Shown one piece after another: positions 1 to 27,662 of a DNA stretch of 27,662 nucleotides. The stretch is taken from assembly GCA_964500025.1 (NCBI GenBank), contig CAZCMQ010000003.1, forward strand, positions 1 to 27,662, given 5' to 3'. Positions within the stretch are counted from its first letter, which is position 1, and every line of letters begins with the position of its first letter. The stretch comes from an uncultured Candidatus Saccharibacteria bacterium. Its GTDB lineage: Bacteria > Patescibacteriota > Dojkabacteria > SC72. The position numbers and the translations under genes are program-made. The notes below the pieces were generated by a model. It saw nothing but the letters and a program-made list of their open reading frames with translations. It was not told the DNA's origin and did no database searches.

Positions 1-429
1 GCTAAGAAGTATCAATCCTTTTATTATTTCTTTGAAATTTTGTGCTGTATAGTATGCAACCTTTGATGCTCCCAGAGAGGCGCCTTGAAGCCATACTTCT
101 TCATATCCGAGTGCTTCTGCTTTCTCCACCCAGGCGTTTATATCATGGGTACAGTCTTCAAATTTTTCATAAGCGTTTCCAATGTGTTTAAATTCTCCAT
201 CAGTTGTGTAGAAGGGGGTTATTGCATGTGTTCCTCTGTGCTCTACTGTGAGGAAAGCGATTCCACTTTGAGGGTATTGCTCTGACATGGATTGCAGATA
301 AGGCTCGGAGTATAAATCGCTTGCCATTCCATGTATTGAAATGATTATTTTTTTAGTAGGAGTGGATGGTTCAAAAAGGATTCCTGTGAAAGTAAGTTTA
401 TCTTTTGTATTTGTTGTTATAAATCTCAT
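1..429 (-). CDS. alpha/beta hydrolase, partial; the C-terminus runs off the window edge. Absent from the ORF track because no stop codon lies inside the window.
   Basis: A manual minus-strand translation from ATG at 429-427 gives 143 uninterrupted codons: MRFITTNTKDKLTFTGILFEPSTPTKKIIISIHGMASDLY...VWLQGASLGASKVAYYTAQNF. It has a GxSxG nucleophile elbow (GASLG) preceded by the HG oxyanion-hole motif (IHGM), typical of the alpha/beta hydrolase fold. Confidence 0.55.
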   Translation of the reverse strand, partial: MRFITTNTKDKLTFTGILFEPSTPTKKIIISIHGMASDLYSEPYLQSMSEQYPQSGIAFLTVEHRGTHAITPFYTTDGEFKHIGNAYEKFEDCTHDINAWVEKAEALGYEEVWLQGASLGASKVAYYTAQNFKEIIKGLILLS

Positions 430-434
430 AACTA

Positions 435-450
435 AATTCTAGCAGAATCT
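435..450 (-). promoter_or_regulatory. palindromic 15-nt motif (ATTCT-AGC-AGAAT core) 7 nt upstream of the ATG of the hydrolase gene, containing a TAGAAT -10-like hexamer on the coding strand
   Basis: AATTCTAGCAGAATCT at 435-450. A near-identical copy lies at 2291-2306, 8 nt upstream of the ATG of ORF 1579..2283. Confidence 0.4.
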
Positions 451-486
451 GTTGCAAAGGTTTATTCTTAGATATGAGAGAGTTTA

Positions 487-1575
487 CTAGTTTACTTGTT
501 TTATTTTGAGAAACTCTAACAACACCTCAGTGAAGACTCCTAGTGACTCTAAATCCACCCACTCATCAGCGACATGCGGCTCTGAACTATCAGGCTTAAT
601 CATAAGAACAGGAATATCTCTGTCAGCAAAAAATCTTCCATCGCTTGCGCCATGCGCTTTGTAGAAGTTAGATGTCTTTCCTTTCTCTTCAATTACCTTT
701 TTAAGTTTCTGAACCATGGGATCGTCCTGAGGTGTAAACATACACGCACCTCTACTTTTAGTCTCCATCTCGACGTTAAATTCATCACAGATATCTTGAA
801 CTTCTTTTTCTAATTGCTCAAATGCATATTTTTCTGTAAATCGCATATCAATACCCATTTTTGCCTCTGCTGGAACTTTATTTCGTGCATCTCCACCGCT
901 AATCATTCCTAGGTTTATACTTACATCCCACCTTTCTTCATCTTGAGGAATTGGATACTTTTCTGAAAGCTTTTTGTAAACAGAGATTAGTTTTTCGATT
1001 GCATTCTCACCTTGCCATGGTCTCGATCCGTGTGCAGGAATTCCCTTTGCAGTTACATCAAAGTGGAATACTCCTTTTTCTGCAATTACAATATCAAAGT
1101 CATTTCCTCCATCTGGTACAAAGGCATACTTTGATGTGTATCCTTCTTCTTTGAGAAGGTATTCAACACCGTCAAATCCTCCTATTTCTTCGTCTCCTGT
1201 GAGCATTAGTGCAACTTTTGTATTGTTTCCTGAATCTGGTTGTTGGAGCATTGCATATATCATTCCTGCAACAGTTCCCTTCATGTCACTTGTTCCTCTT
1301 CCATGCATCTTGTTTCCTTCAATTCTTGGTGTGAAGTCTTGTTCTGGAGCTGGGACTACATCAAAGTGTCCGTTTAGGATTATGTCAAAGTCTTTTGTAT
1401 CTTCCGTTGAGATCACGATGGAATATTTTCCATTATTCTCAAATTCTTTTACTACAAATCTCTCATCGAAAAGACTTTTAATGTAGTTTCTACACTTGAG
1501 TATTTCATCAGGCTTATCTGAGGTTGTTTGAAAGGAAACTAGCTTTTCTAAGATTTCGGTTAGGGATTGTTGCAT
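487..1575 (-). CDS. M20 family metallopeptidase (ArgE/DapE-like deacylase)
   Basis: 362 aa. It has the family-typical HGRGTSDMKG motif and the metal-binding H/D/E pattern (LNGHFDVVP ... MLTGDEEIGG). Confidence 0.85.
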   Translation of the reverse strand: MQQSLTEILEKLVSFQTTSDKPDEILKCRNYIKSLFDERFVVKEFENNGKYSIVISTEDTKDFDIILNGHFDVVPAPEQDFTPRIEGNKMHGRGTSDMKGTVAGMIYAMLQQPDSGNNTKVALMLTGDEEIGGFDGVEYLLKEEGYTSKYAFVPDGGNDFDIVIAEKGVFHFDVTAKGIPAHGSRPWQGENAIEKLISVYKKLSEKYPIPQDEERWDVSINLGMISGGDARNKVPAEAKMGIDMRFTEKYAFEQLEKEVQDICDEFNVEMETKSRGACMFTPQDDPMVQKLKKVIEEKGKTSNFYKAHGASDGRFFADRDIPVLMIKPDSSEPHVADEWVDLESLGVFTEVLLEFLKIKQVN

Positions 1576-1578
1576 GTG

Positions 1579-2283
1579 TTAATTATACACTACCTTTGTT
1601 CTCTGGAGCTTCCCATCCTCAATGCTGACTGCGTCTAATCTCCCGTCATACATAAGGACTCCAAGATATATTTGGGAATCCTCTGGGACTGTTTCCTCTA
1701 TTGCACGTTTGAAAGAAACAAGCTGATATATATCTTGTATAGAAAGATTGAGTCCAGGCTCTTTTATGCCAAATTTGCTTTTGATCTCTTGAGAGATTCT
1801 ATTTGTGAGTGTTTGTGATTTATCTTTCTCTGTAATCTTTGGGTGTGTATGACCAAGTATGTAGATATTTCTTTTATCATTAACTCCGTTGTTGATACTT
1901 TGACCTAATAGTTCTGAGTCAATTTCGACATCTTTGGGTTCAAGCACCTGCCCTTTTCTATATAGCATGTCTATATTGGTAATATTTATTGCTGAATTAG
2001 TTGATGTACCCGTTAACATATATGAGTATTCCAGGGCTGACTCTGGATCATTGATAATTTCTAGATAAACTGAGAGATGCTGCTTAGGAGTGTCTGAGGT
2101 TGTTATTAGATCTCCAGTTTCTTCTATTTTCTCAATTGGAATGGGGATGTTGCTTTTTGACTCAAAATCCAAGAGTGTATAGTCTTTAGTTACTTTATCA
2201 ATCAAATCTGCAAAGCCGCTGTTATTTAGTACTTCTAATGTCTCGTCCTTTGGGTCAAGTAGGTTTTCTTTTTGTTCTGTCAT
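1579..2283 (-). CDS. hypothetical protein, acidic, with a YILGHTHP segment reminiscent of a degenerate JAB/MPN metal-binding strand
   Basis: 234-aa ORF with no recognisable family. The NIYILGHTHPK...S motif resembles the HxHP core of JAMM domains, but the spacing is off by one and the Asp is missing. Confidence 0.45.
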   Translation of the reverse strand: MTEQKENLLDPKDETLEVLNNSGFADLIDKVTKDYTLLDFESKSNIPIPIEKIEETGDLITTSDTPKQHLSVYLEIINDPESALEYSYMLTGTSTNSAINITNIDMLYRKGQVLEPKDVEIDSELLGQSINNGVNDKRNIYILGHTHPKITEKDKSQTLTNRISQEIKSKFGIKEPGLNLSIQDIYQLVSFKRAIEETVPEDSQIYLGVLMYDGRLDAVSIEDGKLQRTKVVYN

Positions 2284-2290
2284 ATCTTAT

Positions 2291-2306
2291 ATTCTAGCAG
2301 ATTCTA
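2291..2306 (-). promoter_or_regulatory. second copy of the palindromic upstream motif (ATTCTAGCAGATTCTA)
   Basis: 14/15 identity with 436-450 and at the same position relative to a minus-strand start codon. It also overlaps the stop codon of ORF 2304..2582. Confidence 0.4.
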
Positions 2307-2582
2307 TTTTCTTGTTTTAATCCAAAGCTTCTTGAAAAAGGAGAGAGATAGGGTGGAGAGAACGAATCCTACTGTCGGTACAATGGCATTTATCCATGGA
2401 TTAACTTTCAAAACGAAATGGAAGTAAGTTGCTAGTGCGAGGTAGGTGAGTACTGTTATTGCGATTTTTCGTGCAAGACTTATTTCCCATTCCTTATCCA
2501 TTTCAACTTTCTTGTTTCTTTTCTCAATCTTTGCAATTCTTTTTTCAAGTTGAGAGATGCTTTGTAGTTTGCTGTTTCGCAT
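2304..2582 (-). CDS. small membrane protein (N-terminal charged/coiled segment plus two predicted TM helices)
   Basis: 92-aa ORF. Hydrophobic stretches IAITVLTYLALATYFHFVL and IVPTVGFVLSTLSLSFF. It sits tightly packed in a co-directional gene block. Confidence 0.4.
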   Translation of the reverse strand: MRNSKLQSISQLEKRIAKIEKRNKKVEMDKEWEISLARKIAITVLTYLALATYFHFVLKVNPWINAIVPTVGFVLSTLSLSFFKKLWIKTRK

Positions 2583-2593
2583 AAGAGATTATG

Positions 2594-3079
2594 TCAGCTA
2601 GTAATTTTGTTAGATCTTTTTACTTTATACCCTTTGCCAAGTGAATTCCATGGCAAATCTGGTTTAAATTCTGGAAAACTCTCTAAAATCCATTGCGCAT
2701 ATGTATTACTGTTAGGACCTAGGTATTTATAAATGTTTTTAAAAGGGTAGTTTGTCGATGATTGAAGAATCATATCTACCATCTGTTTTACATATGAGTA
2801 CTCATCTCCTGTTGCATAACCTCGCAGTTCTGCTTTCCAAGATAGATTTTTTCCCATATGGAATATGTCGCTGCCGATAAAAGGAGGGGAGTAGTCCTTG
2901 GTTACAAATTTTTTCTGAGCAGCTTTAACTAGTGTAATTTCCCATCTGGAAATATCTCCTTTGTTGTTAACTACAAACCAAGGGTGTTTGATGAAGCTGA
3001 AGGGTATTACAGAGTTGGAAGTGAATAGAAATACTTGGTACTTGGAGGGATCTAAAAGATGTTTGTACTCTCTGCGCAT
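2594..3079 (-). CDS. hypothetical protein
   Basis: 161-aa ORF, Trp/Tyr-rich, with no motif I can assign. Co-directional with its neighbours and separated from them by 12-14 bp gaps. Confidence 0.45.
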   Translation of the reverse strand: MRREYKHLLDPSKYQVFLFTSNSVIPFSFIKHPWFVVNNKGDISRWEITLVKAAQKKFVTKDYSPPFIGSDIFHMGKNLSWKAELRGYATGDEYSYVKQMVDMILQSSTNYPFKNIYKYLGPNSNTYAQWILESFPEFKPDLPWNSLGKGYKVKRSNKITS

Positions 3080-3092
3080 AAAGATTATATAA

Positions 3093-3548
3093 TTAACTGC
3101 TTTTCTGTAGGTCTAAAACTTTCTGTGTCGCGAATTCGTCGGCCTCTGTTTCCAAAACCTTTACTTCACTATCCTGCTGAAACCTTTTTAATCTCCCATC
3201 TTTATCTTGTAGAAAATGTTTGTACTCATGATAAATTATAAATGCAAGTTGAAATGGTCTGTTGTCAAGAATATTCATCTTCGTAAACAACTCTCTTCTA
3301 TCTTCCTTTACATCTTCAAGAACATTCTCAATCCCTATTTCTGTGTTTGGACAGGCAAGAATATTTGGTGATACATACCGTATTTCATGTAAGGTCTCGT
3401 CCTCATAGGCTAAGATTGTCATGTCATTTCTAACCTGCTGGTCAGTCGATTTCCAAACTGCAAGCAGTGATGTCGGAATAGGTTTGCTGCCGGTTTCATA
3501 GCTAGGAATAGAAATCGAAATTTCCTGTTGCCTTTTATTCATGACCAC
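3093..3548 (-). CDS. ImmA/IrrE-family (Peptidase_M78-like) zinc metallopeptidase domain protein
   Basis: 151 aa. IIYHEYKHF (HEXXH) is followed 22 residues later by ETEADEFATQKVL. This matches the ImmA/IrrE signature HExxH ... E.EAN.FA..hL, with the third zinc ligand Glu. Confidence 0.6.
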   Translation of the reverse strand: MVMNKRQQEISISIPSYETGSKPIPTSLLAVWKSTDQQVRNDMTILAYEDETLHEIRYVSPNILACPNTEIGIENVLEDVKEDRRELFTKMNILDNRPFQLAFIIYHEYKHFLQDKDGRLKRFQQDSEVKVLETEADEFATQKVLDLQKSS

Positions 3549-3614
3549 ATACTATCATGATAGCGTATTATGGAAAATAGAAACGGCAGATACGAGTCTG
3601 GAATCCAAGAAAAG

Positions 3615-4358
3615 CTAAAGGTATGCTGAAATGGCTGTAAATTTCTTGGTTAAAGTTATCTCCGGAATCTCTGGGTGACTTTTAGATAAACTATTGATTA
3701 TTGCATAGGTTATTAACCTCACTGTATATATAGTATTTTGTATCTCCTCTTCTGTTATGAAAATCTCTTGTCCTTGCTTTATATCTCTGACCGTTTGTTT
3801 ATTTGTGATGTCGACCGTTTTCTCTTCAGTCAAGTTTAGTATTGATGTTTTGACTTCTTGTCCATCAATCATCCCCTGTATTGAGATTAAAATAAGTTTT
3901 AAATCCCTTCGTGCAGAAGAAGCCCTGTGCCGAATATCATTCCTTATGAAAACTAGTTGTTGGCTTGTTGATTTTATTTCATCATCAAAATCGCAGATTT
4001 TATTAAGCAACTTGGTACTATTCTTTATTCCTCTGGCCTCCACCAGAGCTCCTTCATATTCAAGATTGTTTTGTGCAAGACTCGTTTTTAGTGCGAGTAA
4101 CTCCTGCAGAGTTTCTTCAAAGGAATCAATGATGCTCTTGAATGTATTATTGATTTGAGTTTTCCTATCAACATTACTTGTATTAGGTTGCAAGGGTATG
4201 TAGTCTACGACTTCTTTATGTGTTATCGCATTACTAGATAATGACCTAACCAAGGCATTGTGATATGTATCTAAGCTAGTTTCTAGTTTAGACACCACTT
4301 CAATTGTTTTTGTCTGATAATCCATAGCTTTGGAAAAGTTTTCTAAATGGCGGGACAT
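3615..4358 (-). CDS. hypothetical helical protein with an RNxxxH (HEPN-like) motif
   Basis: 247 aa. FIRNDIRHR (R139-N-x3-H144) lies in a predicted helical region. The ORF is flanked by a ~25-bp imperfect direct repeat (3588-3606 and 4359-4380). Confidence 0.45.
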   Translation of the reverse strand: MSRHLENFSKAMDYQTKTIEVVSKLETSLDTYHNALVRSLSSNAITHKEVVDYIPLQPNTSNVDRKTQINNTFKSIIDSFEETLQELLALKTSLAQNNLEYEGALVEARGIKNSTKLLNKICDFDDEIKSTSQQLVFIRNDIRHRASSARRDLKLILISIQGMIDGQEVKTSILNLTEEKTVDITNKQTVRDIKQGQEIFITEEEIQNTIYTVRLITYAIINSLSKSHPEIPEITLTKKFTAISAYL

Positions 4359-4499
4359 ACGAGTCTGGGACCTAATATCCCAAGTGAATTATACAGAAAA
4401 TTAGATAAAAGAGACAGTATAAAAGAGGGAGGAGTATCTTTCTTATGCCATAAATCTGCGTAATGTTAGATCCTCATCACAGCTTTAACGACCAAGATT

Positions 4500-5228
4500 C
4501 TATTTTTCAGGGTAGTCTTTCTGTATCTGGGCTTTTAACCTGTTATTCTCATCCTGCAAGGCGAGTAGATCTTTCTCAAAGGTTTCAATAAATTCTATAG
4601 ATCCTATATCTTTGTCCACTTCATAAAGGAGATTCGTTACTCCTAATATTATATTAGACGCTTGCCATAATGCTGTTTTAACATGGAACTCGTTCTCATA
4701 ATCAGGAAAAGGCATGTGTGCGACCTTTTTTTCGAGTTTAAAATTTCTATGTGCCTCTACAAGGTTTGAATGAGAAGAATTCTCGTTAATTGCGTCTTTC
4801 ATCCTTTTGATTGCATCTGAACCATGGCTAAAGTTATCTGAGAGCCATTGATATTGCTTTTTCCTAAGTTCTTGCGTGGACTTTATTATCCCGGTTTCAT
4901 CTTCTACTACGAAGCCTTCCTTGTCAGGATTGGCAATTGCATATGCAGCACTAGCTGAGGCTTCTAGGACCTGTCTGAGATTCATCATCGCTTGCGTATT
5001 TTGAAGGCGTAATATCGAAAGGACTGCAAGCAAGTGGTGCTTTCTTATCTGTCCCAAGAATGCCATAAATATAAATCTTGAGACATCAACACTGACAATA
5101 AACTGTTGTAGGAAGTTGTAGAAACCAATCGCATGTTGGTAGTGTTCACCGTAACGCTTTTGTGCATCAAGCACCATTAATCTCTCGCTCTCAACGATAT
5201 TTTCAAAAGTATCATCTTTGTACTGCAT
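4500..5228 (-). CDS. hypothetical helical protein
   Basis: 242-aa ORF, co-directional. No assignable motif. Possibly resembles Abi-associated helical domains, but I could not verify that. Confidence 0.45.
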   Translation of the reverse strand: MQYKDDTFENIVESERLMVLDAQKRYGEHYQHAIGFYNFLQQFIVSVDVSRFIFMAFLGQIRKHHLLAVLSILRLQNTQAMMNLRQVLEASASAAYAIANPDKEGFVVEDETGIIKSTQELRKKQYQWLSDNFSHGSDAIKRMKDAINENSSHSNLVEAHRNFKLEKKVAHMPFPDYENEFHVKTALWQASNIILGVTNLLYEVDKDIGSIEFIETFEKDLLALQDENNRLKAQIQKDYPEK

Positions 5229-5360
5229 TCTGGTAAATTACTGCAACATTATATAGAGTATTATAACCAAGTTTGGAGAACTCCTCTATTGGTAGGGTAG
5301 ATGTAGAATAGTCAGAAAGAGCCCAAGAATTCCAGGGCCTAGAAAGCTAGAATCGTAGAA

Positions 5361-5744
5361 TTATTTTATGGTGCTCTCTATTTCCAAATCTATTATGTCT
5401 ATTGATTTCTGCATTGCTTCGCATATTTCCATATACCACATATGGGTTTCATGAACGCTATGCTTCTTTTTGCTAGTAAACTCACTTACCTTCTCTAAAA
5501 CGGATACTGGAAAGGCTGTATTAATTTTGTCTACTAAATCATGTGGATATTTCCCGGATAGCATTGCATCTAATAGCTCACTTTTTACCTTGTTATAGAC
5601 AGATTCCAGTCTAGATCTCTTATCCTTCAGAAAATCTACCTTTAATGTCTTTTTCCATTTTTTGTATTCAATTAACTGTACAATCACTGGGACGATGCTT
5701 GCAATTATTCCACCAACTATAGTTGCTAAGATTGTTTCTGACAT
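5361..5744 (-). CDS. hypothetical membrane-anchored protein (single N-terminal TM)
   Basis: 127 aa. N-terminal TILATIVGGIIASIVPVIVQLI. Its start codon lies 21 bp from the 3' end of tRNA-Asp. Confidence 0.4.
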   Translation of the reverse strand: MSETILATIVGGIIASIVPVIVQLIEYKKWKKTLKVDFLKDKRSRLESVYNKVKSELLDAMLSGKYPHDLVDKINTAFPVSVLEKVSEFTSKKKHSVHETHMWYMEICEAMQKSIDIIDLEIESTIK

Positions 5745-5764
5745 ATAGCGGATTGTTAATTAAA

Positions 5765-5841
5765 TGGCGGAATGGACGGGACTCGAACCCGCAACCTTCG
5801 CAGTGACAGTGCGATGCTCTAACCAATTGAGCTACCACTCC
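5765..5841 (-). tRNA. tRNA-Asp (anticodon GTC), CCA encoded
   Basis: Manual cloverleaf: acceptor GGAGTGG/CCATTCC, D-stem GCTC/GAGC, anticodon stem TCGCA/TGCGA with loop CTGTCAC, T-arm GCGGG-TTCGAGT-CCCGT, discriminator G, then CCA. Confidence 0.9.
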
Positions 5842-5939
5842 AAATTCCTGCAAAGTATATCAAAACAAACGTAACTGCACAACATACGCTATAGCAAAAA
5901 TATATTGTTGCCTCAGACTTTAAGTGTTACACTCTCCCA

Positions 5940-6827
5940 ATGCTCTCCCAGATATTTAGAAACAAAAAGAATATAGAACTCTTCAACCACACCCTAATCC
6001 TCACAGATGAACAGCTGAACATAACAAAAGTTGAGGTAGGAACGGGTAAAATTCTAAAAGACCTTCAAGGAAACTTCATTGACTCAGTCTCAAACGGTTT
6101 CAAAAATAAACTCAAATATGAGATAGATCGGCTTGGACCAAGAAGACTGTGCATATCACTTGATATACAGTTAGATACAAACATGGGCATGATGCCATTT
6201 AAGCTAATCATCACAAGAAACAATGAGGGACTGCAAATAATTGCGGTTGAAATGACTGAAGCACTACGAATGAAAGAAGAAACCGAAGACCTTTACTATC
6301 TAGCATTTTTTGACCCCCTGACAGAACTTCTCAACAGACGAGGCTACTACCTCATGGCAATCAACCTCATTCAAAGGGCTGCAAGAGATGGGCATGGAGT
6401 CGGAGTCTTGCATATAGATATGGATGCACTAAAACAGATTAATACAGACGAAGGACATAAAGGAGGGGATAGCGCAATCAAAGAGTTAGCTGAAATTGTG
6501 CGTAGGGCAACAAGAAAAACAGACGTTTTGTCAAGGTTTGGAGGTGATGAGTTTGTAATATCTTTTGAAGTAGATCCCAAAAAAGATTTCACAATTGAAG
6601 ACATGTCTGAAAGACTACTTAGATACTCAAGAGCAAATAAAGGACACAGAAGCACACTCTCTATTGGAGCTCACTTGATTAAAGCAGGCAGAGTAAAGGA
6701 GATGGATGAATCTAAAGATATTCAGAAAGAATTGGAGTACGAAGTATCAGTAGCTGACAAATATGGAAGACTTGCCAAGAAACTGGGCAAAGATAGATAT
6801 ATCACAAAAAAGATATATAAACCCTAG
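5940..6827 (+). CDS. GGDEF-domain diguanylate cyclase with an uncharacterised ~130-aa N-terminal domain
   Basis: Contains DPLTELLNRRGY, the intact active-site RFGGDEFVI, and an RxxD I-site (RKTD) 5 residues upstream of GGDEF. Confidence 0.85.
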   Translation: MLSQIFRNKKNIELFNHTLILTDEQLNITKVEVGTGKILKDLQGNFIDSVSNGFKNKLKYEIDRLGPRRLCISLDIQLDTNMGMMPFKLIITRNNEGLQIIAVEMTEALRMKEETEDLYYLAFFDPLTELLNRRGYYLMAINLIQRAARDGHGVGVLHIDMDALKQINTDEGHKGGDSAIKELAEIVRRATRKTDVLSRFGGDEFVISFEVDPKKDFTIEDMSERLLRYSRANKGHRSTLSIGAHLIKAGRVKEMDESKDIQKELEYEVSVADKYGRLAKKLGKDRYITKKIYKP

Positions 6828-6829
6828 GA

Positions 6830-7168
6830 TTATGCTGAGTGCTTAGTTAAAGCATTCTCATAAACACCCTTTGGCTGTACACCAATGAATGTTTCAACTA
6901 ATCCCCCGTCTTTAAACAGTAATACAGTTGGAATACTCATAACCTGATATTTCTGTGTCGTCTCAGGATTCTCATCGACATTAAGTTTCTTCATCTCAAA
7001 TTTTCCAGCGTTTTCGTGGTAAAGCTCGTGCAAAATAGGTTCAAGCATATGACATGGCTGACACCATACGGCCCATAAATCCACTAAAACTAAACCCTTT
7101 GAATTTAACACCTCACTCTCAAACTGAGAGTCAGTAATATCGAAATCATGACTATGACCGTTATGCAT
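6830..7168 (-). CDS. trxA: thioredoxin
   Basis: WCQPC active site (LVDLWAVWCQPCHML) and the thioredoxin-fold pattern throughout. The start is taken at the internal Met (MHNGHSHDFDITD...). The 50 upstream codons of the 6830..7318 track ORF have no homology and would overlap the divergent TsaC start. Confidence 0.85.
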   Translation of the reverse strand: MHNGHSHDFDITDSQFESEVLNSKGLVLVDLWAVWCQPCHMLEPILHELYHENAGKFEMKKLNVDENPETTQKYQVMSIPTVLLFKDGGLVETFIGVQPKGVYENALTKHSA

Positions 7169-7214
7169 TGTATTAGTGGTATAATTTATATGTTTTAGTA
7201 TAGCACAGCCGTCA

Positions 7215-8321
7215 ATGCCCAAGATAGTAAAACTAGAAAAAAACAACTTAGAGCAAGTATTAAACGAAGCCGTTGAGGTAATTAGAAACGGTGGACTTGT
7301 CGTATATCCATCTGACACGTGCTATGGAATCGCAACAGATGCAACTAATCAAGATGCCGTAGACAGATTGAAAAAATATAAACAATTTAGGGGGCAAAAG
7401 CCAATCTCAGTAAATGTTGCATCAAAAGAAATGGCTTCTGAATATGTAAAAATAAATGAGACAGCACAAAACCTGTATGACAACTACATACCAGGTCCGA
7501 TTACAATAATCTCTGAAAGCCTCGGTAAACTAGCAAATGGGGTCCAATCAGACTGGGGAACAGTAGGAGTAAGAATCCCAGACCATGAGGTTCCAGTTAA
7601 GCTTGCTCAAAAATTTGGAAAGCCGGTAACTGCAACATCTGCAAATGTTTCGTACAAAAGCCTCCCATACAGCATAGAGTCATTATTTAAATACACGCCT
7701 AAGAAAAGTTTGGAACTAATTGATCTAATAATAGATGCAGGAGAACTCCCTAAGAATGTCCCTTCTACTGTTTTGGACACCACCATGAACTCCCTCCAAC
7801 TCTTGCGAGAAGGCAAAATGGAATTTGAAGACGCTGTTAAAAAGTCCAACCTCTACAAAACTGTCACAACACAAACTGCACAGGAAACAATTGAATTTGG
7901 AAAAGAAATAGCACAGTACTTTGCTTCAAAGCATGACAATGGCTCACTCGTTTTTGCATTAAGTGGTGAGCTTGGAGCAGGAAAAACCCAGTTTACCAAA
8001 GGAATTGGAGAGCACCTTTCAGTAGAAGATATGGTTAACTCCCCAACCTACACCATTATCAACGAGTACCGATACAATGACGGAGAGAACGAGAGAACAC
8101 TTGCCCACATGGATACATGGAGAATTGCTGATGTGGAAGAATTCAAAAGATCTGGATTAAAAGAATACTTGGAATCAAGTGATATTGTTGTAATTGAATG
8201 GGCTGACAAATTCTTCCATGAGATTGAAGAGATTGTAAAAGAGTTTGGTGGAGTATTAGTCAAAATTAATTTTAAGTATCTCTCTGAAACAGAAAGGGAG
8301 ATTTCAGTATATGAGTCATAG
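7215..8321 (+). CDS. tsaC-tsaE: fusion of TsaC/YrdC/Sua5-like threonylcarbamoyl-AMP synthase domain (N-term) with TsaE/YjeE P-loop ATPase domain (C-term)
   Basis: N-terminus: GGLVVYPSDTCYGIATDA ... VGVRIPDH (YrdC fold). C-terminus: ALSGELGAGKTQFTKGI ... SPTYTIINEY ... HMDTWRI (TsaE Walker A and SPT motifs). Confidence 0.85.
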   Translation: MPKIVKLEKNNLEQVLNEAVEVIRNGGLVVYPSDTCYGIATDATNQDAVDRLKKYKQFRGQKPISVNVASKEMASEYVKINETAQNLYDNYIPGPITIISESLGKLANGVQSDWGTVGVRIPDHEVPVKLAQKFGKPVTATSANVSYKSLPYSIESLFKYTPKKSLELIDLIIDAGELPKNVPSTVLDTTMNSLQLLREGKMEFEDAVKKSNLYKTVTTQTAQETIEFGKEIAQYFASKHDNGSLVFALSGELGAGKTQFTKGIGEHLSVEDMVNSPTYTIINEYRYNDGENERTLAHMDTWRIADVEEFKRSGLKEYLESSDIVVIEWADKFFHEIEEIVKEFGGVLVKINFKYLSETEREISVYES

Positions 8322-9369
8322 AATACTAGCTGTAGATACAAGTTGTGATGAAACATCCGTTGCGGTTGTAGATGGTCGAAGGGTTCTTTCAAGTGTGCGC
8401 TCTTCCCAGGTAGATCTGCACAGCGAGTGGGGTGGTGTTGTCCCAATGATTTCAAAACGAGCTCATGAGGAGAATATCCAAGGCGTATATGAAGAGGCAT
8501 TGAGTAAAGCTAAGCTCACAATACAAGATATTGATTACCTTGCTGTTACATACGGCCCAGGACTTGCAATTGATTTGGAAGTTGGGATTGAGTTTGTAAA
8601 GGAATTGGCTAAGAAATATGATAAGAAAGTAGTTGCAATAAATCATATGGAAGGACACCTCCTTTCCTCCCTAGTTCTTAATTCAAAAGGAAACGGACTG
8701 ATCTCCGATGAAAAGCTTCCTGAAATATTTCCGGCTCTTGCCCTTCTCGCTTCCGGAAAACATACCGAAATTGTTCATGTAGAAAAGATCGGAAAGTATA
8801 GAAAGTTGGGTCAGACTTTAGACGATGCTGCAGGTGAGGCTTTTGACAAGGTTGGTAGAATGTTGGACTTTGGATATCCCGGTGGTCCTGTTGTTTCAGA
8901 GTTTGCCAAAAAGGGTAAAAGGGGAATTATTGAACTTCCAATTCCTATGGCTAAATCAGGAGACCTGAATTTCAGCTATTCCGGATTAAAAACAGCTTGT
9001 TTGTACAAGATTAAGGAATTGAAAGAGTCAGGTGTTCCTCAAAAAGAGTGGATCTATGATTTCTGTAGAAGTTTTGTGGATGTTCTCACTGAGTCATTGA
9101 AGATTAAGCTGTCTAAGGCTATTGAGATGAATTCGGATATTAAGAGTGTATTAGTTGGTGGTGGAGTTTTTGGAAGTGAGTATATTTTAAGAGAGGTTGG
9201 ACAGGTAGTTAAGTCATATGGATTGGAGTATCTGTATCCTGAGAAGGAGTATAGGACGGATAATGCTGCTATGATTGGTATTGCAGCACATTTTAATATT
9301 CTTGAGGGAAATGTTTTGAGTGAGGAAGAGTTGGAAGGATTGGATAGGGACCCGAGACTGAGTCTTTAG
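8311..9369 (+). CDS. tsaD: tRNA N6-adenosine threonylcarbamoyltransferase TsaD (Kae1/Qri7/YgjD family)
   Basis: ILAVDTSCDETSVAVV N-terminus and the HMEGH metal-binding motif (AINHMEGHLLSS). There is an 11-nt overlap with the upstream gene (ATGAGTCATAG), suggesting translational coupling. Confidence 0.9.
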   Translation: MSHRILAVDTSCDETSVAVVDGRRVLSSVRSSQVDLHSEWGGVVPMISKRAHEENIQGVYEEALSKAKLTIQDIDYLAVTYGPGLAIDLEVGIEFVKELAKKYDKKVVAINHMEGHLLSSLVLNSKGNGLISDEKLPEIFPALALLASGKHTEIVHVEKIGKYRKLGQTLDDAAGEAFDKVGRMLDFGYPGGPVVSEFAKKGKRGIIELPIPMAKSGDLNFSYSGLKTACLYKIKELKESGVPQKEWIYDFCRSFVDVLTESLKIKLSKAIEMNSDIKSVLVGGGVFGSEYILREVGQVVKSYGLEYLYPEKEYRTDNAAMIGIAAHFNILEGNVLSEEELEGLDRDPRLSL

Positions 9370-9377
9370 GATTCTTT

Positions 9378-10154
9378 TCAGGCTAAGGAACTTATAAAAT
9401 TTTCTATTAAATAGTTTGTCCTTTCTGGTTGCTCCATGTTAACCATATGACCAGCATCTTGGACAATTATCCTTGTAGAATTTCTAATACCACTTTCTAG
9501 AACACCAGCAACTTCATTGTAGTACTCGAGATCATTCTCTCCTGTAATTATCTGAGTTGGTATCTGTATCTGGCTTAACCTTGTTACTGCAGGAGGTTCA
9601 ATTTTTAATGCTGGGTCTTGATTTATCCAATGCCATCCAGAATATTCAGAAACTATATCTTGAATTTCACTAAATACTTGCTCTTTTTTTCTTGCTGGTG
9701 AAAACAACTCATGGTTTAACCAGTTCCTTTTTGCTGTTTCTGTGCCCTTTTCAGCTTCTAGAGAGTACTGTACTTTTCGAGGATATCCTCCTAAAGTTGA
9801 GGAAAGGAGTGTAAGTGACTTTACAAATTCTGGATATGTAAGGGCAAAATCAATTGAAATGTATCCTCCTAGAGAAAGGCCTACAATGTGAGCATTTGTA
9901 ATATTTAAGCTCTTCATAAGATTTAATAAATCCTCATGATGTGAGTAAGGTCCTTTTGGCACTGGCGATTTTCCGAACCCTCGGATATCGTAGGTGATGC
10001 ACGAATAACTGTCTTTCAGGTGCTCGACCTGTTTTCTCCACATCCTATTAGTTAGTCCAAATCCATTGATAAATACAATGGGATCTCCGGAACCTTCTTT
10101 TTCATAGTATATGGGCTCACCTGTGGTTGTATGATCTTCAAATGTTGGTTGCAT
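9378..10154 (-). CDS. alpha/beta hydrolase fold protein
   Basis: IVFINGFGLT... oxyanion region, nucleophile elbow HIVGLSLGG (GxSxG), and a C-terminal DAGHM catalytic His. Confidence 0.8.
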   Translation of the reverse strand: MQPTFEDHTTTGEPIYYEKEGSGDPIVFINGFGLTNRMWRKQVEHLKDSYSCITYDIRGFGKSPVPKGPYSHHEDLLNLMKSLNITNAHIVGLSLGGYISIDFALTYPEFVKSLTLLSSTLGGYPRKVQYSLEAEKGTETAKRNWLNHELFSPARKKEQVFSEIQDIVSEYSGWHWINQDPALKIEPPAVTRLSQIQIPTQIITGENDLEYYNEVAGVLESGIRNSTRIIVQDAGHMVNMEQPERTNYLIENFISSLA

Positions 10155-10242
10155 AGAAGCATTTTATCAGTAGGCTTATTTATAGTAAAGATGATGTTTA
10201 GATATAAACAGATCTTACTGAATTGTTGCTTATGCATTCGTC

Positions 10243-11691
10243 GTGATAGAATATACTATGAGTGGTATCCCAAGAAATTTTGAATCCGAAAGTAGTGAAT
10301 CACAACCCTTATCTGCATTGTCTGTTTTTGATGGTCGCTACAGCGAGGATACAAAAGAATTAACTCCATATCTTTCCGAAGCCGCATTAATTGATAAGAG
10401 AATTTTTGTTGAATTAATGTATTTAATGAAACTCTCCAGAGAAGGGATTGTTAGAGAGTTTTCAGATGAGGAAACCAATTATATTTCCACAATAATTGAT
10501 GAAGATCCCTTGTCGAAAGCTATTGCCATTAAGGGGCATGAGAAGATTGTTAAGCATGATGTAAAAGCTGTTGAACTTTTTTTAAGAGATAAATTCGAAG
10601 GTACATCACTTCAGGATCAGACCGAAAATATTCATTACTGTTTAACATCAGAGGATGTAAACAATCTCGCTTATCGTCTGATGTTTAAAGAGTCTTTAGA
10701 ACAGGTCTTTATGCCAGATTTCGAAAAAGTGATTGTTTCTCTATTGAGTTTTGCTAATGAGAATAGATCAATAGTTATTATGGGTAGAACACATGGGCAA
10801 GATGCTGTGCCAACAACTTTTGGTAAAGAAATTGCCGTTTATGCTGATAGATTATTAAAAAAATATGAGCAGCTCTCAAGACTTAGGTTAACCGGGAAGC
10901 TAAATGGTGCGGTAGGTTCCTGGAACTCTTTCTACTTTGCGCACCCTGAGTCAGATTGGATTAGAATTTCAAAAGAATTTGTGGAGAGTCTTGGTCTGGA
11001 GTTTAATCCGGTAACAACTCAGATCAATCCATATGACGATGTTGTTGAAATGCTTTCAAAGTTCCATAATATTAATGGAATTCTTCTAGACCTGGATCAG
11101 GATATGTGGCGCTACATTAGTGATGGATGGCTCAAACAAAAGAATGCAGAAAATCAAGTGGGTTCTTCTACAATGCCTCAGAAGGTCAATCCAATTAATT
11201 TCGAAAACAGTGAAGGTAATTTACAGATAGCTAATGGAAGCATTGAGGCACTTCAGAGAACCTTACCTATCTCAAGATTGCAGCGAGATCTGTCAAACAG
11301 TACTTTAGTTCGCAATGTTTCTCACATATTTGGCTACGAACATTTGGCGATGGCTGGAATTTTAAAAGGAATGTCAAAGGTATTTGTTGATCAGCAAAAA
11401 GTAGCCTCGTACTTGAATGAAAATTGGTCAAATCTTGCAGAACCGTTACAGACTTTGCTTCGTAAAAGTGGATTCTCAGATGCATATGAAGATGTCAGAA
11501 AAAAGGTTATGGGTAGGTCACTAAGTCGAGAGGAGTGGACTTCACTGGTTACAGAATTGGCAGTAGATGGTCATGTTAAAGAGGAGTTGTTAGGATTAGA
11601 TTTCTCTCGGTATATTGGCATTAGTGAAGGTATTGTTGATCTTGTCTCTAAAAAAGCGACTACTTTACTTCACTCCAACAGGGATAGCTAA
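10243..11691 (+). CDS. purB: adenylosuccinate lyase
   Basis: Fumarate-lyase signature GSSTMPQKVNPINFENSEGN. It can be aligned with E. coli PurB throughout (HDVKAVE, CLTSEDVNN, GRTHGQDAVP). Confidence 0.9.
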   Translation: MIEYTMSGIPRNFESESSESQPLSALSVFDGRYSEDTKELTPYLSEAALIDKRIFVELMYLMKLSREGIVREFSDEETNYISTIIDEDPLSKAIAIKGHEKIVKHDVKAVELFLRDKFEGTSLQDQTENIHYCLTSEDVNNLAYRLMFKESLEQVFMPDFEKVIVSLLSFANENRSIVIMGRTHGQDAVPTTFGKEIAVYADRLLKKYEQLSRLRLTGKLNGAVGSWNSFYFAHPESDWIRISKEFVESLGLEFNPVTTQINPYDDVVEMLSKFHNINGILLDLDQDMWRYISDGWLKQKNAENQVGSSTMPQKVNPINFENSEGNLQIANGSIEALQRTLPISRLQRDLSNSTLVRNVSHIFGYEHLAMAGILKGMSKVFVDQQKVASYLNENWSNLAEPLQTLLRKSGFSDAYEDVRKKVMGRSLSREEWTSLVTELAVDGHVKEELLGLDFSRYIGISEGIVDLVSKKATTLLHSNRDS

Positions 11692-11733
11692 TAGCACTTG
11701 CATGACATCCCCTTTGTGATATTATGAGGGTAT

Positions 11734-13224
11734 ATGGATGGAGTCACCGGCAGAATAATGGACTCGAAAGAAGTCCTAAAATTGTATCGTGATACAGTTA
11801 AAAACTCTCCACCTCTCACCAAACTTAAAAGCAGTATAAAAAATCCCGGAGGCTCATATCGCCCCAATACCATTTCTGTAGAAGACGTATATTTTGGAGA
11901 TTCTGGAAAAGGATCTGTTGTTGCAAAATACAACAATATTCTTGCTAAAGATATGAAGCTGGTTTCACTCCGCTTTAATGGAGGGGCTAACGCGGGTCAC
12001 GAGACTATGTTTAATGGAAAACTTGTTGTTACTCATCAACTCCCAACTGCAGTCGCAGCACCTGGTGCTGTTGCAATAATTAGTAGGGGAATGTTAATCC
12101 ACCCTGAAGATCTTCTTGTCGAAATAAATGAAGTAAAAGAAGTTTTCTCTGGCATCCTTCCAGGGCAACTACTAATAGACGAAAGAGTCACCCTTGCACT
12201 TGATACACACAGGGCATTTGAAGGCGTGTTAAATGGTATAACCACAGGAGGAAGAGGATCCACCGGTCGAGGAATCGCAACGGGTTACTCAAGTCACTAC
12301 GAGAGATTCCCTGTTATTCTAAAAGACCTGCTTTCCCATAGATGGGAAGATATTTTTAGAGCACACTACAGAATATATGAGAAGCTAGTCCTCGGATCTT
12401 CAAACTCCCTTCCACTTTCTGAAATTGAAGTTCTAACCTATTCAAAAAACAAGGGTGAGAAAAGAAAGGTAGGAGACGAAGATACCTTTATATCGAGATT
12501 AAAACTCGCTCGTTCAGAAATTAGGCGTTACAGGGTTGATAACATGCACGACGTTATCAAGCAGGCTTGGCAGGATACAAAAGTAGCTGTAACTATTGAG
12601 GGCGCACAAGGAGCTGGTCTTGATCCGTATCATGGTGTCTATCCCGATGTAACATCCAGTAGACCAATGTCGCGCTTTATGAATGATGCTACATACAACA
12701 TCATTCTTCCTGAAGATATTCTTTTTAGAGTAGCTGTCATGAAAACAACATACATGTCCAGTGTAGGCAGAAGAGTTCTTCCTGATATGCCAGATGAGGA
12801 GAAGATAAAATGGATACAAAGTGCTTTTGATGAAAGGGGAAGAACCTCTGGAAGGTTAAGAGATATATATCCTGTTTCCATACCTATTGCCCAATATCTA
12901 AGAAGGGCGGCTGGTTATACATGTATTGCCGCAACGCACCTTGATGCTTCAAAAGTTGATTCCGATATTGAAGTTGTTACTCACTACACGAAAAAAGATT
13001 CTGGTGAAGAGGGACCATACCTTCCTTATCAAGATATCCTTGATGAATTTGATCCAAACTTTGTAAAATTTAGCGGTTGGGATGGTGAGGAAGTAAAAAC
13101 TATTCATAACCCTAAGAATTTGCCTTTGGAAGCTCTGCAGTATCTTCACTTCTTGGACAAAACAATTGCCCCTGTTGTTATGGCAACAACAGGCCCAGAT
13201 TTAGAGGACTATATTCTCTGGTAG
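11734..13224 (+). CDS. purA: adenylosuccinate synthetase, divergent, with a ~45-aa N-terminal extension
   Basis: YFGDSGKGSVVAKY (P-loop, GDEGKGK-like) and NGGANAGHE (GGxNAGHT). 496 aa compared with roughly 430 in typical PurA. Confidence 0.8.
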   Translation: MDGVTGRIMDSKEVLKLYRDTVKNSPPLTKLKSSIKNPGGSYRPNTISVEDVYFGDSGKGSVVAKYNNILAKDMKLVSLRFNGGANAGHETMFNGKLVVTHQLPTAVAAPGAVAIISRGMLIHPEDLLVEINEVKEVFSGILPGQLLIDERVTLALDTHRAFEGVLNGITTGGRGSTGRGIATGYSSHYERFPVILKDLLSHRWEDIFRAHYRIYEKLVLGSSNSLPLSEIEVLTYSKNKGEKRKVGDEDTFISRLKLARSEIRRYRVDNMHDVIKQAWQDTKVAVTIEGAQGAGLDPYHGVYPDVTSSRPMSRFMNDATYNIILPEDILFRVAVMKTTYMSSVGRRVLPDMPDEEKIKWIQSAFDERGRTSGRLRDIYPVSIPIAQYLRRAAGYTCIAATHLDASKVDSDIEVVTHYTKKDSGEEGPYLPYQDILDEFDPNFVKFSGWDGEEVKTIHNPKNLPLEALQYLHFLDKTIAPVVMATTGPDLEDYILW

Positions 13225-13279
13225 CTTGTCTTTTATTTTCTGCTGCACTATTATTTATAGTTAAGTTAGGGATACAAAC

Positions 13280-15547
13280 ATGGCTCGAAACTTATATTCT
13301 CAAGAACCGGTAGTTATAAACTCAGTATATAAAGATACTCAGTCTTCTCCTACAAAAAAGTATCTTGAAATAGCAACTACTAATGAGAATAAGTTGAAGG
13401 AAATTCGCAGGATTCTGAAGGATTTCGAGATAATTGGAAAGTCTCTAGATATAGAGGAGATACAATCATTAAATTGGTCAAGGGTTGCCTCCGCTAAGGC
13501 AAAAGCAGCATATGAAGCAAATGGGTATAATCCTATTTTAGTAGAAGACACCTCGCTTGAAGTAAAAGGTCTTGATGGCTTCCCTGGAACTTATGTTAAT
13601 GATTTCTTCTCAACCGCTTCTATGAGAAAGGAGGTTGCCCAAAATTGGCTTAATGGAAAAGATAGATCCGCAATTGCTAAAGTAACCCTTGCCATCTTTG
13701 ACGGTAAAGAAGCTTTCATTTTTGAGGGAAATTGCGAAGGTAAAATTTCCGAAACTCCTATGGGTATGAATGGCTTTGGATGGGATGACATCTTTATCCC
13801 AAATGGTCAGCCAAAGGGTGAAAAGAAAACATTTGCACAGATGAATTCTGAGCAAAAGGATAAGTATTCGATGAGAGTGAATGCTTTAAAGAAATTTCTT
13901 AAGAGTCCTCCAGTTTTGAACTACAAAGTTTTTAAACTTCTTGAACCTTTTGACCAAGAGATGCAACGAGTTAGACTAAAGGAATTGAAGGATGAGACAG
14001 CTATTAAGTTCGCGTATACTCTCGAAGCGATCGAGGGTGATAATGAAGCGAATAATCTTTTAACTGCTCCTAACTATTCTGAAGTTTACTTAGAAGAGAA
14101 TGCCTATTTTTCTAGATTTTTGCAAAAGAAAAATAGTAAAAGCATAGGATTAATGCTGACTGATACTGATCGTACACACATAAAGTTGCAGAAAAATGGT
14201 TATCCAGTCCTTTGGCAAATGGGTCCAGAGAGAAGGCACCTTGCCTTGGCAGAAAGGGTTGAATATTTTACTGAAAATCAGAGTAAAGATGCTCATAAGA
14301 TATTGGATGAATTGGAAAATAAAAAAGAAAGTTTCCCAAAGAGGTCTAATAAGAGATCTATTACTATAGATAGATCTTTAGGGTTTGTCGGTGGAGATGT
14401 TGTAACTCGTGCTTCTGCAGTAAAGGAAATTGGTTATAAGAAATTTGCATCAGAAAAAGAAGTGAGCAGAACGAAGGCTTCAAAATCTGGGCTTTTCAAT
14501 ATAATTGGGAAGTATGCAAGAAGTATTTATTCAATTGGTTGTCTTCCTTGGGTTTCTGGTTGGAGAGATGTGATTATTACCGGTGCAGTCGGCCATATGC
14601 CTGTTTTTGTACACAGGAATAATCTCAATGCGATTGATCTTCAGAATCAAATTGATCTGATTAACGATGCGAAAAAAGCTATAAAAAGTTTAGGTCTTTC
14701 AAAAAAAGCTCTTGAGAGGGCGTATAATAATATCGGTGCGGCGGTAGGTACAAATCCTGTCGAGGATAGGAAAAAAGCTAGGAGGCTATATGATGAAGCA
14801 GGTGTGAAATTATTTAGGATATACACAATAAACTCGGATCCTAGGGTTGTTCAAACAGCACGAGCAATTAGAGAAGAACTAGGGGAAGATGTAGAGATAT
14901 TTGTTGGTCAGTTAGTTGATAAAAGACAGGCGTATGAATTAATTGTTGATGATATTAAGATTGACGGTTTGATTATTGGTCACGGTGGTGGAAGAGTCTG
15001 TACATCTGCAACGAATGGCATGGCACTTAGCACACTTGAAGAAATTTATTCGATCGTTACTGATAGTGCATTTAATAATACTAGTGTACTTGTTGAGGGT
15101 GGTTTAGGTAGTCATATTGGAAGTTCACTTATTATGGGAGTTGATGGCATATTGCGCAATGGACAATTTGCAAGCTGTGTTATTGAGCAGGGTGACCTAT
15201 TTTTTGAACATATGAATGGAAAGCCTTGTCAGCCATACCATGGTAGCGCAAGTGCTGCAACTATGATTATTGAGTCATACAATCCTGAGAATGCTAAGGG
15301 ACGATTATTTGCTAGTGGAAGGGCTAAAAATGTAGAAGGTAAGCCTGGCTACATTTATTATGAGGAAAAGGGTAACTCAATGTCGTTCTATGTAAATGAA
15401 TTCAAACACTATGCGGCGAGGACTCTTGCAGATTTAGGTGTTGAAAGTATCTGGGAATTGAGAGAGTTTGTAGCAAATACAGATGAAGAGATATTTAGAG
15501 AGGTTACGCCAGAAGCATCAGTTGTTTCAGGAGCTTGGAGGAACTAG
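13280..15547 (+). CDS. multidomain protein: N-terminal Ham1/RdgB-type non-canonical purine NTP pyrophosphatase (ITPase) domain, an uncharacterised middle region, and a C-terminal IMPDH/GMP-reductase-like TIM barrel with catalytic Cys loop
   Basis: N-terminus: ATTNENKLKE ... VEDTSLEV ... GFPGTYVNDF (ITPase motifs). C-terminus: IGHGGGRVCTSATNGMAL (compare IMPDH VGIGPGSICTTR) ... VLVEGGLGSHIGSSLIMGVDG (compare IADGGI..SGDI.KA.A.GA). 755 aa. Confidence 0.7.
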   Translation: MARNLYSQEPVVINSVYKDTQSSPTKKYLEIATTNENKLKEIRRILKDFEIIGKSLDIEEIQSLNWSRVASAKAKAAYEANGYNPILVEDTSLEVKGLDGFPGTYVNDFFSTASMRKEVAQNWLNGKDRSAIAKVTLAIFDGKEAFIFEGNCEGKISETPMGMNGFGWDDIFIPNGQPKGEKKTFAQMNSEQKDKYSMRVNALKKFLKSPPVLNYKVFKLLEPFDQEMQRVRLKELKDETAIKFAYTLEAIEGDNEANNLLTAPNYSEVYLEENAYFSRFLQKKNSKSIGLMLTDTDRTHIKLQKNGYPVLWQMGPERRHLALAERVEYFTENQSKDAHKILDELENKKESFPKRSNKRSITIDRSLGFVGGDVVTRASAVKEIGYKKFASEKEVSRTKASKSGLFNIIGKYARSIYSIGCLPWVSGWRDVIITGAVGHMPVFVHRNNLNAIDLQNQIDLINDAKKAIKSLGLSKKALERAYNNIGAAVGTNPVEDRKKARRLYDEAGVKLFRIYTINSDPRVVQTARAIREELGEDVEIFVGQLVDKRQAYELIVDDIKIDGLIIGHGGGRVCTSATNGMALSTLEEIYSIVTDSAFNNTSVLVEGGLGSHIGSSLIMGVDGILRNGQFASCVIEQGDLFFEHMNGKPCQPYHGSASAATMIIESYNPENAKGRLFASGRAKNVEGKPGYIYYEEKGNSMSFYVNEFKHYAARTLADLGVESIWELREFVANTDEEIFREVTPEASVVSGAWRN

Positions 15548-15604
15548 TAGACAAATTTCCAGAAATTCTATATTATCCTCTAGAATAATATTGCCGGTTT
15601 TAAG

Positions 15605-15877
15605 ATGACAGAAAGCCAGCCGAAGCCAGATCAGAATGGCGTACCAGATACAGAGGCATACAAAGTTGAAATAGAGGCTTTTGTTAATGCATTCATAAAT
15701 TCTCCCGAAGAACTAGAGCTAAGGTCATCTGCTGATTTCTCTTTTTTGAGCAATATCAATAACTATACTATACCTGGGATAATAAGTGAGATAAATTTTT
15801 CATATCCTGATCTTCTGTCTGATGAGATGATAGACTTGAACTCAGAACTGTTCCTGCCCTTGACGAGAATGTGCTAA
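15605..15877 (+). CDS. hypothetical small acidic protein
   Basis: 90-aa ORF. Overlaps the next ORF by 7 nt in a different frame. Confidence 0.3.
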   Translation: MTESQPKPDQNGVPDTEAYKVEIEAFVNAFINSPEELELRSSADFSFLSNINNYTIPGIISEINFSYPDLLSDEMIDLNSELFLPLTRMC

Positions 15878-16260
15878 CTGCCAGAGTAGCAACAATCTAT
15901 AGAATCCTTCATATCCTACAACCAATGTGCGCTGTGCGTAGAGAGATTTTAAGTGATTCAGAATGGTCAGACACAGAAGAAGCTCATCATCTTATAAGTA
16001 AAGTTTTGAATTATACAATTACGCAGATTTGTAGTCTGATTACTTTTGACGGATCAAGGGATATTGTTACATATAAAGGAAAGAAGATGTTGTTTGACCA
16101 ATACTTACAAGAAAATTGTATAGCCACAGTAAACCCAGAATACAAGGTATCTGTCATTGAGATGAGTGAAATATTAGCGCGTCTTCAAGATTACTTCATG
16201 GGTGATCCTCCAGACTCATTTGCCGATAGATATCTGGTTGAGGACGATGATGAAGAATAA
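15871..16260 (+). CDS. hypothetical acidic protein (GTG start in the ORF track; an internal Met is also possible)
   Basis: 129-aa ORF ending in EDDDEE. Could be the downstream half of a frameshifted single gene together with 15605..15877. Confidence 0.3.
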   Translation: MLTARVATIYRILHILQPMCAVRREILSDSEWSDTEEAHHLISKVLNYTITQICSLITFDGSRDIVTYKGKKMLFDQYLQENCIATVNPEYKVSVIEMSEILARLQDYFMGDPPDSFADRYLVEDDDEE

Positions 16261-16262
16261 CT

Positions 16263-17537
16263 TCACCTTAACTGTTCTTCAATCTCCAACAATCTATTAT
16301 ACTTTGCAACTCTTTCACCTCTACTTGTAGCGCCAAACTTGCTTTGGTTTGCATAGGTCCCAACAACCAAATCAGCAATCATATCATCATTAGTCTCTCC
16401 GCCTCTGTGGGAGATAATTGCACTAAATCCTGCATCTTCTGCCATTTTAATTGCATCCAGTGTCTCAGAAACTGTACCTATCTGGTTTAACTTTATTAAA
16501 ACAGAATTTACTGCCGCCAAATCAATCGATTTTTGGATTCTTCCTACATTAGTTGTCAAAAGGTCGTCACCTACAATCTGATATTCATTGCCATAGTGAT
16601 TAACAAATGTTTTCCAGGCATCCCAGTCTTCTTGATCAAAAGGATCTTCGATAGATTCAACTGAATACTCTGAGTACCACTTGACTTGCTGTTTTAACCA
16701 TTGATCTGCACTGAAAACTTTTTCTTCGCTTATGAGCTTGTACTGTTTTTTCTTCTCATCATAAAATTCTGAAGAGGCAACGTCTAAAGCCAATGTGAAA
16801 TCTTTCCCTAGTTTATAGCCTGCTATCTCAATTCCTTCTACAATAATATCTAGCGCTTCTTTATTAGACTTCATCTCCTTTGGTGCGAATGCACCTTCAA
16901 ACCCCACTGTAACTGAATACTTCTTTTTCACAAGGATGTCATGTATGGCATGTGAAATTTCTGCACCCGCCCTTATCTTTTCAGCAAGGCTAGAAAATCT
17001 TTCAGCTTTTGGCATTACCATATATTCCTGGATATCGGTTGCCCAATCCCCGTGAGCTCCACCCTCCATGACAAGAATTTGAGGTGTTGGTAGTTTTAAA
17101 TCATCTTTTGTGAAATTGTCATTGTAGTAGATTTTTGCAAAATATTCATACAAGGGAATTCCCATACTTTTAGCCATTGCCCTGCAGAATGCCATTGATA
17201 CCGAGAGGATTGCATTCCCTCCTAAATTGGATTTGTATGGAGTACCATCGGAATTAATGAGTAAAGTATCCAAGTCTTTAACAGTTTGAAAATCTCTCCC
17301 AAATACAATTTGAGTTATCTCCTTGTTCACACTATCAACCGCTTTCAAGACACCATTCCCGTTGTACCGACTTTTATCCCCGTCCCTTAGCTCTAAAACT
17401 TCTGTTTTTCCTGTAGAAGCACCGGATGGCACTTCACCTTTAGCAATGGTGCCATCAAAAAGTTCAATGGTTGTTGAAACAGTAGGGCGTCCTCTTGAGT
17501 CTAATATTTCTCTTGCATTAATTCTTCTAATTTTCAT
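16263..17537 (-). CDS. eno: enolase (phosphopyruvate hydratase)
   Basis: Has the enolase motifs GASTGKTEVLELRDGD and SHRGGETNDD. At 424 aa it is colinear with known enolases. Confidence 0.95.
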   Translation of the reverse strand: MKIRRINAREILDSRGRPTVSTTIELFDGTIAKGEVPSGASTGKTEVLELRDGDKSRYNGNGVLKAVDSVNKEITQIVFGRDFQTVKDLDTLLINSDGTPYKSNLGGNAILSVSMAFCRAMAKSMGIPLYEYFAKIYYNDNFTKDDLKLPTPQILVMEGGAHGDWATDIQEYMVMPKAERFSSLAEKIRAGAEISHAIHDILVKKKYSVTVGFEGAFAPKEMKSNKEALDIIVEGIEIAGYKLGKDFTLALDVASSEFYDEKKKQYKLISEEKVFSADQWLKQQVKWYSEYSVESIEDPFDQEDWDAWKTFVNHYGNEYQIVGDDLLTTNVGRIQKSIDLAAVNSVLIKLNQIGTVSETLDAIKMAEDAGFSAIISHRGGETNDDMIADLVVGTYANQSKFGATSRGERVAKYNRLLEIEEQLR

Positions 17538-17553
17538 CGGGCAGTCAGGTCTA

Positions 17554-18414
17554 TTATCTGTTTAGATCAAGCAGTAATGATGAACTATCGCCTGTCATAA
17601 CTTCAGGTAGAATCCCATTCCACTTTTCAATGTAAAGCTTTTGAATGAGCTCTTTACTTAAGGTCTGCTGCTGCAATCTCTGTGCTGCCGCTTCACCTTC
17701 TGCTCGCGTAATCAAAGCCTGCTTTTTGAATTCCTCCTGTTGAGCTCTGTACTCCTCAGTTGTAATCCTTTCTTTTTCAATCTGCTTCTGTTCAACTGTT
17801 GCAATATATTCGTCTTGGAAGATGATGGACCTTATTCCAAACTCATCAAGAATTATTCCATTATCCTTGAATCTTGGTGCAAGTTTCTCTGAAATCTCTT
17901 CTGATACTTCTTGGATATTACCGCTGTAAAGGTCGATTGCTTCGTAGTTTCTAGTTAAACTTCTAACCCAGATTCTTGAGTCAGTTTTAACAATCTTTTC
18001 TACTGCTTCAAACTCAGTTCCTAAAGTTTCTGCTACCTGCATTACTTTATCTGGATCAATTGAGAATCTTACTGTATATCTTAATGAAATTTGCTGACCG
18101 TCTTTTGTAGTTGTATCTACTGCAAAGTCTTGGTAGTCGGCATTTGATTCGTTATTGTTATACAAATCAGATGAGAGAGTTTCGTAAATGATTTTCTGTG
18201 TTCTATAAACAAGTACTTTATCCACCAATGGGATTTTTACATGTAGTCCTGGTTTTACTGGTTGTCCAACAATTCTTCCAAATCTGGTGACTACACCTAC
18301 TGTTCCGTATCTAACTGTGTAGACGGTTGAGAAGAAGAGTATTAAACCTACTAGTGCAAGTAGAGCGAACATTATTCTCCTGCCGCTGAAAATATTTGAG
18401 AGAGGATTTGCCAT
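17554..18414 (-). CDS. SPFH/band-7 domain membrane protein (HflC/prohibitin-like)
   Basis: N-terminal TM (IMFALLALVGLILFF), then a YTVRYGTVGVVTRFGRIVGQPVKPGLHVKIPLVDKV SPFH core and a C-terminal coiled coil. Lies 16 bp downstream of eno. Confidence 0.8.
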   Translation of the reverse strand: MANPLSNIFSGRRIMFALLALVGLILFFSTVYTVRYGTVGVVTRFGRIVGQPVKPGLHVKIPLVDKVLVYRTQKIIYETLSSDLYNNNESNADYQDFAVDTTTKDGQQISLRYTVRFSIDPDKVMQVAETLGTEFEAVEKIVKTDSRIWVRSLTRNYEAIDLYSGNIQEVSEEISEKLAPRFKDNGIILDEFGIRSIIFQDEYIATVEQKQIEKERITTEEYRAQQEEFKKQALITRAEGEAAAQRLQQQTLSKELIQKLYIEKWNGILPEVMTGDSSSLLLDLNR

Positions 18415-18495
18415 CGTTATTTGTATAAACTTAAACAGTATATTTTTGCATTTAACTGTCTCAGTTGCAAGATTTCCTTTGTGATATAATTAATT

Positions 18496-18939
18496 ATGCC
18501 AGGTGTAGAAACAATTTTGACGTTTAAAGCAGTTATTCTCCATAAATTGAAGATTCTCTTGGTTAAAAGGTCTGGCGAGGGTTATTTTGCACCAGATAAG
18601 TGGGAGTTTCCTGGCGGAAAGCTTAAGGTAGGAGAGAGGGTTGAAGATGTTTTAGAGAAGGAGGTTTTTGAAGAAACTGGTTTAACTGTTTCACTTCTGA
18701 GCAAGTTAGGATATATGCAAACTGAAACTGCCGATAATCCCAAGTATAAAGGATTACCTGTGATTAGAGTCTATATGCTAGCAAAGTCCGAATCAGATCG
18801 AGTTAAGCTTAGTAAGGAGCATACAGACAGTAAGTGGGTTTTACTTTCAGAAGCATATCAATACGATTTGAGTGATCAGACTAGAAAAGCATTGCAGATT
18901 TTGGAGGAGGGTGTAAAGACACAGTTATGGAGGCAGTAG
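18496..18939 (+). CDS. NUDIX hydrolase
   Basis: Nudix box GGKLKVGERVEDVLEKEVFEETGL (Gx5Ex7REUxEExGU). An extended -10 (TGTGATATAAT, 18480-18490) lies 5 nt upstream of the ATG. Confidence 0.85.
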   Translation: MPGVETILTFKAVILHKLKILLVKRSGEGYFAPDKWEFPGGKLKVGERVEDVLEKEVFEETGLTVSLLSKLGYMQTETADNPKYKGLPVIRVYMLAKSESDRVKLSKEHTDSKWVLLSEAYQYDLSDQTRKALQILEEGVKTQLWRQ

Positions 18940-18980
18940 TTTAACTATTTGCTTATATTTGGTAAACTTGTGCACATTCA

Positions 18981-19064
18981 GCCGAGGTGGCGAAATTGGC
19001 AGACGCACTACCTTGAGGTGGTAGCGGGAGCAATCCTTTGCAGGTTCAAGTCCTGTCCTCGGCA
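18981..19064 (+). tRNA. tRNA-Leu (anticodon GAG), class II with long variable arm; CCA not encoded
   Basis: Acceptor GCCGAGG/CCTCGGC, 3-bp D-stem GCG/CGC with long D-loop, anticodon stem CTACC/GGTAG with loop TTGAGGT, long variable arm, T-arm GCAGG-TTCAAGT-CCTGT, discriminator A. Confidence 0.85.
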
Positions 19065-19078
19065 GATATAATTGATCT

Positions 19079-19537
19079 CTACACCTCCAAATCTTTGATA
19101 ATTATTTTCTTCATCTTCATCATATTTGCAAATGCTTTAGGATTTTGGACAATGTCATCAATTGCTTCTGGTGCTACCTGCCAACTAAGTCCATACTTAT
19201 CTTTTAACCAACCGCATACACTCTCCTGACCGCCTTCTTTTGTTAGCTCCTCCCAGTAATAGTCGATTTCTTCTTGGTCTTTACATTCAATAAGGAGGGA
19301 AATTGCTTCTGTAAAGCTAAATTCTGGTCCAGCATTGATAGCGATAAATTTCTGTCCAAGTAATTCAAACTCAATAGTGAGAACTTTCCCTGCCAAATGC
19401 TTTTGGAAATCTTCAAGTCCTTCCATTGGGTAATAATGGGTTTTAAGTATTTTGGAGTCTTTAAATACTTTGAGGTAAAAGCTGACTGCTTCCTCAGCGT
19501 TGCCATTGAACCACAAATTTGTAATTATTTTTTGCAT
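19079..19537 (-). CDS. PhnB-like / VOC (glyoxalase) family protein (3-demethylubiquinone-9 3-methyltransferase-like domain)
   Basis: LWFNGNAEEAVSFY ... THYYP ... CGWLKDKYGLSWQV motifs, characteristic of the PhnB/DUF1428-type VOC fold. Confidence 0.7.
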   Translation of the reverse strand: MQKIITNLWFNGNAEEAVSFYLKVFKDSKILKTHYYPMEGLEDFQKHLAGKVLTIEFELLGQKFIAINAGPEFSFTEAISLLIECKDQEEIDYYWEELTKEGGQESVCGWLKDKYGLSWQVAPEAIDDIVQNPKAFANMMKMKKIIIKDLEV

Positions 19538-19718
19538 AAAATCATTGTATCATTCTGACATTGGATATCAACTTTTACTGAGGAGACATTTGGTGTTGTA
19601 TAATGTGCTATCTCTAATGATTTAAGCCCTAACTATATTTCAAGTACCACAAAGAATATTTAAAGTTTCTATACTAATTGGAGTTTTAAGTACTCTACCT
19701 TTTGTCATTCTTGAAGCA

Positions 19719-19955
19719 GTGTACACCTCTGGTTTCTCCCAGTCAGGTTTCCCGGCAGCATTTCCATACATGTTCTTATTATCTACCATCTTTACTTTTA
19801 CATTATTCTCCACTATTAGAGGGATAAAAGAGAAAACAGATGGGCAAACTTTATTAATTATTCTTTGCACGGTTTTAGTACTCTTCCTTGGTTCCCACTG
19901 GGTTTATTTCGTAATTGATCAGTGGCCGTGTTTTCTTGGTGCAACTGGTTGTTGA
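19719..19955 (+). CDS. possible small membrane protein (two hydrophobic segments); low confidence. It overlaps an antisense ORF, 19640..19870, so only one of the two is likely real.
   Basis: 78-aa ORF with the hydrophobic stretches FPYMFLLSTIFTFTLF and LLIILCTVLVLFLG. No homology evidence. Confidence 0.2.
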   Translation: MYTSGFSQSGFPAAFPYMFLLSTIFTFTLFSTIRGIKEKTDGQTLLIILCTVLVLFLGSHWVYFVIDQWPCFLGATGC

Positions 19956-20025
19956 GGATACATCAATTTTATTATGAAGGGGTATTTTCTCATTTGAGTT
20001 TTTAAGGTAAAATATGAACTACTCT

Positions 20026-20102
20026 GGACGATTAGCTCAGCTGGTTAGAGCATCTCGTTTACACCGAGAGGGTCGCAGGTTCGAATCCTGCATCGTCCAC
20101 CA
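20026..20102 (+). tRNA. tRNA-Val (anticodon TAC), CCA encoded
   Basis: Perfect acceptor GGACGAT/ATCGTCC, D-arm GCTC-AGCTGGTTA-GAGC, anticodon stem TCTCG/CGAGA with loop TTTACAC, T-arm GCAGG-TTCGAAT-CCTGC, discriminator A, then CCA. Confidence 0.9.
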
Positions 20103-20153
20103 TTGAGTTTTTCACTTCTGCCTTAAAACAATTTTGTATAATAATCTATTTTT

Positions 20154-21083
20154 ATGAGCGAGTATTTTGGTCGAGGCAATGGTTCTCTTGATGGAGAGGG
20201 AAGGAAGAACGATTTAACAGCTGAAATTAACGCTTCAATTGCTCGACTTGCCCCTGGATTTATTGCGTCTCATTTGCACAAGCAAGACGTTGGTGATGGT
20301 TTGCCAGGATATCAATGTACATTAGTTGATGAATCAAGAGGAGTTGCAATTTCTCTAGCTCTTAGTAATGAGGATTTCAAAGATCTTAGCACACTTCCAT
20401 TTGCAGACCTTACTGATCCAATTACTACGGCAGTTGATGGTACTGCATTGACATTACAAAAGACAATTATTGGCCACTTCCCAAATACACTCCCATATCA
20501 AACTAAAATTCGTTTAGTTATAGCTAACGGAGAGATATTTTATGATACATACGAAAACTCACAGGGTCTTTTGCATGGCAGAACCTTATTTACAGATGGA
20601 ATAAAAAGGCTAGGAGGCTTAATCTCCAATACAAATTTTGAACTAGAAATTCTTAAATCTACTTCAAACATCCTCTTTGAAATAAATAGAATGTTGAATG
20701 ATGCCTTACTGAGTTGGGATGATCTATCCAGTATTTCTGATGAGCACGCATCAATTCTTTCTGAGTATGGGTTATTGGATATACTCAAGCTAAAGTTGGG
20801 AAAAGATTTGGGCGGGATAATAGATTGGAGTAAGATGCAAACAATGTGCATAAAATTTGTGGGCACGGATGGATGGGATAACGAATACCTTCTTTTAACA
20901 AGAATCCCTGTCAATGGAGAATACAAAATCGGCGCATATAGAATATCTCCTTCGCTTACGAATGTATTAGTTGTAGGTGATAATACAATATTTGTTGATA
21001 AAGAAGCGTTCTCTATAGTGACGGATTTGGCAGAATCTCTCTATGAAGATAAGGATGTCGCGCTGAGAGTTAATGTCTACTAG
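20154..21083 (+). CDS. hypothetical protein, 309 aa, immediately upstream of RuBisCO
   Basis: Long ORF with no motif I can assign. Lies 69 bp upstream of the RuBisCO gene on the same strand. A -10-like TGTATAAT sits 13 nt before the ATG. Confidence 0.5.
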   Translation: MSEYFGRGNGSLDGEGRKNDLTAEINASIARLAPGFIASHLHKQDVGDGLPGYQCTLVDESRGVAISLALSNEDFKDLSTLPFADLTDPITTAVDGTALTLQKTIIGHFPNTLPYQTKIRLVIANGEIFYDTYENSQGLLHGRTLFTDGIKRLGGLISNTNFELEILKSTSNILFEINRMLNDALLSWDDLSSISDEHASILSEYGLLDILKLKLGKDLGGIIDWSKMQTMCIKFVGTDGWDNEYLLLTRIPVNGEYKIGAYRISPSLTNVLVVGDNTIFVDKEAFSIVTDLAESLYEDKDVALRVNVY

Positions 21084-21152
21084 TCTTTTACTCCTTGTAA
21101 TTTCCTCATTGAGATAGTATCGTATAATCGATTTACTTAACCTGCCCATACA

Positions 21153-22685
21153 ATGCAAGAGCAATATCTAAGTCTTGGTAACAAGGATGTCCTAAACGGA
21201 CAATACCTGCTAGCCGTATTCAAAATAGTACCTTATGGTGATGAATCAATAGAAAGTGCTGCAACCGAAGCAGCTGCAGAATCTTCTACTGGATCAAACC
21301 TAAAAGTTTCTTCAGCAACAAACTACTCAATGAATATTGATGCGCTTGTATATGATATAGATAAAGAGAGGAGCCTTGTCTATATAGCATACCCATGGAT
21401 TATGTTTGATAGAGGTGGGAATATTCAAAACATCCTTACCTTCCTTGCTGGAAATGTTTTTGGAATGAGTAACCTTAAAGAGTGTAAGCTTCTTGATGTT
21501 TGGTTCCCACCACAGATGCTTGTGCAGTACGATGGACCAAGTTACACCCTCGATGACATGAGAAGATATCTTGATGTATACGACAGACCAATTCTAGGAA
21601 CAATCATTAAACCTAAAATCGGACTAACTTCAACAGAGTATGCTGAACTTTGCTACGATTTCTGGGTTGGAGGCGGTGATTTTGTAAAAAATGACGAACC
21701 TCAGGCTGATCAGTTCTTTTCTCCATTTGAAAAAATGGTTGATAGTGTAAGAGAGGCAATGGACAAAGCCGAAAAAGAAACAGGACGAACTAAGGTTCAC
21801 TCATTTAATGTTTCTGCAGCAGACTTGGAAACTATGGTTAGGAGAGCAAGGTATGTTGTGCAGACAATGAAGCCTGGTAGTGCATCTCTTTTAATTGATG
21901 GAATCACTGCAGGTTGGAGTGCTGTACAGACACTGAGAAGAAATTTCCCTAATACCTTTATTCACTTCCACAGGGCAGGGCATGGTGGATTTACAAGAAA
22001 AGAAAACCCAATAGGATATACAGTTCCCGTAATGACGAAGTTTGCCAGACTTGCCGGTGCATCGGGTGTGCATACTGGTACAGCGGGTGTTGGAAAAATG
22101 TCAGGAGATGCCCATGAGGATATCACAGCAGCACATCAGGCCCTTAGATTCTGTGCAGATGGATGGTATTTTAGGCAAGTATGGTCAGAAGTTCCATCAA
22201 GAGACACAAATATTCAGGAAATGATTTCTAAAGAGAAAAAAGTTTGGGAGATGGGTGCTAGAGAACTTGCTAAAATGAGAAGGACTAAAGCTCTTAGTGC
22301 AGAGGGGCTTGAAGAACATACTAACTGGAGAGTAATTCCAAAAATGTCTCCAATTGTTTCTGGTGGGATCAACCCAGTATTACTTCCAGAGTTCTTAGAT
22401 GTAATGAAATCAATTGACTTTATAATTACAATGGGTGCTGGGGTTCACTCACACCCAATGGGAACTACTTCTGGTGTGAAAGCAGTTTTACAAGCGTATG
22501 AGGCATGGTTGGAAAACGTACCACTTGAGGAGTTTGCACGTGATAAAGAGGAATTGAGAGTTGCGGTTGAATTTTACAACAAGTACGGAACTCAAGCTCA
22601 TAAAATGAAAAGTGATAGTTCTCAGGTAGAAAATCAAAACACTAGTGGTGAGGTTACTTCACCAATTGAAGATCCTACGCTTTAG
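21153..22685 (+). CDS. rbcL: ribulose-1,5-bisphosphate carboxylase/oxygenase large subunit, form II/III-like (as described in CPR bacteria and archaea)
   Basis: Alignable with RbcL throughout: AAESSTGS, GNVFG, IIKPKIGLTSTEY (K175/K177), GGGDFVKNDE (K201 carbamate site plus D/E Mg ligands), HFHRAGH (H294), HTGTAGVGKMSGD (K334), PIVSGGINP (S379-G-G), MGAGVHSHPMGT (G403/G404). It has a ~25-aa insertion before the SGG loop and a ~30-aa C-terminal tail. Confidence 0.9.
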   Translation: MQEQYLSLGNKDVLNGQYLLAVFKIVPYGDESIESAATEAAAESSTGSNLKVSSATNYSMNIDALVYDIDKERSLVYIAYPWIMFDRGGNIQNILTFLAGNVFGMSNLKECKLLDVWFPPQMLVQYDGPSYTLDDMRRYLDVYDRPILGTIIKPKIGLTSTEYAELCYDFWVGGGDFVKNDEPQADQFFSPFEKMVDSVREAMDKAEKETGRTKVHSFNVSAADLETMVRRARYVVQTMKPGSASLLIDGITAGWSAVQTLRRNFPNTFIHFHRAGHGGFTRKENPIGYTVPVMTKFARLAGASGVHTGTAGVGKMSGDAHEDITAAHQALRFCADGWYFRQVWSEVPSRDTNIQEMISKEKKVWEMGARELAKMRRTKALSAEGLEEHTNWRVIPKMSPIVSGGINPVLLPEFLDVMKSIDFIITMGAGVHSHPMGTTSGVKAVLQAYEAWLENVPLEEFARDKEELRVAVEFYNKYGTQAHKMKSDSSQVENQNTSGEVTSPIEDPTL

Positions 22686-23151
22686 AAACGAGAGGTTTGA
22701 CTTTAGAGGTACAGAACCCACACTTTGTAGCTTTTGTTGAAATTTCCATATAGCAGTACGGGCACTTTCTTGTAGGCTTTGTCTTTTTCTCACTTTGTTC
22801 CTTTTTAGCGAGAGCCTGTTGGAATTTGTATACAAAGAAAAAGATTGCAAGAGCTGTGATTAAGAAAACAATTAATTCTGTTATGAAATTTCCGTATTTA
22901 ATAACAACTGCACCGGCTGCTTCTGCCTCAGCCAGAGAGTCATATTGTGTTCTTCCTAAAACAAAATAAAGATTGGAAAAGTCAACTCTTTGGGTAAAGA
23001 AGTTGATAGGTGGGAGAATAATATCTTTAACTAGAGAGTCCATTACTGTTTTAAATGCAGTACCTATTAAAACACCGATTGCGAGAGTAATGGCATCGCC
23101 CTTAACTGCAAACTCTTTAAATTCCTTTATAACTTTTCTTATTCCACTCAT
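22675..23151 (-). CDS. mscL: large-conductance mechanosensitive channel MscL with a C-terminal CxxC...CxxC zinc-ribbon extension
   Basis: N-terminus KEFKEFAVKGDAITLAIGVLIGTAFKTVMDSLVKDIILPPI (the MscL TM1 and periplasmic loop signature), a second TM, then a C-terminal KCPYCYMEISTKATKCGFC tail. 158 aa compared with roughly 136 typical. Confidence 0.85.
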   Translation of the reverse strand: MSGIRKVIKEFKEFAVKGDAITLAIGVLIGTAFKTVMDSLVKDIILPPINFFTQRVDFSNLYFVLGRTQYDSLAEAEAAGAVVIKYGNFITELIVFLITALAIFFFVYKFQQALAKKEQSEKKTKPTRKCPYCYMEISTKATKCGFCTSKVKPLVSKA

Positions 23152-23187
23152 TTGAATATTTTACCACAATGGTATAATGAAATTATT

Positions 23188-24030
23188 ATGAGAATTCTAA
23201 CAAACTATCTTAAAACTGCAATACTTCTAGCTGGTCTTACAGCCCTATTTATCACTCTTGGATACTACTTTTTGGGTGAAGATAGCATAGTTGCGGTTAT
23301 AATCTTTTCACTGTTGTTTAATTTTATTGCATACTTCTTCAGCGATAAAATTGCCCTTTCTGCATCAGGTGCTAGAGAGTTAAAAAAGGACGAACTTCCT
23401 TGGTTGCACAAAGAGGTCAAAGAGCTTTCTAAAAAAATGGATATCCCTGTTCCAAGGCTTTATGTCTCAGAGACATCTCAAGCAAATGCTTTTGCGACAG
23501 GAAGAAATCCTAAAAATGGAGTAGTGTGTGTTACTGCGGGATTAGTTAATAGTTTGGATAAAAATCAGGTTATGGGAGTTGTTGCCCACGAGCTGGCACA
23601 TATTAAAAATAGGGATGTGTTAATAGCAACAATTGCTGCTGTTGTTGCAGGTGCAATATCAAGTTTGACTAGAATTATGTATTGGGGAGGTGGTAGCAGG
23701 AGGCGTGAAAATAATGGAAATGGATTATTAATGCTTCTTGCCCTTATTCTTTCTCCAATAGTTGCTATGCTTTTGCAATTTGCTGTCTCTCGATCTAGGG
23801 AATACTCAGCTGATGAAACTGCGGCCCAATATACTGGAAGGCCAGAAGACTTGGCAAGTGCACTTGTTGCAATAGAGGGGAGTGTAAAGGTGAAGCCAAT
23901 GGATCTTAACCCAGCTTTCGCTTCTTTGTATATTCAAAATCCAATTAATGCAAGAGGTGTTATGGAACTTTTCTCGACACATCCTTTGACTGAGAAAAGG
24001 GTGCAGAAATTACTTAGTCTAGTCAGGTAG
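23188..24030 (+). CDS. htpX: HtpX-like M48 zinc metalloprotease
   Basis: HEXXH (VVAHELAHIKNRD), a downstream EYSADE third ligand, and four TM segments. The start is taken at ATG 23188 (MRILTNYLKTAILLAGL, matching HtpX N-termini) rather than the TTG at 23152. TGGTATAAT lies 9 nt upstream. Confidence 0.85.
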   Translation: MRILTNYLKTAILLAGLTALFITLGYYFLGEDSIVAVIIFSLLFNFIAYFFSDKIALSASGARELKKDELPWLHKEVKELSKKMDIPVPRLYVSETSQANAFATGRNPKNGVVCVTAGLVNSLDKNQVMGVVAHELAHIKNRDVLIATIAAVVAGAISSLTRIMYWGGGSRRRENNGNGLLMLLALILSPIVAMLLQFAVSRSREYSADETAAQYTGRPEDLASALVAIEGSVKVKPMDLNPAFASLYIQNPINARGVMELFSTHPLTEKRVQKLLSLVR

Positions 24031-24034
24031 GAAC

Positions 24035-24613
24035 TCATGCAAACACTGCAGCCTCAAGCCTTCCAAGACGGTTGTCTATTTTATCAAGTTGTATTGTAAG
24101 CTCTGTTTCTAGGTGGCGATTTATTCCAACTGCAACATCTTGTAGGGATCCGAGATTCTTTTTTAAGTTAGATGCTTCTTGAGATATTTTTTCAACCTTC
24201 TCTTCTACAATATCCAACCTAAGCAAAACGTTTGTCATATTTGCATCAAGCCTTGTTAGCGTTTCTGAGTGCTCTTCTAGTTTACTGTTTATGTTTCCTA
24301 GCATGGTGTTTATATTTCCTAGTTTCTTGTCTTGTTTAGTGTTCATATTTCCTAGCTCTTTGTCTAGTTTGGCGTTCATATTTCCCAGCTCTTTGTCTAG
24401 TTTGGCATTCATGTTTCCCAGTTCCTTGTCTAGTTTGGCGCTCATATTTCCCAGTTCCTTGTCTAGTCTTGAGTTCACATCCTCGAACCGATCATCTAAT
24501 CTTTTATTGATAGCTCCTATTTCAATATCCAATTTTTCTAGAATTGAATGCTTGACCTCGAGTATACCCTTGAGTAGATTTTGTTCTACTTTTCTATTCA
24601 TATTTTTGATCAT
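24035..24613 (-). CDS. coiled-coil protein composed almost entirely of 11-residue (hendecad) repeats [KR]LDxELGNMNx
   Basis: 192 aa. At least 15 consecutive 11-mers, e.g. KLDKELGNMNA three times nearly identical, with flanking degenerate units (RLDDRFEDVNS, RLDANMTNVLL, RLDIVEEKVEK). No TM segment. Confidence 0.6.
   Translation of the reverse strand: MIKNMNRKVEQNLLKGILEVKHSILEKLDIEIGAINKRLDDRFEDVNSRLDKELGNMSAKLDKELGNMNAKLDKELGNMNAKLDKELGNMNTKQDKKLGNINTMLGNINSKLEEHSETLTRLDANMTNVLLRLDIVEEKVEKISQEASNLKKNLGSLQDVAVGINRHLETELTIQLDKIDNRLGRLEAAVFA
24287..24472. repeat. 33-bp tandem direct repeats (about 5-6 units, the central ones near-identical) that encode the hendecad protein repeats
   Basis: Units at 24341-24373, 24374-24406, 24407-24439 and 24440-24472 (consensus GTTCATATTTCCCAGCTCTTTGTCTAGTTTGGC), plus degenerate upstream copies from about 24287. 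Confidence 0.85.
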
Positions 24614-24791
24614 AAATTTATATATAAATATTGTAAAGGATGAAAATTAAATCCGTATGAACTGGGATCTTTTGCTAATCTATTTAGGCTGTAGTTTGGT
24701 ATATCCCCGGTACTTAAAGGGAAAGTGGCTTTTATGAAAGTCTACATTGTTTGGTGTATAATCACTCATCTAAACTGTTCATGTCTTTTTA

Positions 24792-25901
24792 ATGGAATTA
24801 GTCATAACCCTCATACTAGGACTCATTGCAGGTGCAGCACTTGTATATTTGCTGGTAAAAAAACAATCTTCTACTGAAAATATTGCAGACCAATTGAAAG
24901 AGATTCTTCCAGAGGCGATGAAGCCTCTAACGGATCAGTTGATAACTCTTGCTGACCAAAAACTCGGTGCAGAGAAGAAAGAAATTAAAACTGACTTGGA
25001 AAATAAGAGGTCAGAAATTGAAAGACTCATAAAGACAATGCAGCAGGACTTGAAAGAGAGCAAAGAGTCACTTAACCAAGCTGAAAAGGATAGAACAGGT
25101 TCGTTCATGGCTCTAAAAAATTCTCTTGAGGAGTATAAACAGGTTACTGACCAATTGAAGGTGAGTACAGAGGGTCTTAGAAGCGTGCTATCTAACAACC
25201 AGCTTAGAGGTCAGTTTGGAGAACAGGTTGCAGAAGAACTTCTAAAGATGGCTGGATTTGTTCCAGGAGAGTATGAGTTTAATAAAGAGCAGGCTGGTAG
25301 TGAGACGCGTCCAGATTTTGCCATTTTCCTACCGGATAGAACACGAATTAATGTTGATGCGAAGTTCCCTTATGCAAATCTTCAAAGAAGCGCAGAGACG
25401 GATGATGTTGAGATGAAAAAGAAATACTTAAAAGACTTTGAGCAGGATGTTAAGGCCAAGATAAAGCAGGTAACGACGAGAGACTACATTAATCCAGAAG
25501 ATAAGACAGTTGATTTTGTCCTTCTTTTCATTCCAAACGAGATGATATTCTCTTATATCTACGACAAATTAAATGATGTTTGGAGTGATGCGATGGAGAA
25601 GAAGGTTGTGTTTGTTGGTCCATTCAGCTTTACGGCTCTTTTGAGGATGATTAAGCAGTCATATGATAATTTCAGAGTTCAGGGGAACATTCAGAATATA
25701 ATTGGACATGTTAGAGGGTTGGAGAAGGAGTTTGAAAAATTTACTCTTGAATTTGAAAAGTTTGGAGATAGGATTGATTCCCTTTCTAAGCAATATGACC
25801 AAGTAAGTAGGACAAGAGTGAATCAAATGAATAGAATTATGGAGAAGGTACAGCTAGAAGACTCGCAAGAAGAAAATGAACAGCCTAGATTGATAGGTTA
25901 G
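24792..25901 (+). CDS. rmuC: DNA recombination protein RmuC family
   Basis: N-terminal TM, a long coiled coil, then LRGQFGEQVAEELLKMAGF ... EYEFNKEQ ... RPDFAIFLPDRTRINVDAKFP, which matches the RmuC core (RGxWGE...RPDxxIxLPxxxxxxIDSKxP). Confidence 0.8.
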   Translation: MELVITLILGLIAGAALVYLLVKKQSSTENIADQLKEILPEAMKPLTDQLITLADQKLGAEKKEIKTDLENKRSEIERLIKTMQQDLKESKESLNQAEKDRTGSFMALKNSLEEYKQVTDQLKVSTEGLRSVLSNNQLRGQFGEQVAEELLKMAGFVPGEYEFNKEQAGSETRPDFAIFLPDRTRINVDAKFPYANLQRSAETDDVEMKKKYLKDFEQDVKAKIKQVTTRDYINPEDKTVDFVLLFIPNEMIFSYIYDKLNDVWSDAMEKKVVFVGPFSFTALLRMIKQSYDNFRVQGNIQNIIGHVRGLEKEFEKFTLEFEKFGDRIDSLSKQYDQVSRTRVNQMNRIMEKVQLEDSQEENEQPRLIG

Positions 25902-26964
25902 TATCGTACCGCTTTTTCTCAATATAGCTAAGAGCCCTCTCTTTAAGTCTCTCGCACACTTCAATCCAATTTTCTTTTCTGCTGCTGTGACTTAATATCT
26001 CTCTGTACCACTCTCCTCTTCTATCAATTTCTCTAAGAGCCGCAATAGAAACAACTTCATCATTGGTTATTGCAAACCCTGCCATGCTAATTCCAGTTTC
26101 AGTAGGAGATTTATACTTCAATATACCTTCTATTGGGGAAAGAATTTTTTCCACTATCTTAAATGCTTCAATATCTCTGTTGTAATTAACCGCTTCAACG
26201 CCATTAGAATTCAAGTGGTATTGATCGATCAGATTATAATCCCCAATATCAGCTGTGGCTGCTTCATAAGCAAGATTTACTGGGTGGTTGAGCTCCAAAT
26301 TCCATATTGGAAAAGTTTCATATTTTGCAAAGCCTGCTTTTGTTCCCAATGTTGAATCCAGGTATATCTGCCCAAGGCTTGTAGATAATTTCCCGCTATT
26401 TGATGCCGCTCCGATTACAACCACTAGCTCTTTTTCAACCCTTATATAATCATCCTGACCATATCCAGCTGCACTTAAAACTTTAGGATTGTTTGGATAT
26501 CCTGGTATTTCAAATCTATTATAAGTTTCATATCCAAGCTCCTTCATCTGATTTGTATACATTAGAGCCATTTCATGGTTTACTTCATTGATGAGGTTGA
26601 CTGATATATAAGGTCTTATACCCATTCTTCTCTCTATGTCCTGAACCAACTCAAGTGTTGTCTCAACATACCCTTTATCCTGATTACTAAGATGCCTGTT
26701 ATTTAGTATGTCAACCGCACTAACGCAGAATATTATATCCATCTTATCTTTTAATAATGAAAGAATCGTGATTTTATTGTCCTGTTTAAACCCAGGAAGA
26801 ACCCGGGCTCCATGGGAATCAAGAGGAAATTTCCCCCCGATTTCAAGATATAGCCGACCTCCTGCCATATCGATTCGTCTTAGAATCTCTTCTGACTGAA
26901 GTTTTAAATACTTTTTGTTGTCAAAGCCAGATTTGCTGTATGCAATGGTGTCGAACTGATTCAT
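25885..26964 (-). CDS. conserved hypothetical protein, tentatively DUF1846/UPF0371-like
   Basis: 359 aa. The N-terminus GFDNKKYLKLQSEEILRRI...GGRLYLEIGGKFPLDSHGARVLPGF resembles what I recall of UPF0371 N-termini (unverified). Overlaps the rmuC 3' end convergently by 17 nt. Confidence 0.5.
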   Translation of the reverse strand: MNQFDTIAYSKSGFDNKKYLKLQSEEILRRIDMAGGRLYLEIGGKFPLDSHGARVLPGFKQDNKITILSLLKDKMDIIFCVSAVDILNNRHLSNQDKGYVETTLELVQDIERRMGIRPYISVNLINEVNHEMALMYTNQMKELGYETYNRFEIPGYPNNPKVLSAAGYGQDDYIRVEKELVVVIGAASNSGKLSTSLGQIYLDSTLGTKAGFAKYETFPIWNLELNHPVNLAYEAATADIGDYNLIDQYHLNSNGVEAVNYNRDIEAFKIVEKILSPIEGILKYKSPTETGISMAGFAITNDEVVSIAALREIDRRGEWYREILSHSSRKENWIEVCERLKERALSYIEKKRYDTNLSI

Positions 26965-26978
26965 TTTACAATCCTACA

Positions 26979-27011
26979 GAAAAAAGACCGCCTCGTAAAT
27001 GAAGCGGTCTT
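26979..27011 (-). terminator. putative intrinsic terminator for the 27033..27587 gene
   Basis: On the minus strand: stem AAGACCGC/GCGGTCTT (8 bp, 26984-26991 with 27004-27011), a 12-nt loop, then TTTTTT (complement of 26979-26984). It lies 22 bp downstream of the stop at 27033. Confidence 0.45.
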
Positions 27012-27032
27012 ATCCTTGCAATTATACCTTTC

Positions 27033-27587
27033 TTACTTACCCGGTTCAGCAAAAGCTAGATATCCAGGAAGAATAATATTTACGATAGGAAATAGGATGA
27101 GTAGTCCAAGCCAGCTTGGGAACCCTCTTTTTTCAGAAATTTGCATCATCACATAAACTATAACGAATAGATTTACGAATGGCACCAGGATTAGAAGCAT
27201 ATACCAAGGGTTAATTCCTGAAAGCTTGAATGTTAGATATACATTTAATAAAGGAACCCAGGCCATCCATGGAGAAGGATCTCCAAGTTTCTGTGCAATT
27301 ACCATAAGTGTCCAGCCACCGTAAATATATGAAGATACTACGATACCAAGAACCATTACCAATCCAATTCCACCGATGAGAGCAACTGCACCAGCTGCAA
27401 GCGCACTTTCATCCTCATCCATTATAGATGTGGTATAGATTTGATCGTAATCGTATTCAAAATCAGTAGTTGTGTACGGAAGGATCTCATACTCTTCGTC
27501 TTCTTCCTGAGCGAGTACTGGGGCTGAAAACAGGAGTGCAAAAACCATTATCAGTGCACCTGCTTTAAGCATTAGTTTCTTAAACAT
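27033..27587 (-). CDS. secreted/membrane protein: signal peptide, acidic Tyr/Asp-rich segment, then about 4 TM helices
   Basis: MFKKLMLKAGALIMVFALLFSAPVLAQ (signal), EEDEEYEILPYTTTDFEYDYDQ, then several hydrophobic helices (LIGGIGLVMVLGIVV, MLLILVPFVNLFVIVYVMM, LGLLILFPIVNIIL). Confidence 0.6.
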   Translation of the reverse strand: MFKKLMLKAGALIMVFALLFSAPVLAQEEDEEYEILPYTTTDFEYDYDQIYTTSIMDEDESALAAGAVALIGGIGLVMVLGIVVSSYIYGGWTLMVIAQKLGDPSPWMAWVPLLNVYLTFKLSGINPWYMLLILVPFVNLFVIVYVMMQISEKRGFPSWLGLLILFPIVNIILPGYLAFAEPGK

Positions 27588-27662
27588 ATATAATTTCTTT
27601 AAAGTTAATACCTCAATTATTCTTTATTCTTATGAAATTTGCAATATGGAAAAGAGTCAACA

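Follow-up and report, generated by a model that had tools for sequence, protein, structure and literature searches.

Do the seven genes packed against the 3′ end of tRNA-Asp in this genome form one conflict or defence island, as an earlier note had proposed, or do they have more than one origin? The window analysed here is a whole contig of 27,662 bp. Seven co-directional minus-strand ORFs (O1 to O7, 1579-5744) lie in it between an M20 peptidase gene and the 3′ end of tRNA-Asp, in a block situated 1.5 kb from one contig end. We consider it fairly probable that O1 to O7 represent a two-layer mosaic at a variable locus anchored by tRNA-Asp and not a single multi-gene system.

Gene content and flanks of the block

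The block starts 20 nt beyond the 3′ end of a tRNA-Asp (GTC) with encoded CCA (5765-5841, minus strand; called by ARAGORN and scoring 72.6 bits as an Rfam tRNA), which is the proximal anchor of the locus. Gaps of 3-141 nt separate neighbouring genes. O1 to O7 are genuine genes. Their in-frame codon log-odds, calculated with a model trained on the other genes of the contig, are positive in all seven cases, and the annotated frame scores highest among the six frames. ORFs, coding log-odds and tRNA calls thus bear out the earlier description of seven tightly packed minus-strand genes beside tRNA-Asp. Over 4934-5880, the window agrees at 100% identity with an independent Logan assembly, and the exact sequence of O7 recurs in a Logan assembly.

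Six of the seven block genes have no Pfam family, compared with a Pfam match, at the E-value limits applied, for 19 of the 23 other genes scanned. None was assigned to a mundane metabolic family, PADLOC returned no significant match for the block genes and no integrase or mobility gene was found at the locus. The view that all seven are ORFans holds for a part of the block. O1 and O5 have no homolog among 5.8 billion proteins and O4, a very rare family, has three among 1.84 billion representatives, but O6 has at least 221 homologs and O3 is a DUF3750 protein (1.5e-15).

The two flanking genes, both taken for housekeeping genes before, fared differently. The alpha/beta-hydrolase gene (1-429, minus strand) is represented by its 5′ part and runs off the contig end. 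Its counterpart in the related genome L028 (11947-12810) aligns with window positions 429 to 1 at 52% identity over residues 1-142 in tblastn and at 72.5% in blastn. The gene is the conserved far anchor of a variable slot. In contrast, the syntenic L028 locus of 18 kb contains nothing that matches the M20/M25/M40 peptidase gene (487-1575, minus strand; Pfam Peptidase_M20 7e-31, M20_dimer). Its best matches in a one-genome-per-species collection, as retrieved by a search relying on exact 8-residue peptide patterns, are 37-38% identical and come from archaea, Desulfosarcina and others. A 6/6 TATAAT box lies 6 nt upstream of its ATG. The peptidase gene is probably variable cargo and not a housekeeping flank.

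On the other side of tRNA-Asp, a GGDEF-domain protein (5940-6827, plus strand; Pfam GGDEF 2e-23) is encoded between the tRNA and thioredoxin. L028 lacks it and has thioredoxin immediately before tRNA-Asp; the gene is a second, genome-specific insertion at this tRNA. An assignment of this gene as the hydrolase was rejected, the alpha/beta hydrolase being the truncated gene at 1-429.

Synteny with related genomes

Two or three related genomes at approx. 60% amino-acid identity were available for comparison. The L028 locus runs TsaD (68%), TsaC-TsaE (55%), thioredoxin (59%), tRNA-Asp (85% identical to that of the window), a gene homologous to O6 (62%) and a conserved non-coding element. Beyond this element, the slot that ends with the alpha/beta hydrolase holds unrelated genes of 225, 135 and 426 aa and a Band_7 gene. 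In L031, three metabolic genes separate the O6 homolog from the element. The idea of an island is correct in that the locus 3′ of tRNA-Asp differs between relatives while its anchors are conserved, but the region is not a single unit, the tRNA-Asp-O6 part being syntenic. Gene order is generally eroded at approx. 60% identity, so that the replacement of genes in the slot argues only weakly for a hotspot.

O6 and its HEPN-like fold

O6 (242 aa; 4500-5228, minus strand) has a HEPN-like helical core according to a structure model and a fold search. Its homologs are 40-75% identical. Those in the two related genomes, at 62-75%, show a divergence similar to that of housekeeping genes, for which 55-68% is found in L028. 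The family is still 40-55% identical between bacteria and archaea that carry the labels of different candidate phyla. It is recognised by no Pfam, NCBIfam or PADLOC model. The structure model is confident, and HEPN domains rank first in a Foldseek search whose matches are not significant. O6 keeps an invariant Arg-Gln; the His of the Rx4-6H motif is missing. O6 belongs to a widespread, unnamed family of approx. 250 aa, modelled with a fold closest to HEPN domains.

The neighbourhoods of O6 homologs are informative. At 66 loci, the commonest neighbouring Pfams are N6_Mtase, Methylase_S, ResIII, HsdM_N and Phage_integrase, further common ones being Resolvase/Recombinase, N6_N4_Mtase, Fic and HNH. 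HsdS is a neighbour at six loci and HsdM at five, and homologs were found between hsdM and hsdS of type I restriction-modification (R-M) operons. For instance, one locus has the order hsdM-DUF2321-O6 homolog-...-hsdS-...-hsdR. Elsewhere the homolog lies between tRNA-Ser and a serine recombinase, between tRNA-Gln and a serine recombinase, or between a tyrosine integrase and tRNA-Thr. AbiEii adjoins a distant homolog on a Caulobacter plasmid. Overall, R-M or recombinase genes occur in approx. one third of the family loci with neighbours; others lie among housekeeping genes. O6 is the sole block gene with contextual support for a role in conflict or defence, and only for it is such a role plausible.

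These contexts also weigh on the strongest alternative, namely that the block is ordinary lineage-specific gene content without a conflict role. O6 would then be a vertically inherited conserved hypothetical protein, and O1 to O5 and O7 would be rapidly evolving small proteins, e.g. for surface or host interaction, as are abundant in small-genome uncultivated bacteria. Consistent with this, O6 is syntenic with tRNA-Asp and diverged like housekeeping genes, some of its homologs have housekeeping flanks, mobility genes are missing and the contig has other genes without a Pfam match. Moreover, the GC content shows no shift within the block, codon bias is only slightly weaker and codon usage is native-like, and the DUF3750 relatives and O4 homologs occur in non-defence contexts. 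We nevertheless regard this explanation as rather unlikely. A family so similar across candidate phyla that recurs in R-M operons and beside recombinases does not behave like a housekeeping family, a tRNA-derived direct repeat brackets O6, and the unknown genes cluster precisely at the tRNA 3′ end.

A conserved element with a tRNA-like 3′ half

The conserved non-coding element (4347-4434, minus strand) directly follows O6. It is 79.5% identical to L028 8395-8472, compared with approx. 66% for coding DNA, and was also found in L031 at 4215-4289. Apart from tRNA, no other non-coding stretch shows detectable conservation between the window and L028. The element is single-copy in the window, and neither a conserved RNA structure nor an Rfam match was found for it. 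The 5′ half is promoter-like (TTTTATACTGTCTCTTTT...) and the 3′ half (CCAGACTCGTATGTCCCGCCA, 4347-4372) resembles the tRNA-Asp 3′ end. In tRNA-associated integrative elements, attL and attR arise by duplication of the tRNA 3′ end. Aligned with the tRNA-Asp 3′ end and the 25 nt of flank that follow it, the L028 element scores 41, against a null of 25.9 ± 2.5 with a maximum of 36 in 200 trials. The window's own copy (21/29, 10 exact) is not significant alone, 29% of random sequences matching equally well, and thus the att interpretation leans on L028. The 3′ half appears to have decayed from a copy of the tRNA-Asp 3′ end and to form an att-like or pseudo-tRNA boundary. A partial copy such as the earlier note had suggested looking for at the ends of the block exists, but it sits inside the block and not at its far end.

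This position bears on the proposal that one integrative element or prophage, now degraded and without its integrase and most of its recognisable genes, gave rise to the whole region from tRNA-Asp to the M20 peptidase. Its location, the partial tRNA repeat, the orphan-rich content and the occurrence of O6 homologs as cargo beside recombinases would fit such an origin, as would a RhuM-family gene further along the L028 locus. Yet the repeat follows O6, and no second copy was found near 1579 or 487. O6 has no phage or plasmid matches, O1, O3, O4 and O6 have no viral-contig matches, PHROG matches are insignificant and the composition is native. Finally, the O6 part is ancient and O5 to O1 are not shared, so that a single event cannot explain both. 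We consider a single degraded element improbable.

The mosaic reading treats the two parts separately. Its first layer (about 4347-5765) would comprise O7 and O6 between tRNA-Asp and the decayed duplicate of the tRNA 3′ end. An ancestor may have gained O6 at tRNA-Asp via site-specific recombination and subsequently lost the recombinase while O6 was kept. The most likely role of O6 would be that of a stand-alone HEPN-type effector. It could be a toxin or abortive-infection protein that targets RNA, or else a variant of the AF0298/AbiV type that binds RNA without catalysis. O7 (127 aa; 5361-5744, minus strand) sits between tRNA-Asp and O6. By tblastn it matches nothing in L028 or L031, and in searches of HMM libraries only it has no family match in Pfam, NCBIfam, PADLOC or PHROG. 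The earlier mention of two small membrane proteins was accurate, as Kyte-Doolittle scans predict one N-terminal TM segment in O7 and two TM segments in O2.

Genes of the variable slot

O5 (247 aa; 3615-4358, minus strand) is predicted to be all-helical, and its start codon falls within the tRNA-derived element. Its coding log-odds are 0.14. The RNxxxH motif reported previously is present as RNDIRH at residues 139-144. The putative HEPN RNase deduced from it is not supported, since such a motif has a chance occurrence of 1.5% and is also found in an alpha/beta hydrolase of the same window. A single-sequence AF2 model of O5 was poor (pLDDT 45.6), and hhalign indicated that O5 is unrelated to the O6 family. 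O4 (151 aa; 3093-3548, minus strand) is zincin-like; ATG 3542 (149 aa) is its likelier start because the alignment with its homologs begins at residue 3. No conserved partner gene is shared by the loci of the three homologs, which are non-defence contexts. O3 (161 aa; 2594-3079, minus strand) matches Pfam PF12570 with 58.5 bits against a 25-bit cutoff, and its distant relatives (26-33%) reside on proteobacterial megaplasmids, again in non-defence contexts.

O2 (92 aa; 2304-2582, minus strand; coding log-odds 0.22) has a basic N-terminus and predicted TM helices at residues 40-58 and 64-82; the HMM libraries of Pfam, NCBIfam, PADLOC and PHROG, the only resources searched with it, gave no significant family match. 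O1 (234 aa; 1579-2283, minus strand) is a soluble orphan with coding log-odds of 0.27 bits per codon. It contains GHTHP and, approx. 40 residues later, LSIQD, a spacing that is not canonical for JAMM. As it matches no Pfam, NCBIfam, PADLOC or PHROG family and its PDB matches are not significant, the former JAB-like label lacks HMM and PDB support. A −10 box precedes the start codons of O1 (TAGAAT, 7 nt before ATG), O2 (CATAAT, 5 nt before ATG) and O3; it is weaker at O4 and not present there at O5. With their own −10 boxes at O1, O2, O3 and the M20 peptidase gene, O5 to O1 look separately transcribed and not like one operon.

Tight co-directional packing, the strong concentration of unknown genes in the block relative to the rest of the contig, the protease-like motifs of O4 and O3, RNDIRH in O5, the adjoining defence-context gene O6 and the absence of the block from L028 could suggest that O1 to O7, or at least O5 to O1, are one coherent novel defence or toxin system inserted as a unit at tRNA-Asp and built from a HEPN RNase, a zincin protease, a papain-like hydrolase, a JAB-like protein and membrane effectors, but this is highly improbable: no two block genes occur together elsewhere, be it in 90 loci of O6 homologs or in those of all three O4 homologs, O1 and O5 are without any homologs and hence point to no conserved system in current data, PADLOC found nothing significant, the att-like element separates O5 to O1 from an O6 that is syntenic by itself, O1, O2 and O3 have their own −10 boxes, and the JAB and HEPN calls for O1 and O5 are unsupported.

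The second layer of the mosaic (1579-4358, probably together with the M20 peptidase gene at 487-1575) would instead consist of O5 to O1 placed in the slot that extends from the tRNA-derived element to the alpha/beta hydrolase. It would contain two minimal hydrolase-like proteins (O4 with a zincin motif and O3 as a Ser-type papain-like DUF3750 protein), one 2-TM protein and two true orphans. The likeliest role of these genes would be an accessory one, either in the processing of envelope or proteins or in conflict.

Comparison with known systems

In O4, HEYKH is followed 22 residues on by ETEADEFA. The pattern HExxH...ExEA[DN]x[FY]A resembles the ImmA/IrrE signature HExxH...E.EAN.FA, a likeness that we regard as a lead and not as a test. 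The earlier assignment of O4 to the ImmA/IrrE-type Zn peptidases (COG2856, Peptidase_M78) is valid at the motif level only: there is no Peptidase_M78 match at E <= 1-5 and the neighbours lack an HTH Pfam match. Both motifs are conserved in the family alignment of O4 and its three detectable relatives, except that the closest homolog has NEHCH. Local matches to Lit (U49) are weak (NCBIfam 1.2e-5, 24.7 bits against a 274-bit cutoff; PADLOC Lit/U41, 0.004-0.01), and one homolog matches DUF3920 at 3e-5. Unlike the ImmA/IrrE and Lit zincins, O4 is only approx. 150 aa long with an unrelated N-terminal half.

O3 exceeds the gathering threshold of DUF3750 (PF12570) and retains two invariant motifs of annotated members, HPW (H32) and GPNSNT (S124). 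The DUF3750 fold class is papain-like with Ser replacing Cys (PMC10318531). O3 is a minimal core of this class and has neither the hydrophobic N-terminal leader nor the C-terminal extension seen in proteobacterial members. Compared with described HEPN domains (2013, PMC3710099), O6 is larger, with extra helices and small beta elements in addition to the deviating motif and the insignificant Foldseek match mentioned above.

The locus as a whole differs from tRNA-associated islets and integrative elements in that it has no integrase, its repeat brackets only 1.4 kb (O7-O6), and the variable O5 to O1 lie outside that repeat. The insertion seems old and compositionally ameliorated, with the window repeat decayed to 21/29. 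Like such elements, however, the block begins 20 nt past the tRNA 3′ end, a downstream partial copy of that end with its flank is significant in L028, the cargo differs between relatives, and homologs of O6 lie elsewhere between a tRNA and a recombinase.

Results

Downstream of tRNA-Asp(GTC) (5765-5841, minus strand), seven genes follow on the same strand, namely O7 (5361-5744, 127 aa), O6 (4500-5228, 242 aa), O5 (3615-4358, 247 aa), O4 (3093-3548, 151 aa, with its start probably at the ATG at 3542), O3 (2594-3079, 161 aa), O2 (2304-2582, 92 aa) and O1 (1579-2283, 234 aa). Beyond O1, the minus strand carries an M20 peptidase gene (487-1575) and then an alpha/beta-hydrolase gene that is cut off by the contig end, leaving its 5′ part (1-429). 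The window spans the complete contig of 27,662 bp. The seven block ORFs are genuine, as the earlier note had assumed. When scored with a codon model derived from the other genes of the contig, O1-O7 have positive log-odds (0.14-0.27 bits per codon), and of the six frames the annotated one scores best in 7/7 cases. Furthermore, positions 4934-5880 are 100% identical in a Logan assembly from another run. A Pfam family is missing in six of the seven ORFs versus a Pfam match in 19 of the 23 other scanned genes (E-values used), so the concentration of unknown genes in the block is real. GC content is flat over the block, and most housekeeping genes show a slightly stronger codon bias than the block genes, with overlapping ranges. 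Codon-usage foreignness was discarded as a discriminator: the block genes score below most housekeeping genes, but the two sets overlap, and the lowest score belongs to O6, the syntenic gene.

That tRNA-Asp and O6 are neighbours is an old arrangement, because it is syntenic in L028, a locus from a related genome that carries TsaD (68%), TsaC-TsaE (55%), Trx (59%) and, next to its tRNA-Asp, an O6 homolog (62%). O6 has diverged between the window and L028 about as much as the housekeeping genes. Directly after O6 lies an element (CCAGACNCGTATGTCCCGCC); tRNA aside, no other non-coding stretch is detectably conserved between the window and L028. Its window copy (4347-4434) and its L028 copy (8395-8472) share 79.5% identity compared with approx. 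66% for coding DNA, and the element is found in a further related genome (L031) too. In L028, the 3′ half of the element copies the T-arm and the acceptor 3′ end of tRNA-Asp plus 25 nt of downstream flank, and this copy is significant (score 41 versus a null of 25.9 +/- 2.5, maximum 36 in 200 trials). The tRNA copy in the window has decayed to 21/29 and is not significant alone, but is homologous to the L028 and L031 elements. The ATG of O5 falls within the conserved element. An sRNA or tRNA-like fold of the element was rejected on a consensus energy of −6 kcal/mol and no covariation, and an Rfam search returned tRNA only and nothing for the element. The 5′ half (TTTATACTGTCTCTTTT) occurs twice in L028 (8396-8412 and 9331-9347). 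The second copy closely precedes the TATAAT promoter of a divergent 225-aa gene, a position suggestive of an operator or UP-element-like site in place of, or in addition to, a tRNA-promoter remnant.

Past the element, the window holds O5-O1 and the M20 gene, whereas L028 holds unrelated genes of 225, 135 and 426 aa and a Band_7 gene; both then reach an orthologous alpha/beta hydrolase. L031 has three metabolic genes between its O6 homolog and the element. L028 has O6 but lacks O1-O5 and O7, a comparison between distant relatives only, and the block proteins showed no remote similarity to the alternative L028 cargo. O7 and the GGDEF gene that flanks tRNA-Asp on its opposite side are further insertions at the same tRNA that are specific to the window genome. 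The M20 gene is missing from the syntenic L028 locus. In a one-genome-per-species collection it matched 26-38% identical relatives from unrelated phyla, the best of which (37-38%) belong to Methanosarcinales, Desulfosarcina and Krumholzibacteriia. The M20 peptidase may itself be horizontally acquired cargo.

The gene beyond tRNA-Asp had been taken for a hydrolase, which Pfam corrects to a GGDEF-domain (diguanylate cyclase-type) gene located between thioredoxin and tRNA-Asp (5940-6827). In L028 this gene is lacking and Trx directly precedes the tRNA. The thioredoxin ORF as called mechanically (6830-7318, 162 aa) overlaps the start of a Sua5/TsaC-TsaE fusion (7215-8321) by approx. 100 nt. As the L028 ortholog of 106 aa aligns only to residues 61-161, the true thioredoxin start is probably internal, near 7150. 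The window also contains a Ham1-IMPDH-like fusion and a RuBisCO large-subunit homolog, listed with 13280-15547 and 21153-22685, the latter homolog adjoining nucleotide-metabolism genes (PurA, PurB, enolase). Such a repertoire of fusions and genes resembles that reported for small-genome uncultivated bacteria.

A TATAAT-like box (at least 5/6 positions) ends 4-12 nt, mostly 5-7 nt, before the start codon of 11 of the 30 contig genes, for instance at 1576-1595, 2284-2303, 3080-3092 and 18476-18495. Random positions gave 1.7 +/- 1.25 such boxes with a maximum of 6 (1000 trials). SD-like motifs precede only 3/30 genes. These signals suggest that leaderless mRNAs are widespread in the organism. Such a box precedes each of the abhydrolase, M20, O1, O2 and O3 genes. 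The match at O4 is weaker (TAGTAT, 4/6), and at O5, O6 and O7 no box reaches the 5/6 threshold. Because of these boxes at their own starts, several block genes seem to have separate promoters and leaderless transcripts instead of forming one operon. A promoter/terminator consensus scan yielded fewer sites than shuffles and was uninformative. An 18/21 direct repeat (433-453 and 2288-2308) immediately precedes the alpha/beta-hydrolase and O1 start codons. Each copy includes an extended −10 box (TGCTAGAAT), and the O1 and M20 segment lies between the two. The repeat is not significant by count, as about one such pair is expected in 7 kb, and the L028 abhydrolase promoter is devoid of it. It could reflect shared promoter architecture or the trace of an insertion.

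O6 is not the ORFan it was taken for. It has at least 221 homologs of 40-75% identity, whose source names include Candidatus Veblenbacteria, Schekmanbacteria and Pacearchaeota, and it also matches at least 206 metagenome loci. In an alignment of 46 family sequences, residues E15, R74, Q79, R85, Q86, E89, Y126, W128, K144, N148, H153 and D176 are invariant. The Rx4-6H pattern is not found in O6: R85-Q86 is invariant, but a His at +5 to +7 is lacking (LRQVLEA). K63-H64, upstream of R85-Q86, is conserved in the alignment, as are N148 and H153. According to a 2013 survey, this His is likewise missing from some HEPN families, AF0298 and AbiV among them, so that its absence from O6 is compatible with a HEPN fold (PMC3710099). 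We call O6 HEPN-like because R85-Q86 without the His, preceded by K63-H64, fits domains of the AF0298/AbiV type (PMC3710099); membership in the HEPN superfamily is putative. The O6 query had no match in Pfam, NCBIfam or PADLOC. Among the 46 family members, one matched HEPN_AbiU2 (E = 0.006), and PADLOC gave no consistent match across the family. A PDB search with the O6 profile returned nothing significant and no HEPN entry. Relatives were absent from viral contigs, searched with O6 and its family profile, and from phage records, searched by tblastn with O6.

The genomic surroundings of the family were surveyed by scanning the two nearest ORFs per side at 71 distinct loci, 66 of them in bulk. 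The most frequent neighbour Pfams in these 66 loci were N6_Mtase, Phage_integrase, Methylase_S and ResIII (4 each), followed by HsdM_N, SWI2_SNF2, Resolvase/Recombinase and N6_N4_Mtase (3 each) and by HSDR_N, Fic and HNH (2 each). By clustering, HsdS neighbours an O6 homolog in 6 loci and HsdM in 5. In locus L034 the order is hsdM, DUF2321, O6 homolog, a 198-aa gene, hsdS and, further on, hsdR, with RadC, Phd and Bro-N upstream. Recombinases and tRNAs recur as well. In L055 and L058, a tRNA-Ser or tRNA-Gln is followed by the O6 homolog and a large serine recombinase, and in L083 the order is tyrosine integrase, O6 homolog, tRNA-Thr. A distant homolog on the Caulobacter plasmid pCB4 adjoins AbiEii. 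Other family copies lie amid housekeeping genes. With these contexts, which include restriction-modification (R-M) operons, the O6 family behaves as a mobile, defence-island-associated solo gene. Att repeats flanking the recombinase-adjacent homologs of L055, L058, L060 and L083 did not exceed the null.

Two of these loci have further peculiarities. Besides the O6 homolog, the type I R-M operon of L034 (3105-10759, JGI Ga0172379_10000087) is interrupted between hsdM, hsdS and hsdR by DUF2321 and by proteins of 198, 400, 144 and 290 aa. The upstream Phd is an antitoxin, and the locus is a dense island embedded in R-M genes. In L060 (8001-9789), an O6-family gene stands tail-to-tail with a reverse-transcriptase (RVT_1) gene approx. 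1 kb from tRNA-Lys, which may be an RT-associated defence context.

Among the remaining block proteins, O3 is assigned to DUF3750 (PF12570; 1.5e-15, 58.5 bits versus a gathering threshold of 25). It is a bare core domain that retains the HPW and GPNSNT motifs. DUF3750 belongs to a Ser-variant class of the papain-like fold (PMC10318531), and its annotated proteobacterial members occur in non-defence contexts. O2 and O7 are predicted to contain two TM helices and one N-terminal TM helix, respectively.

O4 carries HEYKH at residues 107-111 and, 22 residues later, ETEADEFA (134-141). An HExxH followed by a downstream Glu in an E.EAxxFA-type motif resembles the ImmA/IrrE signature. The call of an ImmA/IrrE-type peptidase thus holds at the level of the motif, but no Peptidase_M78/DUF955 match was obtained (E ≤ 1 for O4, E ≤ 5 for its homologs), and no neighbouring ORF with an HTH Pfam match qualifies as an ImmR-like Xre-type partner. 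Exhaustive phmmer against 1.84 billion representatives found only three relatives (55%, 30% and 24% identity). The HExxH plus E.EAxxFA-type pattern is kept in two of them; the third and closest, P0129 (L032 10001-10450, GCA_016182915.1; 55% identity), has NEHCH, so that either the first His is dispensable in the family or this copy is inactive. The three homolog loci, which follow VanY and sortase genes, adjoin a HAD hydrolase or follow an MNT/HepT remnant, share no recurring neighbour and no conserved partner, and no block gene lies near the closest homolog. One homolog matched DUF3920. A short local match of O4 to Lit scored 24.7 bits versus a 274-bit cutoff (NCBIfam), and PDB searches with O4 and its profile gave nothing significant.

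Of the earlier note's call of O5 as a putative HEPN RNase, only the motif stood: RNDIRH (residues 139-144) matches Rx4-6H with a polar residue after the Arg. As RNxxxH arises in 1.5% of O5 shuffles and is also carried by an alpha/beta hydrolase of the window, the motif alone is weak evidence for HEPN. O5 has no Pfam match and no homolog was found; its single-sequence model is poor (pLDDT 45.6), and it is unrelated to the O6 family. Descent as a diverged paralog of O6 was rejected (hhalign probability 0.1%).

The JAB-like label for O1 did not survive. The JAB/MPN (JAMM) motif reads E...HxHx7Sx2D, whereas O1 has GHTHP without that spacing: its HTH at 145-147 is followed by the next SxxD (SIQD) approx. 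40 residues away, not 7. JAB, Prok-JAB and RadC gave no match at E ≤ 1, and nothing JAB-like was found in the PDB, where the search with O1 was not significant. O1 had no homolog among 5.8 billion proteins and nothing in Pfam, NCBIfam, PADLOC or PHROGs. Viral-contig searches with O1, O3 and O4 found no relatives.

Discussion

The locus is best read as a two-layer mosaic. The first layer, O7-O6 and the conserved element, would represent an old, domesticated insertion of O6 marked by the decayed tRNA repeat. The second, O5-O1 perhaps together with M20, would be a slot holding lineage-specific genes.

The proposal of a single conflict or defence island is partly retained in this mosaic: the region is variable and anchored at a tRNA, and one of its genes is a credible conflict gene, but the seven genes are not one system. 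If the whole block had been inserted as a unit, an att-like repeat would be expected at its far end; no copy lies near 1579 or 487, and the best match to the tRNA 3′ end within 1-5740 is inside the block (4344-4353). A copy of the tRNA-Asp 3′ end does bound the O7-O6 segment, significantly in L028 and decayed in the window, but not the whole block. None of the block ORFs contains an integrase or recombinase domain; such genes flank O6 homologs in other loci only. PADLOC-DB 2.0 gave no significant match for any block component and only sub-threshold ones for O4 (Lit/U41, 0.004-0.01) and O7 (Cas6a, 0.009). Beyond location and orphan status, nothing ties O1-O5 and O7 to defence.

A far bolder reading takes the element as a reusable landing site for cargo swaps and O5-O1 as an undescribed conflict system made up of a HEPN-like-motif protein, a minimal zincin, a Ser-type papain-like DUF3750 protein, a 2-TM protein and an orphan. 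In the same reading, O6 founds a widespread new HEPN-like defence family common to CPR bacteria, DPANN archaea and others. We consider it very improbable that all of this holds together.

Within the two-layer mosaic, O6 possibly functions as a HEPN-type effector. In that case, an unannotated family of at least 221 members without a Pfam, NCBIfam or PADLOC model joins the stand-alone genes found in type I R-M operons and in small tRNA-targeting recombinase elements. Source labels place its homologs in CPR bacteria and DPANN archaea, lineages with poorly known immune repertoires. Moreover, the locus is a concrete case of accessory-slot organization in a small genome, in which a decayed tRNA repeat marks an old insertion and lineage-specific orphans that look separately promoted adjoin it. 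Closely packed unknown genes that share one direction and adjoin a tRNA need not belong to a single system. The known kinds represented at this locus are a HEPN-like solo gene and a tRNA islet.

Follow-up and report, generated by a model that had tools for sequence, protein, structure and literature searches.

Within the window, i.e. the whole stretch of 27,662 nucleotides analysed here, a small gene for a putative metallopeptidase of 149 aa (listed as the mini-gluzincin gene) occupies positions 3093..3542 of the minus strand, stop codon included. The preliminary description had placed an open reading frame at 3093..3548. That frame is present on the minus strand, but the start has to be moved from the GTG at 3548 to the ATG at 3542, two codons inside it. 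We delimit the gene as 3093-3542 because the NCBI call for this product is 149 aa long and all three homologues described below begin at the equivalent of ATG 3542 (MNK...). Residue numbers refer to the 149-aa protein starting at this codon. Both motifs that had drawn attention to the frame were found again with the spacing given at the time: the codons for HEYKH (residues 105-109) lie at 3216..3230 and those for ETEADEFA (residues 131-138) at 3129..3152, both on the minus strand, and E131 is located 22 residues after H109. The first motif falls on a predicted active-site helix (residues 95-114), the second on a predicted glutamate helix (residues 124-148). When the window was translated in six frames, the pattern HE..H-x(15-30)-E.[ED]A[DN]..A occurred exactly once, and it did not occur in any of 200 residue shuffles. 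No hydrophobic segment or signal peptide was found at the N-terminus of the protein.

Inspection of the sequence directly upstream of the gene revealed an extended -10-like element, TGnTAGTAT (3549..3557, minus strand), that ends 6 nt before the ATG. With such an element, the gene would have a promoter of its own and its mRNA would have no leader or almost none. The stretch ATAGTATGT.G.CATG is common to this upstream region and to that of a 31%-identical homologue in another locus (L003), and TGATATTAT is found upstream of the homologue in locus L001. The -10-like element is overlapped by a perfect 12-bp palindrome, CTATCATGATAG (3552..3563), which could serve as an operator. The palindrome is present in the window alone; locus L001 has the partly similar TCATGTGATA. 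Among the 29 genes of the window, 14 have TAnnnT 4-10 nt before the start codon, as compared with a background of 0.145, and three have an SD-like sequence.

The gene is part of a same-strand run of five, in the order focal gene, DUF3750 gene, gene for a 92-aa membrane protein, 234-aa ORF and M20 peptidase gene, with gaps of 13, 11, 20 and 3 nt. According to Pfam, ORF 2594-3079 encodes the DUF3750 protein; this family has a papain-like fold in which Ser replaces the catalytic Cys (PMC10318531). Given the close packing, this fold and the assignment of the fifth gene product to the M20 peptidases, one may imagine a local peptidase operon in which the focal gene takes part in the processing of peptides or cell-wall fragments. 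We consider such an operon quite improbable, as none of these genes is found beside the three homologues, and the focal, DUF3750, 234-aa and M20 genes each have a -10-like box of their own just before the ATG. It is important to note that tight gene spacing does not imply co-transcription here, because of these individual boxes and because the genome looks largely leaderless. For two of these neighbours, the DUF3750 protein and the 234-aa protein, sequence searches of the PDB brought up no significant match. Two further ORFs of the window, of 247 and 242 aa, were compared as possible paralogues of each other, with a negative result. The window also encodes a TsaC-TsaE fusion, a Ham1-IMPDH fusion and a RuBisCO large subunit, and Rfam identified three tRNAs and nothing else. 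Together with the scarcity of Shine-Dalgarno sequences, this set of genes suggests a CPR/Patescibacteria chromosome.

When 5.8 billion protein clusters were searched by means of a word index, the window protein (P0001) was recovered and no relatives. By means of an exhaustive phmmer search over 1.84 billion representatives we obtained three full-length relatives of 147-159 aa, namely P0002 (55% identity, E 5e-43), P0003 (about 31%, E 3e-19) and P0004 (about 24%, E 4e-08). The annotation of P0002 reads hypothetical protein, from Candidatus Dojkabacteria; the other members come from MAGs and metagenomes. A profile search with the alignment of these four sequences (A1, n = 4) added no further members. 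In the phage and plasmid collections tblastn detected no relatives, and a pattern scan of viral contigs was likewise negative. Because of its full-length conservation in three other genomes (55, 31 and 24% identity), the gene is real and protein-coding. The lack of any family annotation for the window protein, and the word-indexed search that gave only the protein itself as a close match, would be compatible with a chance ORF in which the motif arose by coincidence and which has no function as a gene. This explanation is hardly credible and is effectively refuted already by the full-length homologues in three other genomes, the conservation of motif residues among them and the confident AF2 model of the family; moreover, the motif is absent from the 200 shuffles.

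Conservation of the two motifs among homologues, on which the preliminary description had staked its assignment, was found to be incomplete. All four sequences of A1 share E106, H109, E131, A134 and A138, but H105 is lost in one of them and residue 137 is Tyr instead of Phe in two. These five residues are invariant, and so is an N-terminal set, Y15, E16, P21, P23, E53, P59, P65 and N66. The loss of H105 concerns the closest homologue, P0002, which has Asn at this position (NEHCH for HExxH), so that canonical metal binding is not universal across the family. The P0002 protein is identical in the two assemblies bearing its gene, an NCBI MAG and a Logan run. One may therefore ask whether the window protein is a non-catalytic pseudo-peptidase with a zincin fold that works by binding. 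Such a mode of action has been proposed for Rir, a protein of the M78 group: it blocks its repressor, and cleavage was not demonstrable despite an intact motif (PMC12828697). Nevertheless, we consider it unlikely that the protein is of this kind: the full HExxH is kept in three of the four members, and the invariance of E106, H109 and E131 in all four, across 24-55% identity, would be hard to explain without a metal site.

The protein had been interpreted as a stand-alone zinc peptidase of the ImmA/IrrE type (Peptidase_M78), and a HMMER comparison with Pfam PF06114 had been suggested as a check. With this model, none of the family's four sequences gave a match, although the threshold was relaxed to E<=10. 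Its gathering score is 22 bits, and an HTH_3-M78 protein from locus L013, which we used as positive control, scored 26.2 bits. Two partial relatives came to light in a back-translated pattern scan of species-representative genomes. The first is this same L013 protein, which has 365 aa, combines HTH_3 and Peptidase_M78, exceeds the cut-off with its 26.2 bits and is encoded next to a HigB-like toxin gene. The second, in locus L012, is a longer protein from Christensenellaceae with a sub-threshold M78 match of 19.5 bits; the window protein shares 34% identity with it over 96 aa (BLASTP), and hhalign against it gave a probability of 93.9%. For profile-profile comparison we aligned 18 sequences with an M78 domain of the L013 type (A2) and, separately, five Lit proteins from E. 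coli e14 and from plasmids (A3). The family profile aligned with the M78 subfamily over 56 columns (A1 vs A2, 94.5%, E 8e-8; the alignment ends at residue 143) and with Lit over 42 columns (A1 vs A3, 82.3%, E 1e-5; family columns 98-144 vs Lit columns 152-193), and M78 aligned with Lit over 40 columns (A2 vs A3, 88.8%, E 2.5e-6). By these profile comparisons, the family, M78 and Lit are about equally interrelated, and solely via the HExxH helix and the E-x-E-A-D-x-[FH]-A helix. The first Glu of the E-x-E-A-D element is invariant in all three alignments (E131 in A1, E99 in A2 and E181 in A3), and the distance from the second His to this Glu is 22 residues in the family, 26 in A2 (M78: 26-27) and 17 in Lit. 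The homology to known proteases is confined to approximately 42-56 core residues, and the N-terminal ~90 residues match nothing.

Hence the M78 assignment can be upheld in part. The protein is of the zincin type, and according to hhalign its HExxH and E-x-E-A-D-x-F-A helices are homologous to those of M78, but there is no PF06114 match. HExxH with a downstream Glu in an E-x-x-A-[ND]-x-F-A helix is present in the window protein, and the complete M78 domain with LLxP and C-terminal helices is absent from it. As in the window family, the M78 proteins (ImmA, IrrE/PprI, CapP, Rir; COG2856) have an HExxH helix followed by an E-x-E-A-[DN]-x-F-A helix, and small stand-alone proteins are known among them too, e.g. 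ImmA with 169 aa and Rir with 122 aa (PMC12828697). However, the M78 domain continues for 35-70 positions past the Glu helix, whereas this region is missing from the window protein because it ends 11 residues past A138. Furthermore, 104 residues precede HExxH in the window protein as opposed to about 46 in the Pfam M78 model, without similarity between the two.

HEYKH and ETEADEFA had been taken as the zinc-binding signature of M78. This signature is not specific to M78, since the E-x-E-A-D motif recurs in Lit (Peptidase_U49), to which the family shows an almost equally good match. Positions 162-207 of the NCBIfam Lit model NF007238 (309 positions in all) are matched by each of three family members, the fourth giving no match (E 1.2e-5 to 7e-3), with scores of 15-25 bits against a cut-off of 274; the window protein reaches 24.7 bits over 43 of the 309 positions. 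Like the family, Lit from prophage e14 has the HExxH...E-x-E-A-D core. However, Lit is a protein of 297 aa with a domain of 202 positions, as compared with 149 aa here and 42 aligned columns, and its invariant residues W72, W126, P133, H232-P233 and R238 have no counterpart in the window family. A precomputed PF10463 (U49) tag on P0001 might have indicated Lit membership. We rejected this because many ordinary M78 proteins carry the same tag, which must therefore be a cross-hit on the shared core, and hmmscan with Pfam did not report PF10463 for the window protein. A similar picture emerges for DUF3920 (PF13058), a small domain of about 126 positions that has its metal-binding core near the C-terminus, as does the window family. 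The match is limited to the C-terminal 45 residues of one member, P0003 (24.6 bits, model positions 78-122), and stays below the gathering score of 27.3; the Pfam scan gave no DUF3920 match for the window protein, P0002 or P0004. We place DUF3920 in the same assemblage because the bona fide M78 protein of L013 weakly touches its model. PADLOC and PHROGs provided no significant defence or phage assignment, only weak motif-local matches, and sequence searches of the PDB with the window protein and the family profile returned noise and no relative. For annotation, these results call for caution: the presence of the HExxH/E-x-E-A-D motif is not sufficient to recognise M78, and the PF10463 and PF06114 tags computed in advance produce cross-hits on it.

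Whereas AF2 without an alignment gave an unusable model (pLDDT 36), the four-sequence alignment led to a pLDDT of 88.5 and a pTM of 0.84, with the five models ranging from 85.8 to 88.5. In the predicted layout, strands 42-46, 55-57 and 61-64 and helices 68-81 and 83-88 make up the N-terminal part; they are followed by helix 95-114, which bears HExxH, a short hairpin and helix 124-148, which bears E131. Foldseek searches against the PDB and BFVD yielded nothing significant. The best viral match had an E value of 0.046, and the noise-level matches include PprI/IrrE (PprI, E 3.3), BlaR1 and selecase. The predicted fold is that of a minimal gluzincin in the sense of MEROPS clan MA(E), and from the lack of significant Foldseek matches we conclude that it has no close solved relative. 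The same gluzincin layout of active-site helix and glutamate helix is seen in the C-terminal metalloprotease domain of ArdC (PDB 6SNA), the nearest structural neighbours of which are Spartan and IrrE (PMC7213743). With ArdC we group other minimal gluzincin scaffolds of this helix layout, i.e. the catalytic cores of M48 and M56 and selecase. In contrast, ArdC is 14% identical to the window protein, with no sequence-level relationship found, and is fused to an ssDNA-binding domain, and M48 and M56 are membrane proteases, whereas the window protein lacks a hydrophobic segment.

The window protein has neither an XRE-family partner nor a fusion to one, unlike characterised M78 systems. In characterised pairs ImmA cleaves ImmR and IrrE cleaves DdrO (PMC12828697). 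The preliminary description had stated that no HTH partner was visible, and this proved correct on a wider scale, as no HTH family was detected in the window protein, in the flanking ORFs or, among the remaining ORFs of the window, in the 27 that were scanned against Pfam; the surroundings of the three homologues gave none either, out to 8 kb. An adjacent or fused XRE-family HTH was not found in these ORFs and loci. It had also been suggested that the protease may control a neighbouring component, possibly ORF 2594..3079 or ORF 3615..4358, and that conserved partners be sought around homologues. We carried out this survey for the three homologues and found no recurrent neighbour. The gene of P0002 follows a sortase gene, that of P0003 has a tRNA on one side and a convergent HAD hydrolase gene on the other, and that of P0004 is preceded by an MNT/truncated-HepT pair and followed by a DUF1295 gene; all in all, the four neighbourhoods are entirely different, although the sample is small (n = 4). 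When all neighbours in the window were compared with the homologue loci by tblastn, the focal gene was the sole match and no conserved partner appeared. Since no window neighbour has a homologue there, and neither of the two ORFs recurs beside the three homologues, the proposed control is without comparative support.

Three of the four family genes are situated downstream of a tRNA gene. In the window this is tRNA-Asp(GTC) at 5765..5841 (ARAGORN and Rfam), 2.2 kb upstream of the gene and on the same, minus strand. A degenerate copy of its 3' end (21/29; repeat family D1) is located at 4344..4372, also on the minus strand. No other non-self match to the tRNA-Asp 3' end on either strand of the window is as good; the copy surpasses the maximum of 19 obtained from shuffles (n = 100) and exceeds the matches to the other tRNAs of the window. 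The sequence of this copy suggests an att remnant delimiting a 1.4-kb islet (4373-5760) between tRNA-Asp and the gene. The focal gene itself is situated outside this islet, past the att-like copy, so that in the window its link to the tRNA is an indirect one. Another copy, at 3577-3605 and thus 35 nt upstream of the start codon, does not by itself exceed chance level, and strict local alignment for att repeats around the window gene gave 9-10 nt, again chance level. In locus L003 the homologue starts 45 nt after tRNA-Ser(GCT), and a segment of 559 bp that contains the homologue alone has 14 nt of the tRNA 3' end, TCCCGCCCTCTCCG, on either side as an exact direct repeat. No other 14-mer is repeated in the 16.4-kb locus. 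Going by its repeats, the L003 islet is a classic footprint of tRNA-gene integration, here without an integrase. A metagenome search for the corresponding empty site gave a single match, an unrelated high-GC contig that shares 31 nt of tRNA-like 3' end. In locus L004 the homologue is found 685 nt downstream of tRNA-Pro, behind the MNT/truncated-HepT pair. In locus L001 the 8 kb around the homologue contain no tRNA, and neither there nor in L004 are the homologues flanked by direct repeats. The only integrase near a family gene is an rve gene 2.4 kb away in L004.

M78 proteins are often encoded on mobile elements beside tRNA attachment sites, as in ICEBs1. The family could represent true anti-repressor proteases of the ImmA/IrrE type whose XRE repressor is encoded in trans or has been lost, the gene being the last remnant of an int-immA-immR arrangement in a decayed ICE or prophage at a tRNA. 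In line with such an origin, the best profile-profile match is the HTH_3-M78 subfamily, E-x-E-A-D-x-F-A is the typical M78 form, M78 proteins as small as ImmA and Rir exist, and the tRNA-proximal position with att-like repeats would fit the end of an integrated element. Yet the Pfam M78 model matches no member, the M78 region past the Glu helix is missing, no HTH gene lies within 8 kb in the four contexts or among the scanned ORFs of the 27.6-kb window, and there is no integrase nearby, barring the rve gene in L004. Taken together, we judge this origin to be improbable.

Instead, it is reasonable to propose, with moderate confidence in the explanation as a whole, that the gene belongs to a very rare family of four members, a sister lineage of Peptidase_M78 (ImmA/IrrE), Lit (U49) and DUF3920 that belongs to none of them, and that it encodes a stand-alone, cytoplasmic minimal gluzincin on an autonomous, mobile single-gene cassette acting in trans. 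In the predicted structure, an N-terminal beta/alpha subdomain is followed by the active-site helix with H105-E106-x-x-H109 and then by the glutamate helix with E131. H105, H109 and, as third ligand, E131 presumably hold Zn2+ or Mn2+, and E106 is the presumed general base that would activate the water molecule. The enzyme may cut, or like Rir merely bind, one specific protein that is encoded elsewhere or brought in by an invader. Accordingly arranged as a cassette of its own, the gene would not be one half of a protease/repressor pair. Lit offers a parallel: lit is a solo gene without a partner near the end of an integrated element, and the window gene is partnerless as well. Because of its apparent own promoter, the lack of a conserved neighbour and the location in tRNA-proximal variable DNA, the genetic organisation is closer to that of Lit than to that of ImmA/ImmR. 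Lit is a latent site-specific protease that acts in trans on EF-Tu and cleaves it when the T4 Gol peptide is bound (PMC3014915). ImmA, IrrE and Lit are all single-substrate regulatory proteases. The members of the family may act in trans on a specific protein and may have a role in conflict or stress signalling.

A more far-reaching version of this proposal, which we regard as speculative and rather doubtful, is a minimal Lit-like immune or conflict protease of CPR bacteria. Its 0.45-kb gene, equipped with a leaderless promoter, would be the sole cargo of integrase-less tRNA islets of ~0.56 kb that are mobilised in trans, and an invader would trigger the cleavage of a core host or phage protein. 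If true, no smaller defence gene for a stand-alone protease would be known, and it would add to the few defence functions that have been assigned in Patescibacteria. Should the proposal of a mobile, stand-alone minimal gluzincin be right, the core that ImmA/IrrE and Lit have in common is also found in a stand-alone protein of 149 aa whose N-terminal subdomain differs and which lacks a repressor partner, and it would form a fourth small lineage beside M78, U49 and DUF3920. Such a protein would provide a minimal scaffold for questions of substrate choice in single-target regulatory proteases, and the single-gene islet of L003 offers a hint of the way in which small accessory genes may travel in the reduced genomes of CPR bacteria.

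The homologue P0003 is encoded next to a tRNA-Ser(GCT) gene (L003:7865-8514), in a segment that is bracketed by a 14-nt direct repeat. The repeat, TCCCGCCCTCTCCG, is exact, corresponds to the 3′ end of the tRNA and lies on both sides of a 559-bp segment holding the P0003 gene alone; it is the sole 14-mer that occurs more than once in the 16.4-kb L003 locus. The segment looks like a single-gene islet at a tRNA, without an integrase. When the empty tRNA-Ser site was searched for, only an unrelated high-GC metagenomic contig was matched, which at L019:1043-1066 has 31 nt in common with the L003 tRNA-Ser 3′ end plus 8 nt of flank past the repeat. ARAGORN called no tRNA at this position; the shared segment, which has the arms of an inverted repeat, GGCCAGAGC/GCTCTGGCC, on either side, may represent a tRNA-like 3′ structure.

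In the L004 locus, a tRNA-Pro precedes a gene for an MNT nucleotidyltransferase, and this in turn a fragment of HepT (L004:7242-7912). The HepT fragment comprises only 35 aa and is located directly upstream of the homologue P0004. MNT and HepT look like what is left of a toxin-antitoxin pair after decay, in a variable region close to a tRNA. Just upstream of this region there are an rve integrase gene and recA.

In the window itself, the tRNA-Asp 3′ end (5761-5789) has a degenerate copy at 4344-4372, on the same strand and 1.4 kb downstream, with an identity of 21/29 that exceeds all 100 of 100 shuffles. This copy suggests that 4373-5760, which contains ORFs at 4500-5228 and 5361-5744, is an old islet. 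A third copy, at 3577-3605, is at chance level; it has CCAGACTCGTAT in common with the copy at 4344-4372.

The closest homologue of the focal protein is P0002 of Candidatus Dojkabacteria (55% identity; L001:8001-8450), and the protein is identical in both assemblies carrying the gene, an NCBI MAG and a Logan run. Here HExxH is replaced by NEHCH, and the metal site may be inactive or altered. A core nearly identical to the focal motif, HEIKH...LETEADDFA, is found in the 365-aa HTH_3 and Peptidase_M78 fusion that follows a HigB-like toxin gene at L013:6974-8411. Since members of the L013-type subfamily bear precomputed database tags for PF06114, PF10463 or both, the two Pfam models cross-hit on this core.

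The focal gene is followed, after 13 nt, by a minus-strand gene for a DUF3750 protein (2594-3079; 58.5 bits). This family has been described as having a papain-like fold with the catalytic Cys changed to Ser (PMC10318531), and the window protein carries GPNSNTY. The pairing is not kept at the homologue loci. Further along, a 234-aa ORF (1579-2283, minus strand) has no family match. Inspection by eye revealed the pattern E-x-x-x-x-L-T-G ... G-H-T-H-P ... S-I-Q-D; it recalls the metal motif of JAB/MPN+ proteins, albeit with an unusually long spacer.

The focal gene's -10-like box is overlapped by a perfect 12-bp palindrome, CTATCATGATAG (3552-3563), which could be an operator. Such TAnnnT boxes, often TGnTAnnnT, end 4-10 nt ahead of the start codon in 14 of the 29 window genes, against a background of 0.145, and SD-like sequences precede only three. 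Leaderless mRNAs seem to be the main mode in this genome. Unusual fusions and gene content were noted at 7215-8321, 13280-15547 and 21153-22685, namely a TsaC(Sua5/YrdC)-TsaE fusion, a single gene joining a Ham1-like NTP pyrophosphatase to an IMPDH/GMP-reductase domain, and a RuBisCO large-subunit gene. These features are consistent with a reduced genome of the CPR type.

Follow-up and report, generated by a model that had tools for sequence, protein, structure and literature searches.

A TsaC–TsaE fusion gene overlapping tsaD in Dojkabacteria, a variant form of a known t6A system

How is the machinery for t6A synthesis arranged in bacteria? The canonical system consists of TsaC together with TsaB, TsaD and TsaE (YrdC, YeaZ, YgjD and YjeE in E. 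coli; a TsaB2D2E2 complex in T. maritima). In the model organisms these are four separate proteins, and tsaC is usually unlinked. The locus described here, from the genome of a Dojkabacteria (CPR/Patescibacteria) member, has the TsaC, TsaE and TsaD families in common with that system and carries the same catalytic and nucleotide-binding motifs, and its chemistry—TC-AMP synthesis, transfer to A37 and the TsaE ATPase cycle—is presumably the same. Here, however, a covalent bond unites TsaC with TsaE, their gene is co-transcribed with tsaD, and TsaB is not seen in the window, by which we mean the whole 27,662-bp stretch of DNA that was analyzed. The fusion gene and tsaD form a genuine two-gene t6A operon, and the TsaC–TsaE fusion is a known t6A system in variant form.

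Several described proteins resemble the fusion in part. Sua5/TsaC2 also has an N-terminal YrdC-fold TC-AMP synthase, a linker and an alpha/beta C-terminal domain, and the TsaC domain of the fusion is closer in sequence to TsaC2/Sua5 than to E. coli TsaC; the C-terminal domain, however, is SUA5 in those proteins and a TsaE P-loop ATPase (PF02367, with a Walker A motif) here. An adenylate-forming YrdC module is likewise tethered to transfer machinery in TobZ, in HypF (YrdC-like plus Kae1-like) and in Pandoravirus TsaN (TsaD-TsaC-SUA5-TcdA), and the TobZ and HypF fusions channel the labile adenylate (PMC9654439, PMC10484737). All three join the synthase to the transferase, whereas here the synthase is joined to the ATPase regulator and the transferase is separate. 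Other documented t6A fusions—YeaZ::RimI::YgjD, Alr::YjeE and hydrolase::YeaZ (PMC3571937), Kae1-Bud32 in archaea, and TsaC/HemK in M. genitalium (PMC4615747)—show that the subunits are fusion-prone and that proteins fused in this way tend to be partners, physically or functionally; a union of TsaC with TsaE is not among them. According to PMC3571937, no direct interaction of YrdC (RimN) with the YgjD complex had been reported, and we found neither a described TsaC–TsaE fusion nor t6A genes in CPR in the literature searched. The minimal systems, Sua5 plus Qri7 in mitochondria and those of Mycoplasma haemofelis and M. suis, share the reduced-genome context but have no TsaE; the present locus keeps a TsaE domain, and a conserved one.

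Domains and motifs of the fusion protein

A single reading frame that opens with ATG encodes both a TsaC/YrdC and a TsaE domain, each of them complete (Table 1). The first is a full-length match to PF01300 Sua5_yciO_yrdC (Pfam, E 1.6e-44) and scores 170.5 bits against the NCBIfam equivalog TIGR00057 (cut-off 123.2); the second matches PF02367 (Pfam, E 3.7e-31) and scores 90.1 bits against the equivalog TIGR00150 (cut-off 60.1). The preliminary description, made from the sequence before any search, had placed a TC-AMP synthase and the TsaE ATPase on one polypeptide in a reduced-genome host; both equivalog cut-offs are indeed passed within one ORF, and the host is a reduced-genome CPR bacterium, assigned to Dojkabacteria by the names that its closest homologs carry. 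Pfam detected no SUA5 domain in the protein, the C-terminal half being PF02367 TsaE, and an exact-sequence look-up of the protein returned no record. The two domains are joined by a short linker of about 6–13 residues, a region in which a 30-sequence alignment has gaps of up to about 7 columns, and the domain junction (nt ~7815–7871) is free of stops and frame changes.

Table 1. Features of the fusion/tsaD locus (positions in the window)
Feature	Position	Strand	Details
Divergent intergenic region, 46 nt	7169..7214	+	Between trx (6830-7168, minus strand) and the fusion gene
tsaC-tsaE fusion gene	7215..8321	+	368 aa plus stop; single ORF also in the best 120 clusters
TsaC (YrdC-fold, TC-AMP synthase) domain, aa 21-200	7275..7814	+	PF01300, TIGR00057, structure matches
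Variant "KxR" motif K56-Q-F58-R59	7380..7391	+	Aligned residues are KGRS in MTH1692 and KERP in T. maritima TsaC2
S142-A-N144 of the KRSN tetrad (within T-A-T-S-A-N)	7638..7646	+	30-sequence alignment
Inter-domain linker, about aa 199-211	7809..7847	+	Short; variable in length and sequence; lowest model confidence
TsaE (P-loop ATPase) domain, aa 220-342	7872..8240	+	PF02367; NCBIfam span 224-365, to nt 8309
TsaE Walker A, G251-E-L-G-A-G-K257-T258	7965..7988	+	30-sequence alignment
TsaE S276-P-T-Y motif, SPT(F/Y)T loop	8040..8051	+	S276 invariant; P277 and T278 nearly invariant
Putative Shine-Dalgarno-like site for tsaD, AGGGAG	8295..8300	+	Within the end of the fusion gene; 10 nt before ATG
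11-nt overlap, ATGAGTCATAG	8311..8321	+	Fusion stop TAG 8319-8321; tsaD ATG 8311-8313
tsaD, threonylcarbamoyl transferase subunit	8311..9369	+	ATG, 352 aa; TIGR03723, PF00814

Structure comparison agrees with these assignments. The AF2 model of the fusion is confident (pLDDT 92, pTM 0.71) and has two well-formed domains with a short linker; pLDDT is 60–80 in blocks 191–210, and the first TsaE strand starts at aa 212. Foldseek TM-scores, normalized to target length, are 0.8–0.86 for the TsaC domain against 1hru and 1k7j and 0.72–0.76 for the TsaE domain against B. subtilis YdiB, HI0065 and T. maritima TsaE in TsaBDE (structures 5np9, 1htw and 6n9a_E). A whole-chain search returned Sua5/TsaC2 as the best matches, but the full-chain rmsd of about 15 Å shows that only the first domain matches. 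At the sequence level, the TsaC domain finds its best PDB matches in MTH1692 and T. maritima TsaC2, with E values of 1e-30 to 1e-33 for TsaC2, Sua5 and MTH1692 versus 1e-17 for YciO.

We assessed motif conservation in the 30-sequence alignment, which reaches down to 28% identity, and counted motifs in 268 fetched homologs. Walker A, SPTY, HxD, EW and TATSAN are conserved across the alignment. The Walker A residues G254, G256, K257 and T258 are invariant, with GELGAGKT itself in 131 of the 268 homologs and conservative variants in the remainder, while the switch-like H298-M-D300-T-W-R and E328-W329 of the TsaE domain are invariant or nearly so. The SPT(F/Y)T loop, also present, is in T. maritima TsaBDE the element that senses both the gamma-phosphate of ATP and the active site of TsaD (PMC6009658). 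On the TsaC side, A143 is invariant, S142 and N144 occur in at least 90% of the aligned sequences, and TATSAN is found in 205/268 homologs. Of the KRSN tetrad (KxR ... SxN), which distinguishes TsaC/Sua5 from the tetrad-lacking paralog YciO (PMC4615747), K56, S142 and N144 are in place, while the canonical Arg position holds F58, with R59 directly after it. This displacement of the Arg by one residue characterizes the Dojkabacteria clade of fusions; the form K-x-[FLY]-R is present in about 95 of the 268 homologs, and deeper-branching fusions retain KxRP/KxRR. With the Arg displaced (K-Q-F-R), TC-AMP synthase activity can only be assumed for this particular domain.

Spread of the fusion, linkage to tsaD and the search for TsaB

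How common is this architecture? Both domains are present in 120 of the 120 best database clusters, at 51–100% identity and from NCBI, JGI, ENA and Logan assemblies (119 of these clusters also satisfy the coverage thresholds). When clusters are formed at 50% identity, full-length fusions make up at least 102 of the 150 top-ranking representatives. The hosts are Dojkabacteria, including one complete circularized genome, Roizmanbacteria, other Patescibacteria and one planctomycete, in which the fusion (L026) lies on a 9.3-Mb RefSeq chromosome. Fusion-bearing records include CP129475.1, the complete Dojkabacteria genome of 1.17 Mb, NZ_CP165719.1 from Ca. Uabimicrobium, the 901-kb ENA contig ERZ13693180 NODE_7 and the 792-kb JGI contig Ga0376277_0000042. 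The preliminary description had allowed that the fusion might prove widespread and already catalogued, and the family does comprise hundreds of database proteins, some with a dual name at JGI; among the best 120 clusters, the NCBI label for the fusion proteins is "threonylcarbamoyl-AMP synthase" only. The joint between the domains varies within the family—one member, P0149, has about 100 residues inserted there, and some others also carry long insertions—and close relatives include standalone TsaC proteins of about 200 aa.

Linkage to tsaD extends beyond this genome as well. Across about 25 independent loci, tsaD stands directly after the fusion in most, and the overlaps are often −11, −4 or −1 (−11 in L005, L006 and L009; −4 or −1 in L012, L018, L020 and L024), with −14 in L004; L016 and L026 have the fusion without an adjoining tsaD. 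The tsaD product of the present locus scores 326.2 bits against TIGR03723 (cut-off 296.1), matches PF00814 (E 1.1e-72), and contains the metal-binding motif H-M-E-G-H (His-x3-His) and a C-terminal T-D-N-A-A-M-I-G. The 11-nt overlap between the fusion stop and the tsaD start, already remarked on in the preliminary description, can be read directly in the DNA, and through it tsaD is probably coupled translationally to the fusion gene.

Upstream of the fusion gene, an extended −10-like TGgTATAAT lies at 7177–7185; a consensus scan for promoters and terminators, whose yield did not exceed the chance level, detected no full −35/−10 promoter in the intergenic region, so any promoter assigned there is putative. 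On the far side of this region, trx probably starts at an internal ATG, and its 162-aa GTG ORF is probably over-extended, since homologous thioredoxins have 106–111 aa.

We also asked whether a tsaB accompanies these genes. As initially described, none is found in the 27.6-kb window: among ORFs of at least 90 aa, Pfam gave no PF00814 match besides TsaD, and NCBIfam at E up to 1 recovered no TIGR03725 (TsaB) match in the unannotated ones; phmmer and a home-made HMM, applied to stop-to-stop ORFs of at least 80 aa, likewise detected no TsaB. Nor was tsaB found within 10 kb on each side of the fusion at about 25 loci of diverse lineages. This flank search covered four Dojkabacteria neighborhoods with Pfam and about 20 further fusion loci, using phmmer with E. 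coli TsaB and an HMM built from that TsaB together with the N-domains of 24 TsaD proteins (--max), and yielded TsaD proteins and unrelated enzymes only. Ten candidate ORFs of 130–290 aa beside tsaD contained no TsaB by Pfam, and a TsaB-alignment scan of viral contigs for a CPR TsaB returned nothing. One TsaB that matched the degenerate DNA pattern GPGS[FY]TGxR[IV]G was set aside as not CPR-like, at 55% GC; for this pattern on metagenome contigs, codon usage predicts a sensitivity of about 12% and off-target matches in the thousands. In L001 a 178-aa gene lies between the fusion and tsaD, a position corresponding to that of tsaB in Firmicutes operons; it was rejected as a TsaB, having neither a TsaB motif nor a family match, and it is not conserved at other fusion loci. 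A conserved small "Pcc1-like" partner beside tsaD was also considered and dropped, the small flanking ORFs being lineage-specific, and the loci compared have no conserved third gene in the fusion/tsaD operon.

Proposed hand-off of TC-AMP and its alternatives

What might the tether accomplish? We think it likely that the locus encodes the canonical bacterial t6A pathway with TsaC tethered to TsaE, in such a way that TC-AMP is handed to TsaD. TsaC would convert threonine, bicarbonate and ATP into L-threonylcarbamoyl-AMP, a labile intermediate, and TsaE-ATP would bind the TsaD–TsaB dimer where the TsaD active site opens. Since TsaC and TsaE form one chain, the intermediate would be released beside TsaD, in the TsaE-bound state from which tRNA is excluded; ATP hydrolysis would eject TsaC–TsaE, after which tRNA could bind and the threonylcarbamoyl group be moved to A37. 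The tether would thus fix a 1:1 stoichiometry and the proximity of both accessory activities. In the model of Missoury et al. 2018, TsaE "prepares" TsaD for TsaC and TC-AMP transfer, and ATP hydrolysis then frees TsaE (PMC6009658); a natural TsaC–TsaE fusion best fits what that model predicts could be selected. TsaC binds both TsaB and TsaD in E. coli pull-downs (PMC4615747). Some observations point against the hand-off. TobZ's TsaC-like module lies on the far side of the TsaD-like module relative to the TsaE site (PMC6009658), and the linker is so short that the fused TsaC cannot be placed as in TobZ as long as TsaE occupies its site on that TsaD. The shifted KRSN Arg, the failure to find tsaB in the window or within 10 kb of the fusion at related loci, and the unlinked fusions of L016 and L026 weigh on the same side.

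The fusion might instead provide no more than co-expression and gene economy in small genomes, fixing stoichiometry without channeling or a changed mechanism while the two domains act independently. Such a role would suit a linker of low conservation, both in its sequence and in its length, into which some family members have long insertions (e.g., P0149), as well as the standalone TsaC of close relatives, which indicates that the fused form and the split form give rise to each other; there are, moreover, t6A fusions whose partners are functionally unrelated (Alr::YjeE, TsaC/HemK; PMC3571937, PMC4615747). It is nonetheless an explanation that we regard as rather unlikely, given that the fusion persists to about 28–30% identity and is spread over two phyla or more and, with clustering at 50% identity, over at least 100 clusters—persistence that suggests positive maintenance, not accident—and that its two partners had already been proposed to act at the same TsaD step (PMC6009658). 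A different possibility, in line with the TsaB independence that the preliminary description considered, is that tsaB has been lost, with TsaD forming a homodimer like mitochondrial Qri7 and TsaC–TsaE compensating by direct binding. The lack of a TsaB-like ORF in the window and in up-to-10-kb flanks of about 25 loci, an operon without a conserved third gene, and hosts with mostly reduced CPR genomes are consistent with such a loss, for which there are precedents in the minimal Sua5+Qri7 systems and in two Mycoplasma species without TsaB (PMC4615747). Local absence, however, says little, because t6A genes are dispersed in most bacterial phyla (PMC3571937) and the sampled flanks are a small part of each genome. 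The only bacteria reported to lack TsaB lack TsaE too, and reduced Mollicutes lose TsaE first, not TsaB (PMC4615747), whereas here TsaE is kept with every motif intact. TsaB and TsaD clasp TsaE between them in the solved T. maritima complex, where it touches both TsaB domains (PMC6009658); retention of TsaE, a protein that docks on TsaB and TsaD in solved complexes, argues for a tsaB elsewhere. Finally, the 9.3-Mb planctomycete chromosome shows that the fusion is not tied to genome reduction. We therefore hold it highly probable that this genome encodes tsaB at another locus, and TsaB independence improbable.

Two further readings concern the protein itself. The YrdC domain of the Dojkabacteria clade could be a YciO-like or neofunctionalized paralog rather than a TC-AMP synthase, with the true TsaC encoded elsewhere: F58 at the canonical Arg position changes one defining KRSN residue, and a missing tetrad is what separates YciO from TsaC (PMC4615747). 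Against this, K56, S142 and N144 are retained and R59 is conserved immediately after F58; conservation of K-x-[FLY]-R in about 95 homologs indicates purifying selection; the domain exceeds the TIGR00057 equivalog cut-off and is nearer to TsaC2, Sua5 and MTH1692 than to YciO; and deeper fusions in the same operon context keep the canonical KxR, all of which makes a paralog very improbable. An assembly or frameshift artifact joining two adjacent genes, raised as a concern in the preliminary description, has in its favor just the prior that MAG contigs contain errors and a few database relatives (P0178, P0248 and P0251) that resemble frameshifted copies. It is refuted by conservation across assemblies: the alignment runs continuously through the junction, and the same single ORF recurs in over 100 clusters, whose sequences come from different assemblers and from four data sources independent of one another, in the complete circularized Dojkabacteria genome and in the RefSeq planctomycete chromosome, which leaves an artifact a negligible probability.

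Implications for t6A synthesis in bacteria

The route by which the very unstable TC-AMP passes from TsaC to TsaD, and the purpose of the TsaE ATPase cycle, are open questions of bacterial t6A synthesis, and to our knowledge the four-protein bacterial complex has never been isolated. A widely conserved natural TsaC–TsaE protein is "Rosetta-stone" evidence that the two share one step of action on TsaD, in keeping with the proposal of Missoury et al. 2018, and it offers a ready-made stoichiometric construct for cryo-EM and kinetic work on the hand-off. If TsaB were truly lost in fusion-bearing Patescibacteria, theirs would be a three-domain, two-polypeptide t6A machine in which TsaC–TsaE binds a TsaD homodimer. 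No earlier bacterial system would combine the presence of TsaE with the lack of TsaB, and this one would have a different TsaE docking mode and a built-in TC-AMP delivery arm. The naming of the fusion proteins has its own consequence: since NCBI calls them only "threonylcarbamoyl-AMP synthase", automated surveys may score TsaE as missing in these lineages, and the t6A pathway of CPR bacteria may be misjudged.

The TsaC–TsaE fusion and its distribution

Is the TsaC–TsaE protein a genuine fusion or the product of a frameshift or assembly error? The preliminary description had placed TsaC and TsaE on one polypeptide whose stop overlaps the tsaD start by 11 nt, and both points stand: the ORF contains both Pfam domains and passes both NCBIfam equivalog cut-offs (TIGR00057, L-threonylcarbamoyladenylate synthase, 170.5 vs. 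123.2 bits; TIGR00150, TsaE, 90.1 vs. 60.1 bits), and the overlap was read at the junction. Both domains are present in all of the 120 closest clusters listed (51 to 100% identity to the window protein, 302 to 387 aa), which were drawn from NCBI, JGI, ENA, and Logan. When 1.84 billion cluster representatives were scanned exhaustively with HMMER, 229 matched at E ≤ 1e-30; at least 102 of the 150 best representatives have both domains at full length, and a further 28 have both in partial form (fragments or insertion-bearing copies). A 30-sequence alignment, with identity down to 28%, is unbroken across the domain junction. This continuity and the recurrence across assemblies exclude an artefact: the TsaC–TsaE fusion is real.

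Coordinates of features in the window and in related fusion-bearing loci (L numbers)
Feature	Position or loci	Strand	Remarks
Fusion ORF	7215-8321	+	368 aa
TsaC domain of fusion	aa 21-200		Pfam Sua5_yciO_yrdC, E 1.6e-44
TsaE domain of fusion	aa 220-342		Pfam TsaE, E 3.7e-31
tsaD ORF	8311-9369	+	352 aa; 11 nt shared with fusion ORF
Thioredoxin gene	6830-7168	-	divergent, upstream of fusion; start at internal ATG (7168) probable
GGDEF-domain protein gene	5940-6827	+	also in L001, L004, L005
purB	10243-11691
purA	11734-13224
Ham1/ITPase–IMPDH/GMP-reductase ORF	13280-15547	+	755 aa; domains at aa 31-208 and 454-729
RuBisCO large-subunit homolog	21153-22685	+	510 aa; also in syntenic Dojkabacteria locus L004
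Fusion/tsaD overlap, -11	window, L005, L006, L009
Fusion/tsaD overlap, -14	L004
Fusion/tsaD overlap, -4 or -1	L012, L018, L020, L024
Fusion–tsaD gap, 100-540 nt	L014, L021, L022
tsaD not adjoining fusion	L016, L026
178-aa gene between fusion and tsaD	L001 (11091-11627), L002, L003		lineage-specific

The AlphaFold2 model built from the family alignment is of high confidence (mean pLDDT 92, pTM 0.71) and has two well-formed domains, with confidence dropping only around residues 199-211. In Foldseek searches of the PDB, the N-terminal domain matches YrdC, YciO, and Sua5 structures and the C-terminal domain matches TsaE structures, including the TsaE chains of Thermotoga maritima TsaBDE; no solved chain with both TsaC and TsaE domains was found. 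Whole-chain matches to Sua5 align the first domain only (rmsd ~15 Å). Some fusion proteins carry insertions of 60 to 120 residues lacking a Pfam match—in the homolog P0149 (434 aa), ~100 residues separate the two domains—so linker length is not strictly constrained across the family. Longer members (411 to 483 aa) hold the same two domains plus insertions and are not triple fusions.

Close homologs are labelled "Candidatus Dojkabacteria bacterium," and the complete Dojkabacteria chromosome CP129475.1 has a full-length fusion. It is one of about 20 full-length fusions found in one-genome-per-species contigs; other carriers include two Roizmanbacteria, several "Patescibacteria group" MAGs, and a planctomycete. 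Labels such as archaeon, Gammaproteobacteria, and Clostridia on some fusion records are titles as deposited. The planctomycete is Ca. Uabimicrobium sp. HlEnr_7 (RefSeq chromosome NZ_CP165719.1, 9.3 Mb); its fusion (L026, 9995-11068; 39% identity to the window protein over residues 4-363) either arose independently or was exchanged horizontally between a CPR lineage and this predatory bacterium. Relatives ~40 to 50% identical in the TsaC domain have a standalone TsaC of ~200 aa; thus, fused and split states are both present in the wider clade.

Active-site motifs

Across the 30-sequence alignment and the fetched homologs, all TsaE motifs are conserved: Walker A (G251-ELGAG-KT258), S276-PTY, H298-x-D300-x-W-R, and E328-W329. 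In T. maritima TsaBDE, it is the SPT(F/Y)T loop that couples the TsaD active site with the gamma-phosphate of ATP (PMC6009658). The TsaC domain keeps three of the four KRSN residues (K56, S142, N144); in the literature, this tetrad is what sets TsaC apart from YciO, a non-isofunctional paralog (PMC4615747). At aa 56-59 (7380-7391) it reads K-Q-F-R, with Phe58 at the canonical Arg position and Arg59 next to it, a one-residue shift confirmed by residue-level alignment to MTH1692 (KGRS) and T. maritima TsaC2 (KERP). The K-x-[FLY]-R form occurs in ~95 fetched homologs; the Dojkabacteria clade keeps hydrophobic-then-Arg (KTFR, KKFR, KKLR, KQFR), and deeper-branching fusions retain canonical KxRP or KxRR. 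In sequence, the domain resembles TsaC2 and Sua5 more closely than it does YciO. Given this similarity, the equivalog score, and the operon context, we favour a working TsaC variant.

Linkage to tsaD and the search for tsaB

The downstream ORF encodes a canonical TsaD of the bacterial type (TIGR03723, 326.2 vs. 296.1 bits) with the HMEGH metal site, and AGGGAG lies within the 3' end of the fusion gene, 10 nt ahead of the tsaD ATG. In most loci tsaD immediately follows the fusion, and no further conserved operon gene was found across the compared loci. A generic scan for promoter and terminator signals gave nothing above chance, so operon structure was based on overlap and conservation instead. 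The mechanical call of thioredoxin as a 162-aa GTG ORF (6830-7318, minus strand) runs into the fusion start; its homologs have 106 to 111 aa, so the internal ATG is probably the real start, which removes the overlap and leaves 46 intergenic nt containing TGgTATAAT.

Other genes were noted nearby. The GGDEF-domain gene is a conserved neighbour, preceding trx/tsaC-tsaE/tsaD in the window and in L001, L004, and L005. In L001, a 901-kb Dojkabacteria contig, a CBASS-type defence pair (CD-NTase, PF26305; Cap15-like effector, PF18153; 5514-6978) sits ~3 kb from the t6A operon, on its upstream side. The 755-aa ORF directly 3' of purB and purA, with ~245 residues lacking domain assignment between its two parts, looks like an unusual purine-salvage fusion. 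The RuBisCO homolog, with no small subunit nearby, probably belongs to the form II/III type that acts in CPR nucleoside salvage.

Is a TsaB encoded nearby? No TsaB-like ORF was found among the window's ORFs (Pfam, NCBIfam), nor in the flanks of the fusion (up to 10 kb) at ~25 loci (E. coli TsaB; TsaD-N/TsaB HMM; Pfam and NCBIfam on candidates). The earlier remark that no TsaB lies nearby therefore holds for the window and these flanks, as a statement about neighbourhoods and not whole genomes. The 178-aa gene of one Dojkabacteria lineage (L001-L003), which in L001 overlaps the fusion stop by 14 nt, was rejected as TsaB: it has no family match and was not found in other loci. By eye, its C-terminus in L001 is cupin-like.

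That fusion-bearing genomes have lost TsaB is improbable. The fusion is also carried by a planctomycete with a 9.3-Mb chromosome, and TsaE, which is gripped between TsaB and TsaD and contacts both TsaB domains (PMC6009658), is retained here. TsaE is missing too from the only bacteria in which TsaB is reported absent, and in reduced genomes TsaE tends to go before TsaB (PMC4615747); in most phyla, the t6A genes are scattered (PMC3571937). Together, these considerations point indirectly to a tsaB elsewhere in the genome.

A proposed tethered t6A pathway

The likeliest account is the usual t6A pathway of bacteria, with TsaC tethered to TsaE. It has been proposed that TsaE-ATP turns TsaD to a state that meets TsaC and takes TC-AMP, after which ATP hydrolysis frees TsaE and tRNA, its competitor for the same site, binds (PMC6009658). 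The fusion would then supply TC-AMP at the place and moment at which TsaD is able to load it, and would set the TsaC:TsaE ratio at 1:1; the tsaD overlap would couple TsaD synthesis to that of the fusion. A TobZ-like TsaC-module position is on the TsaD face opposite TsaE (PMC6009658), an arrangement that the short linker would not allow on a single TsaD protomer; either TsaC is placed differently than in TobZ, or it delivers to the second protomer of a TsaB2D2-type assembly. A fusion serving economy or co-expression alone is a less likely account, though one to be taken seriously.

Reviews and surveys of t6A enzymes name other fusions (TobZ, HypF, TsaN, Kae1-Bud32, YeaZ::RimI::YgjD, Alr::YjeE, TsaC/HemK); TsaC–TsaE is not among them, and a full-text literature search for the term found no description. 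The architecture is already in public databases, under the sole name of TC-AMP synthase at NCBI and, once, under a dual name at JGI. It is an undescribed but common arrangement of known parts, whose importance would grow sharply only if TsaB proves absent.

Follow-up and report, generated by a model that had tools for sequence, protein, structure and literature searches.

A form II/III RuBisCO with a complete set of catalytic residues and an apparent strain-specific orphan gene at a tRNA-flanked locus of a Dojkabacteria-like genome

The window, i.e., the whole stretch of 27,662 nucleotides analysed here, carries on its forward strand a tRNA-Leu(gag) gene (18981..19064), a tRNA-Val(tac) gene (20026..20102), an open reading frame of 309 amino acids with an ATG start (ORF309, 20154..21083, taken from the ORF list), a spacer upstream of rbcL (21084..21152) and rbcL itself (21153..22685). 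The latter starts with ATG and encodes a form II/III RuBisCO large subunit of 510 amino acids (RbcL), as assigned from Pfam, NCBIfam, a ranking of PDB sequences and an AF2 model. Both tRNA genes were detected by ARAGORN and by Rfam (tRNA-Leu 51 bits, tRNA-Val 73 bits). The closest syntenic relative is locus L001, whose RbcL is 85% identical; tRNA-Leu shows 93% DNA identity to L001 and tRNA-Val 93% identity to its positions 9798-9919, and the spacer is conserved with its counterpart between tRNA-Val and rbcL in L001. The gap between tRNA-Val and ORF309 measures 51 bp and that between ORF309 and rbcL 69 bp. An earlier note on this DNA had given the same coordinates, the same tRNA-Val neighbour and the same 69-bp gap, and the ORF list, ARAGORN and Rfam agree with it. 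At its 3′ end rbcL, including the stop codon, overlaps the convergent mscL by 11 bp (22675-22685), and an enolase gene lies 3.6 kb upstream of rbcL on the opposite strand. The Rfam scan returned three tRNAs and nothing else, neither a riboswitch nor a leader. A generic scan for sigma-70 promoters and terminators yielded sites no more numerous than in shuffled sequence, none of them at ORF starts. The gene backbone is common to the window and the Dojkabacteria metagenome-assembled genome GCA_016182915.1, and the uncultivated source genome is Dojkabacteria-like (CPR/Patescibacteria).

RbcL matches the Pfam families RuBisCO_large_N and RuBisCO_large, and its form was placed by score ranking combined with curated HMM cutoffs. 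Against the NCBIfam form II equivalog PRK13475 it reached 527.9 bits and passes the cutoff of 489, whereas 322 bits against the NCBIfam form III model fall below the cutoff of 497. Models of RuBisCO-like proteins (RLP) gave 108 and 136 bits (MtnW) and 155 bits (OiaX), with cutoffs of 409-700 bits. The ranking of PDB sequences is headed by the form II/III enzymes 9DYP, 5MAC and 8VGS (693, 631 and 606 bits), followed by form II (~286-324 bits), form III (~216-218 bits) and form I (~180-183 bits). A literature search on the PDB code 9DYP retrieved no relevant paper. The AF2 model of RbcL has a pLDDT of 88.8, and Foldseek aligned it to 9DYR, 9DYP, 5MAC and 8VGS with target-normalised TM-scores of 0.92-0.97; the order of RuBisCO forms in this search agrees with the sequence ranking. 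The active site comprises E43, N101, K153/K155, K179/D181/E182, H273/R274, H307, K315 and S403-G404-G405 (in spinach numbering E60, N123, K175/K177, K201/D203/E204, H294/R295, H327, K334 and S379-G381), as well as G428/G430. All of these residues are 100% conserved in 121 aligned members of the clade, i.e., the window protein and its 120 best homologues. Spinach T65 is replaced by Ser48, a substitution shared by ≥90% of the clade. In total, 1,141 relatives were found at E<=1e-100; the nearest named ones belong to Candidatus Dojkabacteria, and the nearest sequences are 76-85% identical. Judged by its residues, RbcL is a form II/III RuBisCO with a complete catalytic site, and its type has already been described. 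The form II cutoff passed, the RLP models left far below theirs and the form II/III enzymes as nearest solved structures thus support the earlier reading that RbcL is a genuine carboxylase-type enzyme of form II/III, no RLP. That all key residues are present also held, but the KPK motif is not loop 6, to which it had been assigned; loop 6 carries K315 (K334).

Between alpha6 and beta7, RbcL contains a RAD-type insertion region (residues ~346-393, 22188..22331), located by alignments to 9DYP, 5MAC and 8VGS. The RAD (Rubisco assembly domain) corresponds to MbR residues 361-389 (PMC5399129). Relative to form II, the insertion of RbcL amounts to ~48 aa. It equals the 29-aa RAD of M. burtonii lengthened by 19 residues (365-383, WEMGARELAKMRRTKALSA, 22245..22301), which appear as a 19-aa gap against 9DYP, 5MAC and 8VGS. 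Between W344 and W392 lie 47 residues, compared with 28 in short form II/III enzymes. An insertion of ~25 aa, as first estimated, is therefore too short, given these tryptophan anchors and the gap against the solved form II/III enzymes. Helices are predicted in the AF2 model at residues 352-367, 369-379 and 388-393. The distance between the two tryptophans is 28 aa in 19 of the 121 sequences and 39-55 aa in the other 102. With at least 29 inserted residues at the RAD position, RbcL falls into the insert-bearing subgroup of form II/III. Insertion variants of 29 and 48 aa are known in form II/III RuBisCO (PMC6389311, PMC5113843); Wrighton et al. (2016; PMC5113843) described the one of 48 aa from Dojkabacteria WS6-1. 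The insertion is thus not unusual in its clade, being already published and present in its long form in the majority of members. After the motif GTQAHK follows a polar and acidic C-terminal tail (residues 485-510, 22605..22682), delimited from the ORF list, the alignment and the AF2 model. It had been described as ~30 aa long and unusual; it measures 26 aa, and tails of at least 15 aa occur in 11 of the 120 homologues, so that variable lengths recur in the clade. The exact tail sequence is unique to this strain. With pLDDT values below 50 at residues 487-510 the tail is predicted to be disordered, and it would be fast-evolving.

Several known enzymes resemble RbcL to different degrees. WS6-1 (WS6_GWF2_39_15) has the same phylum-level affiliation as the nearest named homologues and a similar genomic GC content (~38%), and its insertion lies at the same position with about the same length (29 + 19 = 48 aa). 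The tail of RbcL is longer (26 aa) than that of WS6-1, whose likeness is known from the published description. When one Dojkabacteria RubisCO, that of WS6, was expressed, its activity was undetectable, which Wrighton et al. ascribed to missing catalytic residues (PMC5113843). This explanation is inapplicable to RbcL because its catalytic residues are complete. The RuBisCO of Methanococcoides burtonii (5MAC) is a full-length match (631 bits) with the same active site, and its insertion likewise sits between alpha6 and beta7 (Gunn et al., 2017; PMC5399129). Three of the four ligands of the Mg2+ lock site are kept (MbR D366, E179 and D183 correspond to D351, E165 and D169), whereas the fourth, MbR D368, is N353 in RbcL. 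Moreover, the insertion of RbcL is 19 aa longer and predicted to form a two-helix hairpin and not a loop-helix-loop, and the host is bacterial (CPR), unlike that of the M. burtonii enzyme, for which an L2 to L10 assembly is known. The form II/III RubisCO of Peregrinibacteria (PER), which is active in catalysis and complements R. capsulatus, shares with RbcL its form and the proposed nucleoside/AMP role in CPR; however, PER enzymes entirely lack the insertion (PMC5113843). The form II enzymes of R. rubrum (9RUB) and R. palustris (4LF1) have the same fold as RbcL (target-normalised TM-score ~0.9) and the same catalytic residues, but identity to the proteobacterial form II enzymes is only 33-37%. 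They lack an insertion of the RAD type, and the phmmer alignment with them is interrupted at residue 345. Proteobacterial form II enzymes work in the CBB cycle.

ORF309 looks like a real protein-coding gene, as indicated by its stop-free length, its host-like codons and a TATAAT hexamer of its own. A run of 309 codons free of stops has a chance probability of 4.7e-10. Its codon score is 0.235 bits per codon in frame, within the range of host genes (0.17-0.38), and -0.65 and -0.88 in the two off-frames. With a GC content of 0.38 and a GC3 of 0.29, both composition and codon usage are host-like. The product computed from the sequence would be a soluble protein of 34 kDa with a pI of 4.6, without transmembrane segment, signal peptide or repeats. 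A perfect TATAAT -10 hexamer on the forward strand (20137..20142) ends 11 nt before the ATG. Of 27 gene starts in the window, 9 have a TATAAT in the 40 nt that precede them, compared with 0.56 expected (P ~1e-8). The hexamer at 20137-20142 is thus probably the promoter of ORF309 itself, which would imply a very short leader without Shine-Dalgarno (SD) sequence; most genes in the window likewise lack an SD sequence. The AF2 model of ORF309 from the single sequence (pLDDT 39.7) was too poor for a fold search. Low confidence is expected of AF2 without an alignment.

No relative of ORF309 emerged from the collections searched, and by these comparisons it is a strict orphan. A word-indexed search of 5.8 billion clusters returned the self match alone, and a full phmmer search against 1.84 billion representatives returned ORF309 itself and two spurious matches. 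These were a protein with six Hsp20 repeats and one with 11 SpaA repeats, whose E-values of ~1e-6 are summed over 4-7 weak stretches. The stretches match differing parts of ORF309, and both candidates were rejected. Scans with degenerate patterns found no kin in genome, viral or metagenome contig collections, and tblastn gave no match among phages and plasmids. At E<=1 neither Pfam nor NCBIfam has a family that fits ORF309, and the PDB yielded no chain at E<=10; PHROGs and PADLOC gave no match either (best PHROG E = 0.29). The window contains no paralogue of it and the protein no internal repeats. The Pfam and NCBIfam results bear out the earlier statement that it is neither R15P isomerase (E2b2) nor AMP phosphorylase (DeoA) and belongs to no recognisable family. 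It also matches none of the known families of RuBisCO accessory factors (RbcX, Raf1, Raf2, CbbX/Rca, CbbQ-CbbO and RbcS).

Comparison with related rbcL loci places ORF309 in a variable zone, of which tRNA-Leu, kept in L001 and L002, is the left landmark. L001 has the same backbone as the window (Band7, tRNA-Leu, tRNA-Val, rbcL, mscL, htpX, rmuC and DUF1846), but its rbcL starts 83 bp past tRNA-Val, without ORF309. Relative to L001, ORF309 is therefore a clean presence/absence block of ~985 bp. Upstream of rbcL, the six other loci (L002-L007) carry NYN plus ABC-F, a helicase, ABC-F, or VTT. A tblastn search with ORF309 against all seven loci gave only E>=4; the gene is lacking there. The 69-bp spacer aligns to the L001 spacer with a local score of 50, which none of 300 shuffles reached (mean 19, maximum 36), and includes a TATAAT at 21123-21128, 24 nt before the rbcL ATG. 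Since this alignment is significant, rbcL keeps its own 5′ region. Taken from these loci, the tRNA-Val/rbcL interval is a hypervariable tRNA-flanked slot, in which the upstream genes differ among relatives. We therefore consider it very probable that the locus combines a complete form II/III rbcL with an independent ORF309, a genuine strain-specific orphan without detectable tie to RuBisCO. ORF309 would then be an accessory gene that was either acquired here or lost in relatives, and it would be transcribed from its own promoter.

The position of the gene also invites the idea that a small mobile or integrative element inserted at the 3′ end of tRNA-Val and brought ORF309 along as cargo, leaving a remnant genomic islet with possibly a defence or host-interaction gene. 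The start of ORF309 51 bp past the tRNA 3′ end and the clean block of ~985 bp would suit this origin, as would the different genes that the tRNA-Leu/tRNA-Val zone holds in each relative. However, the hallmarks of a tRNA-integrated island were not found at ORF309, neither an integrase or transposase, nor an att repeat (flanking direct and inverted repeats are short and at chance level), nor atypical composition, as its bases and codons are indistinguishable from those of the host. Together with the want of PHROG, PADLOC, phage, plasmid or viral-contig matches, this leaves an islet origin unlikely.

In the earlier note, ORF309 was proposed to be a lineage-specific partner of RuBisCO, i.e., a co-transcribed assembly or regulatory factor that might bind, for example, the tail or the enlarged insertion. 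Both genes lie on one strand, 69 bp apart, and no terminator-like site was predicted between them on the forward strand, so that read-through could produce a joint transcript. Uniqueness to the strain also holds for ORF309 as for the exact sequence of the tail, and a strain-specific interaction of the two proteins may be compatible with the lack of homologues. On the other hand, the co-occurrence check that had been suggested gave more than 1,100 RbcL relatives and not a single homologue of ORF309, and the gene is absent from the closest syntenic relative. In addition, the upstream region of rbcL is retained with its own TATAAT, at E<=1 ORF309 matches no family of Pfam or NCBIfam, RbcX, Raf1, CbbQ and CbbX included, and form II/III enzymes fold and assemble unaided in E. 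coli (PMC5113843, PMC5399129). The proposal is thus unsupported because ORF309 is an orphan, is absent at L001 and is replaced by other genes upstream of rbcL in six related loci, and we regard such a partnership as highly unlikely. Equally little can be claimed for a variant in which ORF309 is a young gene (de novo or hyper-diverged) recruited to modulate the RuBisCO of this strain, e.g., via the tail or the enlarged RAD, with read-through from its promoter into rbcL; we would give this only a very slight chance. The same slight chance applies to ORF309 being non-functional, a fortuitous or decaying frame annotated for its length alone. A singleton without homologue, with a single-sequence pLDDT of 39.7 and no SD sequence, might suggest this, but the improbability of its stop-free length (4.7e-10), a codon score in the range of true genes next to strongly negative off-frames, and the promoter-like TATAAT at a typical distance from the start speak against it.

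With an independent orphan as the preferred reading of ORF309, RbcL can be considered on its own. CPR form II/III enzymes have been tied to the AMP pathway (PMC5113843). By analogy with those form II/III and form III enzymes that have been characterised, RbcL most likely acts in the AMP/nucleoside pathway. It would carboxylate ribulose-1,5-bisphosphate derived from AMP or nucleosides by AMP phosphorylase and R15P isomerase, and the product 3-PGA would feed lower glycolysis. This role is only inferred because the genes of these two enzymes are not in the window; deoA, e2b2 and prk are all absent among the ORFs of its 27.7 kb. That RbcL is instead a form IV RLP, or a CBB enzyme working with PRK and not in nucleoside salvage, has hardly any probability: nothing favours form IV, with all carboxylase residues there and RLP models far under their cutoffs, and although some form III-c CPR encode PRK (PMC6389311), the window has no prk gene and the literature links CPR form II/III to the AMP pathway (PMC5113843).

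In summary, the enzyme is one further member of the form II/III clade with a ~48-aa insertion that is already well documented from CPR. Beyond annotation the significance is slight, and the useful outcome is the negative one. Adjacency to rbcL misled the first reading of ORF309. It is an orphan gene within a hypervariable slot flanked by a tRNA, and annotations should not carry it forward as a “RuBisCO-associated” factor.

The 309-codon ORF309 (ATG start, window 20154-21083, +) lies 51 bp after tRNA-Val(tac) (20026-20102, +) and 69 bp ahead of rbcL (ATG start, 510 codons, 21153-22685, +). Our ORF and tRNA calls confirm the positions in the earlier note. ORF309 appears to be a genuine gene. At this composition, a run of 309 sense codons has a probability of 4.7e-10, the in-frame codon score (0.235 bits/codon; off-frames -0.65 and -0.88) falls inside the range of the window's family-assigned genes (0.17-0.38), and GC (0.38) and GC3 (0.29) equal host values. 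A perfect TATAAT stands 11 nt ahead of its ATG. This hexamer occurs within 40 nt upstream of 9/27 gene starts in the window (0.56 expected, P ~1e-8) and an SD-like motif in only four of the 27 genes, which suggests that very short or leaderless mRNAs are the norm in this genome. Thus, by local standards, ORF309 has the signature of a gene with its own promoter. Its product (34 kDa, pI 4.6) has no hydrophobic segment, no repeats and no paralogue in the window. Judged by sequence, ORF309 is a strict orphan. In an indexed search of 5.8 billion clusters, ORF309 matched nothing but itself, and exhaustive phmmer against 1.84 billion representatives added two matches to repeat proteins, which were rejected as artefactual. 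Nothing was found in genome, viral or metagenome contigs, phages or plasmids, and searches of Pfam, NCBIfam, PHROGs, PADLOC and PDB were equally negative. A single-sequence structure model was unusable (pLDDT 39.7).

The closest relative of the 510-aa RbcL (P0002, 85% identical) is encoded on L001, a 113-kb Logan contig. Both loci have a common backbone of GGDEF, thioredoxin, Sua5-TsaE, TsaD, enolase(-) and Band7(-), then tRNA-Leu(gag) (18981-19064, + in the window), tRNA-Val(tac), rbcL, mscL(-), htpX-like M48, rmuC and DUF1846(-). The Sua5/YrdC-TsaE fusion (7215-8321, +), followed by an overlapping tsaD, is the same in L001. A 192-aa coiled-coil protein (24035-24613, -) carries ~4-5 tandem copies of the 11-aa repeat LDKELGNMNAK; L001 has a shorter, unannotated 128-aa ORF at this position. 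The convergent rbcL (+) and mscL (-) overlap by 11 bp at 22675-22685 (4 bp in L001); no terminator-like site fits between them. The DNA alignment with L001 ends with tRNA-Val (window 20104, L001 9919) and restarts at window 21133 (L001 9981). In L001, rbcL starts 83 bp after tRNA-Val with no gene between, and the 69-bp ORF309-rbcL spacer of the window aligns to most of these 83 bp (score 50, reached by 0/300 shuffles), including the TATAAT position. From both alignments, ORF309 and its 51-nt leader form a ~985-bp presence/absence cassette ahead of an intact rbcL 5' region.

The earlier note had proposed ORF309 as a lineage-specific RuBisCO partner. The sole argument for such a link is that ORF309 adjoins rbcL without a terminator between them. 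This is outweighed by the complete absence of ORF309 from more than 1,100 RbcL-bearing relatives, which leaves no co-occurrence across genomes, by its absence from the closest syntenic locus (L001), and by the upstream region of its own that rbcL has retained. We regard a partnership as highly improbable; ORF309 is a strain-specific accessory gene. A NUDIX gene (18496-18939) and a 3-dmu-9_3-mt/VOC-like gene (19079-19537, -) are likewise in the window and absent from L001 (window 18415-20153 compared with L001 9366-10000). In other related loci, rbcL is preceded by an NYN-domain protein and then ABC-F (L002, L003 and L004), an AAA_30/UvrD-like helicase (L005), ABC-F (L006) or a VTT-domain protein (L007), unlike the conserved downstream side (mscL, htpX, rmuC and beyond). 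Therefore, the zone of tRNA-Leu and tRNA-Val is a hot spot for indels. In L001, an unrelated ORF of 80 aa separates the two tRNA genes, and in L002 five other genes stand between tRNA-Val and rbcL. Marks of a classic island (integrase, att-like repeat, compositional anomaly) were not found for ORF309, and GC is even across the window (~37-40%).

RbcL itself is a genuine carboxylase of form II/III rather than a RuBisCO-like protein (RLP), as had been claimed. Pfam RuBisCO_large_N and RuBisCO_large both match, and RbcL passes the NCBIfam form II equivalog PRK13475 (527.9 bits, curated cutoff 489); it scores 322 against a cutoff of 497 for form III and falls well short in the RLP models MtnW and OiaX (108-155, cutoffs 409-700). 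Among all PDB sequences, the top three hits, all matching over the full length, are the form II/III enzymes 9DYP (693 bits), 5MAC (M. burtonii, 631) and 8VGS (Ca. Methanofastidiosum, 606), followed by form II (~286-324), form III (~216) and form I (~180). Foldseek with an AlphaFold2 model (62 homologues, pLDDT 88.8) ranked the forms identically, with target-normalised TM-scores of 0.92-0.97 to II/III structures. The 468-aa sequence of 9DYP and 9DYR, both titled M. burtonii Rubisco, differs from that of 5MAC (474 aa) and, by eye, is very like the short-insert metagenomic protein P0087; the title may not give the true source. The active site is complete (E43, N101, K153/K155, K179/D181/E182, H273/R274, H307, K315, S403-G404-G405, G428/G430), and none of these residues varies across the alignment of 121 clade members (RbcL and its 120 best homologues). 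Loop 6 bears K315 and is not the KPK motif named in the earlier note.

The insertion, put at ~25 aa in that note, is larger, ~48 aa relative to form II. Compared with all three solved II/III enzymes, RbcL has 19 extra residues (365-383, WEMGARELAKMRRTKALSA), and the conserved W344 and W392 are separated by 47 residues, versus 28 in the short enzymes. The 19 extra residues fall within the stretch that makes up the 29-aa Rubisco assembly domain (RAD, MbR 361-389) in M. burtonii, and the region is modelled as a helical hairpin (helices 352-367 and 369-379, AlphaFold2). Three of the four ligands of the Mg2+ lock that holds dimers together at the M. burtonii RAD interface are kept (D351, E165, D169); the fourth is Asn353 (codon 22209-22211), whereas at least 90% of the clade has Asp. 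This insertion type is not new: 102 of the 121 sequences have a long insertion (39-55 residues), a 48-aa insertion was described for the Dojkabacteria form II/III RubisCO WS6-1 (Wrighton et al., PMC5113843), and insertions of "29 amino acid (or longer)" were noted by Jaffe et al. (2019). The 26-aa C-terminal tail (485-510), after the conserved GTQAH[KR], is predicted to be disordered and shows no conservation even against the 85%-identical P0002; 11/120 relatives have tails of at least 15 aa. We regard such a tail as recurrent and unconstrained. Among named homologues, those nearest to RbcL come from Candidatus Dojkabacteria, and a Dojkabacteria MAG shares the gene backbone, so the window most probably derives from a Dojkabacteria/CPR genome.

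Between tsaD and enolase, which abut in L001, the window has a 6.9-kb block (9378-16260) with an alpha/beta hydrolase (-), PurB, PurA, an unusual 755-aa fusion (13280-15547, +) and a 129-aa ORF. The fusion joins an N-terminal Ham1/ITPase domain (residues 31-208) to a C-terminal partial IMPDH/GMP-reductase (GMPR-like) barrel (454-729). PurA and PurB convert IMP to AMP, which presumably feeds the RuBisCO pathway; purine synthesis was reported to be missing from closed WS6 genomes (Wrighton et al., PMC5113843). Because the window holds no AMP phosphorylase (deoA), R15P isomerase (e2b2) or PRK (prk) gene, we infer the pathway step from established knowledge of CPR form II/III enzymes (PMC5113843). 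In summary, RbcL is a typical enzyme of the CPR long-insert form II/III clade, a type already known, and most likely converts RuBP that stems from AMP or nucleosides to 3-PGA, which would feed lower glycolysis.
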